A stretch of DNA of 64,000 nucleotides from Vicinamibacterales bacterium (GTDB taxonomy: Bacteria > Acidobacteriota > Vicinamibacteria > Vicinamibacterales > UBA8438), in the NCBI GenBank assembly GCA_965247955.1, contig OZ252042.1:608802-672801 (forward strand), read 5' to 3'. Positions 1 to 64,000 of this stretch are shown here, piece by piece. A program made the translations under genes and the position numbers. The notes below the pieces were generated by a model, which worked only from the letters and a program-made list of their open reading frames with translations, did no database searches and had not been told where the DNA came from. How positions within the stretch are numbered: the first letter of the stretch is position 1; each line of letters opens with the position of its first letter.

Positions 1-1
1 C

Positions 2-670
2 GACAGCTTCACCAATGTGTACTCGCTCGAGACCATGGGATGGGGTACCTCAGCGGGACTCGCCGAACAACTTAGCTTTGCCCTGCGGCGCCAAATTGAT
101 CGGCTGAGCCAGAATGACAACGGGGCGTTCGCAACGCGTGAACTCCTTGCCGCAGAGCTTCGCCGAGGTCGCGACCGTCTCGCAGGAAAACGCCTAGTAA
201 TTTATCAATTCGCTAACCGCGAGCTATCGTTAGGTGACTGGAAACTAGTCGATCTAACGTTGAGCACACCGGACTACCTTTCAGCATTCCTGCGCCCAAG
301 CGACTCGATATCGGTTAACATCCGGGGTACTGTTCTCTCGATTGGTCCAATCCCCAGACCAGGCTCCGTTCCGTATCGCGACCACATCGTCGCGATCCAT
401 CTCAACAAGGTGGCAGTTGAAGCGGATGCTGGGTTAGGGAATAAGAGTGAAGCGTTAGTTTATGTGCGAAGCATGACGGATGGCGAGCTTACCCCAGTGG
501 CTAACTACCGCCCTGGCGACACCATCGAGCTTCGTCTGGAACCATGGGAGAACGTCGCCGCCGAGTTCAACGGCATCAATCGCGGTGAAGTTACTGATCC
601 AACCGTACTTCTCGCCGAGCCATGGTGGGGCCAGCTGGTCCAGCGCGGCGGTCCAGTCGAGCCATCGTGA
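2..670 (+). CDS. hypothetical protein, C-terminal fragment (gene begins upstream of the window)
   Basis: The frame is open from nt 2 (DSFTNVYSLETMGWG...) with no stop until 668-670. I can name no motif. It lies directly upstream of a sugar aminotransferase gene. Confidence 0.45.
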   Translation, partial: DSFTNVYSLETMGWGTSAGLAEQLSFALRRQIDRLSQNDNGAFATRELLAAELRRGRDRLAGKRLVIYQFANRELSLGDWKLVDLTLSTPDYLSAFLRPSDSISVNIRGTVLSIGPIPRPGSVPYRDHIVAIHLNKVAVEADAGLGNKSEALVYVRSMTDGELTPVANYRPGDTIELRLEPWENVAAEFNGINRGEVTDPTVLLAEPWWGQLVQRGGPVEPS

Positions 671-883
671 TATCCTCTGACCGCTGGAGGCACCTCGCAC
701 AGGATAATCGTTCCTGGTGTCTGGCTCGACACGATGTAATGACCAGGTGTCCCGCTTGAACACCATCTACTTCGATAATTTGGCATACGTCGGCCTGCTC
801 ATCGTGCAAATATTTTTTGCCGCTACCAACTCGCTTTGGCACCACGGAGAGCTCAGAAAGCTTGACCTGACGGAGGTCGTGCG

Positions 884-1999
884 GTGATTCCTCTCGCCGA
901 TCTACACGCGCAACACTCAGGCATTCGAGACGAGGTCGAGGCGGCCGTCATACGTGTACTGCGAAGCGGCCGCTATGCCTTGGGGCCAGAGGTCGAAGCC
1001 TTCGAACGGGAGTTCGCCGCCTACTGTGGCGTCCATCATGCGGTCGGCGTTAACTCTGGAACAAGCGCTCTCTACGTCGCTCTACTTACCTGTGGTGTTG
1101 GTCCAGAGGATGAGGTTATTACCGTACCACTAACCTTCATCGCAACGGTGGCGGCTATCAGGCAAACCGGCGCACGGGTGCGTTTCGTCGACGTCGATCC
1201 GGTGTCCTACACCATGAACCCAGCGCTGATTGCCGACGAGATCACCGACCGGACGAAGGCCATTGTCCCGGTTCACCTTTACGGGCAACCGGCTGACATG
1301 GATCCGATTCTTGCGATCGCACACCGCCACGGTATCGCTGTCATCGAAGATGCGGCCCAGGCCCACGGCGCCACCTATAAGAACCGCATGGTCGGCGGAT
1401 TAGGCGACCTCGGTTGTTTCAGCTTCTATCCGGCAAAGAACCTGGGAGCATGCGGCGAAGGCGGGATGATCCTGACCCAAGACCCCGAGCGAGCCCGCAT
1501 CGCGCGGATGCTACGGGACTGGGGTCAGGAAAGCCAGTATCACCATGTGTTGAAAGGCGGCAACTACCGGCTCGACGGCGTGCAGGGCGCGATTCTCCGA
1601 GTAAAGTTACAACATCTCGATAAGTGGAACGAAAGACGCCGTGCAATTGCGGCAACGTACATCGAGCGCCTAAGTAACTCTGGAGTGCGTACTCCTACCG
1701 AGATGGCTTATGCACGGCACGTCTACAACGTGTTCGCCGTTCTTACAGATCGCCGTGATATGTTGCGCGACGCTCTCCAGTCGAGGGCCATTAGTGTGGG
1801 AGTGCATTACCCTACCCTCGTGCACCGCCAGCCAGCTTACACTAGCCTTGATTACGGTGAAACGACGTTTCCCTGCGCCGACGCCGTCACGCGAGAGGAA
1901 CTTTCTTTACCTATTTATCCAGAGCTTTCGGATAAAAACATTCAACGGGTAACCGATAGTGTCTGCGAGGCACTCGCGAAGCGATCGGCTACGCCTTGA
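884..1999 (+). CDS. DegT/DnrJ/EryC1/StrS-family PLP-dependent sugar aminotransferase
   Basis: The full-length translation is typical of the family (LGPEVEAFEREFAAYCG, NSGTSAL, VIEDAAQAHGA, FSFYPAKNLGA.GEGG). A GTG start is preceded by GGAGG 7 nt upstream. Confidence 0.9.
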   Translation: MIPLADLHAQHSGIRDEVEAAVIRVLRSGRYALGPEVEAFEREFAAYCGVHHAVGVNSGTSALYVALLTCGVGPEDEVITVPLTFIATVAAIRQTGARVRFVDVDPVSYTMNPALIADEITDRTKAIVPVHLYGQPADMDPILAIAHRHGIAVIEDAAQAHGATYKNRMVGGLGDLGCFSFYPAKNLGACGEGGMILTQDPERARIARMLRDWGQESQYHHVLKGGNYRLDGVQGAILRVKLQHLDKWNERRRAIAATYIERLSNSGVRTPTEMAYARHVYNVFAVLTDRRDMLRDALQSRAISVGVHYPTLVHRQPAYTSLDYGETTFPCADAVTREELSLPIYPELSDKNIQRVTDSVCEALAKRSATP

Positions 2000-2133
2000 C
2001 TGGTCGCGTCACGCATGCTGGCAGTTCTTTCCGCACACGCCAACCACCAGCCAAATCAATACGTTGGAGGCGACTGTCGTCTCAGTAATATTAGTGAGCG
2101 GTATTCCAATAATCCCATCGTCTACCTACTGCC

Positions 2134-3276
2134 ATGCCACTAGGAAAGCAAATGCACAAGTATTTCAATACCTTTCTCAAATCTGCACTTCCGATTGTGC
2201 TCGTTACAATCCTGTTAGGCTGCTCTGCTGAAAAGAGCCGTAGTCCGCTGAGCCCGTCGATCGCCGGCCCGATCCAGGGTATCGGTATTTCCGCGCCATC
2301 ACCCGTTTCCCCGCTGAATGGCTTTCTGATCAAGGCTGCAGACCAGCCGATTCAACTGACATTTGAGCCAGCCACGTCAAACAGCGAGCGGCCTTTCTGG
2401 TACGAGTTGCAGGTAGCCACTGATAGCGAGTTTAGTCATGTCGTCTTCGCTGACTACCAGGTGCCGGCAACGACTGGACCCACTCAGGCCTATCAGTTGC
2501 CCAACATCCTCCCAACCGAGCAAACGTATCACTGGCGGGTCAGGGCGGTGGCCGGTGCCAACACCGGCCCGTTCTCGGCACCCATGGTATTCGACGTGTA
2601 TACGCCGCTGTCGGTCGGCACTCCGGAGCCGACGTCACCAGTCGGCAGCACTGTTACCGAGTCACGCGAAGCGACTCTAGTGGTTAGCAACGCGTCGATC
2701 ACCGGGCCGGTGTCGGCGATATCGTACCGGTTCGAGGTCGCCAGTGATTCTGGGTTTGCCATCATAGCAGTGGTACTGAACGTTGCGTCTGGCGATGCGA
2801 CTACCGTCGCCAACACCGGTGACCTGGACTGGGTCACTAACTATTACTGGCGTGCCCAAGCAGTCGCCGAGGGTCGAGAAGGCCAGGTAGTTGGACCGTG
2901 GTCAGTAGTAGCTACGTTCCAGACGCCTGAGGCTCCGCCACAGCCCCCAGCACCGGAGCCGTCCTGCTGCCCACCTCCAAATCGTTTTGAGGTGGTTCAG
3001 CAAGTCGCGGCTGAAACCGGTTATCCGTCCTCAGGGATCGACGTCACCGACTTCACACAGGTAGTTGCCGAACGTCTCGCACAAGAAGATTCAAACTGGG
3101 GACGTCGGATCAACATCACTGGTCCCATCGGAAAGGACACGGTCGCCTATCGAGTCGACGACCAGGACGACAATCCCTTCAGTATTGACATCGTGTTAGG
3201 TGCGACAGGTTCTAACCCGTCGATCCACTGGTCACCGCATGGACGAATTGGAGGAACCTGGATACCAGTTAACTAA
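2134..3276 (+). CDS. lipoprotein with two tandem ~100-aa beta-sandwich-like modules and a Cys/Pro-linked C-terminal domain
   Basis: It has a signal peptide with a lipobox (VTILLGC|S). Two internally repeated modules each end in a Y(H/Y)WR..A....G..GP(F/W)S motif. Confidence 0.7.
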   Translation: MPLGKQMHKYFNTFLKSALPIVLVTILLGCSAEKSRSPLSPSIAGPIQGIGISAPSPVSPLNGFLIKAADQPIQLTFEPATSNSERPFWYELQVATDSEFSHVVFADYQVPATTGPTQAYQLPNILPTEQTYHWRVRAVAGANTGPFSAPMVFDVYTPLSVGTPEPTSPVGSTVTESREATLVVSNASITGPVSAISYRFEVASDSGFAIIAVVLNVASGDATTVANTGDLDWVTNYYWRAQAVAEGREGQVVGPWSVVATFQTPEAPPQPPAPEPSCCPPPNRFEVVQQVAAETGYPSSGIDVTDFTQVVAERLAQEDSNWGRRINITGPIGKDTVAYRVDDQDDNPFSIDIVLGATGSNPSIHWSPHGRIGGTWIPVN

Positions 3277-3333
3277 GTGGATCCGATTTTGTGCGATAGG
3301 AACAGTCGATACAAATTCAGTGAGGACAGACCA

Positions 3334-4326
3334 CTACGCCTTCTGAGCGATGGAAACGTGGGACGCACCGGCCGTGCTGGGTTGTTCCAACACATCTCGA
3401 ACTACGTAGATCGGTTTACCCTGCGATTCGTGGTAGGTACGCGCCTGCAGCTCCGCCAGTAGCCCGAGAGTGACAAGCTGCATGCCACTGAAGATCATTA
3501 AGATCCCGAGAAGCAGGAGAGGCCGATCGCCGATGGCCTGCCCTCCGAAGAGCCGAACGTATCCCAGATAGCCGGTGATCCCCATCCCGATGGCTCCCAG
3601 CAGGAACCCGGTCGGACCGAAGATCTGCAGTGGCCGAGTCGAGTAACTGAGTAGAAACTTGACGGTCATCAAATCAAAAACGACGCGTAGGGTTCGAGAC
3701 AAACCGTATTTCGAACGGCCGAACTGGCGTGCACGATGGGTCACAATTAGCTCGGCAACCCGCACCCCAAGATCGCTCGCAATGGCTGGAATGAACCGAT
3801 GCATCTCTCCGTAGAGACGCAACGGCTTAATCACCTCTACGCGGAACACCTTCAGCGAGCAGCCGTAGTCGTGAAGCTTGACACCAGTCGTCGTCGAAAT
3901 GAGCCAGTTCGCGATCATCGACGGCACACGCCTGGTGAGCCAAGGATCCTTCCGGTCACGCCGCCACCCGCAGACGATGTCGTAGCCGCTCTCCAACTTG
4001 TCGATCATCGCTGGAAGGTCGCCAGGGTCGTTCTGTAGGTCGCCGTCAGATGTTACGATGACCTCCCCGCGGGCACGGTCGAACCCCGCTGCAAAGGCGG
4101 CTGTCTGTCCGAAATTACGTCGAAGGCGAACAACGCGAATCCGCAGATCCCGCGTGTGTAGCTCAGTCAGAATTCGAAAGGTATCGTCGGTGCTACCGTC
4201 GTCAACGAGAATCAGCTCGTAGGACCGCCCGCTTGCTTTTAAGGTCGCCGTGAACTCTCGATAAAGCTCTGAAAGATTTGGTGCCTCGTTATACAGGGGA
4301 ATGATGACTGAAATATTCGGTCGCAT
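3334..4326 (-). CDS. family 2 glycosyltransferase, polyprenyl-phosphate sugar transferase type (ArnC/GtrB/Dpm1-like)
   Basis: The translation shows VIIPLYNE, LVDDGSTD and a DGDLQNDP (DxD) motif. Two C-terminal TM helices are typical of this subfamily. Confidence 0.9.
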   Translation of the reverse strand: MRPNISVIIPLYNEAPNLSELYREFTATLKASGRSYELILVDDGSTDDTFRILTELHTRDLRIRVVRLRRNFGQTAAFAAGFDRARGEVIVTSDGDLQNDPGDLPAMIDKLESGYDIVCGWRRDRKDPWLTRRVPSMIANWLISTTTGVKLHDYGCSLKVFRVEVIKPLRLYGEMHRFIPAIASDLGVRVAELIVTHRARQFGRSKYGLSRTLRVVFDLMTVKFLLSYSTRPLQIFGPTGFLLGAIGMGITGYLGYVRLFGGQAIGDRPLLLLGILMIFSGMQLVTLGLLAELQARTYHESQGKPIYVVRDVLEQPSTAGASHVSIAQKA

Positions 4327-4342
4327 GGAATAGGCGTTCAGA

Positions 4343-4939
4343 TTATAGGGTTGGACGCCTGGCCCGCCACAGAAAGTACGCCGAACCTCCGATAAGCACG
4401 ATCACCGCCAGAATGAGCCCGACCGGTCGGCCGTTAGCCTCGAGGAAAGCAATGGCCTGCTCACCGTAGTGCACCGCCAACCAACCCTCGCCGAAATAGC
4501 GAAATCCGCGGCCAACGATGATCGCAGTGACGAACTGAGGAAGCGGCACCCGTGCGGCACCCGCCAGCACCACAAACACTTTGAACGGCGACGGTGGCGG
4601 TAGGATCGCTGCCACGAAGACCACTAATACGCCATAGCGCGCTAACTGCCGAAGCGCACGTTCAAGAGCAGGACCACCAAATCGACGCCTGACTAGCGCT
4701 TCGCCCGAATGCCGCCCGAGCACGTAAAGCACCAAACAACCGGCAAGCGAGCCCAAGGTTGCCATGAGCGCGTAGTACGGCATGCGTGCCTTATGCTCGA
4801 TGACCATCATGATTACCAGTAGGTCATTGACCTCAGGAAGCGACAGGAATGAGGAATCGAGAAACGCGATGAAAAAAAGTCCAGGCCCTCCAATAGATAG
4901 TGCGAAGGCCTGAATCCAGGAGATGATGCGGGACATCAA
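4343..4939 (-). CDS. DedA/VTT-family (YqaA-like) membrane protein
   Basis: It is polytopic and the N-terminus GGPGLFFIAFLDSSFLSLPEVNDLL is typical of SNARE-associated/DedA proteins. Confidence 0.75.
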   Translation of the reverse strand: MMSRIISWIQAFALSIGGPGLFFIAFLDSSFLSLPEVNDLLVIMMVIEHKARMPYYALMATLGSLAGCLVLYVLGRHSGEALVRRRFGGPALERALRQLARYGVLVVFVAAILPPPSPFKVFVVLAGAARVPLPQFVTAIIVGRGFRYFGEGWLAVHYGEQAIAFLEANGRPVGLILAVIVLIGGSAYFLWRARRPTL

Positions 4940-5031
4940 CAGGGTCGTGGCAGTCTCTGGCTAGATGTCATTGCCGCCACGTACAGTTGATTATACCCGA
5001 GCAGTTTATCCGAAGGATGTATAGTTCGCGC

Positions 5032-6345
5032 ATGAGGGACACCGTGGCTGCAGTGACCGTAGTCGAACCAGCTTCGTGCGTGCGTGGCATCCTTTCTGTC
5101 CCCGGTGACAAATCGATCTCACATCGATATGCCATCCTTGCCGCCCTCGCAGACGGGTGTTCGCTGGTTGACGGATACGCACCTGGCTCCGACTGCGCAA
5201 CAACGCTTGCCTGTCTGCGTGGGCTCGGAGTCGAAGTGGTAGCGCAGCGCTCACACGCTACGGTCACTGGGCTTAAGGTTACGATTCGAGGACGTGGACT
5301 CGGTGGACTTCGAAAAGCATCAAAACCACTCGACGCGGGGAACTCTGGCACGACGCTCCGTTTGCTCGCCGGTGTACTGGCCGCTTGCCCTTTCGACACC
5401 ACTATTACGGGGGACGCATCGCTACGACGTCGCCCCATGCAGCGGATCATCGAACCACTCGAATTAATGGGTGCTCGTCTTGAAACACGCACCGGGTCTC
5501 CACCTCTGATCATCCGAGGCAATACGTTGCACGGGATTGATTACGCGCCGACCGTTGCCAGTGCTCAGGTCAAGAGCGCCATCCTCCTGGCCGGGCTACA
5601 TGCACATGGTCCGACACATGTCAGGGAACGCACACAGACACGTGACCACACCGAGCGCGCCCTGCCTCTCTTCGGGATCGCTGTCAGCCAAGTTGGCCAT
5701 AAGGTCTCGGTAATCGGACATCAACCGCTACACGCCGTAAGTGTTCGAGTACCTGGCGACTTCTCATCCGCAGCGTTCTTTGCGGCCGCGGCTGCTGCTC
5801 TGCCAGGCTCCAATATTGAGATCCAAGGCGTCGGCCTAAACCCGACGCGCGCAATTTTCCTCAACGTGTTGCGCCGCGCCGGCGCCCATGTCACTACGGA
5901 GGTCACCGACAGCGTGGGGGGAGAGCCCTTCGGCACCTTGCGCGTTCAGCACGGACATCGTGCCTCCGTATCGGTTGGACCAGATGAGGTTCCAGCATTG
6001 ATCGACGAGCTTCCGGTACTAGCGGCGCTTGGCGCTCACGGTGGAGGCCTCAAGGTTACTGGCGCAGCCGAGCTACGCGCAAAGGAAAGCGATCGAATTA
6101 CTGTTCTAACCGCTGGTCTACGGCGACTAGGCGCTACGGTCGACGAACGCCCAGACGGATTCATAATTCACGCCCAGCGTCCGTTAACCGGAGGCACAGT
6201 TGACGCCGGCGGCGACCATCGCATGGCCATGGCACTTGCCATAGCCGCGCTCGGTGCCACTAGCCAGAGCGTCATCACTGGGGCCAATGTGGTCGATGTA
6301 TCGTATCCAGGATTCTTTACAGTGCTCGAGTCAATCTACGGGTAA
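5032..6345 (+). CDS. aroA: 3-phosphoshikimate 1-carboxyvinyltransferase (EPSP synthase)
   Basis: PGDKSISHR, LDAGNSGTT.RLL and DHRMAMA motifs are present across the full length. The track ORF starts at 4987. I prefer the ATG at 5032 or 5017, as the earlier codons look like leader. Confidence 0.95.
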   Translation: MRDTVAAVTVVEPASCVRGILSVPGDKSISHRYAILAALADGCSLVDGYAPGSDCATTLACLRGLGVEVVAQRSHATVTGLKVTIRGRGLGGLRKASKPLDAGNSGTTLRLLAGVLAACPFDTTITGDASLRRRPMQRIIEPLELMGARLETRTGSPPLIIRGNTLHGIDYAPTVASAQVKSAILLAGLHAHGPTHVRERTQTRDHTERALPLFGIAVSQVGHKVSVIGHQPLHAVSVRVPGDFSSAAFFAAAAAALPGSNIEIQGVGLNPTRAIFLNVLRRAGAHVTTEVTDSVGGEPFGTLRVQHGHRASVSVGPDEVPALIDELPVLAALGAHGGGLKVTGAAELRAKESDRITVLTAGLRRLGATVDERPDGFIIHAQRPLTGGTVDAGGDHRMAMALAIAALGATSQSVITGANVVDVSYPGFFTVLESIYG

Positions 6346-6348
6346 AGC

Positions 6349-6849
6349 GTGAGGACAGACAAAGTCTATCTAGTCGGCTTCATGGGCGCCGGTAAGACCA
6401 CTGTGGCTCGTACTCTTGGGTCGAAGCTCGGATGGCGGGTCGAGGACATCGACGAGCGGATTGAAGCGTCCGAGCACAAAACCATCACTAAGCTTTTCTC
6501 GCAGTACGGCGAACCCTATTTTCGAAAGATCGAACGTGAGATATTAGAGACACTATTGCCCCTTAAACACGTCGTGGTTGCAACTGGTGGTGGGACGTTT
6601 ATCGACCCGGTTAATCGACTGGCCATCAATAGCGACGGAGCTTCGATCTGGCTCGACATTAGTTTCGATGAAGCAGTCGCCCGCCTACCATCGAATAACC
6701 GACGCCCGTTGGCGGCAGACCGAACGACGATGCAAGGGCTCTACGATGCCAGGCGCAAGGGGTACGCCTTGGCGCATTTTCGATTGGATGCAGATCGTAC
6801 TCCCGTCGAGGAACTCGTTGAACGAATTCTGCACTGGGTTGAGCAGTGA
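6349..6849 (+). CDS. aroK: shikimate kinase
   Basis: It has the Walker A GFMGAGKTTV, an ATGGG motif and a size of about 166 aa. It lies 3 nt after aroA. Confidence 0.9.
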   Translation: MRTDKVYLVGFMGAGKTTVARTLGSKLGWRVEDIDERIEASEHKTITKLFSQYGEPYFRKIEREILETLLPLKHVVVATGGGTFIDPVNRLAINSDGASIWLDISFDEAVARLPSNNRRPLAADRTTMQGLYDARRKGYALAHFRLDADRTPVEELVERILHWVEQ

Positions 6850-7046
6850 TGCGAGCCTTGATCCTCAGCAACATCCACGCAAACATCGGGTAGCTGCATG
6901 CGGTCATTACAGTAGCGCCTAGGAACACTTGCGATGCGCTGTGGCTACTCGACAACCTCGTCTGGTACAGCGCCACAACCCTAATGACGTCGTTGAGCGC
7001 GTCTACGAGCCTGCCGCCGATCTATGTGGATCATTCACAACGCGGC

Positions 7047-7220
7047 CTACTGGCGCACGTCTGAGCTCCGAACGATCCGTGCCGCACGCTCCTCACGCCG
7101 TTTAAGCTCAGCGGCATATGCGTCGGCAGCCGCACGTGAGCCGAGGATCCACCCGATGACGATCCCGAACAGCAGTACGGCTGGGATGAAGATGAAGTGC
7201 CCGGCGGTCATGTCCAGCAT
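7047..7220 (-). CDS. small single-TM membrane protein (57 aa), last gene of the ccm operon
   Basis: It is not in the ORF track because it is under 60 aa. The ATG at 7220 lies 2 nt after the stop of the CcmD-like ORF. The translation is MLDMTAGHFIFIPAVLLFGIVIGWILGSRAAADAYAAELKRREERAARIVRSSDVRQ, one TM helix plus a charged tail. Confidence 0.35.
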   Translation of the reverse strand: MLDMTAGHFIFIPAVLLFGIVIGWILGSRAAADAYAAELKRREERAARIVRSSDVRQ

Positions 7221-7222
7221 GT

Positions 7223-7552
7223 CTATAAACTCTGCGACGTATCCTGTTCAGTGCGTCGAAAGAGCTCGGCGATCTCGCGTTCAGTGGCAGCCAGTCGACT
7301 ACCGATGTGCCACATATACCCAAACGCTAAGATCCAAATAATTGAGTAGGCAGCTACCAGAAACGGCGCGGCTGGCAACCTATCCTCTTGCGTTAGTTCG
7401 TCGATCGGCACAAACTCTTCCTGTGCCGGTTGCACCTGCACGCTTTCCTCTATCGCAGTCATGGTCAACGCGGCATGTGGTATCAGCGTCGAAAAAACAA
7501 CCAGAGTGACAACAACGCCAACCCGCCAACGCAAGATCGATAGTCTCACCAT
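7223..7552 (-). CDS. ccmD: CcmD-like heme exporter subunit with an extra N-terminal TM/signal segment
   Basis: It follows ccmC, with GAGG 5 nt before the ATG. The C-terminal part PFLVAAYSIIWILAFGYMWHIGSRLAATEREIAEL resembles CcmD (TM helix plus a short cytoplasmic tail). Confidence 0.55.
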   Translation of the reverse strand: MVRLSILRWRVGVVVTLVVFSTLIPHAALTMTAIEESVQVQPAQEEFVPIDELTQEDRLPAAPFLVAAYSIIWILAFGYMWHIGSRLAATEREIAELFRRTEQDTSQSL

Positions 7553-7567
7553 GTTTGCCTCGCTACC

Positions 7568-8230
7568 TTAATACTCTTCAAGACTCAAATACAGCTGTTC
7601 GAGGGTTGCACGTTGTTCTTCGAGCCGTCGACGCACCCAAAGCAGAGCGAAGAACAGCATTAAATACGCCCCCACACACCACCAGAACGCTCCTCCCATT
7701 TCTAGGGGTAGCGTTGGAATGACCGTTGTCTGCGGGTGAAGGGTTCGCCACACATCTACCGAGATATAGACGAACGGGACATTGACCATTCCAAAGATGG
7801 CCAGACCTGCCGCCATCCGCTCTGAACCTGGACCACCGTATCCACGAAGAAGCAAATACGTCAGAAACGTTAATTCGAGGATGAGAGCAAGAGTGGTCCG
7901 AGCATCCCACGGCCACCACACCCCCCACGACACTCTCGCCCAGAGCGGTCCAGTGGACAGCCCCATCAGTCCGAACAAGACAGCGAGCTCAGCAGACGCC
8001 ACAGCAAGCCGATCGGCAGCCGGCTTCTCCCTGAACAGATAGATCCCACTGGAGATTCCGCAAATGAAGACCGCAAGAAACATCATGAACCATGACGGAA
8101 CATGAAAATAAAAGATCTTCTGTACGAGTCCCATCGTTGACTCATAGGGCGTGAGCGCTACCAGCAACGGCGCCAGACCAAACATGACGGCGCCCCCGAC
8201 GAGCAGCCCTCGAAAAATCAGCTGATTCAT
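7568..8230 (-). CDS. ccmC: heme exporter/heme lyase protein CcmC
   Basis: It is a polytopic membrane protein with the Trp-rich heme-handling motif WARVSWGVWWPWDARTT. It sits in the ccmABC context. Confidence 0.9.
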   Translation of the reverse strand: MNQLIFRGLLVGGAVMFGLAPLLVALTPYESTMGLVQKIFYFHVPSWFMMFLAVFICGISSGIYLFREKPAADRLAVASAELAVLFGLMGLSTGPLWARVSWGVWWPWDARTTLALILELTFLTYLLLRGYGGPGSERMAAGLAIFGMVNVPFVYISVDVWRTLHPQTTVIPTLPLEMGGAFWWCVGAYLMLFFALLWVRRRLEEQRATLEQLYLSLEEY

Positions 8231-8271
8231 CCCTTTTCCCTGGTGCTAAAGATTTCAGAATCGAACGCGAG

Positions 8272-9000
8272 TCATTCTGCCATGAGCGGTTCGAATGTCC
8301 ATAGGGCCAACGTAACAAAAACGACATCAAAAAACACGAGCACAGTGACCCAGAACCGCGCCATGTCGAGATTTGGTTCTACCTGGATAAGCGCTCCCGT
8401 TCCACTTATCCCAGCGATCATAACGGGCACCGTCACAGGATATAGCAACACTGGGAGTAAACCGGCACGACTCCTGGTTCGCACAAGCATCGCCGCGAAC
8501 AGTGTCCCGACAGCTGAGAATCCCACGGTACCAGTAACGAGCAGCAACGTCATGATCAGCGAATACTCGAACCACGGCACCCCGAACATGAGCGTGATCC
8601 AAAAGACAACAATTAGCTCTACGACTGCCATCAATAGAATAATGCCGATGACTTTTCCAACGAAGATCGCAGATCGTTCTACGGGCGCCAGCATGAGACT
8701 ACGTAGCGCATCGTACTGCCGTTCCCGCTCGAACGCCCGACCGATGGCGAGCGTGCCTGAAAATGCAATCGTCACCCAGAGGATGCCAGCTGACGCGCCT
8801 TCTATCGGTTGTCCCCCGCGTACAAATGCAAACGCGAAAATCAGAACACACGACGCGGCGAATAGAAGCGTCGTGTAGAGCATCTCTCGGCTCCGAGACT
8901 CTACGCGTAAATCCTTACGCATGACAAGCCAGGCGATTCTGAAGAATGCTCGCATTAGCGTCTTGACCGTGACACCGCTCGAGTGGAAGGCACTTCGCAC
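8272..9000 (-). CDS. ccmB: heme exporter permease CcmB
   Basis: It is a six-TM protein between ccmA and ccmC, with a FERERQYDALRSL..APV region as in CcmB. The start is uncertain, either the GTG at 9000 or the ATG at 8955. Confidence 0.85.
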   Translation of the reverse strand: MRSAFHSSGVTVKTLMRAFFRIAWLVMRKDLRVESRSREMLYTTLLFAASCVLIFAFAFVRGGQPIEGASAGILWVTIAFSGTLAIGRAFERERQYDALRSLMLAPVERSAIFVGKVIGIILLMAVVELIVVFWITLMFGVPWFEYSLIMTLLLVTGTVGFSAVGTLFAAMLVRTRSRAGLLPVLLYPVTVPVMIAGISGTGALIQVEPNLDMARFWVTVLVFFDVVFVTLALWTFEPLMAE

Positions 9001-9028
9001 GTCACCAGCAACCCTAGAACCTTAACAG

Positions 9029-9754
9029 TCATGTCGAAGCCAATCGTTGCCGATAGCGTTCCCTGAGAGACGTTCCTGAAGCGGCCAACTCGACGATTCG
9101 TCCATCCAGCAACATCACGGCGCGATCGATAAGCCCGTCTACGAAGTCGAGGTCATGGGTCGCTAAGAGCACGATACGACCATCGCGTTTAAGCTTAAAC
9201 AGCCGCTCGGTTAGGTTCTGGCTCGAGGCTTCGTCGAGTCCAGCGAATGGCTCATCGAGCAGTACCAGCCGTGGGTCGTGCAATAAGGTGCGTTCGAGTG
9301 CCAGCCGCTGGCGCATTCCGCGCGAGAAACTCTGGACCTGGTCGTCACCACGTGTTTCGAGCCCCGCTAGGTTCAACGCCTCTCCGGCGCGGCGCGGTAC
9401 ATCATTGAGACCGTACAACCTCGCAAAGAATTCTAGGTTCTCGCGTGCGGTGAGCTCCGGATAGAGCTGCGGCTCGTGTGACAGGAAGCCGATCTGCGTG
9501 CGCAACAGTAGCCCACCGCCGACCGGATTAAGATCGCCGTATCGAACGAATCCTGACGACGGGTTAACGAGCGTCGCCAACACACCCAATAAGGTTGATT
9601 TCCCGGAACCATTCGGACCAAGCAACCCGACGATTTCACTAGAGCTCAAGTGGAGGGATACCTTGCGGAGTGCTCGTCGCCGGCCGTAGTGACGGGAAAG
9701 ATCAGAAACGGTTACCTCTTGGAAATCGCAGGCTTGTTCAGTGGTGGGCGACAT
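9029..9754 (-). CDS. ccmA: heme exporter ATP-binding protein CcmA
   Basis: It has Walker A GPNGSGKST, signature FSRGMRQR and Walker B LVLLDEP. The track ORF starts at a TTG at 9766, but I prefer the ATG at 9754. Confidence 0.9.
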   Translation of the reverse strand: MSPTTEQACDFQEVTVSDLSRHYGRRRALRKVSLHLSSSEIVGLLGPNGSGKSTLLGVLATLVNPSSGFVRYGDLNPVGGGLLLRTQIGFLSHEPQLYPELTARENLEFFARLYGLNDVPRRAGEALNLAGLETRGDDQVQSFSRGMRQRLALERTLLHDPRLVLLDEPFAGLDEASSQNLTERLFKLKRDGRIVLLATHDLDFVDGLIDRAVMLLDGRIVELAASGTSLRERYRQRLAST

Positions 9755-9782
9755 TGTTCGGCACAAACGTTATGTTATTACC

Positions 9783-11138
9783 CTATGCGCCAGTACCGGG
9801 TGATCCGGTGATCGGAGTGGATTTACGAATGGATCCCAATGAACTCAGCACGGCCGGCACCGGTTCTTTGTCCCGCTCTCGGTAGATCAGCTCGAGCGCA
9901 GCAAACAACTCACGCTGACGAGTCTCATGCTTGGTAGCACCGATCTTTCCGGTTTCTCGCTGCTTCTCGATCCTAACTAGGTCAGCAAGAAGCTTTTCCT
10001 TGCGAGCCTCGAGCGACTGACGGCGATCCGAGGTCTTATGAGTCTTTGCTGACGCAGCCGCGCCCCATGCGCCGACCGTCAGGATGACCATCGCCAGAGC
10101 CAATGTAAGGTTGATTGGCACCCGACTATGATGCGGCAACCCGGTTAATTCAAACGTGAATGTGCTACCTGCCACCACGCGTGGTCCAGCTGCAAAGATG
10201 TAGGTCGTGTCGTCCAGGTTATCCTCCATCCGTCGGGTAATAAGATCCGATGTCACGTCCATCGTCCCCCATTTCTGCACCATTAACAGAAATGCCTCGA
10301 GGTCAGCCGGTACTCGTTGGGACACTGTAACCGTCCCTGTGTTGTACGGCAGGATATACGCCACACGAAGCGGGGTCACCCCTAGTTGAAAAGGACCAGG
10401 CAGCACCAACTGTAGGCCGTCGACCATCGTCCGTGGTGACGAGTCCTGAAGAACACTAACTGAAACGGTGCCGTGTGGCATGTTAAACATGATCGGCTCA
10501 TGAGGCTCGACCGGCGTGTCGCCCGTGTTGACGACGTCAAAGATGTAGTAAACCTCAACCGTCTCCTCACCCAATTCGACAATGATCCGCGAGTTGCTGC
10601 CGAACGTAACCAGGCCAGACTTCGCGGGAACAGCAGGCATCAATGAGTCGCTGGCAATCGCGCCGACCAGCATCACTCGAACGCCACCGCGGCCAGGAAT
10701 GCTGAAACGTTGCGACTCGAGCCGCTGTCCGTTGAGCTCAGTGACTGCATACACCTGGGCACCTGGAGTCAGCGTCAAAAACGTAGCGCGGCCATCGGCA
10801 TCGGTATTCGCCGTCACGACATAGTCGCCTTGGTGCAGATCGACCGGCTGGTCCGGAACGTTATTGTCTAGCGAACCGATGACCACGCGGACCGTGATCG
10901 TGCCGTCGGCGAGCTCAGGACTTGGCAGCGGCAAACCAGACATTTGCCGTGGATCAGGTTGGGCAACGACAGCCACCTCGCAAAGGATGACCAACAAAGA
11001 CGACAACAATACGCGTAGGCTGAGGTTTAAAAATTTTCGAGTGCATGGATCCAAGGTTCGCGGATGCGGTTCTGGCACCATTGGTTCAATAAAGGTCCAT
11101 CGCTCAATCACCAGTGCCTCCTCTAACCCTGCAACCAT
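9783..11138 (-). CDS. membrane-anchored protein: signal peptide, carboxypeptidase-regulatory-like beta-sandwich domain(s), one TM helix, cytoplasmic coiled-coil tail
   Basis: The ATG at 11138 is preceded by AGAGG. The segment TITVRVV...VDLHQGDYVVTANTDADGRATFLTLTPG is CarboxypepD_reg-like. A TM helix (INLTLALAMVILTVGAWGAAA) is followed by LEARKEKLLADLVRIEKQRETGKI. The gene is embedded in the ccm operon. Confidence 0.7.
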   Translation of the reverse strand: MVAGLEEALVIERWTFIEPMVPEPHPRTLDPCTRKFLNLSLRVLLSSLLVILCEVAVVAQPDPRQMSGLPLPSPELADGTITVRVVIGSLDNNVPDQPVDLHQGDYVVTANTDADGRATFLTLTPGAQVYAVTELNGQRLESQRFSIPGRGGVRVMLVGAIASDSLMPAVPAKSGLVTFGSNSRIIVELGEETVEVYYIFDVVNTGDTPVEPHEPIMFNMPHGTVSVSVLQDSSPRTMVDGLQLVLPGPFQLGVTPLRVAYILPYNTGTVTVSQRVPADLEAFLLMVQKWGTMDVTSDLITRRMEDNLDDTTYIFAAGPRVVAGSTFTFELTGLPHHSRVPINLTLALAMVILTVGAWGAAASAKTHKTSDRRQSLEARKEKLLADLVRIEKQRETGKIGATKHETRQRELFAALELIYRERDKEPVPAVLSSLGSIRKSTPITGSPGTGA

Positions 11139-11159
11139 GGAACCTCTGAACGCTTGAGC

Positions 11160-11750
11160 CTAAGTAAGTTCGTTCCCACATTTCTTGCAAAACCTCGCGT
11201 CGCATTCGTTGCTCGTACCGCATCCGTCGCACAAAGGGCGCATCGCTTCCAGACGTTCAACCGGCTCCTGGCCCTGCGGAGGTGGCGTAGCTCCTCGCTC
11301 CAACAGCTCACTCAAGTCACGCGCGATAATTTCACGATACCCAGACTTATTAAAATCGAGCTGACGCATCAATTTAAGAGCCCTCGAGCGGAGTCGTCCC
11401 CCCATCTCCTCAAAATCAGCGTCTGAGACCTTTCCCATCGCGTGATCGAACTCGAGCTCTTTGATCGAACGGAGCACAAGCGTCTTCTCACGTTCGAGCG
11501 CCGCACGCGTTCGCCCACCGATCATCTTGGTCCGATTCTGGAACTCGCGGGTGGTGAGCGGCCAGATCATGCAGTAGAATGCGAAGCCAACTCCTCCAGC
11601 GGCACCGATGGCGGCTACGAGCAAAACAAGTGCGGCAGGGTCGCCTGGGCGAACAACCACGACGCCGACAGTAGCGGCCACGAGACCGACCAGAACGAAC
11701 AAATGCCAGGGACGGAAGGTGATTTCAGTCGAGGTTGCGGAGCTCATCAT
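11160..11750 (-). CDS. two-TM membrane protein with a CcmI-N-like coiled coil and a C-terminal zinc ribbon
   Basis: Two TM helices are followed by LEREKTLVLRSIKELEFDHAMGKVSDADFEEM and a C-terminal CDGCG...CDARFCKKCG (CxxC...CxxC). The start (ATG at 11750 or 11747) overlaps the 3' end of ccmF. Confidence 0.65.
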   Translation of the reverse strand: MMSSATSTEITFRPWHLFVLVGLVAATVGVVVVRPGDPAALVLLVAAIGAAGGVGFAFYCMIWPLTTREFQNRTKMIGGRTRAALEREKTLVLRSIKELEFDHAMGKVSDADFEEMGGRLRSRALKLMRQLDFNKSGYREIIARDLSELLERGATPPPQGQEPVERLEAMRPLCDGCGTSNECDARFCKKCGNELT

Positions 11751-14280
11751 CCAAGCGGGCCTCAAGCTTCGCGTCCACTGGGTCCACTAAAGACGTCGCC
11801 TGGAGGCCCTCGGTTTCGTCACGGCGCGACCAACGGACGGCAATCACGCCAATTGCGATCAAAAAGCTTCCACCCACCAGATAGGGGAAGAGCCACGCCA
11901 GGCGGTTGAAGCCTTCGTCGAGCGGAGCGCCAAGAGGCTCCTGGCTCCCAAATGTGTTAATGAAATACCTTAGGATCTGATTTTTCGTCTTACCCTGCGC
12001 GATTTGCTCCTTAAGCTGACCGCGCATATACGCGGCACCGGCCGAGACAACCTCACGCCGACCGTCCGAGGTTGTTCTCCATGTCGGAGGCGCGGAACAT
12101 CGGCAGTCTGCCAATGTGTAGTGAGGACAGGTCCCGCAGACACAGACCAGCTCCCGTTGTAACTCACGTTCCAGCTCTGAGTCGACCGCGTACGACTCTG
12201 GAGTCGCTAGAACATTTCGGTCCTCAAGTTCCTGCGCACGCGCCGACGTGGCCAACCCACCGAGCGCCAGCGTCAGAAGAAAGACGGACGTCGTCGCCGT
12301 GCGTACGGCCTCTGGTGTCTTGGCCTTTAGGAACACGAAGGACTTTTCCGGCAGGAGCGCGATGCCAGTGCCGAACGCCAGAAAGGCAAAGCCGATCCAC
12401 ATCCAGTTCAGCAATGGGTTTACTGTAACCTGGAAGCTGGCAGATTGATCGCCAAGCTCGTACGCCGCCAGTACGACGTAGAGATCCTCGGACAGCGTCC
12501 GCCGGATGGCAACCTCCGTGGTCGGCTCGGTTTCGTGTTTCCGGTAAAACCAGCGACCCGGATAAAGTTGGCCGACCTGCTCCCCGTCCTTGAAGGCGGT
12601 CAAGTGCGCTGTGACCATCTGCTTGCGGCCGTCGTCAGTCTCGCTCAACCGGTCGTAGCGTACGGCAAAACGGCCTACCTCGACCTGTTCCCCGATGCCG
12701 AGCAGCACCTGTTCGCTCTGCTTGTAGCCGGAACCGGCAAAGCCGAGGAACATCAGAACAATTCCTGCGTGCACAATGTAGCCACCGTAGCTGTGACGGG
12801 AGCGCATGACGAGACCGATCATTGCGGTCACGACATCCGTTCCTGTGGCGCTGCGTCGCACGTTAGCACCGCGGATGAACTCTTGTCCGAGTGTTCCAGC
12901 AACGAACGCACACAGCGCGACCGCGATCCCGGAGACCCAAATGCGAAAACCAAGCGTGTACAGCAGTGCCGCACTAGTAAGAGCCAGCGAAACAGGCCAC
13001 ATGAATTGGTATCGTAAATTCGAGAGAGTCGACTTCCGCCAAGCAAGCAGCGGCCCGACCCCGGTCAGAAACAGTAACGTTAACCCAATCGGGATCATCC
13101 ATTTATTGAAGAATGGGGGGCCCACCGTGATCCGCTGCCCCGTTACCAACTCACTTAATGTCGGGAACATCGTGGCGAACAGAATAAAGAACGCTGTAAA
13201 CAGTAGGATCCAGTTGTTCAGCAAAAACGCCGCCTCACGCGATGCCCACGATTCGAGGTCGTTTCGCCCGCGGAGTAATGGCAGACGATAGATGACCCAG
13301 CCGAAGCTGAACACCAACAGCGCCACCATGAAGATACTGAACATCATCGCTAACTCGGGGTCCTCACCGAAGGCATGTACCGACTGCACGACGCCAGAGC
13401 GGGTCATGAATGTGCCGAAAATCGTCAAGAAGAACGTCAGTATGACAAGCGTGATGTTCCAAACCCGAAGCATGTTCCGCCGCTCTTGCACCATCACCGA
13501 GTGCAGGAATGCGGTGGCAGTAAACCACGGCAATGCGCCAGCATTTTCAACTGGATCCCATCCCCATACACCTCCCCACCCGAGCTCCTCGTAGGCCCAA
13601 ATCATTCCGAGCGTCAACCCAAGCGATAAGAAGAACCATGAGAACATCGTCCAGCGACGAACAGCGCGCAACCACGAGTCGTCGAGGTATCCGGTAATGA
13701 GGGCCGCCATGCCGAACGCGAACGGGATGGTCATCCCGACGAACCCGGTGTAAAGCGAAGGCGGGTGGATTGCCATGTACGGATTCTGGAGCAATGGATT
13801 AAGGCCGCGGCCGTCTGTCGGCGCCTGCATAAGGTACGTCTCGAACGGATTCTTGTGAACGATCATCAAGAAGAGAAAGAACATCTGCACAACTGCGATC
13901 ACTGCAACTACATACGGAATCAGTTCACGCTGGCGCTCGCGGTTGGTCTGGACAGCAATCGCGCCGAAGACCGACAACAGGAACACCCAGAACATGATCG
14001 ATCCGTCAAGACCACCCCAATACGACGTCAACTTGTAAAACAGTGGCTGAACCGAGTCAGAGTACCGGTCGACGTAGCGTATTGTGTAATCGTAGGTGAC
14101 GAAGGCATGAACGATGATCGCCGAGGCGAGCGTCATGAGTGCCGTGACGAGATAGAACGCGCCGATGCCACTCTCCGTCATTCGAGATGACTGGCGTTTT
14201 GCACCGGCCACACACGCAGCGGCGGCGTAGGCACAGGCGACGAACGCTGCAAGCAGAGAAAAAGTGCCGAGTGTGGCCAT
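11725..14280 (-). CDS. ccmF: cytochrome c heme lyase CcmF fused to a CcmH-like thiol-redox module
   Basis: The first ~640 aa are a polytopic CcmF with the WGGVWGWDPVENA motif. The C-terminal ~200 aa align to CcmH (ELVCVCGTCPHYTLADC...QGKTKNQILRYFINTFG...TM helix). The ATG at 14280 is preferred over the track TTG at 14283. Confidence 0.9.
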   Translation of the reverse strand: MATLGTFSLLAAFVACAYAAAACVAGAKRQSSRMTESGIGAFYLVTALMTLASAIIVHAFVTYDYTIRYVDRYSDSVQPLFYKLTSYWGGLDGSIMFWVFLLSVFGAIAVQTNRERQRELIPYVVAVIAVVQMFFLFLMIVHKNPFETYLMQAPTDGRGLNPLLQNPYMAIHPPSLYTGFVGMTIPFAFGMAALITGYLDDSWLRAVRRWTMFSWFFLSLGLTLGMIWAYEELGWGGVWGWDPVENAGALPWFTATAFLHSVMVQERRNMLRVWNITLVILTFFLTIFGTFMTRSGVVQSVHAFGEDPELAMMFSIFMVALLVFSFGWVIYRLPLLRGRNDLESWASREAAFLLNNWILLFTAFFILFATMFPTLSELVTGQRITVGPPFFNKWMIPIGLTLLFLTGVGPLLAWRKSTLSNLRYQFMWPVSLALTSAALLYTLGFRIWVSGIAVALCAFVAGTLGQEFIRGANVRRSATGTDVVTAMIGLVMRSRHSYGGYIVHAGIVLMFLGFAGSGYKQSEQVLLGIGEQVEVGRFAVRYDRLSETDDGRKQMVTAHLTAFKDGEQVGQLYPGRWFYRKHETEPTTEVAIRRTLSEDLYVVLAAYELGDQSASFQVTVNPLLNWMWIGFAFLAFGTGIALLPEKSFVFLKAKTPEAVRTATTSVFLLTLALGGLATSARAQELEDRNVLATPESYAVDSELERELQRELVCVCGTCPHYTLADCRCSAPPTWRTTSDGRREVVSAGAAYMRGQLKEQIAQGKTKNQILRYFINTFGSQEPLGAPLDEGFNRLAWLFPYLVGGSFLIAIGVIAVRWSRRDETEGLQATSLVDPVDAKLEARLDDELRNLD

Positions 14281-14430
14281 CAAAGGAACCTGTCGCGCCG
14301 GGCTTCAACCCCGACACCGGCCGTTGGGCGCGATCGACGGATGGTTAATGGCAGCCGGTCGGCGCACCGGCCGGCCTTGAAGTCTACAAACTATCGTGCG
14401 GGGTCTCAGCCCCCGTAACGAGATCCAAGC

Positions 14431-14913
14431 TTAGTGGCTGGCTACGCTGGTCTGGCCTTCACCAGAATTCGTGCCACCCTCGGCAACACTCCCCAGACTT
14501 GGCTTCGGTTCATACTTCGACGGGCACTTTGCCATGATCCCGTTGGCACCCACGATGAAGCGGTCTCCTTTGAAACTTCCAGAGACCACGACTTCGGCGT
14601 GGTTATCAAAGGTGTCTGGAACGATCCCGTTATACTCTGCGTGCACCACGTAGTGATGATTCTCGACGCTGTCGCGAATCTCAAAGCGCCAATCCAGGCT
14701 CCTCGGATGCCTCAAGACGTTGGCCGCATAGCCATGCACTTGCAGCCGCTTGCCCTGCCAAACTTGCGGCTCGACCATCACTTCGTCCACCCTCTTGTAA
14801 TACTGGGTGCCGTCCTGCATAGTCGCCCACATCAGGCAGACAAACGCTCCCGTCAAGACCACGGTCGTCAGCAGAACTTTAAGCGCTTTGTTTGGCACGG
14901 GAGAACCTCTCAC
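14431..14913 (-). CDS. ccmE: heme chaperone CcmE, CxxxY variant
   Basis: It has an N-terminal TM anchor plus an OB-fold region (RLQVHGY..., IVPDTFDNHAEVVVSG). The C-terminal IMAKCPSKYEP aligns to the canonical VLAKHDENYTP. Cys130 is the TGC codon at 14524-14526. Confidence 0.9.
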   Translation of the reverse strand: MRGSPVPNKALKVLLTTVVLTGAFVCLMWATMQDGTQYYKRVDEVMVEPQVWQGKRLQVHGYAANVLRHPRSLDWRFEIRDSVENHHYVVHAEYNGIVPDTFDNHAEVVVSGSFKGDRFIVGANGIMAKCPSKYEPKPSLGSVAEGGTNSGEGQTSVASH

Positions 14914-14943
14914 TTCTAAGCACCCTAAGAATAGCTCCCCTGG

Positions 14944-15519
14944 CTAGCCCTCTGCAAGCTCCCGCAGGAGCCGATCAATAAGCGAAACCGGCAAACCAAC
15001 GACATTCGTATAAGACCCTTCGACTCGTGTTACGAAACGAGACGCTATATCCTGGACTCCGTAAGCCCCGGCCTTATCTAACGGCTCCCCCGTACGAACA
15101 TACCAGTCGATCTCCACATCGCTTAGTTGAGTCAGTGTGACACGTGTCCGCTCGACCGCGCTCACGTGAGCACAGTCAAGGCGAAGGGCCACACCGGTCA
15201 AGACCTCGTGAGTTCGTCCCGCTAGCCGATGTAGCATCGCACCGGCCTCCGCTGGGTCACGGGGTTTCCCGAGTAGGGTATTGTCGATCGTCACGATGGT
15301 ATCAGCCCCGAGCAAGACTCGCCCCTGGTACGTCACTGCCACTGCGTCTACCTTTGCCCCGGCGAGGCGAACCACATAACGTTCAGGGGTTTCACCGTCT
15401 AGCACGCGCTCGTCGATATTCGCCGGCACGACGTCGAATGCATAACCCGCACGTGTCAGTAACTCCGCACGTCGTGGCGACGCTGAAGCGAGAACGAGTC
15501 GAAGTTCGGAGTGATACAC
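14944..15519 (-). CDS. maf: Maf-like nucleoside triphosphate pyrophosphatase
   Basis: LVLASASPRRAELL, GADT.V, KAGAYGIQ-like (KAGAYGVQD) motifs; about 190 aa. Confidence 0.9.
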   Translation of the reverse strand: MYHSELRLVLASASPRRAELLTRAGYAFDVVPANIDERVLDGETPERYVVRLAGAKVDAVAVTYQGRVLLGADTIVTIDNTLLGKPRDPAEAGAMLHRLAGRTHEVLTGVALRLDCAHVSAVERTRVTLTQLSDVEIDWYVRTGEPLDKAGAYGVQDIASRFVTRVEGSYTNVVGLPVSLIDRLLRELAEG

Positions 15520-15665
15520 TTGAAAGAAGGATACAGGAGGAGAACAGGTAGGAAATCGGTAACCTAAAAGAATAAGAGGCTTGCAAAAACCTTAGCGAAA
15601 CGTGAACACCTTAGCATTCCTTATGTACCTCACACTTCCTGGTTCCTGTTCAGAGGACGACAAAA

Positions 15666-15950
15666 GTGATCCGAGCTCAGGTGTGCGCATCAAGAGCCCT
15701 CGGCGAAGTGCTCCGTCGCCAGCCGATGTCAACTTCGAAAATGACGTTCGCATGGCGTGCGTCGGTCGGTGAAACGATGGCACGTGCAACGTTGGTTAAG
15801 CTCGATTCGAGCGGCATCCTAAACGTGCGTGCTGACACGGAACACTGGCGACGTGAGACAGTAAGATCAAGCGGCGTCATTAAGAAACGCCTGGCTAACC
15901 TTCTCGGTAAGGACGTCGTGAAGAACTTGATTGTGTCAAAGAAGTTCTAA
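15666..15950 (+). CDS. DUF721 (DciA-like) protein
   Basis: The pattern LGEVL...W...VGE..A..T..V.L..G.L.V...T..W..E.......I..RL matches DUF721. The start codon is uncertain. Confidence 0.55.
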   Translation: MIRAQVCASRALGEVLRRQPMSTSKMTFAWRASVGETMARATLVKLDSSGILNVRADTEHWRRETVRSSGVIKKRLANLLGKDVVKNLIVSKKF

Positions 15951-16248
15951 GAATTCTCGTCAGTTATCACTAGCACCGGCCGACTACCTATAGGACAGTC
16001 CCTCGGCTCTTTGAGAACCTTGTCCGCCCCTGATCGGCTCGTCCAGTGCGCGAATCTAAACGACACTGCTCTATACGTTGAACTCTAGAGCTTTAACGAA
16101 AGGCGTTGCGACCCTTTACCTGGCCGGAGGTAACGGCGTCGCGCTTGTCGCGGAACGGGTGCAATTCATACTACCGTAAACTTTGGACTCTAGGCTCTCG
16201 GCCAGTGGTTGACCGTCATGACCCAAGAGCTAAACACGCTCCTAGCGT

Positions 16249-17352
16249 CTATCCTTCCATCTTCCAGAAGGCGATCCCACCAGCCTGTTTGCCAACATCA
16301 ACCACCGCCACGCGTTCGGCGGTAGGCACATGATACACCTCCACCGTTCCAGGCTCGCTGCCAACTCCTTCGAGTGTAACAAAGGCATATTTCCCGTCTG
16401 GCGTCATCGTCACGCCGTGTGGAATTGTGCGAGTCGTCTCCACTCTGGCACGCTCCAAGCCCGATGTGAGATCCCAGAAACCAACAGCCGCCCCACCCTT
16501 GTAAGTGACGGCCAATGTCGAACTATCGGCCGTAACATCAATATTGTACGGACCAGGGCCGGTCTCGAATGTCCGGGTCACCCGCCACGACTCGAGATCA
16601 ACTTCGAAGACTTTTGCTACGTTGTTCCCGGTTACGTAGACGCGGCCGTCCACAGTCGGCCGTGTTACCCATGTTGGCTGCACGCCGTCACCAAGCGGTA
16701 ATCGCCGCTCAATCTTAAAACCGAGAGCGTCCATTTCAATCAGCTCGAAGTTCATCATATTGACCGAGTAGAGACGGGTTCCGTCTAGGCTTAATCTCGC
16801 TCCGTGAGGCATGACGCCAGTCAGCACCTGTTCCACCTCGGTCATCGTATTAGTCTCAACTACGGAAATAGTGCTTGGGATCATCGGACCGTGCAGGTTG
16901 AAATTGACAACATACATCAATCCGGTGGCCGCTGAGATGTCGAGCGTAGCCGGAAACATGTCAAGCATGGCATCGCCCACCCACTCGTCAGTTCCGGTCT
17001 TGTATTTGTGAACACTACCAAACGGAAACCCGTGTGCGATCGAAACGTACCAGTATTGACCATCTGGGTCGACGTTGATACCGTGCGGCCCTTCGGTCTC
17101 CGCTGGAAAGTTTCCGACGGAAATCGTCTTGAGCACTTCGACGCCCTTCGGCCCATAGCGTACCAGCGCGACTTGGTCATCCGATTCGGCGCAGACATAA
17201 ACGTAGTAGCTCCGGACCGGAGGATCGGGTGCCTCTCCGAACGTAGAGCCAAAGCCTGGTGCCGCGTCCATAGAAACGGATCCGAGCACCGAGACTACGA
17301 AGAATGTTGCCAGACTCAAAACTCGAAGTACGGAATTCAGAGTGTGAATCAT
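16249..17352 (-). CDS. secreted YVTN/YncE-like beta-propeller protein
   Basis: After a signal peptide from MIHTLNSVLRVLSLATFFV, there are repeated ~40-aa blades containing PHG. The ATG at 17352 overlaps the upstream stop as ATGA. The 38 N-terminal codons in the track ORF look spurious. Confidence 0.75.
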   Translation of the reverse strand: MIHTLNSVLRVLSLATFFVVSVLGSVSMDAAPGFGSTFGEAPDPPVRSYYVYVCAESDDQVALVRYGPKGVEVLKTISVGNFPAETEGPHGINVDPDGQYWYVSIAHGFPFGSVHKYKTGTDEWVGDAMLDMFPATLDISAATGLMYVVNFNLHGPMIPSTISVVETNTMTEVEQVLTGVMPHGARLSLDGTRLYSVNMMNFELIEMDALGFKIERRLPLGDGVQPTWVTRPTVDGRVYVTGNNVAKVFEVDLESWRVTRTFETGPGPYNIDVTADSSTLAVTYKGGAAVGFWDLTSGLERARVETTRTIPHGVTMTPDGKYAFVTLEGVGSEPGTVEVYHVPTAERVAVVDVGKQAGGIAFWKMEG

Positions 17353-19418
17353 TGCAATTCTCCAATGATCCGTCCCGGCCCTGTCTTCTCTAGCAATTTC
17401 ACGGCCCACAACCCACTGTTGAAGTCGGTAAAAAAGATGTTGCCCTTGTAAGGCTGCGGCCCCCATACGAAGGGGGCGTTCGCGACGAAGCCATCAGGAT
17501 CGAATGGAACGAACATGGCGATCTCTCGCCCTTGCTTGTACAGATCACCCATCAGCTCGCCTGAGACGTCAACAACGCGAAGGCCACCAGGGTAGTAGTA
17601 GCCGACGTAGAGCATGTCGTCTTCGACCCACAGATTATGGGAGCCTGCTTCCGGAACCTGATACCGTGCGACTTCCCGCGGATTGTCCCAATCACTCCAG
17701 TCAACAACGTGAATCCAGCCGGCGGTTCGCACCGGCGTGCCACCCCCCTGCGAATCGCGATCGATGTTGCCGTACGGGTACGCCTCGTCCCCAGCAAAAA
17801 GATAGAACTTCCCGGTCGACTTGCTCTTGTACGGAAAGGCCGCGTGATTCCAACCGCTCGGGTAGGCGTAGCGACCCAGCTCGACCGGACGCTCCAGTGT
17901 GCCGCCCTTGCCACCACCCCCGATATCAACGGCCACGATACCATCGGTCCAGTTCGACGAAAATGCCACTCCGTCGCTCACCCAAACGTCGTGAACCCCA
18001 TGCCCAGGGGTGTCGAGCTCGAACTGACCAACTCGCTTTGGATTGCGAGGATCCGCGATGCTGATGACGTCATACCGCCTTCCCGCGCTCAAGGCGAAAA
18101 CGTGATCATCGGAAATAAAGATGTTGTGCACGCCACCGGTCAGCTGATCCGTAAATTCAGAGAGCACTGGAACACCCTCGCGTGGATTACCCACACCGAG
18201 AACGACGAACCCGTTCTTCCGATCAGAAGCACCTTCCCGGCTGATGATCGCAATATCGCCATCTTTGGATACCTTCACATCGTTTACTGTCCGCGCATCG
18301 ACCTGTGCCTCCCGAATCTTCTCGATGTTTGTCGGATCGGTGACATCCCAGATATAGGCGTGACCGTCAGCCCCCCACGTACCGGTGATCGCATAGTCTC
18401 GGCCGTCGGTCCCTTCCCAAATCCACAAGTCAGAGGATCGACGGTCGACGACCTTCCCACGCCCAACCACCTTGACATCGCGCCGTACGTCACGCCGTTC
18501 GATCAAAACTGTTTTCGACGCGGAATGGCTGCCCGTTGTCGCTACGACGGTGTAAGTACCAGAGCGCTCAGCCACTAACCGCCCGTCGGCAGCAATCTGT
18601 ACGGATGCACCAGCCGCGATGATTGTTGGCGATGTCTCGCCGGCCACCCCGAACTGAATCGGGACCCCTGGCACCTTGGCCCCGTTCACGTCCATTGCCA
18701 CTGCAGTAAATAGAATTACGTCGCCCGTCAGAGCTCTGTCGGTACTCGACTGCAACTCCAGCGAAGCAACCGGATTCGCTTCGACTTCAATCTTAAGTGT
18801 GCCGGTCTCATCTTCGGCCGATGCGCTGATCTCGACCGTCCCCGGTTCATTCAACTCAAGGTGTCCGAATTCATCCACGGAAACCACCGAGTCAACGGTG
18901 CTCGAGTAGGTAACCGCGACGTCGTGCCGCGTTGTTCCGAGTGTATCGACCACCTTGACCGAAATCCTCGGACGAGTGCCAACGTAGAACTTCGGCGGAA
19001 CTTCGGTGAACGTTACTCGTTCAATGGCTGGTTGCGGCACTGTGACCTGAATCTCAACCTGAATGATCGCCTCGGCCCGGTTTGCTCTCTCCACCTCTGG
19101 ATCCTCTGGAACCAGCGCAACCAGTGTGAACTGCCCAGGTCGATACGCATCGACCTGGCCCGTCCGCGTCACGCCGACGCTCCGGCGTGCCCTCGAAAAA
19201 TAGACGACTGTCGCATTCTCGACGAGTGTGCCGTCGGCTTCCCGTACCGTTGCTTTGAGCGTGGTCGTCCCGCCAACTTCGAGCGTCAACGAACTCGGTG
19301 CAACCTCGAGCACCAGATCGGACTGTTCCTTCAGTTCTTGCCGTTGGTCTCGAACCTGGGCAACCAGTAACGCACATCCAACGAGAACCCCCACTACAAT
19401 GAAACCGCCTTTCCTCAC
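17349..19418 (-). CDS. secreted protein with N-terminal Big_2-like Ig domains and a C-terminal LVIVD-repeat beta-propeller
   Basis: A GTG start is preceded by GGAGG. It has a signal anchor, then three or four ~90-aa Ig-like repeats (LEV.PS.L.L..G....L.A.V). LVIVD-type blades follow (GVHDVWVSDGVAF, HNLWVEDDMLYVGYY.GGLRVVDVS). Confidence 0.75.
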   Translation of the reverse strand: MRKGGFIVVGVLVGCALLVAQVRDQRQELKEQSDLVLEVAPSSLTLEVGGTTTLKATVREADGTLVENATVVYFSRARRSVGVTRTGQVDAYRPGQFTLVALVPEDPEVERANRAEAIIQVEIQVTVPQPAIERVTFTEVPPKFYVGTRPRISVKVVDTLGTTRHDVAVTYSSTVDSVVSVDEFGHLELNEPGTVEISASAEDETGTLKIEVEANPVASLELQSSTDRALTGDVILFTAVAMDVNGAKVPGVPIQFGVAGETSPTIIAAGASVQIAADGRLVAERSGTYTVVATTGSHSASKTVLIERRDVRRDVKVVGRGKVVDRRSSDLWIWEGTDGRDYAITGTWGADGHAYIWDVTDPTNIEKIREAQVDARTVNDVKVSKDGDIAIISREGASDRKNGFVVLGVGNPREGVPVLSEFTDQLTGGVHNIFISDDHVFALSAGRRYDVISIADPRNPKRVGQFELDTPGHGVHDVWVSDGVAFSSNWTDGIVAVDIGGGGKGGTLERPVELGRYAYPSGWNHAAFPYKSKSTGKFYLFAGDEAYPYGNIDRDSQGGGTPVRTAGWIHVVDWSDWDNPREVARYQVPEAGSHNLWVEDDMLYVGYYYPGGLRVVDVSGELMGDLYKQGREIAMFVPFDPDGFVANAPFVWGPQPYKGNIFFTDFNSGLWAVKLLEKTGPGRIIGELQ

Positions 19419-19792
19419 CCTAAGCCTCCTCTCACTGCCGATTTCAGTCGTCAGTTGCCGCCTGTAAAAATTCTACTGCCGAACACTCTTGCGCCGCTTC
19501 ATCCGCCTCGACACACTCTCAAGAGTTACGCACGACGCTCTCGTCATCACCTTGTTGAGTGACTGGCGAACCTGGATCTCACCAATCCTAACCGCATCAT
19601 TGTAGCCTCGTCACTCGCCCGCAATACGACTTTTAAGGCGTGCTCGCAATTAGTAGACACCTCACTCGTGGTGTGCCTAGTAGCTTCCGCCACTTAGTTG
19701 CTAGCCGCCCTACAAAAACTAGGGCGAAAGTCTGATGTCTTGTAACATCCTTATTTGTATAGGCATAAGAACTAGAAGCGATCTATTTTCGC

Positions 19793-19821
19793 TTGACATC
19801 ACCCTGATACCTCCCTAGAAT
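19793..19821 (+). promoter_or_regulatory. sigma70-type promoter upstream of recA
   Basis: TTGACA (19793-19798), a 17-nt spacer, then TAGAAT (19816-19821). It lies about 70 nt upstream of the recA ATG, which has a GGAG SD. Confidence 0.5.
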
Positions 19822-19890
19822 GCGAAGTCCTGTGAAATGGCGTGCACACTTACGTAATCCCCTAACCACATGCGAAAGACCGGAGCTATC

Positions 19891-20931
19891 ATGCCCGCTA
19901 CCGACCGCGAAGAACGAGAAAAAACCAAAGCTGTCGACATCGCCGTTGGCCAGATCGAGAAGCAGTTTGGCAAGGGAGCAATCATGCGGCTCGGCCAAAA
20001 AGGTGTCGGGGCGGGATTCCCCTGCATCTCAACTGGGGCAATTAGTCTCGACTATGCCTTGGGCATCGGTGGCGTTCCCCGTGGCCGGGTAGTCGAGATC
20101 TTCGGACCAGAGGCTTCGGGAAAAACGACGCTGGCATTGCAGGTAATAGCTCAAGCACAGCATCTTGGTGGGAACGCCGCGTTCGTGGACGCCGAACATG
20201 CGCTCGACCCCTCCTACGCGAGTAAGCTCGGCGTCGACCTTGATAATCTCCTCGTCTCTCAGCCAGATAACGGTGAGCAAGCGCTCGAGATAGTCGAGGT
20301 TCTTGTGCGATCTGGTGGTGTTGATGTCGTGGTGGTCGATTCTGTTGCCGCGCTCGTACCCAGAGCCGAGATAGAGGGAGAAATGGGCGACGCCCAAATG
20401 GGCCTGCAGGCACGTCTAATGTCACAGGCACTCAGAAAGCTGACCGGTGTCGTCTCCAAGTCCCGAACGTGTCTTGTCTTCATCAACCAGCTGCGCCAAA
20501 AAATCGGTGTGATGTTCGGCAATCCGGAAACGACGACCGGTGGTCGAGCATTGAAATTCTACGCCTCAGTTCGTATTGACATTCGCCGGATCGGTGCTAT
20601 CAAGGATGCGGATCGTATTGTCGGCGGACGTACGCGAGTAAAAATCGTTAAGAACAAGCTTGCGCCACCGTTCCGCGTGTCGGAGTTCGATATCATGTAT
20701 GGAGAAGGTATCTCGCGAGAGGGCGACCTCTTAGACCTTGCCATCGACCATCGGATCGTCGAGAAAAGCGGCACGTGGTTCTCCCACAACAACGAACGTC
20801 TCGGGCAAGGCCGCGAGAACGTCAAGAAGCTCCTACGAGAAAAGCCAAAGTTGTACGCAGAGATCGAGCAAAGAGTTCGCAATGAGCTGGGTCTCATGCG
20901 GGAGAAGAAAGCTGAGCCTGCTCAGGCGTAG
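19891..20931 (+). CDS. recA: recombinase RecA
   Basis: [25 protein letters not shown]-like (GPEASGKTT) and a full-length match are present. The ATG at 19891 has a GGAG 6 nt upstream, whereas the track start at 19870 lacks an SD. Confidence 0.97.
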
Positions 20932-20954
20932 TCCTCTGAAGGCAGGGAGTTACC

Positions 20955-21557
20955 TTGCCGGCTGGCAACACAGTGTTTGATCAGTTGCTCGCGCTTGACG
21001 CCTCCCTATTTCTTCGCATCAACGCCCTTCCCCACCCGAACTGGCTCATGACTGTAATGACCGCCATGAGCCTCGTCACTCGAGGAGCGGTTCTCTGGTT
21101 GATTCTCAGTATTGGTCTTCTCCTATCCCACCGCACCGACTGGTCTGGCGTTTGGCGGATCCTATTGGCACTCATGGTTACTTCCATCGTTGTTTCTTCT
21201 CTGATGAAGCCAGCTTTCGACCGAACGCGGCCCAATGTAACCGAAGCGATCATTCCGGTTGTCGGTACAACACCGACCACGCCGTCTTTCCCATCGGGGC
21301 ACGCTGCAACATCAGCCGCCGGTGCCTATGCCCTGAGTAGGATCTGGCCAGGCGCTGCGCTACCGTTGTGGTCCGCTACCCTTCTCGTCGCCTCGTCGCG
21401 TGTCTATCTTGGTGTCCACTACCCTCTAGACGTCATCGTGGGATTATTCGTGGGACTGGCTTGTGCTTACTTCGTCACGGGAGGAATGGTGTATCGAAGT
21501 GTCAGCGCTACCTCGGCGCTGGTGCGGGGACCGTCAAGGAAGTCGGGGAACCCCTGA
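20955..21557 (+). CDS. PAP2-family lipid phosphatase (undecaprenyl-diphosphatase type)
   Basis: All three PAP2 motifs are present: KPAFDRTRP, PSGH and SRVYLGVHYPLD. It is a polytopic membrane protein. Confidence 0.85.
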   Translation: MPAGNTVFDQLLALDASLFLRINALPHPNWLMTVMTAMSLVTRGAVLWLILSIGLLLSHRTDWSGVWRILLALMVTSIVVSSLMKPAFDRTRPNVTEAIIPVVGTTPTTPSFPSGHAATSAAGAYALSRIWPGAALPLWSATLLVASSRVYLGVHYPLDVIVGLFVGLACAYFVTGGMVYRSVSATSALVRGPSRKSGNP

Positions 21558-21882
21558 CGATAAACAACTGCTCGCCAGCCCTAATCAGTCCAAGCTCCCG
21601 GCGCGCTAGTTCTTCAATTGTTCGAGGCTCCTCACGCAGAGCACGCACGTCTTCTCTGAGTCCAGCGTTTTCCTCTCGGATTTCTCCGATCACAGCCGAG
21701 AGCTCCTTGGACTCGAGCTTGGCACGCAACATCGCAACGAGACCACGCTCCCCGACCAAGGCGTTACCAACGAGAACGACTGTCACTAGGACGAGGACCA
21801 CGCGTGATGCACGCCGCTTGGGAACACGATTCTTGCGAATAACTAGGCGTTCGACTTGAGGATTTAGCGAGGGCTTACTCAC
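21508..21882 (-). CDS. ftsB: cell division protein FtsB/DivIC (septum formation initiator)
   Basis: An N-terminal TM helix is followed by a coiled coil and then ELARRELGLIRAGEQLF, which is typical of FtsB. Confidence 0.85.
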   Translation of the reverse strand: MSKPSLNPQVERLVIRKNRVPKRRASRVVLVLVTVVLVGNALVGERGLVAMLRAKLESKELSAVIGEIREENAGLREDVRALREEPRTIEELARRELGLIRAGEQLFIVRGSPTSLTVPAPAPR

Positions 21883-22011
21883 GTCAGACGTAAGGTACCG
21901 GAGTTTGCGTAAAAGTACAACTCAAACTACCCATAATCTCCAATAGGTTACCGAATCTGAGGCGAAAGTACAAGAAAAACTTTTCTGACACTCTCAGCCA
22001 TTAGGCGCCCA

Positions 22012-23493
22012 CTAGGGCTCGCGCGGATACTCCATCGTGAAGGGATCAGGCAAGGGAATCCGTCTGATTACACCGCTAACGAGACCGTCGAGTGAATAAT
22101 CAGGATTTTCAGGGTCTCCTGACTCAATTGCCTCTAGATTGCCAATCACGAGCAACAGTAGCTGGTCCGGTTTGAGATACTCCTGCGCCACTCGGAGTAC
22201 GTCTTTCGCCGTTACGGTGCTGATTTGATCGCGATAGCTGATGAGATACTCCGGGTCACGGCCCGTATACTCGTCATTGGAAAACAACGTGGCAGTAGCC
22301 CTCGCGCTTGAAAAGTTCCGCGTGAAAGTGTCAACGAACGAGGCGATCGAGTTTTCGAGTTCCTCCTTGGACACCAGCTCCGACCGAATGCGGTTAATCT
22401 CCTCGAGGACGAGCGCCGACGCCCGTGTTACCGTCTCACTTCGAGACTGGAAACTGGCACGGAACGCCCCCTCGTAGTACGTACCGAGCCCAAAACGTGA
22501 ATAGGCGCTATAGGCAAGCCCCTCGTCAGACCGGATGCGGGTTAACAGGCGAGCGCTGAAACCACCGCCACCCAGAATTTCGTTCATCACCGTGAGTGCA
22601 TAACGGTCGGGGTTATCTCGCGTCGTGCCGAGATGTCCGATCGACACCCGACCTTGATTTACGTCCGGCTTATCAATGGTGTAGAGGCCAGGGACCGGAG
22701 CGTATGTCGGCTTCGGCACCGGGAGCATTCCCTCGTCACGGCTTAGCCATCCATCCATCCGCGCTTCTAGCTTCGGTAAAATTGTTTCCGGCTTAACGTC
22801 ACCAGACACGGCGAAAATGAAGCCACCCGGATGATAGTAGCGCTCGTGGAACGCGATCAGATTCTCCCGAGTAATCGATTCAATCGATGCTTTTGTCGTC
22901 AGCCGCGTCGTGAAGTGATCGTCACCACGCAGCAACCTTCCCCATTCACGGCCCTCGATGGTATTTGTGCTGTCGTTCCGCCGCTCCATACGCTGCAACA
23001 TCTGGCTCTTCCCGAGATCGAGTCGCCCCTGATCGAACCGCGGATACCGAAGCATTTCAAAGAAGAGGTCCAAGGCCATATCGAGATCCTTGGTCAGGCT
23101 GTTCACACTCGCACGACCATTCGTGTCGCCGATGTTGCTAGTCAACTGCACCGCGAGGAATGCAGCCTCCTCATCGAACTCACTGGGCGTTAAACTGACG
23201 GTCCCACCAGCCCGCATCTGGCTCCCCGTGAGGTTGGCCAGGCCGATCTTTTCCACTGGCTCCAAATAGCCACCGGTGCGCACTACTACCGAAACGGTAA
23301 CGAGCGGCAACGAGTGGTCCTCAACAACGAATGTGACTACACCATTCGAGAGGGTATGTCGGTACTCCACGGGTGTTGGTGGATCAAAGTGGAGCGGCCC
23401 GAAGAATAGGTCGCGGGGATGCGCTGGAATAGCTTGCGCCGAGGCACTGACGGCCGAACCGACGATGATCAGAAGAAGCACAGCCTTACTCAT
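22012..23493 (-). CDS. M16-family peptidase, non-catalytic-type subunit (no HxxEH seen)
   Basis: It has a signal peptide and an M16 N- and C-domain architecture. It is paired with the HxxEH-containing M16 gene upstream. Confidence 0.85.
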   Translation of the reverse strand: MSKAVLLLIIVGSAVSASAQAIPAHPRDLFFGPLHFDPPTPVEYRHTLSNGVVTFVVEDHSLPLVTVSVVVRTGGYLEPVEKIGLANLTGSQMRAGGTVSLTPSEFDEEAAFLAVQLTSNIGDTNGRASVNSLTKDLDMALDLFFEMLRYPRFDQGRLDLGKSQMLQRMERRNDSTNTIEGREWGRLLRGDDHFTTRLTTKASIESITRENLIAFHERYYHPGGFIFAVSGDVKPETILPKLEARMDGWLSRDEGMLPVPKPTYAPVPGLYTIDKPDVNQGRVSIGHLGTTRDNPDRYALTVMNEILGGGGFSARLLTRIRSDEGLAYSAYSRFGLGTYYEGAFRASFQSRSETVTRASALVLEEINRIRSELVSKEELENSIASFVDTFTRNFSSARATATLFSNDEYTGRDPEYLISYRDQISTVTAKDVLRVAQEYLKPDQLLLLVIGNLEAIESGDPENPDYSLDGLVSGVIRRIPLPDPFTMEYPREP

Positions 23494-23642
23494 CTGGCTT
23501 TCTCTAACTCTGCGAGCCGTTCCAAAAGAATCTCAGCCATCGCCTTCGCCAATTTCTGGCGATCGGTTAGGGCCTGAGCCAGCATCTGATTCGCCTGCGA
23601 AAGAAACTGATTCAGTCGCTCTGCATCCATCTGTGTAATCAT
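23490..23642 (-). CDS. small coiled-coil protein (50 aa) between the two M16 peptidase genes
   Basis: The translation is MITQMDAERLNQFLSQANQMLAQALTDRQKLAKAMAEILLERLAELEKAR. Its TGA overlaps the ATG of the downstream M16 gene (ATGA at 23490-23493). No clear SD is present. Confidence 0.4.
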   Translation of the reverse strand: MITQMDAERLNQFLSQANQMLAQALTDRQKLAKAMAEILLERLAELEKAR

Positions 23643-23676
23643 CGTATGCAGCTGCAGGATTTTCTGTCGTTCCTCG

Positions 23677-25230
23677 TTACTTGAAGCGGCCAGTGTATGG
23701 ATCGTCCTCGTTACCTTCGCTGCCTTGACGATAGTAGATCGCAACAGCCCGGGTCTCAGTCGTGAAATATTCTTGAGCTACACGCATAATATCTTTGGTC
23801 GTGACCGCCTCGTACAGCAGCGGATCGCTATTCAGCGTCTCCCAACCGCGGTTGCTCTCCCTGACAAGGAGCTGCAACATCAACTGAAAATTACCTCTTA
23901 GGTCACGGAAGTTCCTCGCCGCGTTCTGATTCTTAATTTTCTGGAGCTCCCGCTCTCCAACTGGCTCAGTCTTGAGTCGCTCGAGCTCTGCATAAAGCGC
24001 CTGCTCTACCTCTTCAGGGGTCCGATCCTGATGGGCCGTCCCCCGGAACTCGAACATCCCTTCAAAGGCGAATCCAGCCTGCCCCCCGGAGGTTCTCGTC
24101 GCCACATGCTGTTCCTCCACGAGCGCTTTGTATAGCCGACCAGTCCGGCCATTCAGTAGCTGGCTAAGAACGACGAGTGCCGGCTCGTCAACATGGCCGT
24201 CAGGGACCGAATGATACCTGATGACAACCTGTGGATTAGTTTCGGCATTCGCCATCATGCGTTTCTCCGCCAACTGTTCCATCTCACGTGTCCGTGGCGG
24301 TAGCGGGGATCGCTCGCCCCGTTCGAGCCGTCCGAAGTAGCGCTCAGCAAGCACGATGGCCTCAGTGGAATCGAAGTCACCGACCAGCGTCGCCGTAAGG
24401 TTGTTGGGTGCGTAGTAGACGTCGAAGAAGGTAAGCGCCTCCTCACGCGTCATTCCATCCAGGTCACTAGGCCATCCGACCACCGGCCAGCTATAAGGGG
24501 AGGACTCCCAGAACATAGCGTCAAACTGTTCCTGAAACTTTCGTGTCGGCGTGCTGTCGGTCCGAAGTCGCCGTTCCTCGTGGACGACGTCACGTTCTGA
24601 ATAGAACTCCCGAAACACCGGGTTCAACAAACGGTCAGACTCCATCCAGAACCATAGTTCCAGTTTGTTTGCTGGCACATTAATAAAATAGACGGTGTAG
24701 TCGTAGCTTGTGCCCGCGTTCATACCGGACGCACCTTGCCCTGTGTAAATCCGACTGAAGTCTTCTTTAATGGTCAGCTCTTGCTGGCGGGCCAAAATCC
24801 GCTCGAATTCTTTGAGTAACTCACGGTGACGCGGCGTTCGTATATCTGGATCATTTGGATCGTCAATCTGACCCAAACGATGGCTTCGAAGGAGTCCGTT
24901 CTTCTCAAGTTGAATCTCTCCCAACAATGCATCGAGCTCATCGATAATTCGAAGGTCTTCGTCAATGTCCCTAGTCCCAATCGTGTGTGTTCCCTTAAAC
25001 ATCATGTGCTCGAAGAGATGCGCAACACCCGTGATGCCTGGACGCTCATACACCGACCCAACCTTCGCGATCCAACCGGCTGCGATGTTCGGGTCACCCA
25101 TCCGAGGAACTAACAGGATAGTCATTCCGTTGTCGAGCTTATGCTCGATGACCTCAACCTCTTGAGCAGCAGACGGAAGCGACAGAAAAACGACAAACCA
25201 AACGAGCACATAAGACTTTAAGCGTTGCAT
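23677..25230 (-). CDS. M16-family zinc peptidase (insulinase-like), catalytic-type subunit
   Basis: It has the HxxEH motif (GVAHLFEHMMFKGT). A signal peptide starts at MQRLKSYVLVWFVVFL (ATG at 25230, GGAG upstream). The 45 extra codons in the track ORF look spurious. Confidence 0.9.
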   Translation of the reverse strand: MQRLKSYVLVWFVVFLSLPSAAQEVEVIEHKLDNGMTILLVPRMGDPNIAAGWIAKVGSVYERPGITGVAHLFEHMMFKGTHTIGTRDIDEDLRIIDELDALLGEIQLEKNGLLRSHRLGQIDDPNDPDIRTPRHRELLKEFERILARQQELTIKEDFSRIYTGQGASGMNAGTSYDYTVYFINVPANKLELWFWMESDRLLNPVFREFYSERDVVHEERRLRTDSTPTRKFQEQFDAMFWESSPYSWPVVGWPSDLDGMTREEALTFFDVYYAPNNLTATLVGDFDSTEAIVLAERYFGRLERGERSPLPPRTREMEQLAEKRMMANAETNPQVVIRYHSVPDGHVDEPALVVLSQLLNGRTGRLYKALVEEQHVATRTSGGQAGFAFEGMFEFRGTAHQDRTPEEVEQALYAELERLKTEPVGERELQKIKNQNAARNFRDLRGNFQLMLQLLVRESNRGWETLNSDPLLYEAVTTKDIMRVAQEYFTTETRAVAIYYRQGSEGNEDDPYTGRFK

Positions 25231-25643
25231 TCGTGTGATCTCCAAAACGCTACGGCTCTCGGCAAGGCTTCGGCTCAGCCAATCGACAAAGTTCAACCGA
25301 GTCTTGCACAGGATGCAAAGATTTGCACGCTTGATCGCTATGATTAGTCCGCATGACGCTACCACTTGAGTAGTGGCTGGGTAGTGTAATCTTCGCTAAC
25401 AATCTCACACGTGGTAACCATGTAACCACTAACTGCAACGCCTGCCAGCCAAAGCCGAACGAGTGGAAATTGATTTCTGACTTGAAGCACAAGCTAGCGT
25501 CGTGGTTAAGCACACCAGGCACGCCGAAAAACGTTTGCGAGCTATTTGCAAGAAAGGAAGAATCTACCGTATCGTTAGTTAGTGCTGCCGTTCACCGACC
25601 GCACTCCTAACTCGCTAAAGTAGAAGCAGTAGCTTCCCTTAGG

Positions 25644-25719
25644 GCCGAGGTAGCTCAGTTGGTAGAGCACATGACTGAAAATCATGGTGTCGGCAGTTCG
25701 ATTCTGCCCCTCGGCACCA
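25644..25719 (+). tRNA. tRNA-Phe (anticodon GAA), CCA encoded
   Basis: It folds by hand into a cloverleaf. The acceptor stem is GCCGAGG/CCTCGGC and the D arm is GCTC-AGTTGGTA-GAGC. The anticodon arm is CATGA-CTGAAAA-TCATG and the T arm is GGCAG-TTCGATT-CTGCC. It ends in ACCA. Confidence 0.95.
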
Positions 25720-25793
25720 CTTGTTTTCCTCCCACTTGAGTATCGAACGCAGTCCAGTTGCAGGATACGCCGACATGCATCTCATAACATTGC

Positions 25794-26825
25794 TCACACA
25801 AGCAAGTAACTGCTAATCGCAACACCCAAGTACGTCACTAACAGGATGTACCCAAACGGTCGTTTGAGGAGGCCATCCCTTGCCGTTAATGTACCAACAC
25901 GAAAAACTGTTAGCACAACCAACATCGCTGGAAACTGCAACTTAAAGAAATGCGGCTCGGCAACTAATCCAGCAGGAGTAACGGCCGCTGCCGCTCCAAC
26001 AACGAAAAGCACGTTCAAGATATCCGCTCCAATGATGTTTCCAACAGCGAGGTCCCCGTGTCCCTTTAAAGTCGCTGTCACCACAAGCACAAGCTCGGGG
26101 AACGACGTGCCAAATGCGACCACAGTTGCGGCAATAATACTCGGTGGAATCTCCAGTCGTTCGGCTATCTCGGTTGCTGAAGAAATCAGGAAGAATGATG
26201 AAAGGACAACTATAGTCACGGCAACGGCTAGACTAATAAAAGTCTTGATCTCGCCACGAAATCCAGCTTCCAATTCGTCGCGATCGCTCCTACCGCCCCC
26301 CTTCACTTTTCGTGCTAGTTGTATCGACCAACGCATGTAGAAGAGCAGTGCTATCAGAAATACCCATCCACTCGCCTGAGGAAGGAGACCCCCTTTACTA
26401 AATAGATCTCCAAGTGACATCCAAGGCAAGCAGGCCAGCACGAGCAATATCCCACAAACAAATTGCACCCATCCCTGACGGTCGGCGATTACTCTATCGA
26501 ATGGCAAGGGTGAGATCATGCAAGCAATACCCAAAATGAGACCCGTATCGCAAATAATTGATCCAACCGCATTACCTAACGCGAGTCCAGATTCACCCCG
26601 CACTGCAGCTAGAACTGATATAGCGGCCTCGGGCGTCGTCGTGCCTAAACTGACAATCGTTGCACCAACGACAACGCTAGGAACACCCCACTGCAATGAG
26701 ATGGCCACGGCCTTCTCGACCAGCACGTCAGCGCCCTTTCCGAGCGTGAGGAGACTCATTGCGATTGCGGTGACAAGCAACCACGTTGGCCACAGCGAAA
26801 CCAGCGTGTCAAGATACTCAGTCAT
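25794..26825 (-). CDS. CaCA-family cation/Ca2+ exchanger (YrbG-like)
   Basis: It is polytopic, with the two alpha-repeat motifs GNAVGSIICDTGLILG and GNIIGADILNVLFVVG. Confidence 0.85.
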   Translation of the reverse strand: MTEYLDTLVSLWPTWLLVTAIAMSLLTLGKGADVLVEKAVAISLQWGVPSVVVGATIVSLGTTTPEAAISVLAAVRGESGLALGNAVGSIICDTGLILGIACMISPLPFDRVIADRQGWVQFVCGILLVLACLPWMSLGDLFSKGGLLPQASGWVFLIALLFYMRWSIQLARKVKGGGRSDRDELEAGFRGEIKTFISLAVAVTIVVLSSFFLISSATEIAERLEIPPSIIAATVVAFGTSFPELVLVVTATLKGHGDLAVGNIIGADILNVLFVVGAAAAVTPAGLVAEPHFFKLQFPAMLVVLTVFRVGTLTARDGLLKRPFGYILLVTYLGVAISSYLLV

Positions 26826-26958
26826 CGTCTTTTATTAAGTGCCAGAAGAAAACAGTTCTTAGTACACCCTCAATTACTCGCAAGCCTTCCCACGATATAC
26901 CAACTAGGATACGTCGACCAGAAGCCTGTGAATAAGAGGCGAGGACGGTAAAATCAAA

Positions 26959-28341
26959 CTAAAGTCCCGCGTCACGATCACCAACCTTGCGGTAGACGAT
27001 ACGCCCATCGGCAGTGATAAGAGCGATCAACGGTGATTGGGGATCGATGCGGCCGCCGAGGATCGTGTACAGGAACTCAGGATCTGTTGTCCCTGGAAGA
27101 ATGAAATCTGTTTCGATCGCCTTGATTGGCTGCCCTACGTTCTTGATTTGTCGCGATCCGTCGACCAGAAGGCGGTACTGCGGCATCTGATGCATCGTTG
27201 TAGCGAAGCGAAGCCTCCCGGGCGTCAGCGCCAAGGCTATAACCAGAATCAAGATAGCTGTCGGGACAACGAAGCGGGGAGGCGGCAGCGCCGTCGCCGC
27301 CAGCACGAACATCAATATGGCTGCCGGCATTAGTGATAAGTAGTAATAGTGGTTAAGGTCGCCAATGAATAGAGAATATCCGGTGACAGCAGCAGCCTGA
27401 GGCAACAGAGTCATCGCCAGTAATGAGTAATCGCGGCGATAACGGACAGCCACGATCCCTGCACAGGCGACGAGGATCCATCCAAAGAGCGGGATGTGCC
27501 ATGGCTCAATTGCAATAAAGTGGACGGCATCAACGTAACTCGAAACGCTATTAGCGATCGCGGGCTGTTCGCCTCCAGACAGGATCAGCCCTACGCTGTC
27601 AGACACACCGCCCATAGCGCGAACGTCGAACTTACCTGACAACCGGTGAGCCATATACGGTGCCTGTAGGAACACGACTACCATCACGATGACCGCTCCA
27701 GCTCGCCTCGCTCCACTCCAATTCCACTGAGCGATTGGTTCGGCAAGAATAGCGGTAAACACACTGATGCACACAAAGATCGCACCCGTGTATGCGTGAA
27801 CGGCGCTCCAGGCTACCGCAGCGGTCAACGCGACGCGAACCAGCGCTCCACGATGCCAGTCTAGAAAGACCAGCGCCATGGCGATCTTCGCCAGAGCCGA
27901 TCCCATGGTTGGATTCCAAACGAGTGCCGACAGAGCAAGATCGTACGCAGCCATAGAACCCAACACGGTAGTCGAAAGCGCGATCCAGGGTGACCGCGTA
28001 CGGCGCCAGATTGCGGCTAGGAGCAGTGCATCAGCTCCAGACTGCAGCATCGCCTGGCCGATGCCACCCGCGTGAGGCAGGTTTTGGAACCAAGGCCCAA
28101 CAGTCACACGAATAGCCCAAAGAATCCAGTAGAAGGCTGGACCGATCGTGTAGCCACCGAAATGGGTTAGAGACCCTACCAGAGGGAGCTCGGAGAAGGA
28201 ACCGAGGGCAATAGACCAGTCACGAATTTGGTCGTCGAGCAACCAGAAGTGGTTGCCAATTCCTCGAATGCGCAGGATAAGCGTGACCCCGAAGATCAGA
28301 GCCGCTACCAGCGTAATATTCCTGCCCAGCTTGATCTTCAT
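26959..28341 (-). CDS. polytopic membrane protein, possibly a lipid-linked-sugar-dependent glycosyltransferase (ArnT/PMT-like topology)
   Basis: It has roughly 10 TM helices plus a C-terminal soluble domain. I can name no catalytic motif, so the functional call is weak. Confidence 0.6.
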   Translation of the reverse strand: MKIKLGRNITLVAALIFGVTLILRIRGIGNHFWLLDDQIRDWSIALGSFSELPLVGSLTHFGGYTIGPAFYWILWAIRVTVGPWFQNLPHAGGIGQAMLQSGADALLLAAIWRRTRSPWIALSTTVLGSMAAYDLALSALVWNPTMGSALAKIAMALVFLDWHRGALVRVALTAAVAWSAVHAYTGAIFVCISVFTAILAEPIAQWNWSGARRAGAVIVMVVVFLQAPYMAHRLSGKFDVRAMGGVSDSVGLILSGGEQPAIANSVSSYVDAVHFIAIEPWHIPLFGWILVACAGIVAVRYRRDYSLLAMTLLPQAAAVTGYSLFIGDLNHYYYLSLMPAAILMFVLAATALPPPRFVVPTAILILVIALALTPGRLRFATTMHQMPQYRLLVDGSRQIKNVGQPIKAIETDFILPGTTDPEFLYTILGGRIDPQSPLIALITADGRIVYRKVGDRDAGL

Positions 28342-28548
28342 CCGTCCTGGACTGAACCCGCGCAGACGGGCATAGAATCCGATCCTACCGCTGGCTGCCT
28401 AAGGGTTCAACGCAGAAGCTTACGCGAGTACGCGGTGCGCGGATGGCATCGAACAACTGCCTATCGCGTTGAACGCATTCCCCGTAAAGATGCACGCGAT
28501 CAGCAATACTCTCCTCGAAGGTATTGGCCGTTGGTAAAGAGTTCTTGC

Positions 28549-29868
28549 TCACTCGCCTTTGATTCCGATGATCGCGTAGTCGAGATACGTAAACAGACGC
28601 TCATTTAACCGTTCGACGTTTGCGTTAATCGTGCGCACGACGTCAGCAAGTTCTGACGTTAGTCCTTCACTAGTGGCTAATTCAAGCCGCCCCGTTTCCG
28701 CAATAGGTGACCGGAAGTGCACGTCCACTTGCTCAAACCCGGCAGCCACGACCAAGAACTTGAGCGTCTCCGGGTGTAACGCGCGCACGTGGGTGATATC
28801 TCGGATGTAGCTCTCGAAGAACGCGACCCAACACGATGCATTAATCGTCTCGATGATAATTATTCCGCCCGACCGCAACTTGTTAAATGCGGTCTCCAAT
28901 AGTTTCACTAGGTGATCCGGCTCGAGGTGTTCGACGACCTGCAGTGCTGTTATCCCATCAAGGCTGTTGTCTGGCCTGCTAACGAGATAGGAGAACGCGT
29001 CCGTGTGGTACGCGCAAAGACCACGCGCCACGCAAACGTTAACCATTTCGGCATTGACGTCAATGCCGGTTGCCGTCACGCCGCGATCGCGGAGCAGGTC
29101 CAAAAGCTCACCGCGCCCGCAGCCGATATCGAGCACGTCTAACCTGCCGGCTAACCGATCGGCATAGTCCGCTTGTCGCGCACGAATGTTCTCTGGACTA
29201 CCACGAAACAGATCCTCGAACCCAATGTAGCCGGCGCCAAGAGCACCGCATTGTCCTGGCGAAGGCAGATTAGACGGCAACGTTTCTCGATGAAGCCCCG
29301 TCTCGGTTCCATGAGTTTCCTGCACTGAACCACTTAGCGCGTGCCGTTCCACGTCGTGCCGCGCCGCATTTGCAGCACGCCGTGCGGAGATGGCCGCCAT
29401 CCTTATTTCGTCGAGTGCCGCTTCGACTGATCGGATCTTCGTGTCGATAGATGGCGTAATCTTCTTGAGATACTCAATCAAGATCCAATCGAACTCCACC
29501 AGAGCTTGCAGGCCTTCTCGCTCGACGATGCGACCCTCCGCAAGCCGTCCTAACGCCTTCGCTGTCCGTTCGAGATCCTTAGCGATCTGTTCATTAAGTG
29601 CCTGTTGACGCGCAAAGCCCGGCTGAACGAGATTCCAGACAAAACGCGCTAGACGACCACGCCAACCAGACTGCCGAACAAGATCTGGAGGCTGCGCAAG
29701 TTGTTGATCGCGAATCCCGTGAGTATCGAGGTCGGTCGAAACCTCTGATGAAATCGTCGGTGATTCTGACACCCGAGGCAATGCCCGGTCCAATCGCGTC
29801 AGCGCGTCGTTATATCGGCGGTCGGCCGCCTCTCGTTCCTCGTTACAGTGCTCCACTTCGCCGCTCAT
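28549..29868 (-). CDS. class I SAM-dependent methyltransferase with a long N-terminal coiled-coil region
   Basis: The SAM motif I is VLDIGCGRGELLDLL, followed by a post-I acidic residue (GIDVN). The N-terminal ~200 aa are helical and charged. Confidence 0.8.
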   Translation of the reverse strand: MSGEVEHCNEEREAADRRYNDALTRLDRALPRVSESPTISSEVSTDLDTHGIRDQQLAQPPDLVRQSGWRGRLARFVWNLVQPGFARQQALNEQIAKDLERTAKALGRLAEGRIVEREGLQALVEFDWILIEYLKKITPSIDTKIRSVEAALDEIRMAAISARRAANAARHDVERHALSGSVQETHGTETGLHRETLPSNLPSPGQCGALGAGYIGFEDLFRGSPENIRARQADYADRLAGRLDVLDIGCGRGELLDLLRDRGVTATGIDVNAEMVNVCVARGLCAYHTDAFSYLVSRPDNSLDGITALQVVEHLEPDHLVKLLETAFNKLRSGGIIIIETINASCWVAFFESYIRDITHVRALHPETLKFLVVAAGFEQVDVHFRSPIAETGRLELATSEGLTSELADVVRTINANVERLNERLFTYLDYAIIGIKGE

Positions 29869-30084
29869 ATAGAACTCTTACAACTGCTAAGGCTTCTTGC
29901 AGAACCGACGCGGTGCATGGCTTAAGCGCCACCGGCGATAGGCAGGCCTGAAAAGACAGCACTCCGGTCCACCCGCTTTATTGTTAGTCATTATACGGGG
30001 GCCAGCAGCGCCCAGCAGCAGATGGTTGCTCTCCTGTGTAGTTCATGCCAGAGTATTTTGTCCAGTTACGTCTTGGAGGATTCA

Positions 30085-31386
30085 ATGCGCCGAGTCACGG
30101 CGGAATCGAATTCAGTCGTCTTTGTTACCGGTCTGCTGTCGGTCGGCTGTTTCCTAATAGCGGCATGTTCGACACCAGTAACAGACAAGACCCCCGTTCC
30201 AACCGTCGTCACGGCATTCGAAGGGGCACGTCTCATCGTAGGCGATGATAGCGTCCCGATCGAAAACAGCACATTCCTCGTCGAAGATACCAGATTTCTC
30301 CAGGTCGGGAGAACCAGTGACGTGGAAGTTCCCACCGGTGCTGTTCGGATTGACCTGACCGGTCGTACAGTCATCCCCGCGCTCATCGACACACACACTC
30401 ACCTCGGGCGAACACGGGAGGCGCTCGTTGAGGACTTGCAGCGGAAGGCGTACTATGCCGTCGGCGTGGCGATGAGTCTGGGCCAGGACTCTGGTGACCT
30501 GCCATTCCAGGTGAGAGAAGAGATAATCCCAGACGCGGCGCGATATCGCACCGCTGGGCGTGGAATTACGAGACGAGAGCCTGGACGCTCAGACATCCCG
30601 TACTGGATCTCTAGTGAAGACGAAGCCCGAACGGCCGTGCAGGAGCTCGCCTCTCTCAACGTAGACCTGGTTAAGATCTGGGTCGACGACCGAAATGGTC
30701 AATACGAAAAGCTCGCTCCCGAACTGTATGCCGCGATCATCGATGAAGCCCACCAGCACGGACTCCGCGTCACAGCCCATGTCTTTACGCTTGAGGATGC
30801 AAAGGGACTCTTACGTGCCGGAGTCGACGCGTTCGCTCATGGTATACGAGACAGGGACATCGACGACAAAGTCATTGGGCTGTTCAAAGAGCGTCCTAAC
30901 GTCGTCCTTGTTCCGAACCTTCCGAATCGAGGAGTAGTACAAGATCTCAGCTGGTTAAGCCAAACGATCCCAGACAAAGAGTTGCAAGATCTTGAGGATA
31001 CGTATACAGATCAGCCAGACGCACAAGAACTGTTCGGTATTCAGGCTCGAAATCTGGCACGACTCCATTCGGAGGGCGTACGGATAGCCTTCGGAACCGA
31101 TGGTGGCGCGGGATGGAGCCAACACATCGAGATGGAGGACATGGTGGCAGCAGGCATGACACCGGCTGAGGTCATCGTAGCCGCGACCCGTAATTCAGCC
31201 GACCTCTTGGGACTCCCCAACGTTGGCACAGTCGAAGCTGGTAAGAGTGCAGACTTCGTCGTGCTTGAGGCGAATCCATTGGACGACATCACCAACACGC
31301 GGCGCATTGCCTCAGTCTACCTGCGTGGAACAGCCGTCAACCGCCAAGCCCTAAGTGCAGCATGGCTCGCACAGAACTCGCAGTAA
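30085..31386 (+). CDS. amidohydrolase-family lipoprotein
   Basis: The ATG at 30085 has GGAGGA 4 nt upstream. A lipobox is present (FLIAAC|S). It carries the metal-binding PALIDTHTHL motif and later the GTDGG and AGKSADFVVL motifs typical of the amidohydrolase superfamily. Confidence 0.85.
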   Translation: MRRVTAESNSVVFVTGLLSVGCFLIAACSTPVTDKTPVPTVVTAFEGARLIVGDDSVPIENSTFLVEDTRFLQVGRTSDVEVPTGAVRIDLTGRTVIPALIDTHTHLGRTREALVEDLQRKAYYAVGVAMSLGQDSGDLPFQVREEIIPDAARYRTAGRGITRREPGRSDIPYWISSEDEARTAVQELASLNVDLVKIWVDDRNGQYEKLAPELYAAIIDEAHQHGLRVTAHVFTLEDAKGLLRAGVDAFAHGIRDRDIDDKVIGLFKERPNVVLVPNLPNRGVVQDLSWLSQTIPDKELQDLEDTYTDQPDAQELFGIQARNLARLHSEGVRIAFGTDGGAGWSQHIEMEDMVAAGMTPAEVIVAATRNSADLLGLPNVGTVEAGKSADFVVLEANPLDDITNTRRIASVYLRGTAVNRQALSAAWLAQNSQ

Positions 31387-31401
31387 AGACGCCAGGCCGG
31401 A

Positions 31402-32376
31402 TCATCGACACCCATTCCTCAGGCAAGGCCATCTACTAGCGAATATCTTGGTACCACTTTGCAGTCGCTGTGATCCCCTCGTCAAAAGACGTCGGGTTAG
31501 CCAAAAACCGCTTGCGAACTTCGTGTGGTCGACACGAAACGGCCGATCCCACTCGTACATCATCTCCTTCAGCTCACGGACATTCGAGCTAAACAGACCG
31601 ACGACGGAAAGCATGACCGACGGCATGACGGAGATCTTGAGCTTCTTGCCAACGGCTTTGGCGAACATCTGTAGCACCTCGCGCATGGTTAACTCAGGAG
31701 CGTTAGGCACATGCCAAGCTTGTCCCATCGCGTCGTCGTCGGCCTCACCGATCGACACCAGGGCACGGGCGATGTCCGGCACGTAGGTAAAAGCGTGGAC
31801 CTGATCGACGTCGCCCAGACACTGAGCCGCCTTTCCGCTCGAAACGCGGCCGAACGTGAAATCACCGAGCGCTGACAGCGTGACGCCTGGCCCGTAGAAA
31901 TCACTGGCTCGCACAGCGGCGGCCTGGACACGACCCGCCACGTGAGCTTCCTGCCACATTCGGGTGAGCCGAGCCCTGGTCGCCGGCCTAACACCGTAGT
32001 CAGTCAGTGGCAGATCCTCGGTCAGGACTACATCACTCGGACCATACATATAGAGGTTGTCCATAAAAACGAAGCGGGCGCGAGCGGCCTCGGCTCCAGC
32101 GAGCATACCCGCCATCATTGGCGGCCACAACCCGGCCCAGTTTCCATCGTCAAGGTCAACACAGCCGTAGACAACACCGGCCCCCTCACAGACTCGCTTC
32201 GCATCATCGGGGAGGGAGACGTCGGCTGCCACCACCTCGACCACATCCAGTGCGCGCACCTGGACGCGGCGGGTGACAATTCGGACTTGGCGGCCCTGTT
32301 CGACAAGTCGCTCGACAAGCACGCGAGCTACCGGCCCGGCCCCAAGGACGACATTCAGTTTCTCAGATGGATGCAT
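31402..32376 (-). CDS. NAD(P)-binding epimerase/dehydratase-like SDR-family protein
   Basis: It has the N-terminal Rossmann motif VVLGAGPVARVLVERL and a length of about 320 aa. Confidence 0.7.
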   Translation of the reverse strand: MHPSEKLNVVLGAGPVARVLVERLVEQGRQVRIVTRRVQVRALDVVEVVAADVSLPDDAKRVCEGAGVVYGCVDLDDGNWAGLWPPMMAGMLAGAEAARARFVFMDNLYMYGPSDVVLTEDLPLTDYGVRPATRARLTRMWQEAHVAGRVQAAAVRASDFYGPGVTLSALGDFTFGRVSSGKAAQCLGDVDQVHAFTYVPDIARALVSIGEADDDAMGQAWHVPNAPELTMREVLQMFAKAVGKKLKISVMPSVMLSVVGLFSSNVRELKEMMYEWDRPFRVDHTKFASGFWLTRRLLTRGSQRLQSGTKIFASRWPCLRNGCR

Positions 32377-32421
32377 CTCAACAGCCAGTAAGATCGTAAG
32401 CCAGTCAACATCAGCACATTA

Positions 32422-32712
32422 CTAAGACTGCGCGGCGTCGCAGGGATCAGTTTCGGCCCCAGGGCTACAAGCAGGAGCCTCATCCTCCCCGCTGTATTCG
32501 TCAGATTCATTGCCAACTGTCGTTGGGCTACCCACCCGCTGAGGCATCAGTAGACCAGCCGGTTTACGCCATACAGTTACCACATTGTCGCTCGTTAATA
32601 CGCGAAAAGTCAGAAGTCTATTGGCAGGACTGGAAGCAGGCGGCTCAGCTAAGAGTACCAACCCGAGCAATAACACGACCGGCGGTGCCACCACTAACAG
32701 CCGTCTCAGCAC
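32422..32712 (-). CDS. small secreted hypothetical protein
   Basis: The N-terminus is signal-peptide-like (MLRRLLVVAPPVVLLLGLVLLA) and the C-terminus is acidic and Cys-containing. There is no other support. Confidence 0.3.
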   Translation of the reverse strand: MLRRLLVVAPPVVLLLGLVLLAEPPASSPANRLLTFRVLTSDNVVTVWRKPAGLLMPQRVGSPTTVGNESDEYSGEDEAPACSPGAETDPCDAAQS

Positions 32713-32742
32713 GTTGTACAGGAGCGTTATCGCTCCGCCCGC

Positions 32743-33660
32743 CTATTGCTCTAAGCGTCGCCCGATAAAGATGCGGACGGAAACATCAGGGCGATTCACG
32801 CTAACTCTGAGCGAAGCCCTCGGGTTATCACTCTGCCGCTCGAAGACCACCCGATACCGATCGGACATCAGATCGTAGTGCTCGCCCATCTTAGTGGCGT
32901 ACTCTGTCAGCGTTTCTGGCAGACCCGTAATAGATGCTAGGGCCGTGAACAGGCCGCCAGTGTTCTGCGTAATGGAAGCAAGTACTGGGCTCACGCTCGC
33001 AATACGCCCCGATACGATCACAGCGTGCACGCTTACGGCCTGGTCGATCAGGCTTTGGTGAAATTGACCATATTGAGCCCGTGTCATGTTCCGGCTCACA
33101 TCCTCTCTATCGGCAACGATGACCACGAAGACGGGCCAGAAGTCCTCCTTATCGAAGCGACGACGCAAGGTTTCGCGCAACCCGTCCATAAAGACATTAC
33201 CGGCGTTCCGGCGAACAAAGATGGTCTCAGAGTCCTTCTTGAGCTCGGTGCGATCAGTCGTAAAATCAACACGCAAACGAACCTGTCCAGTAACCGTCAA
33301 TAGGCCGATCTCGTGCTGCGAGGGTAATGTATCGAAAAACACTGCCAGTCCTTCACGCAGTGCAAAGATGTCTACGCCAACAGCGTCACCGATGTCCAAT
33401 AGTATCGCGACCTTCATCGGCTGTGTGCCGAACTGGGCGCTAACGACCTTCGTTCTTAACCTGTCCTCTTCGACAATAAACTCTTCGGCTGTCATGTCGG
33501 TTACTGGCTCACCATCTTGATCTAGAACTTGCACGAAGATTTGGCTCTGATCAGGCTGGGCCTGGGCGACACCAGATAAACTAGCCGTTAGCCCAACAAT
33601 AAATGCGACAACGATGACCACAGGTAGAGGAGCGGGCTGGCAGAAGTTCATCGATTTCAT
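32743..33660 (-). CDS. VWFA-related domain protein (Acidobacterial type), MIDAS motif degenerate
   Basis: It has a signal peptide. The segment FVQVLDQDGEPVTDMTAEEFIVEEDRLRTKVV resembles the N-terminal module of the VWFA-related Acidobacterial domain family. The DxSxS position reads DIGDA. Confidence 0.65.
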   Translation of the reverse strand: MKSMNFCQPAPLPVVIVVAFIVGLTASLSGVAQAQPDQSQIFVQVLDQDGEPVTDMTAEEFIVEEDRLRTKVVSAQFGTQPMKVAILLDIGDAVGVDIFALREGLAVFFDTLPSQHEIGLLTVTGQVRLRVDFTTDRTELKKDSETIFVRRNAGNVFMDGLRETLRRRFDKEDFWPVFVVIVADREDVSRNMTRAQYGQFHQSLIDQAVSVHAVIVSGRIASVSPVLASITQNTGGLFTALASITGLPETLTEYATKMGEHYDLMSDRYRVVFERQSDNPRASLRVSVNRPDVSVRIFIGRRLEQ

Positions 33661-33689
33661 TCCTTTGCACTCGGAGTATACCGTTTACA

Positions 33690-34769
33690 ATGGTAACTTT
33701 GTTTATGTCCTATTTCCGACCGGTAATTGACGACCTTGATGTCTACGAGCCTGGCGAACAGCCGTACGCGGGTATCGACGTGGTCAAGTTGAACACAAAC
33801 GAGAACCCGTATGCGCCCAGTGCCGCAGCGGTCGAGGCGCTCAGGACCATGGACGCCGACCGGTTGCGACTTTATCCTCAACCGTTGGCTGACGACTTTC
33901 GGCAAGCCGCGGCCGAGGTGCTGAATGTCGATCCGTCCTGGATCCTCGTAGGTAACGGTAGCGACGACTTGTTGACGATGCTGCTCCGGGCGGTCGCCGA
34001 CAGCAACCGTGCCGTCGCGTATCCCGTGCCGACTTACGCACTCTACCGAACACTCGCACAAATCCAGAACGCCACCATCATTGAACTTCCTTTCGATGAC
34101 GCTTACACGCTACCCGTCGAGGCACTCGCTGACGCCAATGCCCCACTCACACTGGTGGCTAACCCTAATAGCCCGTCGGGAACCCGTGCACCAAACGATA
34201 CTCTGGCGGTGTTAGCCGAACGACTCTCAGGGGTGTTGGCCATCGACGAAGCATATGTTGAATTTGCGACTGACAACGCCCTCGAGCTCACACGGCGGTT
34301 CGATAACGTGATCGTTCTCCGCACCCTCTCGAAGAGTCATTCACTGGCTGGCTTGCGCCTGGGTTTTGGCGTCGCTCGGCCCGCACTACTCGACGGACTG
34401 GCAAAGGTCAAGGACAGCTACAACGTCGACGCCGTGGCGGCCAGGGTTGGCGCCGTGGCGATTCGGGACACCGCCCATACCCGTGCAACCATTAATCGGA
34501 TCAGCCAGTCCAGGAAACGGCTCGCGGCGGGACTCGCTTCGCACAGGTTCCGTGTATGGCCGAGCGAGGCCAACTTCCTACTTGTTCAGCCACCGGATGG
34601 CACGGCGGCACAACTCTACCGCGATCTAAAAACTAAAGGCATTCTGGTCCGTTACTTCGCACAACCTGCACTCAGCGATAAACTGCGCATCACAATCGGA
34701 ACTGATGCCCAAAACGACCGTCTACTCGCAGCCATAACAGAGCTTGGCCTGCAATGGAGTAAGCGATGA
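33690..34769 (+). CDS. hisC: histidinol-phosphate aminotransferase
   Basis: LNTNENPYAPS, IDEAY.EF and SKSHSLAGLRLGF (PLP Lys) motifs are present. The start may instead be the ATG at 33705. Confidence 0.9.
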   Translation: MVTLFMSYFRPVIDDLDVYEPGEQPYAGIDVVKLNTNENPYAPSAAAVEALRTMDADRLRLYPQPLADDFRQAAAEVLNVDPSWILVGNGSDDLLTMLLRAVADSNRAVAYPVPTYALYRTLAQIQNATIIELPFDDAYTLPVEALADANAPLTLVANPNSPSGTRAPNDTLAVLAERLSGVLAIDEAYVEFATDNALELTRRFDNVIVLRTLSKSHSLAGLRLGFGVARPALLDGLAKVKDSYNVDAVAARVGAVAIRDTAHTRATINRISQSRKRLAAGLASHRFRVWPSEANFLLVQPPDGTAAQLYRDLKTKGILVRYFAQPALSDKLRITIGTDAQNDRLLAAITELGLQWSKR

Positions 34770-35782
34770 ACGGACTCCTGGTTCGCCTGGCGTACCTGGT
34801 GGTGTCACTGTCTGTTTTTTCACCACCGATTATTGCACTCGCAAGCACACAGGCCCTGCACAACCGCTACGAGCTTGACCGCCAACGGAAAGCAGAACGT
34901 GACCGCACATTCGCGAAGCTCAGCGAGGGCCTCTTAACGATGAAGAAGTCCTCCTATGAGAGCCGGGTCGACGGTCTCGAAATTCCTTTTTACATATTCG
35001 AACCACTCAAGCTGCGGGGAGCCGCTGGGCACGCTGCACTAATCTGGATCCATGGGGGCGTGCACGGCGACCTCGATCCTACCTACTTCCCTTTCATCAA
35101 AGAGGCGGTCGAACGCGGGTACGTCGTCTTAGCGCCAGAGTACCGGGGCAGTACCGGATACGGCCAGGCCCACCACGAAGCGATCGACTACGGTGGTTAC
35201 GAAGTAGCAGACTGTCTCACGGCCGTGGATTATATGAAGACCAACCTGCCATATGTTGACCCAGATCGGCTCGGCATCATTGGCTGGAGCCACGGCGGTT
35301 TCATCACGTTGCATTCGGTTTTCCGAGACCAGACTGCGTTCAGAGCAGCCGCAGCTCTAGTGCCGGTGACCAACCTCGTGTTTCGTCTAGCTTACAAAGG
35401 TCCCAGCTACGCCCTGAACTTCGTCACGCAGGATCGGATAGACGGCCCGGTTCACGAGCGACGGGATGTTTATGTCGAGCGATCACCGTTGTATCACGTC
35501 GAAAAGCTGCAAACACCCCTCCTTGTGCATATCGCCGACAACGACCAAGATGTCAACTTCGAGGAGGCACAGCAGCTCATCCATGCACTCGAGTACGCAA
35601 AGCCCGATCTAGCAGAAACCCGCATCTATCGTGCACCAACGGTCGACCAACACGGCGATGGACATCGGTTTAATCGCCGAGTGGACCATAAAAACGGCTA
35701 TGTACGGGTTGATAGTAAGGCGCAACGTGATTCGTGGAACCGAATCTGGACCTTCCTGGAATGGCATCTGGATCCCTCTTAG
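34766..35782 (+). CDS. S9-family (prolyl oligopeptidase/dienelactone hydrolase-like) alpha/beta hydrolase
   Basis: It has a signal peptide and the nucleophile elbow GWSHGGF. A downstream D and H lie in context (HIADNDQDV, GDGHRF). It overlaps hisC by 4 nt (ATGA). Confidence 0.8.
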   Translation: MNGLLVRLAYLVVSLSVFSPPIIALASTQALHNRYELDRQRKAERDRTFAKLSEGLLTMKKSSYESRVDGLEIPFYIFEPLKLRGAAGHAALIWIHGGVHGDLDPTYFPFIKEAVERGYVVLAPEYRGSTGYGQAHHEAIDYGGYEVADCLTAVDYMKTNLPYVDPDRLGIIGWSHGGFITLHSVFRDQTAFRAAAALVPVTNLVFRLAYKGPSYALNFVTQDRIDGPVHERRDVYVERSPLYHVEKLQTPLLVHIADNDQDVNFEEAQQLIHALEYAKPDLAETRIYRAPTVDQHGDGHRFNRRVDHKNGYVRVDSKAQRDSWNRIWTFLEWHLDPS

Positions 35783-35838
35783 ATCGGTGACGCAGTTCCA
35801 GGATTCAGGAAAGCACAAGGACCATCGCACCGGAGATC

Positions 35839-36456
35839 TTGTACGCTGCTTCCATGCCTGGTCGAGACCTCCTGGCGATTGATATCGCCATCCTCCTGCC
35901 AGCTACGGCCCATGCACGCGTCAAAAATCTTAACGCGGCGCTCGACGGCCCGCCCGCAGGTTTCCGGTTCGACGCAACCCACCTACCCCATATCACGCTG
36001 GTCCAGCAATTCCTCCACAAGGACCGGTTCGATGAGCTGACCGCGGCTATCAATTCGTTGTTGCTCGGAGTCACGCCAATCGAGCTCTCGACAACGACCG
36101 TCACCACTGGACGGACCGCATCAATCCTCACGGTGGTGTCCGAATCGCTTGTGGACCTGCACCGCCGCCTGATGGAACGGCTTGAATTCTTTGAAATCAC
36201 CAAAGGATCAGGGGAGGCTTTCTACGCCGACGAGGAAGAGCCTCGCCCCGCTGACGTCGAGTGGGTCACTCGCTACCGAACCCGATCTAGCAACGGTTCC
36301 TATCAACCACATGTGACCCTCGGGATCGGAACGGTCTCGATTGCCGTCGAACCCCTGCGATTCACGGCCACACAGGTCGCCGTCTGTCACCTCGGGCGCT
36401 TCTGTACATGCCGCGCCGTATTTCACGATTGGACGTTGACAGGCTGTAGCGTTTAA
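35839..36456 (+). CDS. 2H-phosphoesterase superfamily protein (LigT/cyclic phosphodiesterase-like)
   Basis: Two HxTx motifs are present (PHITLVQQ and PHVTLGIG) with the expected spacing. Confidence 0.7.
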   Translation: MYAASMPGRDLLAIDIAILLPATAHARVKNLNAALDGPPAGFRFDATHLPHITLVQQFLHKDRFDELTAAINSLLLGVTPIELSTTTVTTGRTASILTVVSESLVDLHRRLMERLEFFEITKGSGEAFYADEEEPRPADVEWVTRYRTRSSNGSYQPHVTLGIGTVSIAVEPLRFTATQVAVCHLGRFCTCRAVFHDWTLTGCSV

Positions 36457-36502
36457 TGAATGGTTCTAGGATTCGGGACTCCAGGTTTAAATGGAGGTTG
36501 GC

Positions 36503-37249
36503 ATGAAGTGGCGCATTCTCGTGGCAGCATTGTGGATTGGACTCGCGGCCTGCGGAACGGATGACACGGACCAGGCAGAATTAGTCGGAATGGCGCAAAG
36601 GGCAACCGATAACGCTTCGGTCGTGACCGAAGCAGACATCCCTTTTGATGTCGAGAAAGGATCCTGGTCCCGTCTCCCATTACCTCATCGTGAGAATATG
36701 GACACTGAAGGGAAGCACGCCTTCGACGTGATCGTTAACCCGAACAGCCGATATGCGGATGGGCTCAGAGGACCAATCGCGATGTTGCTGTACAGCCCGA
36801 CGATAGCTAAACACATCTTCCCGGCCAGCAGCTATCTGCGTTACGGCACCGAGAAGGACCCGCGGCTCACAGAGCTGGCCATCCTTGCCACGACGCGGGA
36901 AATGCGAAGTCAATACGCATGGACGTTGCACGAGCTGGCCGCGCGCCGCGCCCTTCTAGAACCGCAGATTATTGACCTCCTCAAACGCCGGTCTCCGCTC
37001 GCCAATGCTAGTGACGTACCTGGACTCGGCGATACTGAGCGGGTGATCATCAAGTTTGTGCGCGAGGTGATGAGCGAGAAAAAGGTGAATGCGACCACAT
37101 TCGCCCAAGCGAGAGAGCTCTTGGGTGAAAAAGGAGTGATGGATCTAGCCGGGCTGGTCGGCTACTACAATTTCGTCAACATTACGATCAAGAGCTTTGA
37201 CGTGCAGTTGGCTCCTGGAAGCGAACGGCTGCTGCCCGATCTTTGGTAG
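36503..37249 (+). CDS. carboxymuconolactone decarboxylase (AhpD-like) family lipoprotein
   Basis: The ATG at 36503 is preceded by GGAGG 5 nt upstream. A lipobox is present (IGLAAC|G). The core LAILATTREMRSQYAWTLHELAARRA resembles the CMD family. Confidence 0.6.
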   Translation: MKWRILVAALWIGLAACGTDDTDQAELVGMAQRATDNASVVTEADIPFDVEKGSWSRLPLPHRENMDTEGKHAFDVIVNPNSRYADGLRGPIAMLLYSPTIAKHIFPASSYLRYGTEKDPRLTELAILATTREMRSQYAWTLHELAARRALLEPQIIDLLKRRSPLANASDVPGLGDTERVIIKFVREVMSEKKVNATTFAQARELLGEKGVMDLAGLVGYYNFVNITIKSFDVQLAPGSERLLPDLW

Positions 37250-37435
37250 GCGGCTGACAGCTCTGTTTGTCCGCTAATCCCTTGCCAGGCACGACCGTGC
37301 GGTGGCTCTGCCCGGAGTAGCTGTTACGATCGGCCTCGAGTGAATTTACCTCTTCCGCATGGCTAGCTCCTTGTCTAAGATGAGCGAAATGACGTTGGCA
37401 GTTTGAGGTTGACTTATGTTTTTGAGAAACGTCTG

Positions 37436-37861
37436 ATGGAGCACGTTGTGACCACGGCACCTCTCCTCTTTCTCTCGGCATCCGGTTTCGTAATTGCAAC
37501 ATACTTCACGTCTGTTGCGTACCGATGGATTCGGGCCGACGAAAAGTGGATTCCAGCTTTCTGCCGCATGGAGGAACAAACCTGCGCATCGATCGTCTTC
37601 ACCCCTCAGGCTCGTGTTTTCGGACTTCCAAACTCGGTGCTCGGCATAGTGTTCTATGCAGCCATCCTCGGCAGCGCGCCTGTGGGGTTCCTTGATCGCC
37701 AATTAATCTGGGTGCTCTTCCTGGGAGCAAGTGTCGTCTCGGTAGCGCTTGGAGTTTATCTGGCGCACTCGCTCTTATTCGTCATTAGAGTTCCCTGTAA
37801 GCTGTGTTTCGCGGCACACGGAATTAACACGGCGATCTTGTTGCTCCTACTGTTGCAATAG
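37436..37861 (+). CDS. vitamin K epoxide reductase (VKOR) family membrane protein
   Basis: It has four TM helices, loop Cys residues (FCRMEEQTCASIV), an S..FG.PNS.LG motif and the CxxC motif (CKLC) in the last helix region. Confidence 0.75.
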   Translation: MEHVVTTAPLLFLSASGFVIATYFTSVAYRWIRADEKWIPAFCRMEEQTCASIVFTPQARVFGLPNSVLGIVFYAAILGSAPVGFLDRQLIWVLFLGASVVSVALGVYLAHSLLFVIRVPCKLCFAAHGINTAILLLLLLQ

Positions 37862-38014
37862 CGGAACGGCTACTCGCTCCAGTAGGACACTGTGTGTTTA
37901 AGTTTCTTGATACCAGAGGTCTGGCATATCTCACGCAGCTTGATGTGAGACGGTTTGGCGCTGATGGTATAGTGTTAAGGTTTTCATAATCCTTCACCGG
38001 CAGACGAGGTATCG

Positions 38015-38497
38015 ATGACGGGACGACGGAACTTTCAGGGAAGTAATCTGATTATTGGAACACTTGGGCTGATACTTACTGTCACCGTGGTCGCCATCGA
38101 CGATGGGAACAACTCGGTACTGGCGGCGACGTTGCAGTCTGGCACGTCAATCTGGGATGGTGTGTACACCGAAGAACAGGCCGCACGGGGTCAGAAGGCA
38201 TACGTGCGGGACTGCGCGCAGTGTCACCTTGAGGATCTGCTCGGTGACGGGATCGCGACGGCGCTGATCGGGGACCCTTTCACCTTCCGTTGGAGTGATC
38301 TCTCAGTCGGTGACATGTTCGTGGTGATCCGTACTACGATGCCAGAAGGCGCGGCTGGCAGCCTGAGCCGGCGGAGGTACTTGGACATAATCAGCTATCT
38401 CTTGCAGGCCAACGGGTTTCCGCCTGGGGATACAGCACTCCCCAGGCGTGCGAGTGCCCTCGAACAGATCATCATTCAGATAGAGCCGCCGCAGTAG
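38015..38497 (+). CDS. membrane-anchored monoheme c-type cytochrome
   Basis: It has a signal anchor and a single CxxCH motif (CAQCH) in a GQKAY...CAQCH context. Confidence 0.8.
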   Translation: MTGRRNFQGSNLIIGTLGLILTVTVVAIDDGNNSVLAATLQSGTSIWDGVYTEEQAARGQKAYVRDCAQCHLEDLLGDGIATALIGDPFTFRWSDLSVGDMFVVIRTTMPEGAAGSLSRRRYLDIISYLLQANGFPPGDTALPRRASALEQIIIQIEPPQ

Positions 38498-38667
38498 ACA
38501 CGAACGACGTGCGCTCGCTGCTTACCCGGATCGGTGCCCAAGTGGGTTAGAATTCTAGGCGAATCGTGATACCAATTGGTTCGCCACCCCTATGGTGTCG
38601 CCCCAGCTCCGGCTGATACTCAAGTTCGAGGGCGTGATATCCTGACGTGAGATAGGAAGGTCCCATA

Positions 38668-38859
38668 ATGAAATTTGATGTTTTGGCGTTCCTCGGCCCA
38701 CTCGGTTTGCCGGAGCTGGTAATCATCTTCTTCATCCTGCTACTTATTTTTGGAGCGAAGCGACTCTCGGGATTGGGAAAAGGCCTGGGTCAGGCCATCC
38801 GAGGCTTCAAGGATGAAGTGCAGGACGAGAACGACCACCATCCCACCAAGCCCGAATAG
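38668..38859 (+). CDS. tatA: twin-arginine translocase subunit TatA/E
   Basis: LPELVIIFFILLLIFGAKRLSGLGKGLGQAIRGFK is a typical TatA TM helix plus amphipathic helix. GGAAGG lies upstream of the ATG. Confidence 0.9.
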   Translation: MKFDVLAFLGPLGLPELVIIFFILLLIFGAKRLSGLGKGLGQAIRGFKDEVQDENDHHPTKPE

Positions 38860-38968
38860 ACTCTGGCGCTTGGCGACCGCCGACTCTCAACCGGCTGTAC
38901 ACACAAACAGACGGACGACGCAACTTGTACGTCCCCCGTCGGTTTCTATCTTCACAAAACGTGTTGTC

Positions 38969-39499
38969 CTACTGTCTCGCCACCCCTAACTCTGTTAGAT
39001 GGGCCACTAGATCTTGACCAGCTGTCGAGGCGCTAACCTGTTTGTCGACCCGAAGAACCTTGCCATCAGGCCCGATGATGTAAGTCCACCGGAACGGCCG
39101 CTGACGTTCCTCATTGACGACGCCGTAGGCCAGCGCGACGTCCTTTTCTGGATTGCTCAGGATTGGAAACTCAGCACCGAGAGATTCCGCGAATTCTTTG
39201 TTCGTTTGGGGATCATCGACACTCACCATGAAGTAGGCGATATCGAACTGACTCAACTGGTCGCTGGACTCACTCAGCGACTTGCATTCGGCCGTTCAAC
39301 CACCAGTGAACGCCTTCGGGAACCAGGCGAGAATGACTGTCTTACCTGAGTAGTCAGACAGCCGATGAATCTTGCCGTCGCTCCCAGGCAACTCGAACGC
39401 CGGCGCCTGATCTCCAGTGCCGAGTTCTTGTGCCTCTGACCCGCCGGTACCAATAGCGGCCAGGGCAAACACTACGGTCAGGATAAAGTATCCTCCCAT
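38969..39499 (-). CDS. secreted peroxiredoxin (AhpC/TSA, BCP/PrxQ-like) with an in-frame TGA at the peroxidatic Cys position; probable selenocysteine protein (Sec68)
   Basis: Track ORFs 39296..39898 and 38969..39256 share one frame and are interrupted only by the TGA at 39296-39298. The joined sequence ...GKTVILAWFPKAFTGG[U]TAECKSL...FMVSVDD...FPILSNPEKDVALAYGV... is a complete Prx fold, with the TGA on the PxxxTxxC cysteine. The ATG at 39499 has GGAGGA upstream and begins a signal peptide. A hairpin lies 14 nt after the TGA. Confidence 0.7.
39260..39281 (-). promoter_or_regulatory. candidate bacterial SECIS hairpin
   Basis: On the coding strand a perfect 7-bp stem GTCGCTG/CAGCGAC with the loop AGUGAGUC starts 14 nt after the UGA. 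Additional flanking pairing (CGAA..CAA with TTG..TTCG) extends it. Confidence 0.55.
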
Positions 39500-39520
39500 A
39501 ATCCTCCACTCCAGGCTTCG

Positions 39521-39544
39521 GCACGAACGGACCGCCGTTCGTGC
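39521..39544. repeat. perfect 10-bp inverted repeat (GCACGAACGG accg CCGTTCGTGC) in the peroxiredoxin leader
   Basis: Read directly from the sequence. It lies 22-45 nt upstream of the ATG at 39499 on the minus strand. Confidence 0.8.
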
Positions 39545-39901
39545 TCTGGTTGCAGACTCTAGACTCCTGCCAAGCCAGGATACTCTATCTAACACATCCA
39601 CACAAAACTCTTTGATTGAGTGAAATCTGCCTGGCCCGCTTGACAGCAGACCGACCATCCGTCGAGCATCGGATGGGAATATGGCCGCACGAGACCACCA
39701 GCGGAGATCTGGCCGTGATTGCCATGGGCCACTGAACCCTCGAGTTGAAAGAGAACGACGACAAAATCTTGTCGGTTCGATCCGGACAAGACCGCGAAGT
39801 GGTGCAGCGGTCTTAACCAGCGCCTGCCTAGCAAGCTCTTCAATCGAAACCGTTGAAATCCATCGGCGGCCTGCCACGCACCGTCCATACCCTGACATCC
39901 G

Positions 39902-40327
39902 ATGAGATTCGGGAAGGGCACCATCGTTGCCGGTGCGCTAGCATTCGTCGCGTTCACCGCCGCACCTCGAGCGTTACTGAACCATGGGAACGTACGGCCT
40001 GAGGTGTCACCCCCCTTCGCCTGGCTGCCTTTTCCAATCGCTGTGGAAGCGCCAACCGAAGGGGCACGACCGCGCCGGCCGCAGATGGGGGGGGCGGGCT
40101 GGCGCGGCGTCCGGTACTTCTCTGTTTACGGTGTGTTAATCGTCGAGGTCGAAACCGTGCAGCTACACTTGGCACCAACGATTGCCAAGAGAATTATTGC
40201 TCCTCTACAAGACGATTACATCGAAGTGCTTGTCTACTTCCGACGACCGGGAATAACCTTCGCAACGACACGGGTACAATGGACGCCAAGCATGGGATAT
40301 GTGACGAGCAACATCTCACCACACTAG
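39902..40327 (+). CDS. hypothetical protein (weak call)
   Basis: The N-terminus is signal-like (MRFGKGTIVAGALAFVAFTAAP) and the C-terminal half looks protein-like. The middle is Gly/Arg/Pro-rich, there is no SD and I recognise no homology. Confidence 0.3.
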   Translation: MRFGKGTIVAGALAFVAFTAAPRALLNHGNVRPEVSPPFAWLPFPIAVEAPTEGARPRRPQMGGAGWRGVRYFSVYGVLIVEVETVQLHLAPTIAKRIIAPLQDDYIEVLVYFRRPGITFATTRVQWTPSMGYVTSNISPH

Positions 40328-40521
40328 AAAGAGCAGTGTTCTATCCTCCCTGAATCAATGACGCTAAATGGAAGGCGGTACTAAACTAATTAAGGTTGAA
40401 CGAAGGATCAAATTTTGGACCTGCAATCGATGGCAACAAGATCAATCTGGATGCCCCACTTCAAAACAGTACTGATTCAGCAAGGATGGGCCACTAGACC
40501 CACGCCCCGAAAGGAGCACCG

Positions 40522-41772
40522 ATGAACGAGATCAACTGGCAAGACACGGCGGCCGGAATCGGTTTGTCGGTTGTAATTGCCTTTGTGGTAGCCCAGCTCG
40601 CGACGCGAGTCGTGCGCCTTGCACTCCGAGTCGCGACCGGAGGGTCGGATTTGTCCGCTGCGTTTGGCGATCCCATTCAGCGACGCCCTATTCGGCTCGT
40701 TCGGGGCTCCGTTTTTATTGGGACTTTCGTTGTGGTCACACGGCCCATTCTCCAAATGTTCGACGTGCAATTGTCGTACGGCGTCGATCTGGAACGGTTG
40801 TCGACCTGGCTATTCGAGCACGGGCTGCGAGTAATGCTAATCGCGGTGCTGGCCTACTTCACCATACGAGTCGCAGCGCTCGCGGTGACGCATTTCGAAG
40901 AAGTGGTACGCCGCGGCACGCGAGAGACCACACACCAGGCCGAGTTCACTCAGCGACTACACACGATCGGTGGATTGGTTAAGAACGCGACTAACGTCTT
41001 GTTAATCGGTGCCGCCGCACTAATGATTCTCCAAGAGCTCGGGGTTAACATTACGCCCCTACTGACCGCGGCTGGCATCGGTGGGCTCGCTGTCGGATTC
41101 GGTGCTCAGAACCTAGTCCGAGATGTTATCTCCGGTTTCTTTCTCATCCTTGAAGATCAGGTCCGCGTCAGAGACGTCGTGCGAATCAACGATACGGCTG
41201 GTCTGGTCGAGTCGATTCGGCTGCGAACGATCGTATTGCGCGACCTCTCCGGCACCGTCCATATCATTCCCAACGGAGCGATCTCAACCCTGTCGAACCT
41301 AACCAAGGAGTACTCGTACGCCGTTGTAGACGTGGGAATAGCCTACAAGGAGGATACAGATCACGTGTCTGGCGTCTTGCAAGACGTCGGTGACGATATA
41401 CGCGCGGACCCAAAATATGCCCAGCACATTCTGGATAAACTTGAGATTCTCGGGGTGAACGAGTTTGGGGATTCGGCCGTTGTGATAAAGATCAGGATTA
41501 AGACACGACCCCTCAAGCAATGGCTGATCGGCCGCGAGCTCCGCCGACGTATCAAGAAAGCGTTTGACGCGCAAGGCATCGAGATCCCGTTCCCACACAT
41601 GTCGCTCTACTTCGGAGAGGCCAGTAAACCTTTTCTTACGCAGCACCTAGATAAGCAGGAGCTCACACCCACGCCAAAGCTCGCTCGACCTGTTAGTGCC
41701 AAGGCTCAGGCGAAGCGCAGGGCTTCCGAAACGCTAGATGGTGACGCTGGTGAGTCGAGTGACGTTGAGTAA
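40522..41772 (+). CDS. MscS-family mechanosensitive ion channel
   Basis: TM helices are followed by the conserved pore-helix/beta-domain region GIGGLAVGFGAQNLVRDVISGFFLILEDQVRVRDVVRI. AGGAG lies upstream of the ATG. Confidence 0.9.
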   Translation: MNEINWQDTAAGIGLSVVIAFVVAQLATRVVRLALRVATGGSDLSAAFGDPIQRRPIRLVRGSVFIGTFVVVTRPILQMFDVQLSYGVDLERLSTWLFEHGLRVMLIAVLAYFTIRVAALAVTHFEEVVRRGTRETTHQAEFTQRLHTIGGLVKNATNVLLIGAAALMILQELGVNITPLLTAAGIGGLAVGFGAQNLVRDVISGFFLILEDQVRVRDVVRINDTAGLVESIRLRTIVLRDLSGTVHIIPNGAISTLSNLTKEYSYAVVDVGIAYKEDTDHVSGVLQDVGDDIRADPKYAQHILDKLEILGVNEFGDSAVVIKIRIKTRPLKQWLIGRELRRRIKKAFDAQGIEIPFPHMSLYFGEASKPFLTQHLDKQELTPTPKLARPVSAKAQAKRRASETLDGDAGESSDVE

Positions 41773-41779
41773 GCCCTGG

Positions 41780-42292
41780 ATGACGCCAACCCCGTTGTTC
41801 TCAGAGAATGAAATCTGTGCAACCGTCGCCCGCCTCGCGGCAGAAATCGAACAGGCAACTCCAGCTGGAGAAGCGGTGCACCTTGTGGCAGTGCTAAAGG
41901 GCTCTTTCATGTTCTTGGCTGATCTCGCACGGGCACTCACGCGGCCGATCACACTGGACTTCGTGCGTCTGTCGAGTTACGAGAGCGATGTCGAATCAGC
42001 TGGCACCGTTAAGCTGATCCAAGAACCAGACAATGTACGTGATCGTCATGTGCTCATCGTCGAGGACATCGTCGACACCGGCGCCACCCCCGATACGTTG
42101 CGTGCGTATCTGCTAGCCTTCGACCCCAAGAGTTTACGTACCGTTTGCCTGCTCGACAAACCCACGCGACGCCAGCGTGAGGTCCCTGTCGAATTCACTG
42201 GCTTCACGATCGAGAATGTTTTCGTCGTCGGTTACGGACTCGACCTCGCGGAACGCCACCGCGAACTTCCCTACCTCGCCACGCTAGAGTAA
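41780..42292 (+). CDS. hpt: hypoxanthine phosphoribosyltransferase
   Basis: It has the PRPP-binding motif VLIVEDIVDTGAT and the downstream motif FVVGYGLD. The ATG at 41780 lies just after the MscS-family gene stop, whereas the track start at 41738 overlaps that gene. Confidence 0.9.
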   Translation: MTPTPLFSENEICATVARLAAEIEQATPAGEAVHLVAVLKGSFMFLADLARALTRPITLDFVRLSSYESDVESAGTVKLIQEPDNVRDRHVLIVEDIVDTGATPDTLRAYLLAFDPKSLRTVCLLDKPTRRQREVPVEFTGFTIENVFVVGYGLDLAERHRELPYLATLE

Positions 42293-42384
42293 TCCTAGTG
42301 CGTGTTATCGATCGTGCACGGAATCAGACAAGGCAACGCTCGGGAAAACTTGGTCATCCCCAAGCGCTGGACGGAGGGTGAGGA

Positions 42385-42459
42385 ATGGTGGGCGCTGGTG
42401 GATTCGAACCACCGACCCCCGCCGTGTGAAGGCGATGCTCTACCACTGAGCCAAGCGCC
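42385..42459 (-). tRNA. tRNA-Val (anticodon CAC), CCA encoded
   Basis: The reverse complement folds into a cloverleaf. The acceptor stem is GGGCGCT/AGCGCCC and the D arm is GCTC-AGTGGTA-GAGC. The anticodon arm is TCGCC-TTCACAC-GGCGG and the T arm is GGTGG-TTCGAAT-CCACC. It ends in ACCA. Confidence 0.95.
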
Positions 42460-42551
42460 CACGCGAACGACTCCTGCTCCGGCAGTGTACCGCAACGCGA
42501 GACAGCGGAGCAATCGACTTCATCCAGTAACACGGCCAAACTACAGTAAGG

Positions 42552-43082
42552 CTACTGCGCTTGCGCGATGAGCGCCTTTAGCATTCGTGAGTACTGCTGA
42601 CCGGCGTCAGTAAAAGCCTTCACGTACGCATCCTGCGACAATTGCTGTCCGTCCCAATCGCCATCAAAGCGCAACACCCGGGACCCAATATCGTAGGAAT
42701 CGACGGCCTCGGGTCCATCGGTGAGTCCGTTAGCACCCGAGTCACTTATCAGAACTTTGGTACTGGCGATTGACGCAGAATTTAGGTCAATATAGACATC
42801 CCTATACTGCTGGTTAGCTATCTTCTGTTCCACGTAGAGCGTCACCTCCATGCGGGCAGAAACAACGAGAAGCTGCCCAGGAAAGGAAAGAGCAGCCACA
42901 AATCGGTCGCTCCCTTCAGAATCCTTTGCAGCAACGGCATCGAGTTGACCGCTCGACATCACCTCGACCAGCTGGGTAGCAAGTGCGCCTGACTCTTGAG
43001 CTGTAGCTGGCCCAGCCGTCACCACGAACAGAGTCGCGAGCAGATTAGCGACCAGCCACGGACGCAGTTGAATTCTCCACAT
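42552..43082 (-). CDS. secreted hypothetical protein
   Basis: It has a signal peptide (LLATLFVVTAGPATAQE) and a globular-looking 150-aa body. I recognise no motif. Confidence 0.55.
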   Translation of the reverse strand: MWRIQLRPWLVANLLATLFVVTAGPATAQESGALATQLVEVMSSGQLDAVAAKDSEGSDRFVAALSFPGQLLVVSARMEVTLYVEQKIANQQYRDVYIDLNSASIASTKVLISDSGANGLTDGPEAVDSYDIGSRVLRFDGDWDGQQLSQDAYVKAFTDAGQQYSRMLKALIAQAQ

Positions 43083-43196
43083 GGTGTTTACCTCCCACCA
43101 ACATCAGTGTCCTGCGAAACCACCCGTCTCGCAAGCGCCTTGTTTTTACCATCGTCCCAAAGAGACGTAAACTGTGAATCGCGAGCTAGCAGCCCG

Positions 43197-43634
43197 CTAC
43201 CCGATGAACAGTGCTTCGTCATCCTCACCGGCTTGTCCGCTGGAGTGGTCAGATTTTGAAGGGCTTTCACTAGCGCCCCTCAGTGCGGCGAGACTGGCGC
43301 GTACCGCCTGAAGTAGCGCGACACCCTGCCGAACCGGTTCCACCACCCCCTCCTGTGCCACGGCCATTATATTGTCGACGCGATCCGTAATCTTCACAAA
43401 GAGCTGGTCAACCCGCTCGATCTGAGCAACCGCCAGTGACGTCGCTCTGGCGGTATCACTGCTCATACTATTGATCTTGGTGAGCGTTGGCTGAATCTCC
43501 CGTTCGACCTTTTCAACGAGTCGGTCAACGCGTCGCGCGAGACGGGCACCGTAGACGATAAGACCAATCTGCACACCTGCCATTACACCCGTCGCAACGG
43601 CGATGACGCCAAGGAGTAGTGTCGGCGCGTCCAT
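43197..43634 (-). CDS. membrane-anchored coiled-coil protein (DUF948-like)
   Basis: An N-terminal TM helix is followed by long helical repeats. It overlaps the upstream YtxH-like gene by 1 nt (TAATG). Confidence 0.6.
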   Translation of the reverse strand: MDAPTLLLGVIAVATGVMAGVQIGLIVYGARLARRVDRLVEKVEREIQPTLTKINSMSSDTARATSLAVAQIERVDQLFVKITDRVDNIMAVAQEGVVEPVRQGVALLQAVRASLAALRGASESPSKSDHSSGQAGEDDEALFIG

Positions 43635-43921
43635 TAGACTTCATCCTCGCCCGGCTGTCCCTCACGAGCACGCTGGTAAGCTTCGCGGCCACGATCTATC
43701 GCCTCGGAGAGATGCTCGCTTTGACGCTGGACGAACTCCCGGCCTTCTCGTCCAGCTACCTCCGCCTTCGCCCGACTCTCCCGAACTTTCTCACCCAGAT
43801 ATCGGCGTGCGTCGCTACCACTCGCTGGCGTCGACAGCAGCGCCACCGCAGCGCCGGTAATACCACCCAGGATGAACGCTGTCAAGACAACGCCCGCGTG
43901 TCCGTCGTGATCTCTCGACAT
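43634..43921 (-). CDS. YtxH-domain protein
   Basis: The ATG at 43921 has GGAGGAG upstream. AFILGGITGAAVALLSTPASGSDARRYL matches the YtxH N-terminal motif. Confidence 0.7.
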   Translation of the reverse strand: MSRDHDGHAGVVLTAFILGGITGAAVALLSTPASGSDARRYLGEKVRESRAKAEVAGREGREFVQRQSEHLSEAIDRGREAYQRAREGQPGEDEV

Positions 43922-43975
43922 GACAATCTCCTCCCCAATCCGGTACTCTTGAGCACTACCACATCTTCTCACACC

Positions 43976-45985
43976 TCAACGACTAGCGACCCCCAATTCC
44001 CCATTGAGCAGCTCACGCACACGGTCGCGCAGCGTGGCAGCTTGTTCGAACTCCAGGTTGGCGGCTGCCGCCCGCATGTCCTTCTCCAATGTCGATACGT
44101 GCGCTTTCAGCTCCGCGTGCGTGCGAAATGCCTCTCGTTCCTCCTTCACCATGGGGACGGTTACATAATCGCGCTCGTAGACACTCGTCAGCACGTCATC
44201 GATGCCTTTGACAATGGAGGCTGGTGTGATGCCGTGCGCCTCATTATAGGCCTCCTGCAGACGGCGGCGTCGCTCCATCTCAGCGAGCGCAGCTTTCATC
44301 GAGGCGGTCTCGACGTCGGCGTACATGATGACCCGCCCGTTCACGTGGCGAGCGGCGCGGCCAGAGGTCTGAATAAGCGAACCCGCTGAGCGCAAGAAGC
44401 CTTCTTTGTCAGCATCAAGAATGGCTACGAGTGATACCTCTGGCAGATCTAGTCCTTCCCGGAGGAGGTTGATCCCGACCAGCACATCAAACGTCCCCCG
44501 CCTGAGATCACGGAGAATCTCGACCCGTTTCAAGGTGTCGATGTCCGAGTGCAGATAGCGCACACGCACTCCTAACTCCTGATAGAACTGGGTCAGGTCC
44601 TCAGCCATCCGCTTCGTGAGCGTGGTAACCAGTACCCGTTCTCGTCGCTCGGCCCGTGCACGAATTTCATGAAGGAGATCGTCGATCTGACCCTTTACAG
44701 GTCGCACTGCCACCGCGGGATCAACCAGACCGGTTGGTCGAATAATTTGCTCCACAACGACCCCACCGGCTGTGGTTAGCTCGTACGGACCCGGTGTAGC
44801 AGAGACGAAGACAACCTGTCCCACGAGGTTCTTCCACTCAGCGAAGTTGAGGGGCCGATTGTCCAGTGCTGAGGGGAGGCGAAAACCATACTCGACTAAC
44901 ACCTGCTTCCTGGACCGGTCGCCCTGGTACATCCCGCGGATCTGTGGTACCGTCTGATGGCTCTCATCCACAACCGTTAGACCATCCTCTGGAAAATAGT
45001 CGAGCAGCGTTGGCGGCGGCTCACCCTCGCCACGGCCGGCGAAATGGCGAGAGTAGTTCTCAATCCCGTGGCAGTACCCGATCTCACGAATCATCTCAAG
45101 GTCGAACATCGTACGGTCGTGTAGCCGCTGGGCTTCGAGTAGCTGCCCATTCGCCTCGAGATGGACCCTTCGCTCGCCCAGCTCCGCCTTGATGCTCTCG
45201 ACTGCACGAAGCGTCCGCTCTCGGGGTGTCACAAAGTGCGATTTCGGGTAGACAGCAACCTTGTTATGCCGCTTCACAGAGCGCCCGGTGACAGGATCGA
45301 AACTGACAAGTTCGTCGACTTCATCACCGAATAGCTCAATCCGCAGAGCCTGTTCCTCGTATGCAGGATAAACCTCGATGATGTCACCACGGACACGGAA
45401 AACACCCCGGGTAAACTCGTGATCATTGCGCTCGTACTGAATCTCCACTAGCTTCCGGAGGATCCAGTCACGTTCCACACGCTGCCCTCGCTCCAGTGGC
45501 AGGAGCATGCCGTAATATGCCTCCGGCGAGCCAAGACCATAGATACAGGACACGCTCGCCACGATGATTACATCTCGTCGCTCGAAGAGCGACCGAGTTG
45601 CGGATAACCGCATGCGATCGATCTCATCGTTGATAGTTGCTTCCTTTTCGATGTACGAATCGGTGGCAGGAACATACGCCTCTGGCTGATAGTAGTCGTA
45701 GTAGCTGACAAAGTACTCGACCGCGTTGTCAGGAAAAAACCGGCGAAACTCTTGATACAACTGCGCCGCCAGAGTTTTGTTGTGCACCATCACCAGCGTT
45801 GGCCGGTTCACCCTGGCGATCACCTGGGCCATAGTGAAGGTCTTGCCTGAACCGGTGACACCAAGGAGCACCTGGTGAGCGTCTCCCCGCTGGAGTCCAT
45901 CGGTCAGCTCGTCGATCGCTCGTTCCTGATCGCCTCTGATCTCGAAATCGGTAACGAGTGTGAATTGGTCGTAGGTCGATGGCAT
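43976..45985 (-). CDS. uvrB: excinuclease ABC subunit B
   Basis: It is a full-length UvrB with [10 protein letters not shown], a DESH box and a C-terminal UVR domain ([13 protein letters not shown]). The ATG at 45985 (MPSTYDQF...) is preferred over the track start. Confidence 0.97.
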
Positions 45986-46083
45986 GGCTGGCTCAGCGAG
46001 CATGCGGCGAACCTGAGATCGTACCACAGCCGCATATAGCCAGTGACACAATCGGCAGGAATGAAACGCCGCCGAAGCGAGCC

Positions 46084-47085
46084 TTACCGATTGACGTCGT
46101 TGTCGTCAGGGTCTCGATATGGGGCGTAGTACCCCTCGCGGTTGCGAACCCTCACATGCCTCAACTCATGACGAGAGGACACAAGCTTGATCTCGAGCTC
46201 CCGCCACATACCATCCGCTCGCTCGTTCGTGGAAACGAACCCGAGTGAGTACCGCGCGTTTAGTTCATCGGTAATCTGCTCATAGATACCGTCGAGCTGA
46301 TCGAGATCGGTCGGGAAATAGCAGCGTCCACCGGTAATCCAGGCCAGCTGCTCGAGCCGCATCCGCTTCACCTGGCGGACAGAGCTCCGCAAGTTCTTCT
46401 GAAATCCGATCGCGTAGACAGTCACATCAGATGCCCGGATCAGGTCTATCATGTCGCCGAACCTCATGCGACTGCCTGTATCGTCCCCGTCCGAGTACAG
46501 GAGCAAAACCTTGCGTCCATCCTGCGTAAAAGCTCCGCCTAGATAAACCCCAAGCGCGTCGTAGAGTGATGTCCACCCCCTTGCCTGCCGATTTCGGATA
46601 CGTTCAACAAGGCGCGGGAAATCATCTTGGCTGTAACGTCCGACCCTCACCTCGGTGTCGAAATCGACCAACGTCATGTCTTCAGCATATGTGAGCGTGT
46701 TCAAAAACTTGATCGCAGCCGTCTTGGCGAAGTCCCCGTCCTTCTCCATACTTCCGCTGGTATCGAACATCAACCCTAGGTGCATCGGCATCGTTGCAGT
46801 GTCGCTCTCGAGTCCACGTGAGAAATAGCGGATATCCTGTCGCTGGCCGTCTTCGAAGAGTTCAAAATCAGTTTCCGTGAGATCTGTTACCGGTTTACCG
46901 TTGCGATCTATAACCGATACTCCAAGATGCACCAGCTCCACGCCACTGGTGAACATCGGGAATTGAACCGAAACGATACTTGAGGCAAGCAGGAGCGTGG
47001 GAATAGTGTGCCAAGCCCAGACCACTAGAAAGGTCTCCCTGAACCAAGACCATGACGATCTCATCGGATTCAGATGATACTTCAT
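46084..47085 (-). CDS. VWFA-related domain protein (Acidobacterial type) with an intact MIDAS-like DxSxS
   Basis: [40 protein letters not shown] is followed by LMFDTSGSM and a VWA-like body. Confidence 0.75.
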
Positions 47086-47198
47086 TCACTTACCGGCGCA
47101 AGCCCCAGTTGCTCGTCCCTGAGCCGGCTTGGCAGGAAAATCAAGGAACCTAAAGTCGTTCGCTGACGAGGGCTTAGTCCACCGACATCGTATAATCG

Positions 47199-48719
47199 AT
47201 GCATCTTATGAAGTGTGTGGCGGTCTGTCAGGATGAGTTCGTTGTCAAGGCACTACATCGTGCGCTTGCTCCGAATCTCGACTTAGAGTTCATTGTTGAG
47301 AGTCGACCCCTTGCACGCCGTCTCCATGACATCGGAGTCGAAGCCAGCATCGCCAATCCACGCCGTGTGGATTGTTACCTCAATGCTGACGTCACGCCGG
47401 CTACTTGTCTCATCATCGAGGATAATGGCAAGCGGAGTTTGAGGCAGATCCTTCGTGCTGTCAGTGACGCCGGCGCTACCCTCGTGTATGTACTAGCGAT
47501 CGGCGAACGTGGCACATCAAAAGGAACAGAAGACTGGCAGAGCGAGTTTCCAGATTTCACGGTACTCAACCTTGGCGATCTGTTGCAAGGTGCGCTGCTT
47601 ACTGCGCTTGGACGATCTCTGACGCGGGCTCTGGTCCAGCAGTATCAGAGGCATCTAGCAGACGCGGACCGAATCCTCATCTTGCTTCACAATGACCCTG
47701 ACCCAGATGCGATGGCAAGCGGCCTCGCGTTGCGTAACCTTCTACATCGGACCAGAACTACGGCTATCATCGGCGCATTCCAGGGTGTCACCCGTCCGGA
47801 GAACCTGCGCATGGTGAATCTGCTAGATATCGGAGTCGAATCTGTTACGGCAGAATCATTGAATAGCTTCGACCGTATCGCTACTGTCGACGTCCAACCC
47901 CATTATTTTGGCAGCCTATTGAATCATGTCGACCTCGTCGTGGATCACCATCCTGAACAGACCTGGTATTCAACGGCCTTTAAAGACATTCGGGACGACT
48001 ACGGCTCCACCTCCACAATTCTTACCGAACACCTCCGTGCAGTGAACGTCAACATCTCCGAGCGTACGGCAACAGCGATGCTGTACGCGATCAAGTCAGA
48101 TACGCTCTTCTTGTCGCGTCAAACGAATCGGAATGATCTCGAGGCGTTCACCTTCCTCTATCCACTGGCTGACGCCGCGTTGGTGCGCAAGATGGAAGGA
48201 GTGGAGATCACTCTTGAGCGGCTTGAGTTCGTAGCGCGTGCCGTCCAGGCCGGAAACCTCAATAACCAGGTATTTATCACTCATGTCGGCACGTCGCCCA
48301 GGGAGGATCTAATCTCGTATGTCGCCGACTTCCTACTGCAACTAGAGGATGTCAAGTGGGCGATCGTCTCTGGACGCGTGAACGACTACCTGATCATCTC
48401 GGTACGTAACCTCGGGTACTTACGCAATGCGGCTGAGTTCGTCAAGCAGGTGTTTGGCGACATTGGGAGTGCCGGCGGACACCGTGCCATGGCCAAAGCA
48501 GTCGTCCCAGTGGCTGCCTTCCACAAGAAGTTCGGCAAGGTCGAGGATGAACGCGTCGCCAGACTACTCAGTGATTTAGCCGCTCAGTTTCTGCGTGAAC
48601 CGTCTAGTTCCAACAAACGGCGCGATGCAGAAGAAAAGAGCGTGCGCCTCGTCTCAAGACGCGGGTCTGGACCGACCACGAGTCGTTCGTCATTCGGTCG
48701 CAAGATCAGCCTTAAATAG
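47199..48719 (+). CDS. DHH/DHHA1-family phosphoesterase with an extra ~150-aa N-terminal domain and a basic C-terminal tail
   Basis: HNDPDPDAMAS, VVDHHP (DHH) and GGHRAMAKA (DHHA1 GGGH-like) motifs are present. The N-terminal domain looks Rossmann/TrkA-N-like but has no GxGxxG. Confidence 0.8.
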   Translation: MHLMKCVAVCQDEFVVKALHRALAPNLDLEFIVESRPLARRLHDIGVEASIANPRRVDCYLNADVTPATCLIIEDNGKRSLRQILRAVSDAGATLVYVLAIGERGTSKGTEDWQSEFPDFTVLNLGDLLQGALLTALGRSLTRALVQQYQRHLADADRILILLHNDPDPDAMASGLALRNLLHRTRTTAIIGAFQGVTRPENLRMVNLLDIGVESVTAESLNSFDRIATVDVQPHYFGSLLNHVDLVVDHHPEQTWYSTAFKDIRDDYGSTSTILTEHLRAVNVNISERTATAMLYAIKSDTLFLSRQTNRNDLEAFTFLYPLADAALVRKMEGVEITLERLEFVARAVQAGNLNNQVFITHVGTSPREDLISYVADFLLQLEDVKWAIVSGRVNDYLIISVRNLGYLRNAAEFVKQVFGDIGSAGGHRAMAKAVVPVAAFHKKFGKVEDERVARLLSDLAAQFLREPSSSNKRRDAEEKSVRLVSRRGSGPTTSRSSFGRKISLK

Positions 48720-48740
48720 AGTAGGCTCGGCAGGGAACAA

Positions 48741-50054
48741 CTAGGACAGCTCACCACTGGCGCCCACCACTCCATCGACAAACTGCCGAAACCCATCCTC
48801 ATAACCCCGATCGACCAACTCCGCGAGCGACTGCCGGCGGTCCGATCGTTCGTCGTAACATCCGCCGAAATCGAAAGGGCCTAGAGGATTGTGCGTGGGT
48901 CGGATGTGAAAAATCGCCTGGAATAGTGCGTCGTTCGAGCGAACGGCATCGCGGAGTGCCGCCGTTTCAATTGCAGTAACATTCTCCCCGGCACGGCCCA
49001 AAGCGTCGCGCCGGCCGGCGCTCAATCTATGGGGCCCAACCGGCTCAGGAAGAGCCGATACCAATACTATTTGTTCTACACCCGCGGTCGCGACTTCCTC
49101 AAAAAGGCGGGCGGTCGCATCTGGACGATCGCAAAGCCGGTGAGTTTCACCGCGCCACGGGCTGTCTGGTGCAAAGGAAACCAGGTGCGGCTCAGTCACC
49201 ACCGGGATGGATAACGCGGCCGCCATGGCATCAATAGCGTACTGCCGTTCGGTGCCGGCAAGATCCATCGTCTCCAGATGGCGACTGCTCCCTTCCGACC
49301 CAACGCGCCGGAGGAAGAACGTCTGCCGATTAGGCTCCGCCAATAGCGCGAACACCAGATCACGTCGAGCGTCCACGTCGTGGGCGACGAGGATCAACTC
49401 GCGAAAGCCGGGTTGTCCGATATTATCGGCCAATAACTCTGCGTATCGTTCGCTGAGATCGTCATCCTTGGGCCTTGCGACCCTTGCCGCCCCGCGCATC
49501 ATCTGCCAAAGACCACCTTTGAACCATTCACGCACGCGTGTGACGTTCAACGGCACACCAAGAAAACTCCACCAGAAGGCCCCCCTCGCTCGCCGGCGCG
49601 CGCGTGCTTGGAAGAATCCCCACATCGTGCCCGTAAACAAAATAACCAGCAAGGCCAATAGGATAATCACTATGCCACGCGGTAGTAATACCGGAAGCAC
49701 GGTCGGCTGAAAGACGAAGTCTACTAATCGTCCATAGCCAGCCGCCACGGTATCGCCGGTCTCAAACCCGATCACTCTCAACACGAACGCGACCGGATAA
49801 GCGACAACCGCACCGACCAGAACCACCAGTGGCAGCATTAATGCCGCTAGGGATGCCCCCAGAGTCCAGATGGCCGCACGGAGTGTTGTGCGCCACTGAT
49901 AGAGTCGGGTAGCACCGTTCGAGCGCCACATCCCGGTAGACTCCCACAAATGGGCACCGCCATCTACCGCGGCTAAGACCGCTCCAATCCCACCGATACC
50001 ACGGCCAGCCACGATGTCTATCTTGACTCCAGCCTCATGCAGGGCATGAAGCAC
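48741..50054 (-). CDS. patatin-like domain membrane protein, catalytic residues degenerate, 5' end unresolved
   Basis: The patatin N-terminal pattern is recognisable, but GxSxG reads GRGIGG. The glycine-rich loop (ALILTGTGTAGAYHAG) lies upstream of the first canonical start, in a frame open to 50204. Central TM helices are present. Confidence 0.6.
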   Translation of the reverse strand: MLHALHEAGVKIDIVAGRGIGGIGAVLAAVDGGAHLWESTGMWRSNGATRLYQWRTTLRAAIWTLGASLAALMLPLVVLVGAVVAYPVAFVLRVIGFETGDTVAAGYGRLVDFVFQPTVLPVLLPRGIVIILLALLVILFTGTMWGFFQARARRRARGAFWWSFLGVPLNVTRVREWFKGGLWQMMRGAARVARPKDDDLSERYAELLADNIGQPGFRELILVAHDVDARRDLVFALLAEPNRQTFFLRRVGSEGSSRHLETMDLAGTERQYAIDAMAAALSIPVVTEPHLVSFAPDSPWRGETHRLCDRPDATARLFEEVATAGVEQIVLVSALPEPVGPHRLSAGRRDALGRAGENVTAIETAALRDAVRSNDALFQAIFHIRPTHNPLGPFDFGGCYDERSDRRQSLAELVDRGYEDGFRQFVDGVVGASGELS

Positions 50055-50184
50055 TCCGGCATGATAAGCGCCGGCCGTACCAGTACCGGTTAAGATGAGA
50101 GCCGTCCTCAGATGGGGGGAATACCGCGGCGGGGAGGATGCAGGAACGGACGTGATGGACCTGTACTCGGCAGCTCGTGGACTG

Positions 50185-50649
50185 CTATGTATCGTGAATC
50201 GTGATCAACTTGACGACCTCGAACTCGCGAACACCACCTGGCGTCGGCACAGTCACTTCGTCGCCAACTTTCTTACTGACAATGGCTCGACCAATTGGTG
50301 ATGCCGTCGATATCCAGCCACGCGACGGGTCCGCGTCCTCGGCCATTACCAGCTGGTAGACCACCGTATGTCCTTCAGTTTGACGGAGATGCACAGTCGA
50401 CCCGAATGCGACACGATCACGCGGTAGCTTATCAAAATTCGTCAGCGCAATCTCTGATGCCCGTTTCATAAGTATGCTGATTCGAGCCTCGACAAACCGC
50501 TGACGTTCCTTCGCCGCCTGATACTCAGCGTTCTCTCTGAGATCCCCGTGCTCACGCGCAATCTTGATCTCCTGCGGAAGATCGTGCTTCAGCTCACGCT
50601 CGAGTTCTTGGATCTCATCCTCGAAACGTTTCAGAAATTTAGACTTCAT
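50185..50649 (-). CDS. greA: transcription elongation factor GreA
   Basis: REHGDLRENAEYQAAKERQ and the C-terminal domain ISTASPIGRAIVSKKVGDEV are present. The ATG at 50649 is the preferred start. Confidence 0.95.
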   Translation of the reverse strand: MKSKFLKRFEDEIQELERELKHDLPQEIKIAREHGDLRENAEYQAAKERQRFVEARISILMKRASEIALTNFDKLPRDRVAFGSTVHLRQTEGHTVVYQLVMAEDADPSRGWISTASPIGRAIVSKKVGDEVTVPTPGGVREFEVVKLITIHDT

Positions 50650-50702
50650 CCTAACGACAAACCACACTAGGCTAGCACATCTGATATGCTCACGCGTTCC
50701 GC

Positions 50703-51512
50703 GTGAAAACGATTACAAGCCGCCAAAACTCACTCGTCGCACGCTTTCGACTAGCCGCACGCGAGCGCCGTATGTCACGCCGTCATGTGCTACTTGAAGG
50801 AGCACGCTTGATCGAAGACGCGTGTTCGGCTGGCATGCTGATCGAAACGGCCATGTTCGCTGCGTCTGGTCTCAGGAGAAGCGATCCGGCGCTCAGACAC
50901 CTGGCAACGGCGCTGTCCGTGGCCGAGACGGAAGTGGTTGCTGCGTCAGATTCAGTCATGGCAGCCGCAAGCCCATTACGTACACCGTCCGGTGTTGTGG
51001 CAATTGGGCGTCACTGCCCAGCCAATCTGACCAGCGTATTCTGCCGCGTTCCTTGCATCGTGACTGTCGTTGGCGTCCAGGATCCAGGGAACGTCGGCGC
51101 CATTATCCGCACTGCTGACGCGGCAGGTGCAACCGGCGTAGCGGTCACCACCACCTCCGCCGATCCATTCGGCTGGAAGGCACTGCGGGGAGCGATGGGC
51201 AGCACATTCCGCATTCCGGTTATCGATGAAGACAAGCCCAACCTTATTATCGACACCGCACGCGGTCGTGATATCGCCGTGCTAGCAGCTATACCCCGTG
51301 GCGGGCGTTCGCTTTATGACATCGATCTTACTCGGCCCATCCTCGTGCTGATCGGCGGCGAGGCTGCAGGGCTAGAAGCCGAGATTACCGACGCTGCACA
51401 TGAAACGGTGTCCGTGCCGATGCAACAATCAGTAGACTCACTCAACACTGCGGTCGCCACCGCTTTGATTGTGTATGAGGTTAGACGCCAGCGTCTAATG
51501 TCTCAGCGCTGA
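50703..51512 (+). CDS. TrmH/SpoU-family RNA 2'-O-methyltransferase (RlmB-like)
   Basis: The SpoU motifs DPGNVGAIIRTADAAG, LIGGEAAGL and SLNTAVATALIVYE are present. Confidence 0.85.
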   Translation: MKTITSRQNSLVARFRLAARERRMSRRHVLLEGARLIEDACSAGMLIETAMFAASGLRRSDPALRHLATALSVAETEVVAASDSVMAAASPLRTPSGVVAIGRHCPANLTSVFCRVPCIVTVVGVQDPGNVGAIIRTADAAGATGVAVTTTSADPFGWKALRGAMGSTFRIPVIDEDKPNLIIDTARGRDIAVLAAIPRGGRSLYDIDLTRPILVLIGGEAAGLEAEITDAAHETVSVPMQQSVDSLNTAVATALIVYEVRRQRLMSQR

Positions 51513-51532
51513 CAGTTCAAGTAAAACTACGT

Positions 51533-52894
51533 ATGCCGATGAAATTAGGTCAGCTGTTCGACCCTGACGAATCTGAGCACCAGACAGTCCCCGCACCACT
51601 AGCCGACCGTATGCGGCCCAGAACGTTTGACGAGTTCGTCGGTCAACGCGAGATATTAGCCACAGGACACCCGTTGCGTGAGGCGATCGAACGTGACGCA
51701 CTGCAATCAATTATCCTCTGGGGCCCACCAGGCACCGGCAAGACAACACTGGCACATCTCATCGCAACTTCTACGCAGGCGCATTTCATCGCATTTAGCG
51801 CCGTCCTGTCTGGCATTAAGGAAATCCGTGCAGTCATGGCCGAAGCCCAGGAGGCGCGTCATCACCTAGGCCGGCGAACTATTCTATTTGTCGACGAAAT
51901 CCATCGATTCAACAAGGCTCAACAAGACGCGTTTTTGCCGCGCGTCGAAAAGGGTGACATTGTTCTCATTGGAGCGACGACAGAGAATCCTTCGTTTGAA
52001 GTCAATGCCGCCCTGCTGTCCCGCTCGAAGGTTTTCGTCCTGCACCCATTGAGCGGTGAGGAGATCATCAGCATTCTTCGACGGGCATTGACCGATCCTG
52101 ACCGTGGTCTGGGAACACAAGAGCTCGCCGTGACTGACGACGCACTCGGGGCCATAGCGCGGCACGGAAACGGCGACGCACGCGTGGCACTCAATCTCCT
52201 GGAGCTGTCGGCCACTATTGCGGCGAGGGATGAGACCAAGACACCCTCAAAGATCGACCTCGATCTCTTGAAGAAGGCGGTTCAAAAGCGAACCCTTCTG
52301 TACGACAAGACTGGTGAAGAACATTTCAACCTAATCTCTGCGCTGCACAAGTCGATGCGAAACAGCGACCCTGACGCATCGGTTTACTGGCTGGCCCGTA
52401 TGCTCGAAGCGGGTGAAGACCCACTCTACATCGCAAGGCGGCTCGTCCGATTCGCCTCTGAGGATATCGGCAACGCGGACCCACGCGCGCTCACACTGAC
52501 TGTCGCGGCCAAGGACGCAGTTCATTTCATCGGGATGCCGGAGGGCAACACCGCACTCGCCCAAGTGGCCATTTACCTGGCAATTGCGCCTAAGAGCAAC
52601 GCCGTTTACAGGGCCTACGGTCGGGCCGTCGCTGATGCCCATGAGGCAATCGCCGAACCGGTACCGTTACATCTGCGGAACGCTCCAACCCACCTAATGA
52701 AAGACCTTGACTATGGCAAGGGCTACCGTTACGCCCACAACCAGCCGGACGCGGTCACCAACATGGAGTGCCTACCGCCTAGTCTGTCTGGCCGACGCTA
52801 CTATCAGCCGACCGACCGTGGACTGGAAAAGGAACTTGGTCAGCGCATCGTCGAATGGCGCGCGAAGCGCACTAAAGTCTCCTCGTCGCACTGA
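51533..52894 (+). CDS. rarA: replication-associated recombination protein A (AAA+ ATPase)
   Basis: LWGPPGTGKTTLA, FVDEIHRFNK, the MgsA C-terminal motifs (SALHKSMRNSDPDASVYWLARML) and YAHN are present. Confidence 0.95.
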   Translation: MPMKLGQLFDPDESEHQTVPAPLADRMRPRTFDEFVGQREILATGHPLREAIERDALQSIILWGPPGTGKTTLAHLIATSTQAHFIAFSAVLSGIKEIRAVMAEAQEARHHLGRRTILFVDEIHRFNKAQQDAFLPRVEKGDIVLIGATTENPSFEVNAALLSRSKVFVLHPLSGEEIISILRRALTDPDRGLGTQELAVTDDALGAIARHGNGDARVALNLLELSATIAARDETKTPSKIDLDLLKKAVQKRTLLYDKTGEEHFNLISALHKSMRNSDPDASVYWLARMLEAGEDPLYIARRLVRFASEDIGNADPRALTLTVAAKDAVHFIGMPEGNTALAQVAIYLAIAPKSNAVYRAYGRAVADAHEAIAEPVPLHLRNAPTHLMKDLDYGKGYRYAHNQPDAVTNMECLPPSLSGRRYYQPTDRGLEKELGQRIVEWRAKRTKVSSSH

Positions 52895-52902
52895 ATCAAC
52901 TC

Positions 52903-53079
52903 ATGCCAGGTGCTATCTATTACATCGGACGCTTCCTACAGCTCCTCGGTATGTCGTTCTTACTGATGGCGATCGTCCAAGCAGGTCCCCTTGGACCCAG
53001 TCCACGAACCTTCGGCATCGGGATCGGCGTGTTCGTTGCCGGGTGGCTTACTCTCAGAAACCGTATCGGTAAGTCGTAG
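52903..53079 (+). CDS. small two-TM membrane protein (58 aa)
   Basis: It is not in the track because it is under 60 aa. The translation is MPGAIYYIGRFLQLLGMSFLLMAIVQAGPLGPSPRTFGIGIGVFVAGWLTLRNRIGKS. It starts 8 nt after the rarA stop. Confidence 0.35.
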   Translation: MPGAIYYIGRFLQLLGMSFLLMAIVQAGPLGPSPRTFGIGIGVFVAGWLTLRNRIGKS

Positions 53080-53123
53080 AATTTGACCGAAGCGATCTAC
53101 TACATCCGGTGGAAAGACCAGTC

Positions 53124-54905
53124 CTAGATACGATCGAATTGTTTTTCAATCTCGTGACGAGTCAACCGTAACTCGACCGGTCGTCCATGGGGACAGACTG
53201 TGGAATAGCTGGTAAGTCGAAGTGCGTTTAATATGTAGGTCATCTTTTCGAACGTCAGATGATCATTTGCCTTAACGGCCGCATGACATGCGGTCGTTGC
53301 TGCGATTCGTCTGAGTGCCTCATCGACGTCACTACCGTGATCCAGCCCCTCGAGATCTGCGGCCAAAGCGCGGACCGCTCCCTCGCTCCCCTTTCGGTCG
53401 AGCAATCCTGGAACAGCTGCAACACGTACGCTGCTTCCCCCAAACGTTTCGACATCGAACCCTAGACGATCCAGATCAGAGGCATGCGCGGCAATCGCGT
53501 CGCACTGTGCTGGTGGCAATTCGATTAGGATGGATTCGAGCAGTCGTTGGCTCTCCAGTCGTTCGTTCGACAATCCTGCCATGACCTGTTCGAAGAGCAC
53601 TCGTTCGTGAGCGACATGTTGGTCAACAATAACGACTCCGTTGTCATCAACAGCGATGATAAAGGTGTCACGAAACTGGCCGAGTGGAATGAGCAACCGC
53701 TCAGTGTTGTCGACCGAGAGGCCGTCGGTGATCACCGTCGCTCCCTCATGAATCTGTGACGCTGGAACATTCCTGCCAAGTGGCGAACGTTTAAAGATCT
53801 CAGTCGCTGGCTGCCAGCGGCTCGCGGCCGAGATCCCGGCTACAACGCCAGGAATCACTTGTGGCGTCGGCTTCGGTTCCTTAGATGTTTCGGATGGCAA
53901 TTCGAATGCGGGGGGAAGTCCAGTCCCGATGGCATCACCCAACGCGCGGCGCAGCACCTCGTGAATTAAGGACTGCTCAAGAAATCGCACTTCGGCCTTC
54001 ATCGGGTGAACGTTAACGTCAACCCTATCGGCTGGCACCTTAATGAAAAGATGTGCCTCTGGTCGGCGGACCTTAATTGTTGCTTGGCTGTACGCCTGGT
54101 TAATAGCATGTGCAATCGTTCGATCTTTAACCGCACGTCCGTTCACAAAGATGTTCTGGGGACCCCTTGCCGGCCCATGGTCAACGAGTGCCGCTACATA
54201 ACCGCGCACCTGGATACCGGCCGCGTCTTTCCGAATCTGAACCAGATCGGACCGCTCGCCATATAGTTGAAAGAAACGCTTGGCAAGTTCCGACACGGGC
54301 TGACACTGCAACAAGCGACGATTTCCGCTCGTCAGAATGAACCCAATCTCTGGATGCGCAAGAGCTAACTGCGTCAGCGCCCTCGAGACCTGGGACGATT
54401 CAGCGCCATCAGATTTCAGAAATTTGCGTCTCGCAGGCACGTTGTAAAAGAGGTCGGTCACCTCAACGACCGTGCCTTCCGGCATCCCGACCTCTCTAAT
54501 CAAGGTAGTGACACATCCGTCCACATGAATTTCCGTGCCGCTGGATGAGTCGCGGGCTCTTGTTCGAATCGTCAGATGTGATACCGATGCGATACTTGGC
54601 AAAGCTTCACCGCGAAACCCAAGCGTTGAGATCGCTCTGAGATCCTCGAGCCGCTCCAGCTTACTAGTCGCGTGGCGTTCCAAGGCGAGAGCAGCATCGT
54701 CCGACGTCATGCCATCGCCGTCGTCCTCAACACGGATGAGTCGCTTTCCACCTAACTCGATGGCGACCACGATCCGCCTAGCACTGGCATCTAGTGCATT
54801 TTCGACGAGTTCCTTGACAGCCGAGGCTGGACGTTCAACCACCTCGCCCGCGGCAATCTGATTTGACAACTCGGTTGTAAGCCGACGGACTTTGCCCATG
54901 GGCAA
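53124..54905 (-). CDS. mutL: DNA mismatch repair protein MutL
   Basis: It has the GHKL ATPase N-terminus (IAAGEVVERPASAVKELVENALDA) and the C-terminal dimerisation/endonuclease region. The start is the TTG at 54905 or the ATG at 54899. Confidence 0.95.
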   Translation of the reverse strand: MPMGKVRRLTTELSNQIAAGEVVERPASAVKELVENALDASARRIVVAIELGGKRLIRVEDDGDGMTSDDAALALERHATSKLERLEDLRAISTLGFRGEALPSIASVSHLTIRTRARDSSSGTEIHVDGCVTTLIREVGMPEGTVVEVTDLFYNVPARRKFLKSDGAESSQVSRALTQLALAHPEIGFILTSGNRRLLQCQPVSELAKRFFQLYGERSDLVQIRKDAAGIQVRGYVAALVDHGPARGPQNIFVNGRAVKDRTIAHAINQAYSQATIKVRRPEAHLFIKVPADRVDVNVHPMKAEVRFLEQSLIHEVLRRALGDAIGTGLPPAFELPSETSKEPKPTPQVIPGVVAGISAASRWQPATEIFKRSPLGRNVPASQIHEGATVITDGLSVDNTERLLIPLGQFRDTFIIAVDDNGVVIVDQHVAHERVLFEQVMAGLSNERLESQRLLESILIELPPAQCDAIAAHASDLDRLGFDVETFGGSSVRVAAVPGLLDRKGSEGAVRALAADLEGLDHGSDVDEALRRIAATTACHAAVKANDHLTFEKMTYILNALRLTSYSTVCPHGRPVELRLTRHEIEKQFDRI

Positions 54906-57686
54906 TCAGACGTTTGACTTTAGAGCAGCATGCGCTGCCGCCAGTCGCGCCGTTGGTACACTGTAGGGCGACGCGCTAACGTAATCGAGTGGAACCGTGG
55001 CAAAAAATTCGATCGACGCCGGATCGCCTGAATGTTCCCCACAGGTCCCGAGTTTGAGATCAGGCCTAGTGCTACGGCCCTTCTCGGCCGCCATCCGAAT
55101 TAACGCGCCGACACCATCGACATCGATCGACGCAAAGGGATCCTTGTCAAGAATCCGTTGGTCTCGGTAGACACGCAGGAACTTACCCGCATCGTCCCGA
55201 GAGAACCCAAACGTCATCTGTGTTAGATCGTTGGTCCCGAACGAGAAAAACTCAGCCTCCGCGGCAATTTCATCGGCGGTAATCGCACCGCGCGGCACCT
55301 CGAGCATCGTCCCAACAAGATACTTGACCTTTACACCCTGGGCCAGCATCGTTTCGGTGGCGACCCGGTTGACGACGTCCTTCTGAACCCGGAGCTCCTT
55401 CACGTGCCCGACCAGTGGAATCATGATCTCTGGCACGATTCGCTTCCCCTCCTTCACCATCAGGCAAGCTGCCTCGATAATAGCTTTTGTCTGCATCTCG
55501 GTGATCTCCGGATAGCTGATGCCAAGCCGTACGCCGCGATGTCCCATCATCGGATTGAACTCATGAAGGTGATCCACTCGATTCAATAATTCTTTTTTTT
55601 CCGCAATCGTGCCCGCATCACCGTTTGACGCCTGGAGCCAGGCGAGCTCCACCATTAGCTTTTCACGCTTGGGTAAGAACTCGTGGAGAGGTGGATCGAT
55701 CAGCCTAATTGTGACCGGCAGGCCGTGCATCGCCTGAAAGAGCTCGTAGAAGTCCTGGCGCTGGTACGGGAGTAATTCCGCGAGGGCACGGCGTCGATCA
55801 GACTCGCTTTCTGCAAGGATTACACGCCGCATGATCGGCAGACGGTTATCACCGAAGAACATGTGTTCCGTACGACAGAGTCCGATCCCGCGAGCACCGA
55901 AGGCATATGCTACCGCGGCCTGATCCGGAAGGTCTGCATTTGCCCGAATACCGAGCCGTCGGAACTTGTCGGCCCATCCCAGGAGCTTCGAGAAGCGTTT
56001 GTAGATGTCTGAACGCTTCGGGTCGAGTTTACCGTCGAGCACCTGCAGGATCTCGCTTGCTTTAGTCTCTACCTGGCCAAGCTTTACCTCGCCACTTAAT
56101 CCGTCGAACGACACGAAGTCTCCCTCGCGCACCAACTGTCCGCCGACACGAATGGTGCGAGCCGCCTCGTCGATCTCAAGCTCTCCAGCGCCGACGACGA
56201 CTGGCTTCCCCATCTGTCGCCCAACTACAGCAGCATGAGAAGTTCTACCACCGGTCGCGGTCAAGACTCCCTTGGCCACGTGCATGCCGTGGATGTCATC
56301 CGGCACCGTCTCCTTCCGCGCCAACACGACCGGCTTGCCGGCATCGGTCCATGTCACGGCATCATCAGCCGTGAAAACTACTTGGCCCGACGCGGCACCT
56401 GGCGACGCTGGCAAGCCGCGTGTCACGACCGACAGGGATTCCCATGCCTGCGGATCGAAAATTGGGGCTAGTAACTGATACAACGCGGCCGGATTGACGA
56501 GCAGTACCGCTTCCGCTCGCTTGATAAGCCGCTCGGCCACAAGGTCGGTTGCAATTACTACCGCCGCGTAACCGGTCCGCTTACCACTTCGCGTCTGTAA
56601 CATGTAGAGCTCGTCATCCTGAATGGTGAACTCGAAATCCTGCATGTCCTTGTAGTGTCGTTCCAAACGGTTCGTAATCCGTCGCAGCTGCTTGTAGGCG
56701 TGAGGCATGATCCTTTCCAGCTCACGAATCGGCTGGGGAGTTCGGATACCGGCGACGACATCTTCACCCTGTGCGTTGACGAGGAATTCCCCATAGAACT
56801 CCTTGACGCCGGTGGCCGGATTTCGAGTGAAACCGACACCCGTGGCCGACCGGTCGCCGCTGTTGCCAAAGACCATGGTCTGAACGTTCACAGCGGTGCC
56901 GATCGCGTCTGAAATATCGTAAATCCTCCGGTACTCAATAGCTCTGGGAGTATTCCATGAACGAAAGACCGCGTTGCACGCCATCCTTAACTGGGTTAAC
57001 GGATCTTGCGGAAATACCCGGCCACTCTTATCCCGCACGACATCTTTATAGCGAACAACGACTTCTCGGAGCATTGTCTCGTTGAGATCCGTATCAAGCC
57101 TGACGCCGTAGGCAACCTTGACATGGTCGAGCTCGCGCTCAAAGTCGTCTTTCGGAATCTCAAGGACTACATTGCCAAACATCTGGATGAAGCGCCGGTA
57201 GCTGTCGAACGCAAATCGGCCGTTAGTCGTACGCGCCTTGAGACCTTCGACCGTTTTGTCGTTCAGCCCAAGATTGAGGATGGTATCCATCATGCCTGGC
57301 ATCGAAAACTTCGAACCAGACCGGACAGACACTAGCAGTGGCTTTTCGGAAGAACCGAGCACAGAGCCCACTTGCTGTTCGAGTCGCTGGAGATGTGTTT
57401 CCATCTCCCGGTCGACAGCTTTAGACACCTTACGACCACCGGCGTAAAACAGCGCACAAACGTCTGTCGTAATCGTGAATCCTGGCGGCACCGGCAATCC
57501 GGCGTTGGTCATCTCAGCGAGACCCGCGCCCTTGCCCCCCAGGAGGTCGCGCATCGTTCGGTCGCCTTCCGCCTTCCCACCACCGAAGAAATAGATGTGC
57601 TTCTTTCTGGATCTCAGCTTCTTGGGACGAGTCCTGGTAGTGGAAGCCTTCCGCTTATTTACCTTTTTTCTCACCATCGTCTCCAA
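54906..57686 (-). CDS. ppdK: pyruvate, phosphate dikinase with a ~29-aa basic N-terminal extension
   Basis: It is a full-length PPDK with LLGGKGAGLAEM, the phosphohistidine region GGRTSHAAVV and the C-terminal PEP-utilising domain (CGEH). Confidence 0.95.
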   Translation of the reverse strand: METMVRKKVNKRKASTTRTRPKKLRSRKKHIYFFGGGKAEGDRTMRDLLGGKGAGLAEMTNAGLPVPPGFTITTDVCALFYAGGRKVSKAVDREMETHLQRLEQQVGSVLGSSEKPLLVSVRSGSKFSMPGMMDTILNLGLNDKTVEGLKARTTNGRFAFDSYRRFIQMFGNVVLEIPKDDFERELDHVKVAYGVRLDTDLNETMLREVVVRYKDVVRDKSGRVFPQDPLTQLRMACNAVFRSWNTPRAIEYRRIYDISDAIGTAVNVQTMVFGNSGDRSATGVGFTRNPATGVKEFYGEFLVNAQGEDVVAGIRTPQPIRELERIMPHAYKQLRRITNRLERHYKDMQDFEFTIQDDELYMLQTRSGKRTGYAAVVIATDLVAERLIKRAEAVLLVNPAALYQLLAPIFDPQAWESLSVVTRGLPASPGAASGQVVFTADDAVTWTDAGKPVVLARKETVPDDIHGMHVAKGVLTATGGRTSHAAVVGRQMGKPVVVGAGELEIDEAARTIRVGGQLVREGDFVSFDGLSGEVKLGQVETKASEILQVLDGKLDPKRSDIYKRFSKLLGWADKFRRLGIRANADLPDQAAVAYAFGARGIGLCRTEHMFFGDNRLPIMRRVILAESESDRRRALAELLPYQRQDFYELFQAMHGLPVTIRLIDPPLHEFLPKREKLMVELAWLQASNGDAGTIAEKKELLNRVDHLHEFNPMMGHRGVRLGISYPEITEMQTKAIIEAACLMVKEGKRIVPEIMIPLVGHVKELRVQKDVVNRVATETMLAQGVKVKYLVGTMLEVPRGAITADEIAAEAEFFSFGTNDLTQMTFGFSRDDAGKFLRVYRDQRILDKDPFASIDVDGVGALIRMAAEKGRSTRPDLKLGTCGEHSGDPASIEFFATVPLDYVSASPYSVPTARLAAAHAALKSNV

Positions 57687-57698
57687 AACTCCTAACCG

Positions 57699-59948
57699 CT
57701 AACCCTTAGTCTCCCGCACGACCTCCGACACATCGGCAAGCTGAAGAATCAGGCTCTCTAGTCGCCTCATCAGACGGAGACGAGCTTCTCGCACCAGTGG
57801 ATTATCCACCATTACAAATACGTCGCTGAAGAATCGATCAACCGCCGGTCCAAACTTAGCAGCTTCAGTAAACGCCAAGCGATAGTCATCCCCGCTTGCA
57901 ATAGAAGCTTCGATTATCGGCTTGCGTTCTTGAAGTTCCTGCAAGAGTGCCAGCTCTGCAGGTTCTGTTAAGAATTGATCAGATGGCGTCCCTGTTGCTT
58001 CAGCCAAATGAAATTCTGCCTCGTCAGATTCCTTAGCAATGTTTCTGACGCGCTTAAACAGTACCGCTAGTTTCCTGAAATCAGACGACTCCGTGAACTC
58101 TGGAAGCACTTCGAGCTTCCGTCTGGTATCCAGCGGCCGAAGGTTCTCCCAACCCATGCGATGGGTTACCGCACGAATATTTCTTAGGTCAAACCCACGC
58201 TCTTTCAGTAGAAAATGCAACCTGTCAACCAGGAAGCTCGTTAGTCCCTTCGCTTGAGCGAATCTTTTTTCGCCCGAGGCAAAACTGCGATTGAATGTTT
58301 CCTCTGAAACGGTTACGAGCGTTTCCAGCTCAGGACGACACGTCAGTCCTGTTAGTTCCGGCAGATCGACCAGCACTCGAAGAAGGCCATGAGCCTGGCG
58401 TCGCATACCGAAAGGATCACGGGAGCCGGTCGGCTTCTCTCCCGCGTGGAAAAGTCCCACCAGCGTGTCAAGTTTGTCGGCGAGTACGACCGAAGCCCAT
58501 GTCACCACGGCGGCGCCAAGCTGTTGCCTGGACGGTGGAGCGTCTGCCTCGACGCCAACCGGGAGATAGTGGTAATAAATCGCCTTCCATACCTCCTCCG
58601 GCTCTCCCTGCTCGCGGGCGCATATGCCGCCCATCAACCCTTGCAGCTCGGGAAACTCACCCACCATTCCCGTAGCCAGGTCTGCCTTACACAGCGTCCC
58701 AGCGAGACGCGCGTGTGACGCCGCACTTGACGCCCCAAAAATCTCACGGGCGATGCGCTCGGCAACTTCGGCGACGCGCTCAGCCTTGGCGCGATAGCTC
58801 CCAAGCTGCTTGTGGAAAAGCAACGTTTCAAGACGATCCAGTAGTTCCGTAAGCCGAACGTCACGATCAGCGTCCCAGAAGAATTGTGCGTCTCGCAGCC
58901 GAGCGATCAGTACTCGCTCAGCATTACGCGCGATCCGCGTGACATTATCCCGAGGCGTATTGGTCACCGCCAAGAAGTTTGCCTTCAATTGTCCCTGCCG
59001 ATTCACAATTGGAAAATAGTGTTGATGGTGAATCATCGTCGTCGTCAACACCTCGTCTGGCAAGGCAAGGAACTCCGACGGAAACGACCCGGTCACAACA
59101 GAAGGATATTCGACGAGGTCCGGCACTTCGTCCAAAAGCGTCGACTGCTGGCTGACCGGCGCGACCCTTCCGGCGACCTTTGCTGCACAAGTTTTAAGTT
59201 TCGCCGTTAGCTGCCCCCGACGCATCTCTCGATCGATAAGAACAAAGTTGTTCGCCAGCGCGTCCTGATAGCCCTTGAAGTGGCGGACACGGATTGGCCG
59301 GCCTGGCTTTCCCTTCTTAGCAAAGAACCGGTGCCCGTACGTGACCGCGCCAGACTTTACCGGGCGAACCGTTGGCGCTCGAGCAGACTCGGTTCGGAGC
59401 ACGGTGAACGGCACGACCTGACCGCCATACAGGAATAAAATCCAACGAATCGGCCGACCGAACACTAACTCACCCCGCCCATCGTCGAGCCACGCGTCCC
59501 AGTGCATTTGCTTCGGAAATACCAGATCTCGCAGCGTTGCTGCTAGTACACCAGGTAGGATTTTTCGGGTCGTCGCTCCACGCTGTTGTCGATGGTAGGC
59601 AAGGTACTCACCTTTCGCTGTCTCGACCCGTACCAACTGTTCGACTCTTACACCTTGCTTGCGCGCAAATCCCTGCGCGGCTGGCGTCAGCTGCCCTTCG
59701 GAGTCAAACCCCCTGCTCACCGTCGGACCAGTCACCACTTCTTTAAGATCGGCCTGCCGCCCGGCAACCTCCGGCAGGTGAGCGCCGATTCGGCGCGGAG
59801 TGCTGAACGTCTCCAGGGGTCCCTCGTATGCGAGGCGTGCGTCATCAAGATGGGCAACCAGGCGGTCTCCAAATTGCCGCGTCAGCGACGGTAGCCAGCT
59901 CGCTGGAATCTCCTCACAGCCAATCTCGAGGAGCAGAGCCTTAGCCAT
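57699..59948 (-). CDS. glyS: glycine--tRNA ligase beta subunit
   Basis: [10 protein letters not shown], a full-length match and an 8-nt overlap with glyQ. Confidence 0.95.
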
Positions 59949-60813
59949 CAGAGAACTCCTCGTGAGCTACGTGAGCCTTGGCAACTGCTACCGCGAGACG
60001 TCGAACACTAAGGATGTAGGCCGTCCGCTCCGTTACGCCAAGACTTCCACTGGCGTCGAGGACGTTGAACACATGTGAACATTTGAGACAATAGTCAAGA
60101 GCCGGCAGCACTAGATCCGACTCTAACAACTGCTCGCCGAACCGATAAAACCGGTCGAACAGCTCACGATGCACAGCAGCGAATTCCCCCTTTGGCATCT
60201 CGACTTGTCCAAACACGTATTTGGACTGCTCGATCTCTTCGCGGTGTCGCACTTCGCCATAGGTCACCCCTGCCGCCCACTCTAAGTCGTAAACGTTTTC
60301 CGCACCCTGCAGATGCATCGCGATCCGCTCCAGACCGTAGGTCAACTCGACCGGAATGGGTGCGAGAGCGATCCCACCGGCCTGTTGGAAGTAAGTGAAC
60401 TGGGTAATCTCTAACCCATCCAGCAAGACCTGCCACCCGATCCCCCAGGCACCAAGCGTGGGCGACTCCCAATTGTCCTCCTCGAACCTTACGTCGTGTC
60501 GTGCGAGGTCAATGCCACACCATTCGAGGCTGTCGAGATACAGTCGCTGTACGTCGTCTGGCGACGGCTTGAGTATGACCTGAAGCTGATGGTGCTTGAA
60601 CAAACGGTTCGGGTTCTCTCCGAAGCGTCCGTCGGCTGGCCGACGGGAGGGTTGCACGTAAGCAACGTTCCAGTGCCTCGGACCGAGAACCCTGAGAAAG
60701 GTCTCTGGGTGCATCGTCCCGGCTCCCACTTCGACATCAAACGGCTGCTGCAGTAGACACCCGCGCGAGACCCAGAATTTCGAAAGTGACAGGATAAGCT
60801 CTTGGAAGTTCAT
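59941..60813 (-). CDS. glyQ: glycine--tRNA ligase alpha subunit
   Basis: [11 protein letters not shown]...GC...QP.D.EVGAGT and a full-length match. Confidence 0.97.
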
Positions 60814-61586
60814 GAATCGCCGATGGTCGAGGTCTGGTAGACGGCGCTCACCTCTCTCACAACACGAGCAGACTTCAGTTCCTTCTCTAGATGCATCTTG
60901 AGCAAATCGCGATGAACCGCCTCAAGCTCGCGTGCCGCTCGTAGTGTAAATCTCACTTCACTCAAGCGTTCCGCCGGAACCGTTGTAGCTTCAGCAAGAA
61001 ACCTGAGTGCTTCAGACGACAAAACGGCGCCTTCGTTGCCCAGCCTGCAATCCCGACAGACGAATACCCCTTGACTCAGGGTGAGTACCGCCCCACGATT
61101 CTCCAGGTCCGCACCGCAGTGATGACATGCGACAATCGACGGATAGACGCCCTGTAGGCGCAGTAACCAATACTCGAAATATCGCGCCAGCCGTTCGACC
61201 GGCACGCTGGTCGCCAGCACTGCACTTACCGATACACCCAGCCGAAACAGTCGCTGGTTCGGATCCCCCTCTGGAGCCCACTCGTCGATCAACTCTGCAA
61301 AGTAACTGGCGTGACTTAGCGCGTCAGCGTCTTGGCTAGCCAGTGGCGAGCAAATAGGCTCTGCGTAGCTCAGTCTTACCAGATCGTGGTGTTCCCGCTC
61401 GAAGTACTCGAGCTGTACCCGTGTTAATGGCTCCAACCCGCCGGCAAATCGTGACCGTGTCCTGCGGGCACCTTTTGCAACACCCCGACGCTTGCCACGA
61501 GCACTGGTTAAAAAGACGACAATCCGATCTGCTTCCCCAAGCTTGTAAGTGCGCAGAATCAGCGCGTCTGAGGTATAGAGCGGCAT
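60810..61586 (-). CDS. recO: DNA repair protein RecO
   Basis: It has an OB-fold N-terminus ([16 protein letters not shown]) and a Cys4 zinc motif (CHHCG...CRDC). It shares an ATGA overlap with glyQ. Confidence 0.9.
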
Positions 61587-61650
61587 TTTCAGAGATGAAC
61601 CCGGCCCATATTGTAGTTCAAGGGCCTCACCGACCGGCTCCAGATGTCAG

Positions 61651-63024
61651 CTATGTAACCGGCGATAAATATTGAAGAAAGAGGGTTGCGAGACCCAGAA
61701 ACGCGAAGAAGCCGAACATGTCGGTGAGCGTGGTAATAAATACCGACGATGCCAGTGCCGGATCGACCCTAAGGGCTCTGAGGGCAATGGGAATCAGCGT
61801 GGCAGCGACAGATGCTACTAGCAAATTGATCACCATAGCCAGCCCCAGAATGCCGCCGAAATACGGGTTGCCCACCACCCACCAGGCCAAACCGGCACCA
61901 ACGACACCGAGCGCCACACCGTTGCCAAAGCCAACCAGTGCCTCCTTACCGAGTGCCTTACGCGAGTTGCTCCATGTGAGCTCCCCAATAGCGATCCCAC
62001 GCACGATCACAGTTAGCGTCTGGGTTGCTGCGTTGCCCCCCATACTGGCCACGACAGTCATGAATGCCGCAAGCGCGACAACCTGATTAATTGTCGCTTG
62101 AAACTCCCGAACTACCAGAGCTGCAAGCGTCGCGGTTACCAGGTTCACAGCGAGCCACGGTAGCCGTTTTCGCCAGGCTTCCATGGGTGAAGTAAACACG
62201 TGTTCGTCGCCAGCAACACCAGCCAACCGATAGAGGTCTTCGGTCGCCTCATCTTTGATAACGTCGATCACGTCGTCGACCGTGATGATCCCCACCAGCT
62301 TGTTCTCATGATCGACCACCGGAATCGCCAGGACGTTGTAGTCCGCCACATGGCGTGCCACCTCTTCCTGGTCCATGTCGACCATGGCACTTATCAGTTC
62401 AGTCGTCATAATTTGCTTAAGCGGCGTCTCTTGGGGCACCAGCAACAACCGCCGAAGCGACACGACACCGACCAAGTGACGGCGCGTGTCAACGACATAG
62501 AGATAGAAAACCATCTCTACTTCCCGAGATCCCTGCAGCGCCTCGATTGCCTTACCAGCAGTTAGGTCTTCGGACAATGCGAAGACCTCAGGGTTCATGA
62601 TTCGGCCGGCTGTTTCGTCAGCGTACTCGAGTAAATTCTTGACCTCACTCGAGTCCTTACTCCGCATCAACTCGAGAACCTTGGCCGAAAGCTCTTCTGG
62701 GAGATGTCCGATCCATGCGGCCGCGTCGTCCGACGGAAGCTCATGAAAGAAGCGCGCCAATTCATCGACCTGGTACTCGATGAGCATCGAGGTACCAACC
62801 TCAAAGTCAAGCTCGCTCAACGCTTCCATGGCTAGCCGGGTGTTATGACCAAGCAGAGAGTTGAACGCCGAGAGACGTTCCTTGTTGGGAAGCTCGCTGA
62901 AAACCTCAGCGATATCAGTGGGGTGCTGTTTCTGGAGCAGATTCAGCAGGTTTGCGGTCGCACCAATCCGTTGTAGTCGCTTGACCGAATCGAACACCAC
63001 GTCGATTCTGCGGTGGGGCGGCAT
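61651..63024 (-). CDS. mgtE: magnesium transporter MgtE
   Basis: It has the MgtE N domain, tandem CBS domains and a five-TM C-terminal domain (GGNAATQTLTVIVRGIA, DMFGFFAFLGLA). Confidence 0.95.
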   Translation of the reverse strand: MPPHRRIDVVFDSVKRLQRIGATANLLNLLQKQHPTDIAEVFSELPNKERLSAFNSLLGHNTRLAMEALSELDFEVGTSMLIEYQVDELARFFHELPSDDAAAWIGHLPEELSAKVLELMRSKDSSEVKNLLEYADETAGRIMNPEVFALSEDLTAGKAIEALQGSREVEMVFYLYVVDTRRHLVGVVSLRRLLLVPQETPLKQIMTTELISAMVDMDQEEVARHVADYNVLAIPVVDHENKLVGIITVDDVIDVIKDEATEDLYRLAGVAGDEHVFTSPMEAWRKRLPWLAVNLVTATLAALVVREFQATINQVVALAAFMTVVASMGGNAATQTLTVIVRGIAIGELTWSNSRKALGKEALVGFGNGVALGVVGAGLAWWVVGNPYFGGILGLAMVINLLVASVAATLIPIALRALRVDPALASSVFITTLTDMFGFFAFLGLATLFLQYLSPVT

Positions 63025-63178
63025 ACTCTTGACCCGCGAGGCCGTTCGACCTCGTCTCTATACGATCGAAGGTTGATCGTTGTCCCACGTCTCCTAGTCC
63101 AGAACAATTCAGTTTATCACAGGGCCACATGCTATCGAGCCTGCCTATCAACCGGAACAAACCGGCAGCAGGCGCAAC

Positions 63179-64000
63179 CTACTTGCGCTGTCGCATAACA
63201 CCGAGCTCGTCAAGGATGCGCTCATTTTCACGCCAGCCGACTCTAACCCGCACGTGTAGATCCAGGTACACCTTCGCACCGAAGAACCTCTCCAGCTCCT
63301 GACGGGCCTCGGTGCCGATTTGCTTAATGAGGGAACCTCGCTGACCGATGACGATCGGCTTCTGTGACTCACGATCAACGATGATCGAACAGTAAAGCTT
63401 TATGATTTCCTTGGTGCCGGCCTCTGGTTCCTTGAACTGATCGACGACGACGGCCGTTGAGAATGGAAGCTCAGCATGTGTGTGCTGTAGCAACTTCTCA
63501 CGAACGGTCTCGGCGACCACGACACGTTCCGGTTGATCAGTTAGGTAGTCCTCTGGGTAGAGTGGCTCTCCGACAGGAAGGCGGACGAGAATCTCTGCCT
63601 CCAAGGCCTCGGTTCCGTCACCAGTCAGCGCTGAGATTGGCACGATAGCAGCAAAGTTCCGCGCTGAGCGATACCGGTCGATGATTGGAAGGAGCCGATT
63701 CTTGGCAATGAGATCAATCTTGTTTAAAGCAAGAACAACTGGGCACGACGCCTGTTCGAGCAATCCAAGCACATACCGATCCCCCGCACCCTCGTTAGCT
63801 GTCACGTCGACAACGATCACGACAACATCAACCTGCTCGATCGTCTCGATCGCCAGATCGACCATTCGCACGTTCATCCGATGCAGTGGCCGGTGGATAC
63901 CTGGTGTATCGAGGAAGACGATCTGCCCGCTAGTGATGCCGACAACGTTCTTGACACCTAGGATCCGATTCCGAGTTGTCTGTGGCTGCTTCGAAACGAT
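63179..64000 (-). CDS. era: GTPase Era (5' end outside the window)
   Basis: The frame stays open to nt 64000 (IVSKQPQTTRNRILGV...FLDTPGIHRP). The G4 motif is NKID and a C-terminal KH domain is present (VIGQRGSLIKQIGTEAR). Confidence 0.93.
   Translation of the reverse strand: MVSKQPQTTRNRILGVKNVVGITSGQIVFLDTPGIHRPLHRMNVRMVDLAIETIEQVDVVVIVVDVTANEGAGDRYVLGLLEQASCPVVLALNKIDLIAKNRLLPIIDRYRSARNFAAIVPISALTGDGTEALEAEILVRLPVGEPLYPEDYLTDQPERVVVAETVREKLLQHTHAELPFSTAVVVDQFKEPEAGTKEIIKLYCSIIVDRESQKPIVIGQRGSLIKQIGTEARQELERFFGAKVYLDLHVRVRVGWRENERILDELGVMRQRK

Follow-up and report, generated by a model that had tools for sequence, protein, structure and literature searches.

The gene ccmE in the studied window, by which we mean the whole 64-kb stretch of DNA analysed, very probably encodes a working Cys-type heme chaperone (CcmE*, System I*) that forms part of a complete System I operon of the Vicinamibacteria. 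This reading is based on the family and the fold of the product, the position of the Cys residue and its conservation, the complete syntenic operon, the motifs of CcmF and CcmC, and the presence of a CcmD of the alternative family (CcmD_alt). It covers what is encoded in the 64-kb window; covalent heme binding by this protein and delivery of the heme to CcmF are putative.

Organisation of the ccm operon

The genes are found on the minus strand in the order maf-ccmE-ccmF::ccmH-p201-p451-ccmA-ccmB-ccmC-ccmD(alt). Their positions in the window, and the basis of each assignment, are:

14944-15519, minus strand: maf, adjoining ccmE
14431-14913, minus strand: ccmE, very probable Cys-type heme chaperone (PF03100, phmmer against PDB, AlphaFold and Foldseek)
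12304-14283, minus strand: CcmF core, heme lyase, residues 1 to about 660 of the 852-aa ORF 11725-14283 (Pfam)
11725-12231, minus strand: CcmH-like module on CcmF, residues about 685-852 (Pfam, profile, Foldseek)
11160-11750, minus strand: p201, conserved membrane protein (same position in about 65 loci)
9783-11138, minus strand: p451, conserved protein of 451 aa (syntenic in about 65 loci)
9029-9766, minus strand: ccmA, ABC ATPase (Pfam ABC_tran, 1.3e-28; synteny)
8272-9000, minus strand: ccmB (Pfam CcmB, 6e-30)
7568-8230, minus strand: ccmC, with FYFHVP, WGVWWPWDAR (WWD) and RTLHPQ (Pfam Cytochrom_C_asm, 1.3e-21)
7223-7552, minus strand: ccmD, alternative family, 109 aa (NCBIfam TIGR04391 CcmD_alt_fam, 39.1 bits, cutoff 24)

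The order ccmE, ccmF, ..., ccmA, ccmB, ccmC, ccmD-like had been proposed in the initial annotation, and the ORFs, Pfam and NCBIfam confirm it. Against TIGR01191 the CcmC protein scores 6.3e-28, which is under the curated cutoff. When the operon proteins were searched by tblastn against 80 loci, the same order was found in about 65; in these related loci, as here, CcmE is encoded together with ccmABCD and ccmF. Housekeeping synteny around the operon (recA, maf, aroK, aroA) is also seen across the class. Judged by this synteny, an operon with this gene order is standard for the class Vicinamibacteria and no peculiarity of one genome.

Concerning further maturation components, Pfam detected no CcmG, CcdA, DsbD, second CcmE or System II in 48 of the 61 largest ORFs of the 64-kb window. 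Among the CxxC motifs listed by a scan of the window's 61 largest ORFs, none has the form WCxxC. The terminator and promoter scan around ccmE gave no signal above the shuffle expectation.

The CcmE gene and its product

The ORF 14431-14913 is present on the minus strand and has 160 aa counted from the GTG at 14913. Its start is ambiguous: the longest ORF begins at GTG 14913, and the public gene calls begin at GTG 14898, with GAGAGG upstream, giving a protein of 155 aa (MPNKALK...) which has an exact match in public collections. The residue numbers shift by five between the two starts, so that Cys130 (GTG 14913) is the same residue as Cys125 (GTG 14898). The Pfam model CcmE (PF03100) matches the ORF over profile positions 2-99 of 99, with a score of 64.4 bits (cutoff 24.6; E 1.3e-17). 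The NCBIfam equivalog models for CcmE and CcmF give scores under their curated cutoffs, so both proteins are divergent from their proteobacterial counterparts. The regions of the CcmE protein are:

14809-14889, minus strand: N-terminal membrane-anchor helix, residues 9-35 (model helix, pLDDT about 90; hydrophobic LKVLLTTVVLTGAFVCLMW)
14530-14802, minus strand: periplasmic OB-fold β-barrel, residues 38-128 (model strands; Foldseek)
14512-14526, minus strand: CPSKY motif, from Cys130 (TGC 14524-14526) to Tyr134 (TAT 14512-14514) (sequence, phmmer alignment, conservation)

The AlphaFold model, for which 41 family members were the input, has a mean pLDDT of 79.5. Its barrel strands comprise residues 38-41, 56-68, 74-80, 89-95, 107-115 and 118-128. 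In a Foldseek search against PDB the top four matches of the model are 8CE8_E (1.1e-06), 1SR3, 2KCT and 1LM0, all of which are CcmE structures. According to the model, the ccmE product is a CcmE-family protein, consisting of a membrane anchor, a periplasmic OB-fold barrel and a tail which bears the motif. CPSKY is located straight after the last β-strand (ending at residue 128). Model confidence drops after residue 130, and the tail from this residue is presumably flexible.

Position of Cys130 at the heme-binding site

Read on the reverse strand, atg-gca-aag-TGC-ccg-tcg-aag-tat encodes M127 A128 K129 C130 P131 S132 K133 Y134; the earlier assignment of TGC 14524-14526 to Cys130 is right, in both codon and numbering, for the start at GTG 14913. 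With phmmer against all PDB chains, the significant matches are four CcmE sequences (five PDB entries). The segment AKCPSKYEP aligns to AKHDENYTP of E. coli (1SR3, 8CE8_E) and to AKHDENYMP of Shewanella (1J6Q), and in the phmmer columns Cys130 falls on E. coli His130 and Tyr134 on Tyr134. MAKCP aligns to MTKCP of the D. vulgaris CcmE 2KCT (E 3e-04), where the residue is Cys127. By alignment, therefore, Cys130 occupies the heme-binding position of CcmE. The proposal of the initial annotation, a CcmE with Cys replacing the heme-binding His, is borne out by Pfam, the PDB alignments, the fold and the family alignment; the comparison with known CcmE sequences which had been suggested as a check places the Cys inside, and not outside, the heme-binding position.

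Conservation of the Cys-type motif

AKCPSKY is present in 119 of the 120 closest homologues listed from a collection of 5.8 billion proteins; the exception reads AKSPSKY. The motif is also present in 80/80 loci returned by a genome scan, which used six patterns, two of them containing the Cys motif, and which is thereby biased against His-type copies. By their titles, the scan loci belong mostly to Vicinamibacterales, Vicinamibacteraceae or Vicinamibacteria; several are named only Acidobacteria or Acidobacteriota, and two names are apparently mis-binned. Since two of the six patterns include the Cys motif, an unbiased check was needed. HMMER over 1.84 billion cluster representatives (50% identity) found 1114 relatives; among the best 150 of these, 93 cover the site, and Cys is found in 93/93 (mostly as KCPSKY) and His in none. 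In the 41-sequence alignment, which has a mean column identity of 40%, the stretch I126-M-A-K-C-P-S-K-Y-E135 is invariant. The Cys codon is TGC in 60 of the loci and TGT in 20, and an invariant Cys with a synonymous codon change is expected when selection acts on the amino acid. On these counts, the Cys-type CcmE is the fixed, normal form across the class Vicinamibacteria, a large and abundant soil lineage.

A second, canonical HxxxY ccmE was not seen within the window or the locus flanks. Several related genomes do contain second ccmE copies; all of these carry AKCPSKY and are found beside a truncated ccmF with PadR and permease genes. Such second loci are L008, L013, L014, L021, L024, L026 and L035, in which ccmF is truncated or tail-less. 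In most cases the second-copy ccmF is followed by a PadR-like regulator and a large protein of ~905 aa, FtsX/MacB-like by eye. L026 differs, its order being ccmE-ccmF(no CcmH)-ccmC-ccmD.

CcmF and its fused CcmH module

The CcmF core is recognised by the Pfam models Cytochrom_C_asm (3.1e-35) and CcmF_C (1.2e-51). It matches CcmF of Thermus thermophilus (6ZMQ) at 3.7e-91 and contains the WGWDPVEN motif. The His residues in maiHPP, aflHS, qsvHAF and yivHAG match, by eye, four His of the Thermus CcmF.

The C-terminal part of the same ORF has the layout of a periplasmic Cys-rich domain, a C-terminal TM helix and a cytoplasmic tail. Pfam CcmH matches it with 27 bits, just above the cutoff of 25, and the match of the single sequence to P. 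aeruginosa CcmH is weak (E 0.68). All 120 listed homologues of the tail carry PF03918, and the source names them CcmH/NrfF. When a profile of 45 tail homologues was compared with PDB, the two best matches were E. coli CcmH (2KW0, 5.9e-08) and the P. aeruginosa protein (2HL7, 2.9e-07). The model of the module has a pLDDT of 85, and 2KW0 is once more the closest PDB fold, with a weak match (Foldseek E 0.14). The Cys residues are arranged as follows:

12097-12144, minus strand: Cys-rich motif C714-V-C716-G-T-C719-x7-C727-R-C729 (sequence, HMM alignment)

In the HMM alignment C716xxC719 (CgtC) is placed on the CPKC redox pair of 2KW0 and 2HL7. Judged by the model match and the conserved CxxC, the fused module belongs to the CcmH/NrfF family PF03918. 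That the operon retains a CcmH-like module, as first annotated, holds on the Pfam score, the profile match to 2KW0 and the PF03918 of the 120 listed homologues. The tail is in one ORF with CcmF in 67/69 loci. Two apparent cases of an unfused Cys-rich CcmH were set aside as uninformative: L082 has the same synteny and a fragmented ccmF, probably owing to frameshifts, and L081 adjoins a transposase.

Of the 80 listed homologues matching the multi-Cys pattern, 77 have CxCxxCx7CxC. In the tail alignment C30, C32, C35 and C45 are invariant and C43 is nearly so. One Vicinamibacteria subgroup has CMCGSPGC, that is CxxxxC instead of CxxC, and further listed CcmH homologues read IVCTCGACGHxxxAECRKDPC. 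Compared with CcmH/NrfF proteins (2KW0, 2HL7), the module shares PF03918, the CxxC aligned on CPKC with a TM helix after it, and a conserved helical segment RxQLxxxIxxGKxxxxIxxYxxxxYG. It differs in its fusion to the C-terminus of CcmF, in an insertion of about 20 residues (a predicted β-hairpin) and in three additional conserved Cys, so that the module has five conserved Cys whereas canonical CcmH has LRCxxC only.

The conserved operon proteins p201 and p451

Two further proteins are encoded between ccmF::ccmH and ccmA. The first, p201, has 196 aa, and an identical protein is found in public collections; two TM helices are predicted in it, one helical segment (consensus EREKTLVLRSIKELEFDRAMGKVS..DF) is strongly conserved, and there is a zinc ribbon at the C-terminus. 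The second, p451, combines a CarboxypepD_reg-like Ig domain and a further domain with a signal or anchor; it also has a TM helix at its C-terminal end and a helix on the cytoplasmic side. CarboxypepD_reg matches 16 of 21 members of the p451 family (best E 3e-05). Beyond zinc ribbons, no family match of p201 was found in Pfam, in NCBIfam, with Pfam on 21-22 members or with a profile against PDB sequences. For p451, NCBIfam and Pfam, the latter also on 21-22 members, gave no family match beyond the CarboxypepD_reg-like domain, and no PDB sequence matched. CcmI had been suspected for p201 and p451 on account of the helical motif after the TM segments; this identity was dropped, since the Pfam, NCBIfam and profile searches gave only the zinc-ribbon and CarboxypepD_reg-like matches. 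The fixed place of the two genes between ccmF::H and ccmA suggests that their products take part in maturation.

Comparison with known CcmE systems

Cys-type CcmE reportedly occurs in archaea and Desulfovibrio without CcmH or CcmG, as Allen in 2006 and Goddard in 2010 are said to have described it. It is only against this description of the variant that the combination of Cys-CcmE and CcmH in the window can be called a hybrid arrangement, as the initial annotation had done. The term is not upheld more generally: the co-occurrence was already reported by Stevens et al. 2011 (PMC3601427), whose survey makes the 'hybrid' a documented state of the variant, and it is standard across the class. In that survey variant CcmE is found in Delta-proteobacteria, Chloroflexi and Firmicutes, and the prevailing motif is CPSKY, present in 25 of the 36 bacterial genomes that have variant CcmE. 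CcmH is present in about one third of the bacteria with variant CcmE, and missing CcmH is not characteristic of the variant (PMC3601427). By its motif CPSKY, the present protein is a Cys-type CcmE (CcmE*, 'System I*') as described in PMC3601427; with a CcmH domain fused to CcmF, the operon lies outside the strict System I* definition of 'no CcmH' (Allen 2006/Goddard 2010). Our literature searches for Acidobacteria with CcmE/CcmF/CcmH, for a CcmF-CcmH fusion and for the extra Cys found no mention of them.

The Desulfovibrio CcmE (System I*, 2KCT) resembles the present protein in the OB-fold, the Cys at the His130 position and the K-C-P context, and the order ccmE-ccmF-...-ccmABCD is also alike. 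The operon here differs in belonging to another phylum, in its two extra conserved genes and in low sequence similarity; moreover, the studied Desulfovibrio system is without CcmH and CcmG (PMC3601427), whereas here CcmH is fused to CcmF. The archaeal CcmE (Methanosarcina acetivorans, C120; PMC9084895) shares the CxxxY motif. Archaeal systems are without CcmD, CcmH and CcmI (PMC9084895), whereas the operon here has the alternative-family CcmD and CcmH. With the E. coli CcmE (1SR3/8CE8 chain E) the protein has in common the anchor, the β-barrel, the tail from residue 130, Tyr134 and the partners CcmABCD and CcmF/H, and it differs in having Cys for His and CPSKY for HDENY. The E. coli variant H130C binds heme and cannot hand it on to CcmFH (PMC9084895), so the partners in the present operon must be adapted to Cys.

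Redox genes elsewhere in the window

The only thiol-redox genes seen in the window are a VKOR homologue and a peroxiredoxin. The former is part of a plus-strand cluster (37403-38859) which adjoins the latter:

37403-37861, plus strand: VKOR homologue (7.8e-20)
38015-38497, plus strand: mono-heme cytochrome c with CAQCH (Cytochrome_CBB3 match at threshold)
38668-38859, plus strand: TatA-like small ORF, judged by eye only
38969-39898, minus strand: peroxiredoxin (Bcp/AhpE-like), with a signal-like N-terminus and an in-frame TGA at 39296-39298

The TGA stands at the place of the expected peroxidatic Cys (AWFPKAFTGG-TGA-TAEC). When the stop is read through, the alignment of the protein with Prx structures (2YWN, 2.2e-15; M. 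tuberculosis AhpE 1XVW, 1.2e-14) extends across it. A hairpin, GUCGCUG-AGUGAGUC-CAGCGAC, begins 17 nt downstream of the UGA (-22.2 kcal/mol, z -1.98). On this sequence evidence, 38969-39898 likely encodes a selenocysteine peroxiredoxin. The window yielded no tRNA-Sec, and neither selA nor selB was seen among the scanned ORFs. The ccm operon has a candidate substrate in the CAQCH cytochrome c.

Alternative explanations

The mode of heme binding bears on the first alternative, a CcmE-family chaperone which would carry heme non-covalently, with Cys130 and Tyr134 as ligands and without a thioether. We regard this as unlikely. For D. vulgaris CcmE, non-covalent binding of ferric heme by way of C127 was reported in vitro (Aramini 2012, cited in PMC3884852), and thioethers are chemically hard to reverse (PMC3601427). 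The D. vulgaris result, however, was obtained with a truncated soluble construct without CcmABC, whereas CcmE of D. desulfuricans carried covalent heme when produced together with its own Ccm proteins (PMC3601427). Goddard 2010 (via PMC3601427) found covalent heme on Cys-CcmE and a Desulfovibrio operon that works in E. coli. In Methanosarcina acetivorans C120 is necessary for attaching the heme, and the heme-stained holo-CcmE depends on it (2022 eLife paper, PMC9084895). The covalent and non-covalent results conflict between the two Desulfovibrio proteins, as pointed out in a 2013 review (PMC3884852). An origin of the Cys in a sequencing or assembly error, or in a decaying gene, has practically no probability: hundreds of independent assemblies share the motif unchanged, the ORF and the operon are intact, and the reading is refuted by the 119/120 homologues, the 80/80 loci and the synonymous codons TGC and TGT.

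The other alternatives concern the system as a whole. The fusion of CcmF and CcmH in 67/69 loci, the conserved multi-Cys motif, the constant place of p201 and p451, which belong to no known family, between ccmF::H and ccmA, and the lack of CcmG, CcdA or DsbD in the 48 scanned of the 61 largest window ORFs could point to a distinct System I sub-type, in which the extra Cys or a bound metal aid heme release from the thioether or apocytochrome reduction, replacing CcmG, CcdA or CcmI. The canonical CxxC is kept and aligned to CPKC, however, and ordinary CcmH function explains the domain; the genes for CcmG and CcdA often lie in another part of a genome, synteny alone is no proof that p201 and p451 act in maturation, and nothing links the extra Cys to the chemistry of CcmE. 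Such a sub-type is therefore quite unlikely. An equally slim chance is given to the wider proposal that the acidobacterial ccm operon is a separate System I architecture, in which Cys-CcmE would have co-evolved with the fused five-Cys CcmH, p201 (cytoplasmic zinc ribbon) and p451 (periplasmic Ig-like domain), these supplying the chemistry or reducing power of CcmG, CcdA and CcmI and maybe heme release from the thioether. Very improbable is an Nrf-like paralogous system that would be dedicated to special heme motifs, with a His-type CcmE or System II elsewhere doing the general work. CcmF does score about equally on NrfE models and on the general CcmF/NrfE model (TIGR03145 2.6e-118, TIGR00353 1.6e-122), and a second ccmE copy exists in some related genomes; but every NrfE model score is under the cutoff, no nrfA-like gene is adjacent, the operon comes with a full ccmABCD of its own and keeps its housekeeping neighbours (recA, maf, aroK, aroA) throughout the class, and the second copies too carry AKCPSKY beside a truncated ccmF.

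Proposed mechanism and significance

For the preferred reading, a Cys-type chaperone within a complete System I operon, a sequence of steps can be proposed by analogy with homologues. As in the experiments on Desulfovibrio and Methanosarcina CcmE, CcmC would present heme on its WWD domain and the thiol of Cys130 would add to a heme vinyl, the product presumably being a thioether; Tyr134, like Tyr134 in E. coli, is expected to be a ligand of the iron. Given the non-covalent binding by D. vulgaris CcmE in vitro (Aramini 2012, PMC3884852), the covalent step is not universal knowledge. ATP hydrolysis by CcmAB, together with CcmD, would release holo-CcmE, which would then dock on the WWD domain of CcmF, where the heme would be released and attached to the CxxCH of the apocytochrome. 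The fused CcmH domain would hold or reduce the apocytochromes.

The chemical question posed by Cys-type CcmE is how a stable thioether between chaperone and heme gets undone, and to this the locus brings no answer of a new kind. The taxa which the 2011 survey lists do not include Vicinamibacteria by name, and these are a new taxonomic member of the group with Cys-type CcmE. The less explored parts of the locus, namely p201/p451 and the Cys-rich fused CcmH, could serve as test cases for the role of CcmH alongside Cys-CcmE; they are leads rather than results.

Follow-up and report, generated by a model that had tools for sequence, protein, structure and literature searches.

The minus-strand frame that extends from 39499 to 38969 of the window (the whole stretch of 64,000 nucleotides that was analysed) is read here as one intact gene for an exported, selenocysteine (Sec)-containing peroxiredoxin (Prx) of the BCP/AhpE type, a reading to which we give a probability of about 0.88. 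Its in-frame TGA occupies the codon of the peroxidatic residue and, judging from the comparison of related sequences, is almost certainly a selenocysteine codon. The locus is one of a widespread subfamily, found in Acidobacteriota of soil and sediment and systematically mis-annotated, in which both the TGA and a covarying hairpin of the bacterial SECIS (bSECIS) type are conserved.

A single reading frame split by one TGA codon

Direct translation of the minus strand from the ATG at 39499-39497 to the TAG at 38971-38969 gives 176 codons plus the stop, a frame interrupted once only, at codon 68, by the TGA at 39298-39296. In the ORF list this frame appears as two pieces, 39296..39898 and 38969..39256, that share one frame, with the TGA and 13 sense codons between them, as had been reported in the preliminary description; the second piece begins at a TTG located 13 codons past the TGA. 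Around the TGA, the joined product reads ...AWFPKAFTGG-U-TAECKS..., with U68 and C72 in the positions expected if, as was proposed at the outset, the TGA falls on the peroxidatic Cys of a PxxxTxxC motif that is followed by another Cys four residues on. The limits of the complete gene (38969..39499, on the minus strand as are all features of the gene given hereafter) rest on this translation and on the Pfam, AF2 and Foldseek analyses detailed in the next section.

A Shine-Dalgarno-like GGAGGA was read from the sequence at 39502..39507, 2 nt 5' of the ATG, and the orthologs start with a Met or a Val at the position homologous to this ATG. No counterpart of the 133 codons located 5' of the ATG was found in any homolog. 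These observations fit the earlier proposals that the ATG at 39499 preceded by GGAGGA is the true start and that the 133 upstream codons do not encode protein.

A BCP/AhpE-type fold with a probable Sec at the peroxidatic position

Pfam searches were run on the joined product with a Cys placed at codon 68. The AhpC-TSA family (PF00578) matched residues 29-148 (E = 4.8e-32; 110.9 bits vs a gathering cut-off of 26) and Redoxin matched residues 29-155 (E = 3e-18), both matches spanning the TGA. The AF2 model, built from a 20-sequence alignment, has a mean pLDDT of 89.4, with values above 90 across most of the mature domain and of ca. 50 for residues 1-20. When compared to the PDB with Foldseek, its top matches are BCP, M. 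tuberculosis AhpE, Sulfolobus Bcp1 and Bcp4 and Xylella PrxQ, with a probability of 1.00 and target-normalised TM scores of 0.80-0.85 for the BCP/AhpE/PrxQ structures, and a phmmer search of PDB chains agrees with this result (best E from 2e-15 to 1e-14). Domain matches across the TGA, model and structural comparison all indicate that read-through would yield a complete AhpC/TSA fold of the BCP/PrxQ kind, as the preliminary description had it.

A database search returned 1279 relatives, 19 of which were aligned with the window protein. In this alignment of 20 sequences, four residues are invariant: Pro61 (codon at 39317..39319), which opens the PxxxTxxU active-site motif; Thr65 (39305..39307) of the same motif; Cys72 (TGC, 39284..39286), the candidate resolving Cys of a UxxxC arrangement; and Arg137 (39089..39091), located in RWTYIIGPDG and corresponding to the conserved catalytic Arg of Prx. 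The UGA at codon 68 (39296..39298) would place Sec at the peroxidatic position, the corresponding column being Cys in 18 sequences of the alignment and TGA in the DNA of relatives (see below). The thioredoxin-type Prx fold has its peroxidatic residue at the N-terminus of helix alpha2; in the AF2 model, correspondingly, helix 70-77 begins shortly after residue 68 and has C72 in its first turn. The second Cys occurs at four residues past the peroxidatic one (U-T-A-E-C) and not at five as in the canonical CxxxxC that many BCP/PrxQ enzymes have; the position of the resolving Cys is known to vary within this family (PMC3322552).

Among the best 120 of the 1279 relatives, the TGA column is occupied by Cys in 103, Trp in 14, Gly in one and Leu in one, and TGC or TGT occurs at this codon in 10 of the 81 loci described below, so that Sec and Cys occupy equivalent columns as foreseen. 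The closest relative (P0001, 74% identity) has a Trp in this column. That Trp is the product of a metagenome gene caller using genetic code 4, since the DNA of the P0001 contig has TGA at the Trp-translated codon.

No NCBIfam equivalog model claims the window protein, the best being BCP with 71.9 bits vs a cut-off of 140, while the PrxU model (NF040737) gives 51.7 bits vs a cut-off of 270. Because none of these models claims the protein, annotation pipelines miss the Sec codon. Public protein sets hold fragments of such products, as had been predicted for automated annotation, or versions in which a Trp or a Gly stands in place of the catalytic residue.

The TGA codon is conserved across relatives

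A scan of one genome per species identified 80 loci, mostly from MAGs of Vicinamibacterales or other Acidobacteriota, which together with the P0001 contig make up a set of 81 loci. The equivalent of codon 68 is TGA in 71 of these and TGC or TGT in the other 10. The best orthologs belong to Vicinamibacterales and display 75-79% identity to the window protein. Among the carriers of the TGA form are the complete Vicinamibacterales chromosomes OZ253664.1 (L006), OZ241896.1 (L007) and OZ244838.1 (L019). All 71 TGA loci have 106-131 open codons past the TGA, and the C-terminal part that these encode has a median identity of 60% to that of the window over ca. 107 residues. When metagenome contigs were searched with a degenerate DNA pattern for the Sec form, at least 120 matched, among them 110 unique sequences; among the matches listed, 96 of the 97 that are long enough have at least 100 open codons past the TGA. 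Sec and Cys forms are interleaved in a rough NJ tree. The pattern expected of a decayed gene, with an intact Cys codon in relatives and further disruptions at the locus itself, was not seen, the TGA being shared by 71 of the 81 loci and the frame downstream of it being open.

A covarying SECIS hairpin follows the TGA

The core bSECIS is located at 39260..39281, as delineated by folding and by pairing in orthologs. The arms of its 7-bp upper stem are GUCGCUG (39281-39275) and CAGCGAC (39266-39260), and the apical loop between them, AGUGAGUC, has 8 nt; the stem begins 14 nt and the loop 21 nt past the UGA, in exact agreement with the hairpin noted beforehand. Published criteria for bSECIS elements call for an apical loop of 3-9 nt and an upper stem of 4-16 bp, a G among the first two nucleotides of the loop that is usually followed by G or U, a UGA-to-loop distance of 16-37 nt, and an MFE of -7.5 kcal/mol or lower (PMC13188914). 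The window hairpin conforms on all four counts (8-nt loop starting A-G-U, 7 bp, 21 nt and -10.6 kcal/mol), and the SECIS-like spacing and shape that had been claimed for it are those of the published elements. When the peptide was re-encoded with the codon usage of the window, an equally stable conforming hairpin arose in 35 of 5000 resamples, and dinucleotide shuffling of an 81-nt segment gave a weakly significant result (z = -1.68). Since the fold of this single sequence barely beats shuffles, the support for the hairpin comes from comparative data.

Seventy-two TGA sequences were compared for this purpose and all 72 have the hairpin, with 21-22 nt between UGA and loop, a stem of 6-8 bp and a loop of 3-8 nt that starts with N-G-[U/G]. 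The loop opens with CGU, CGG, AGG or AGU in 69 of them, and the upper stem alone reaches -7.5 kcal/mol in 64. Among the 10 Cys-codon loci, one has a conforming hairpin at -7.5 kcal/mol or better. Two SECIS registers, one codon apart in the 3' arm, occur in the family. The register of the window, with the 3' arm one codon further downstream and an 8-nt loop, is found in 27 sequences with 96.8% of stem cells paired and is nearly invariant, with one double change. The alternative register (GUCGCUC-CGUGA-GAGCGGC, with a 5-nt loop) is found in 42 sequences with 99.0% of cells paired; double-sided changes affect four of its seven pairs (GC/AU, CG/UA, CG/GC) and its covariation score was reached by none of 500 shuffles. 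More compensated stems occur in the metagenome copies, such as GUCAUUC/GAAUGGC and UCACUU/AAGUGA. Several of the compensatory changes alter amino acids on both arms, for instance Leu to Phe together with Ser to Asn, and selection therefore acts on RNA pairing. The hairpin is present in every TGA sequence compared, with compensatory changes among them, and at -7.5 kcal/mol or better in a single Cys locus, a distribution that supports its proposed role.

The preliminary description had also mentioned an extended lower stem. Such a stem, which would include the UGA (39244..39298), is indeed present in the MFE fold, but only ca. 70-72% of its cells are paired across orthologs and its covariation is little above that of controls; it is kept here as a putative feature.

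The N-terminus and predicted export

Codons 1-23 (39431..39499) encode MGGYFILTVVFALAAIGTGGSEA, which by inspection and by comparison with orthologs is a probable signal peptide of the Sec (translocon) type. The window N-terminus presents a cleavage-like site, S-E-A before Q, and inspection of it revealed neither a twin-arginine motif nor a lipobox Cys. All orthologs have a hydrophobic N-terminus of 20-25 residues that ends with A-x-A immediately before Q-[E/G]-L, and then a mature start of the form L-x-x-G-D-x-A-P. PDB chains of cytosolic BCP/AhpE proteins are devoid of an N-terminal extension and align from query residue 26-28 only. The n-region of the window protein (MGGY...) has no basic residue; most orthologs begin with MR... 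or MK.... Between codon 1 and the domain, the only in-frame start is a GTG inside the hydrophobic segment. The signal peptide earlier predicted from the ATG at 39499 is consistent with the ortholog N-termini, with the low confidence of the AF2 model at this end and with the points from which the cytosolic PDB chains align.

Genomic context and Sec machinery

The window is chromosomal and acidobacterial, with recA, uvrB, mutL, glyQS, era, recO and a pyruvate phosphate dikinase (PPDK) gene, as well as a Ccm cluster for the maturation of cytochrome c and genes for acidobact_VWFA proteins; the domains of the latter, together with the best orthologs, point to the lineage. Neighbours of the Prx gene encode a VKOR protein, a c-type cytochrome, TatA, MscS and HGPRT. 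Among the neighbouring ORFs, synteny is limited to a convergent tatA, downstream of the Prx gene and syntenic in 25 loci, and a divergent ORF of 141 codons (39902-40327) with no family assignment, conserved in 11 loci; a tRNA-Val(CAC) is syntenic in several. No gene for a thioredoxin-like partner, TlpA, ScsB or DsbD was found adjoining the Prx gene.

In the 64-kb window, ARAGORN and Rfam detected no tRNA-Sec, tRNA-Phe and tRNA-Val being the only tRNAs, and NCBIfam scans of 57 ORFs detected no SelA, SelB or SelD. Likewise, ca. 1 Mb of related loci contained no tRNA-Sec according to ARAGORN and no selD in tblastn searches with an approximate E. coli SelD query. A 92-nt 'tRNA-Ser(act)' called by ARAGORN in one related locus (L007:6407-6498), considered as a possible misread tRNA-Sec, had no match in Rfam at E <= 0.01 and was rejected as a false positive. 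Because genes for the Sec machinery may be located away from the Prx gene, their absence from its vicinity is uninformative. The conserved UGA and SECIS suggest that the source genome has a Sec-decoding machinery. Within Acidobacteria, a 2006 survey recorded three selenoprotein families (PMC1794560) and the Sec users listed in PMC12013277 include Occallatibacter riparius, to which three selenoprotein genes are ascribed.

Two scans of the window for other TGA-interrupted ORFs with redox motifs found none besides the Prx gene, and the remaining TGA-interrupted candidates correspond to shadow ORFs that overlap real genes. TGA is the stop codon of both the PPDK (865/865 model positions) and the UvrB genes of the window, whose products match their models over the full length, and since TGA terminates these full-length products UGA is not reassigned in this genome.

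Alternative readings of the TGA and of the N-terminus

A dead relic, in which a Cys codon has mutated to TGA and which ORF callers have correctly split, would require a single base change from TGC or TGT, and it would agree with the frequency of Cys forms in other lineages and with the 64-kb window, in which no Sec machinery was found. A nonsense mutation, however, would not be kept across so many relatives, here 71 of 81 species-level loci and at least 110 distinct metagenome sequences, and a pseudogene is ruled out on this basis to the extent that we consider it highly improbable; no other disruption of the frame was seen, the C-terminal part is conserved, and compensatory changes preserve the hairpin in TGA forms, while 9 of the 10 Cys forms lack it. 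No more credit can be given to a UGA read as Trp or Gly (genetic codes 4 and 25) or passed by near-cognate read-through. The 14 Trp and one Gly among the best 120 of the 1279 relatives, together with the W that P0001 shows over a TGA, could be taken in its favour, but these residues are artefacts of gene callers; TGA ends PPDK and UvrB in the same window, and a reassigned codon would need no conserved hairpin that fits a SECIS. Either residue at the peroxidatic position would moreover abolish Prx chemistry, and yet the Pro, Thr and Arg of the active site are still invariant.

The place of the protein in the cell leaves more room for doubt than the identity of residue 68. A genuine Sec-Prx might keep its N-terminus as an uncleaved membrane anchor or might be cytoplasmic and start later, as the lack of positive charge in the n-region of the window protein and of an adjoining gene for an envelope reductant could suggest. 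This is held to be unlikely: the hydrophobic N-terminus of 20-25 residues ending with A-x-A before Q at the mature start is common to all orthologs, no other in-frame start than the GTG within the hydrophobic segment precedes the domain, and exported BCP-type Prx do exist, PprX being one example (PMC3322552). An exported Sec-Prx remains the preferred reading of the locus and is the one compared below with known systems.

Relation to known selenoproteins and peroxiredoxins

The bacterial selenoproteome survey of Kryukov and Gladyshev in 2004 reportedly dealt with Sec-containing Prx. Sec-containing Prx with a TxxU motif became known in 2004-2005 and form an established, abundant selenoprotein family. 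Zhang et al. (2005, PMC1088965) found 43 Sec-Prx sequences (COG1225, BCP group, TxxU) in the Sargasso Sea data set, where only one other selenoprotein family was more abundant, and a genome survey by Zhang et al. (2006, PMC1794560) counted 12 members, for which Cys was inferred to have been converted to Sec five times. That the class was already known had been recognised from the start. As in the surveyed proteins, the AhpC/TSA fold, the Sec in PxxxTxxU and the bSECIS directly past the UGA are associated in the window with numerous Cys homologs and with a tree in which Sec and Cys forms are interleaved. By family description, the window subfamily differs from them in having a predicted signal peptide, a Cys at U+4 (UTAEC) and a focus on Vicinamibacterales/Acidobacteriota. 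The text describing BSepDB (PMC13326102) makes no mention of Prx or Acidobacteria. Prx-like thiol:disulfide oxidoreductase selenoproteins are defined by UxxC (PMC1088965); the window protein combines TxxU with UxxxC (T-G-G-U and T-A-E-C) and falls outside that definition.

At the level of sequence and fold, the best matches are AhpE (1xvw), Bcp1/Bcp4 (3drn, 3hjp), a Prx of S. tokodaii (2ywn) and Xylella PrxQ (3ixr). The solved BCP/AhpE structures have 22-33% identity to the window protein and are all Cys enzymes of the cytosol. The second Cys of 2ywn occurs five residues past the peroxidatic one, while C72 of the window protein (+4) aligns with a Met of 2ywn, one position earlier.

PrxU is a cytoplasmic protein of ca. 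230 residues from an anaerobic Firmicute. The window protein has in common with it a Sec at the peroxidatic position but is not its ortholog, as indicated by the 51.7 bits vs 270 obtained with NF040737; PrxU is thioredoxin-dependent. PrxU of Eubacterium acidaminophilum is cited in PMC13188914 as an experimentally demonstrated Sec-Prx (Sohling et al. 2001).

The system closest in predicted location is found among Cys enzymes. To our knowledge, PprX is the only characterised exported BCP-type Prx and provides the only characterised model for the recycling of an envelope Prx. This protein of Caulobacter crescentus (CC1673) is a periplasmic Prx of the BCP/PrxQ type with a signal sequence of ca. 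20 residues and a non-canonical resolving Cys, and it is re-reduced by TlpA, which itself receives electrons from ScsB or DsbD (PMC3322552). By description, the window protein resembles PprX in its BCP/PrxQ type, in its non-canonical second Cys and, should the predicted signal peptide be confirmed, in its N-terminus; unlike the window protein, PprX uses Cys. By analogy, PprX recycling would be the best available model for the window enzyme.

Proposed mechanism

Following the known bacterial Sec pathway, the hairpin at 39281-39260, with its G/U-containing loop 21 nt past the UGA, would recruit SelB-GTP-Sec-tRNA(Sec), and the UGA at 39298-39296 would then be read as selenocysteine and not as a stop. 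The signal peptide of ca. 23 residues predicted from the sequence would target the product to the Sec translocon and hence to the periplasm or envelope. There, if general Prx chemistry applies, Pro61, Thr65 and Arg137 would activate the selenolate of U68, which would reduce peroxides and be converted to a selenenic acid; resolution of the latter by Cys72 could give a selenenylsulfide. The enzyme may finally be recycled by a thioredoxin-like reductant of the envelope, as Caulobacter PprX is by TlpA and ScsB/DsbD. Sec insertion, export and the nature of this reductant are the parts of the scheme that we infer.

Significance for annotation and for Acidobacteriota

Gene callers routinely split or mistranslate Sec-Prx genes, and the value of this locus lies mainly in annotation, which a Sec-flagged model of the family would mend in hundreds of MAGs of Acidobacteriota. 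Relative to known Sec-Prx, the predicted signal peptide, the lineage and the UxxxC spacing are modest departures, and what is known of Sec decoding and of peroxiredoxin chemistry is unchanged. Envelope or exported selenoproteins have already been predicted, including DsbA-like and thiol:disulfide interchange proteins, SaoB and a TonB-dependent receptor (PMC13188914, PMC12013277), and the window protein would add an exported thiol/selenol peroxidase to this short list.

A broader proposal, whose chances we rate slightly below even, is that the main envelope Prx of Vicinamibacterales and of related Acidobacteriota from soil and sediment is an exported UxxxC selenoenzyme that annotation has missed essentially everywhere. 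If this is true, the two interchangeable SECIS registers would offer a natural test set for the rules of SelB-SECIS recognition. The data also suggest that selenium availability may affect oxidative-stress defence in a dominant soil lineage and, should the broader proposal hold, envelope peroxide defence in this very abundant lineage would depend on selenium.

Residues written at the peroxidatic position and the SECIS hairpin

Among the best 120 hits to the predicted Sec-peroxiredoxin (minus strand, 38969-39499) in public metagenome protein sets, the peroxidatic residue, predicted to be Sec in the window, is written as Trp in 14 orthologs and as Gly in one, all within the motif FTGG[W/G]TAEC (database homologs P0001, P0008, P0012, P0025, P0026, P0027, P0031, P0037, P0046, P0057, P0069, P0072, P0081, P0084 and P0091). 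In P0001, the DNA codon at this position is TGA (related locus L001:1283-1285), so the written residue is an artefact of gene calling under code 4 or 25 rather than the true one. A single homolog, P0079, has Leu in the same column (FTGGLTAECRS), for which neither Sec nor a code-4/25 artefact accounts and which could correspond to an inactive paralog or to an error.

Alignments covering the SECIS hairpin (A3 and A4; window 39260-39281, minus strand, together with orthologs) revealed two registers that share a common 5' arm and whose 3' arms are offset by one codon, resulting in a loop of 8 nt versus 5 nt. These registers follow distinct peptides, S-E/R-S-S-D versus R-E-S-G.

Genomic environment of the peroxiredoxin gene and other features of the window

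Upstream of the peroxiredoxin gene and divergent from it lies an ORF of 141 codons (39902-40327, plus strand) that gave no match in Pfam or NCBIfam and that is kept in 11 related loci, at the same relative position and with 40-55% amino-acid identity. This ORF probably represents a genuine gene, which may act together with that of the peroxiredoxin. Directly downstream and convergent is tatA (38668-38859, plus strand), a synteny found in 25 Vicinamibacterales-type loci; because the predicted signal peptide of the peroxiredoxin has no twin-arginine motif, this linkage may be coincidental. The peroxiredoxin gene is also overlapped by two other ORFs, one of 111 codons on the opposite strand (39014-39349, plus) and one of 64 codons in a different frame (39274-39468, minus). 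Both are shadow ORFs of this GC-rich gene and might be mis-called once it is split.

A further TGA in the window is found where the stop codon of a pyruvate phosphate dikinase gene (54906-57686, minus strand) abuts in-frame the listed TTG start of mutL (53124-54905, minus strand). Since both products match full-length models, this junction (54905-54908) was ruled out as a second Sec site and reflects ordinary gene packing. In related locus L007, ARAGORN called a 92-nt "tRNA-Ser" with an odd anticodon, ACT (L007:6407-6498), 3 kb away from a Sec-peroxiredoxin ortholog; this call is probably a false positive because a comparison with Rfam at E <= 0.01 yielded neither a tRNA nor a tRNA-Sec at that site.

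Elsewhere in the window, a cluster of Ccm genes for cytochrome c maturation (ccmA, B, C, D and F; 7223-14283, minus strand) also includes two sizeable ORFs of 451 aa (9783-11138) and 201 aa (11160-11765), both without Pfam or NCBIfam match and located where CcmG/H/I-type proteins would be expected.

Apparent occurrence of the TGA form in other phyla

The TGA form, together with the same SECIS, also occurs in MAGs classified under a number of other phyla, namely at loci L036, L054 and L058 (Acidimicrobiia), L050 (Chloroflexi), L041 (Woeseiaceae) and L064, L066 and L080 (Planctomycetota). This indicates either that these contigs were mis-binned or that the Sec form has undergone horizontal transfer.
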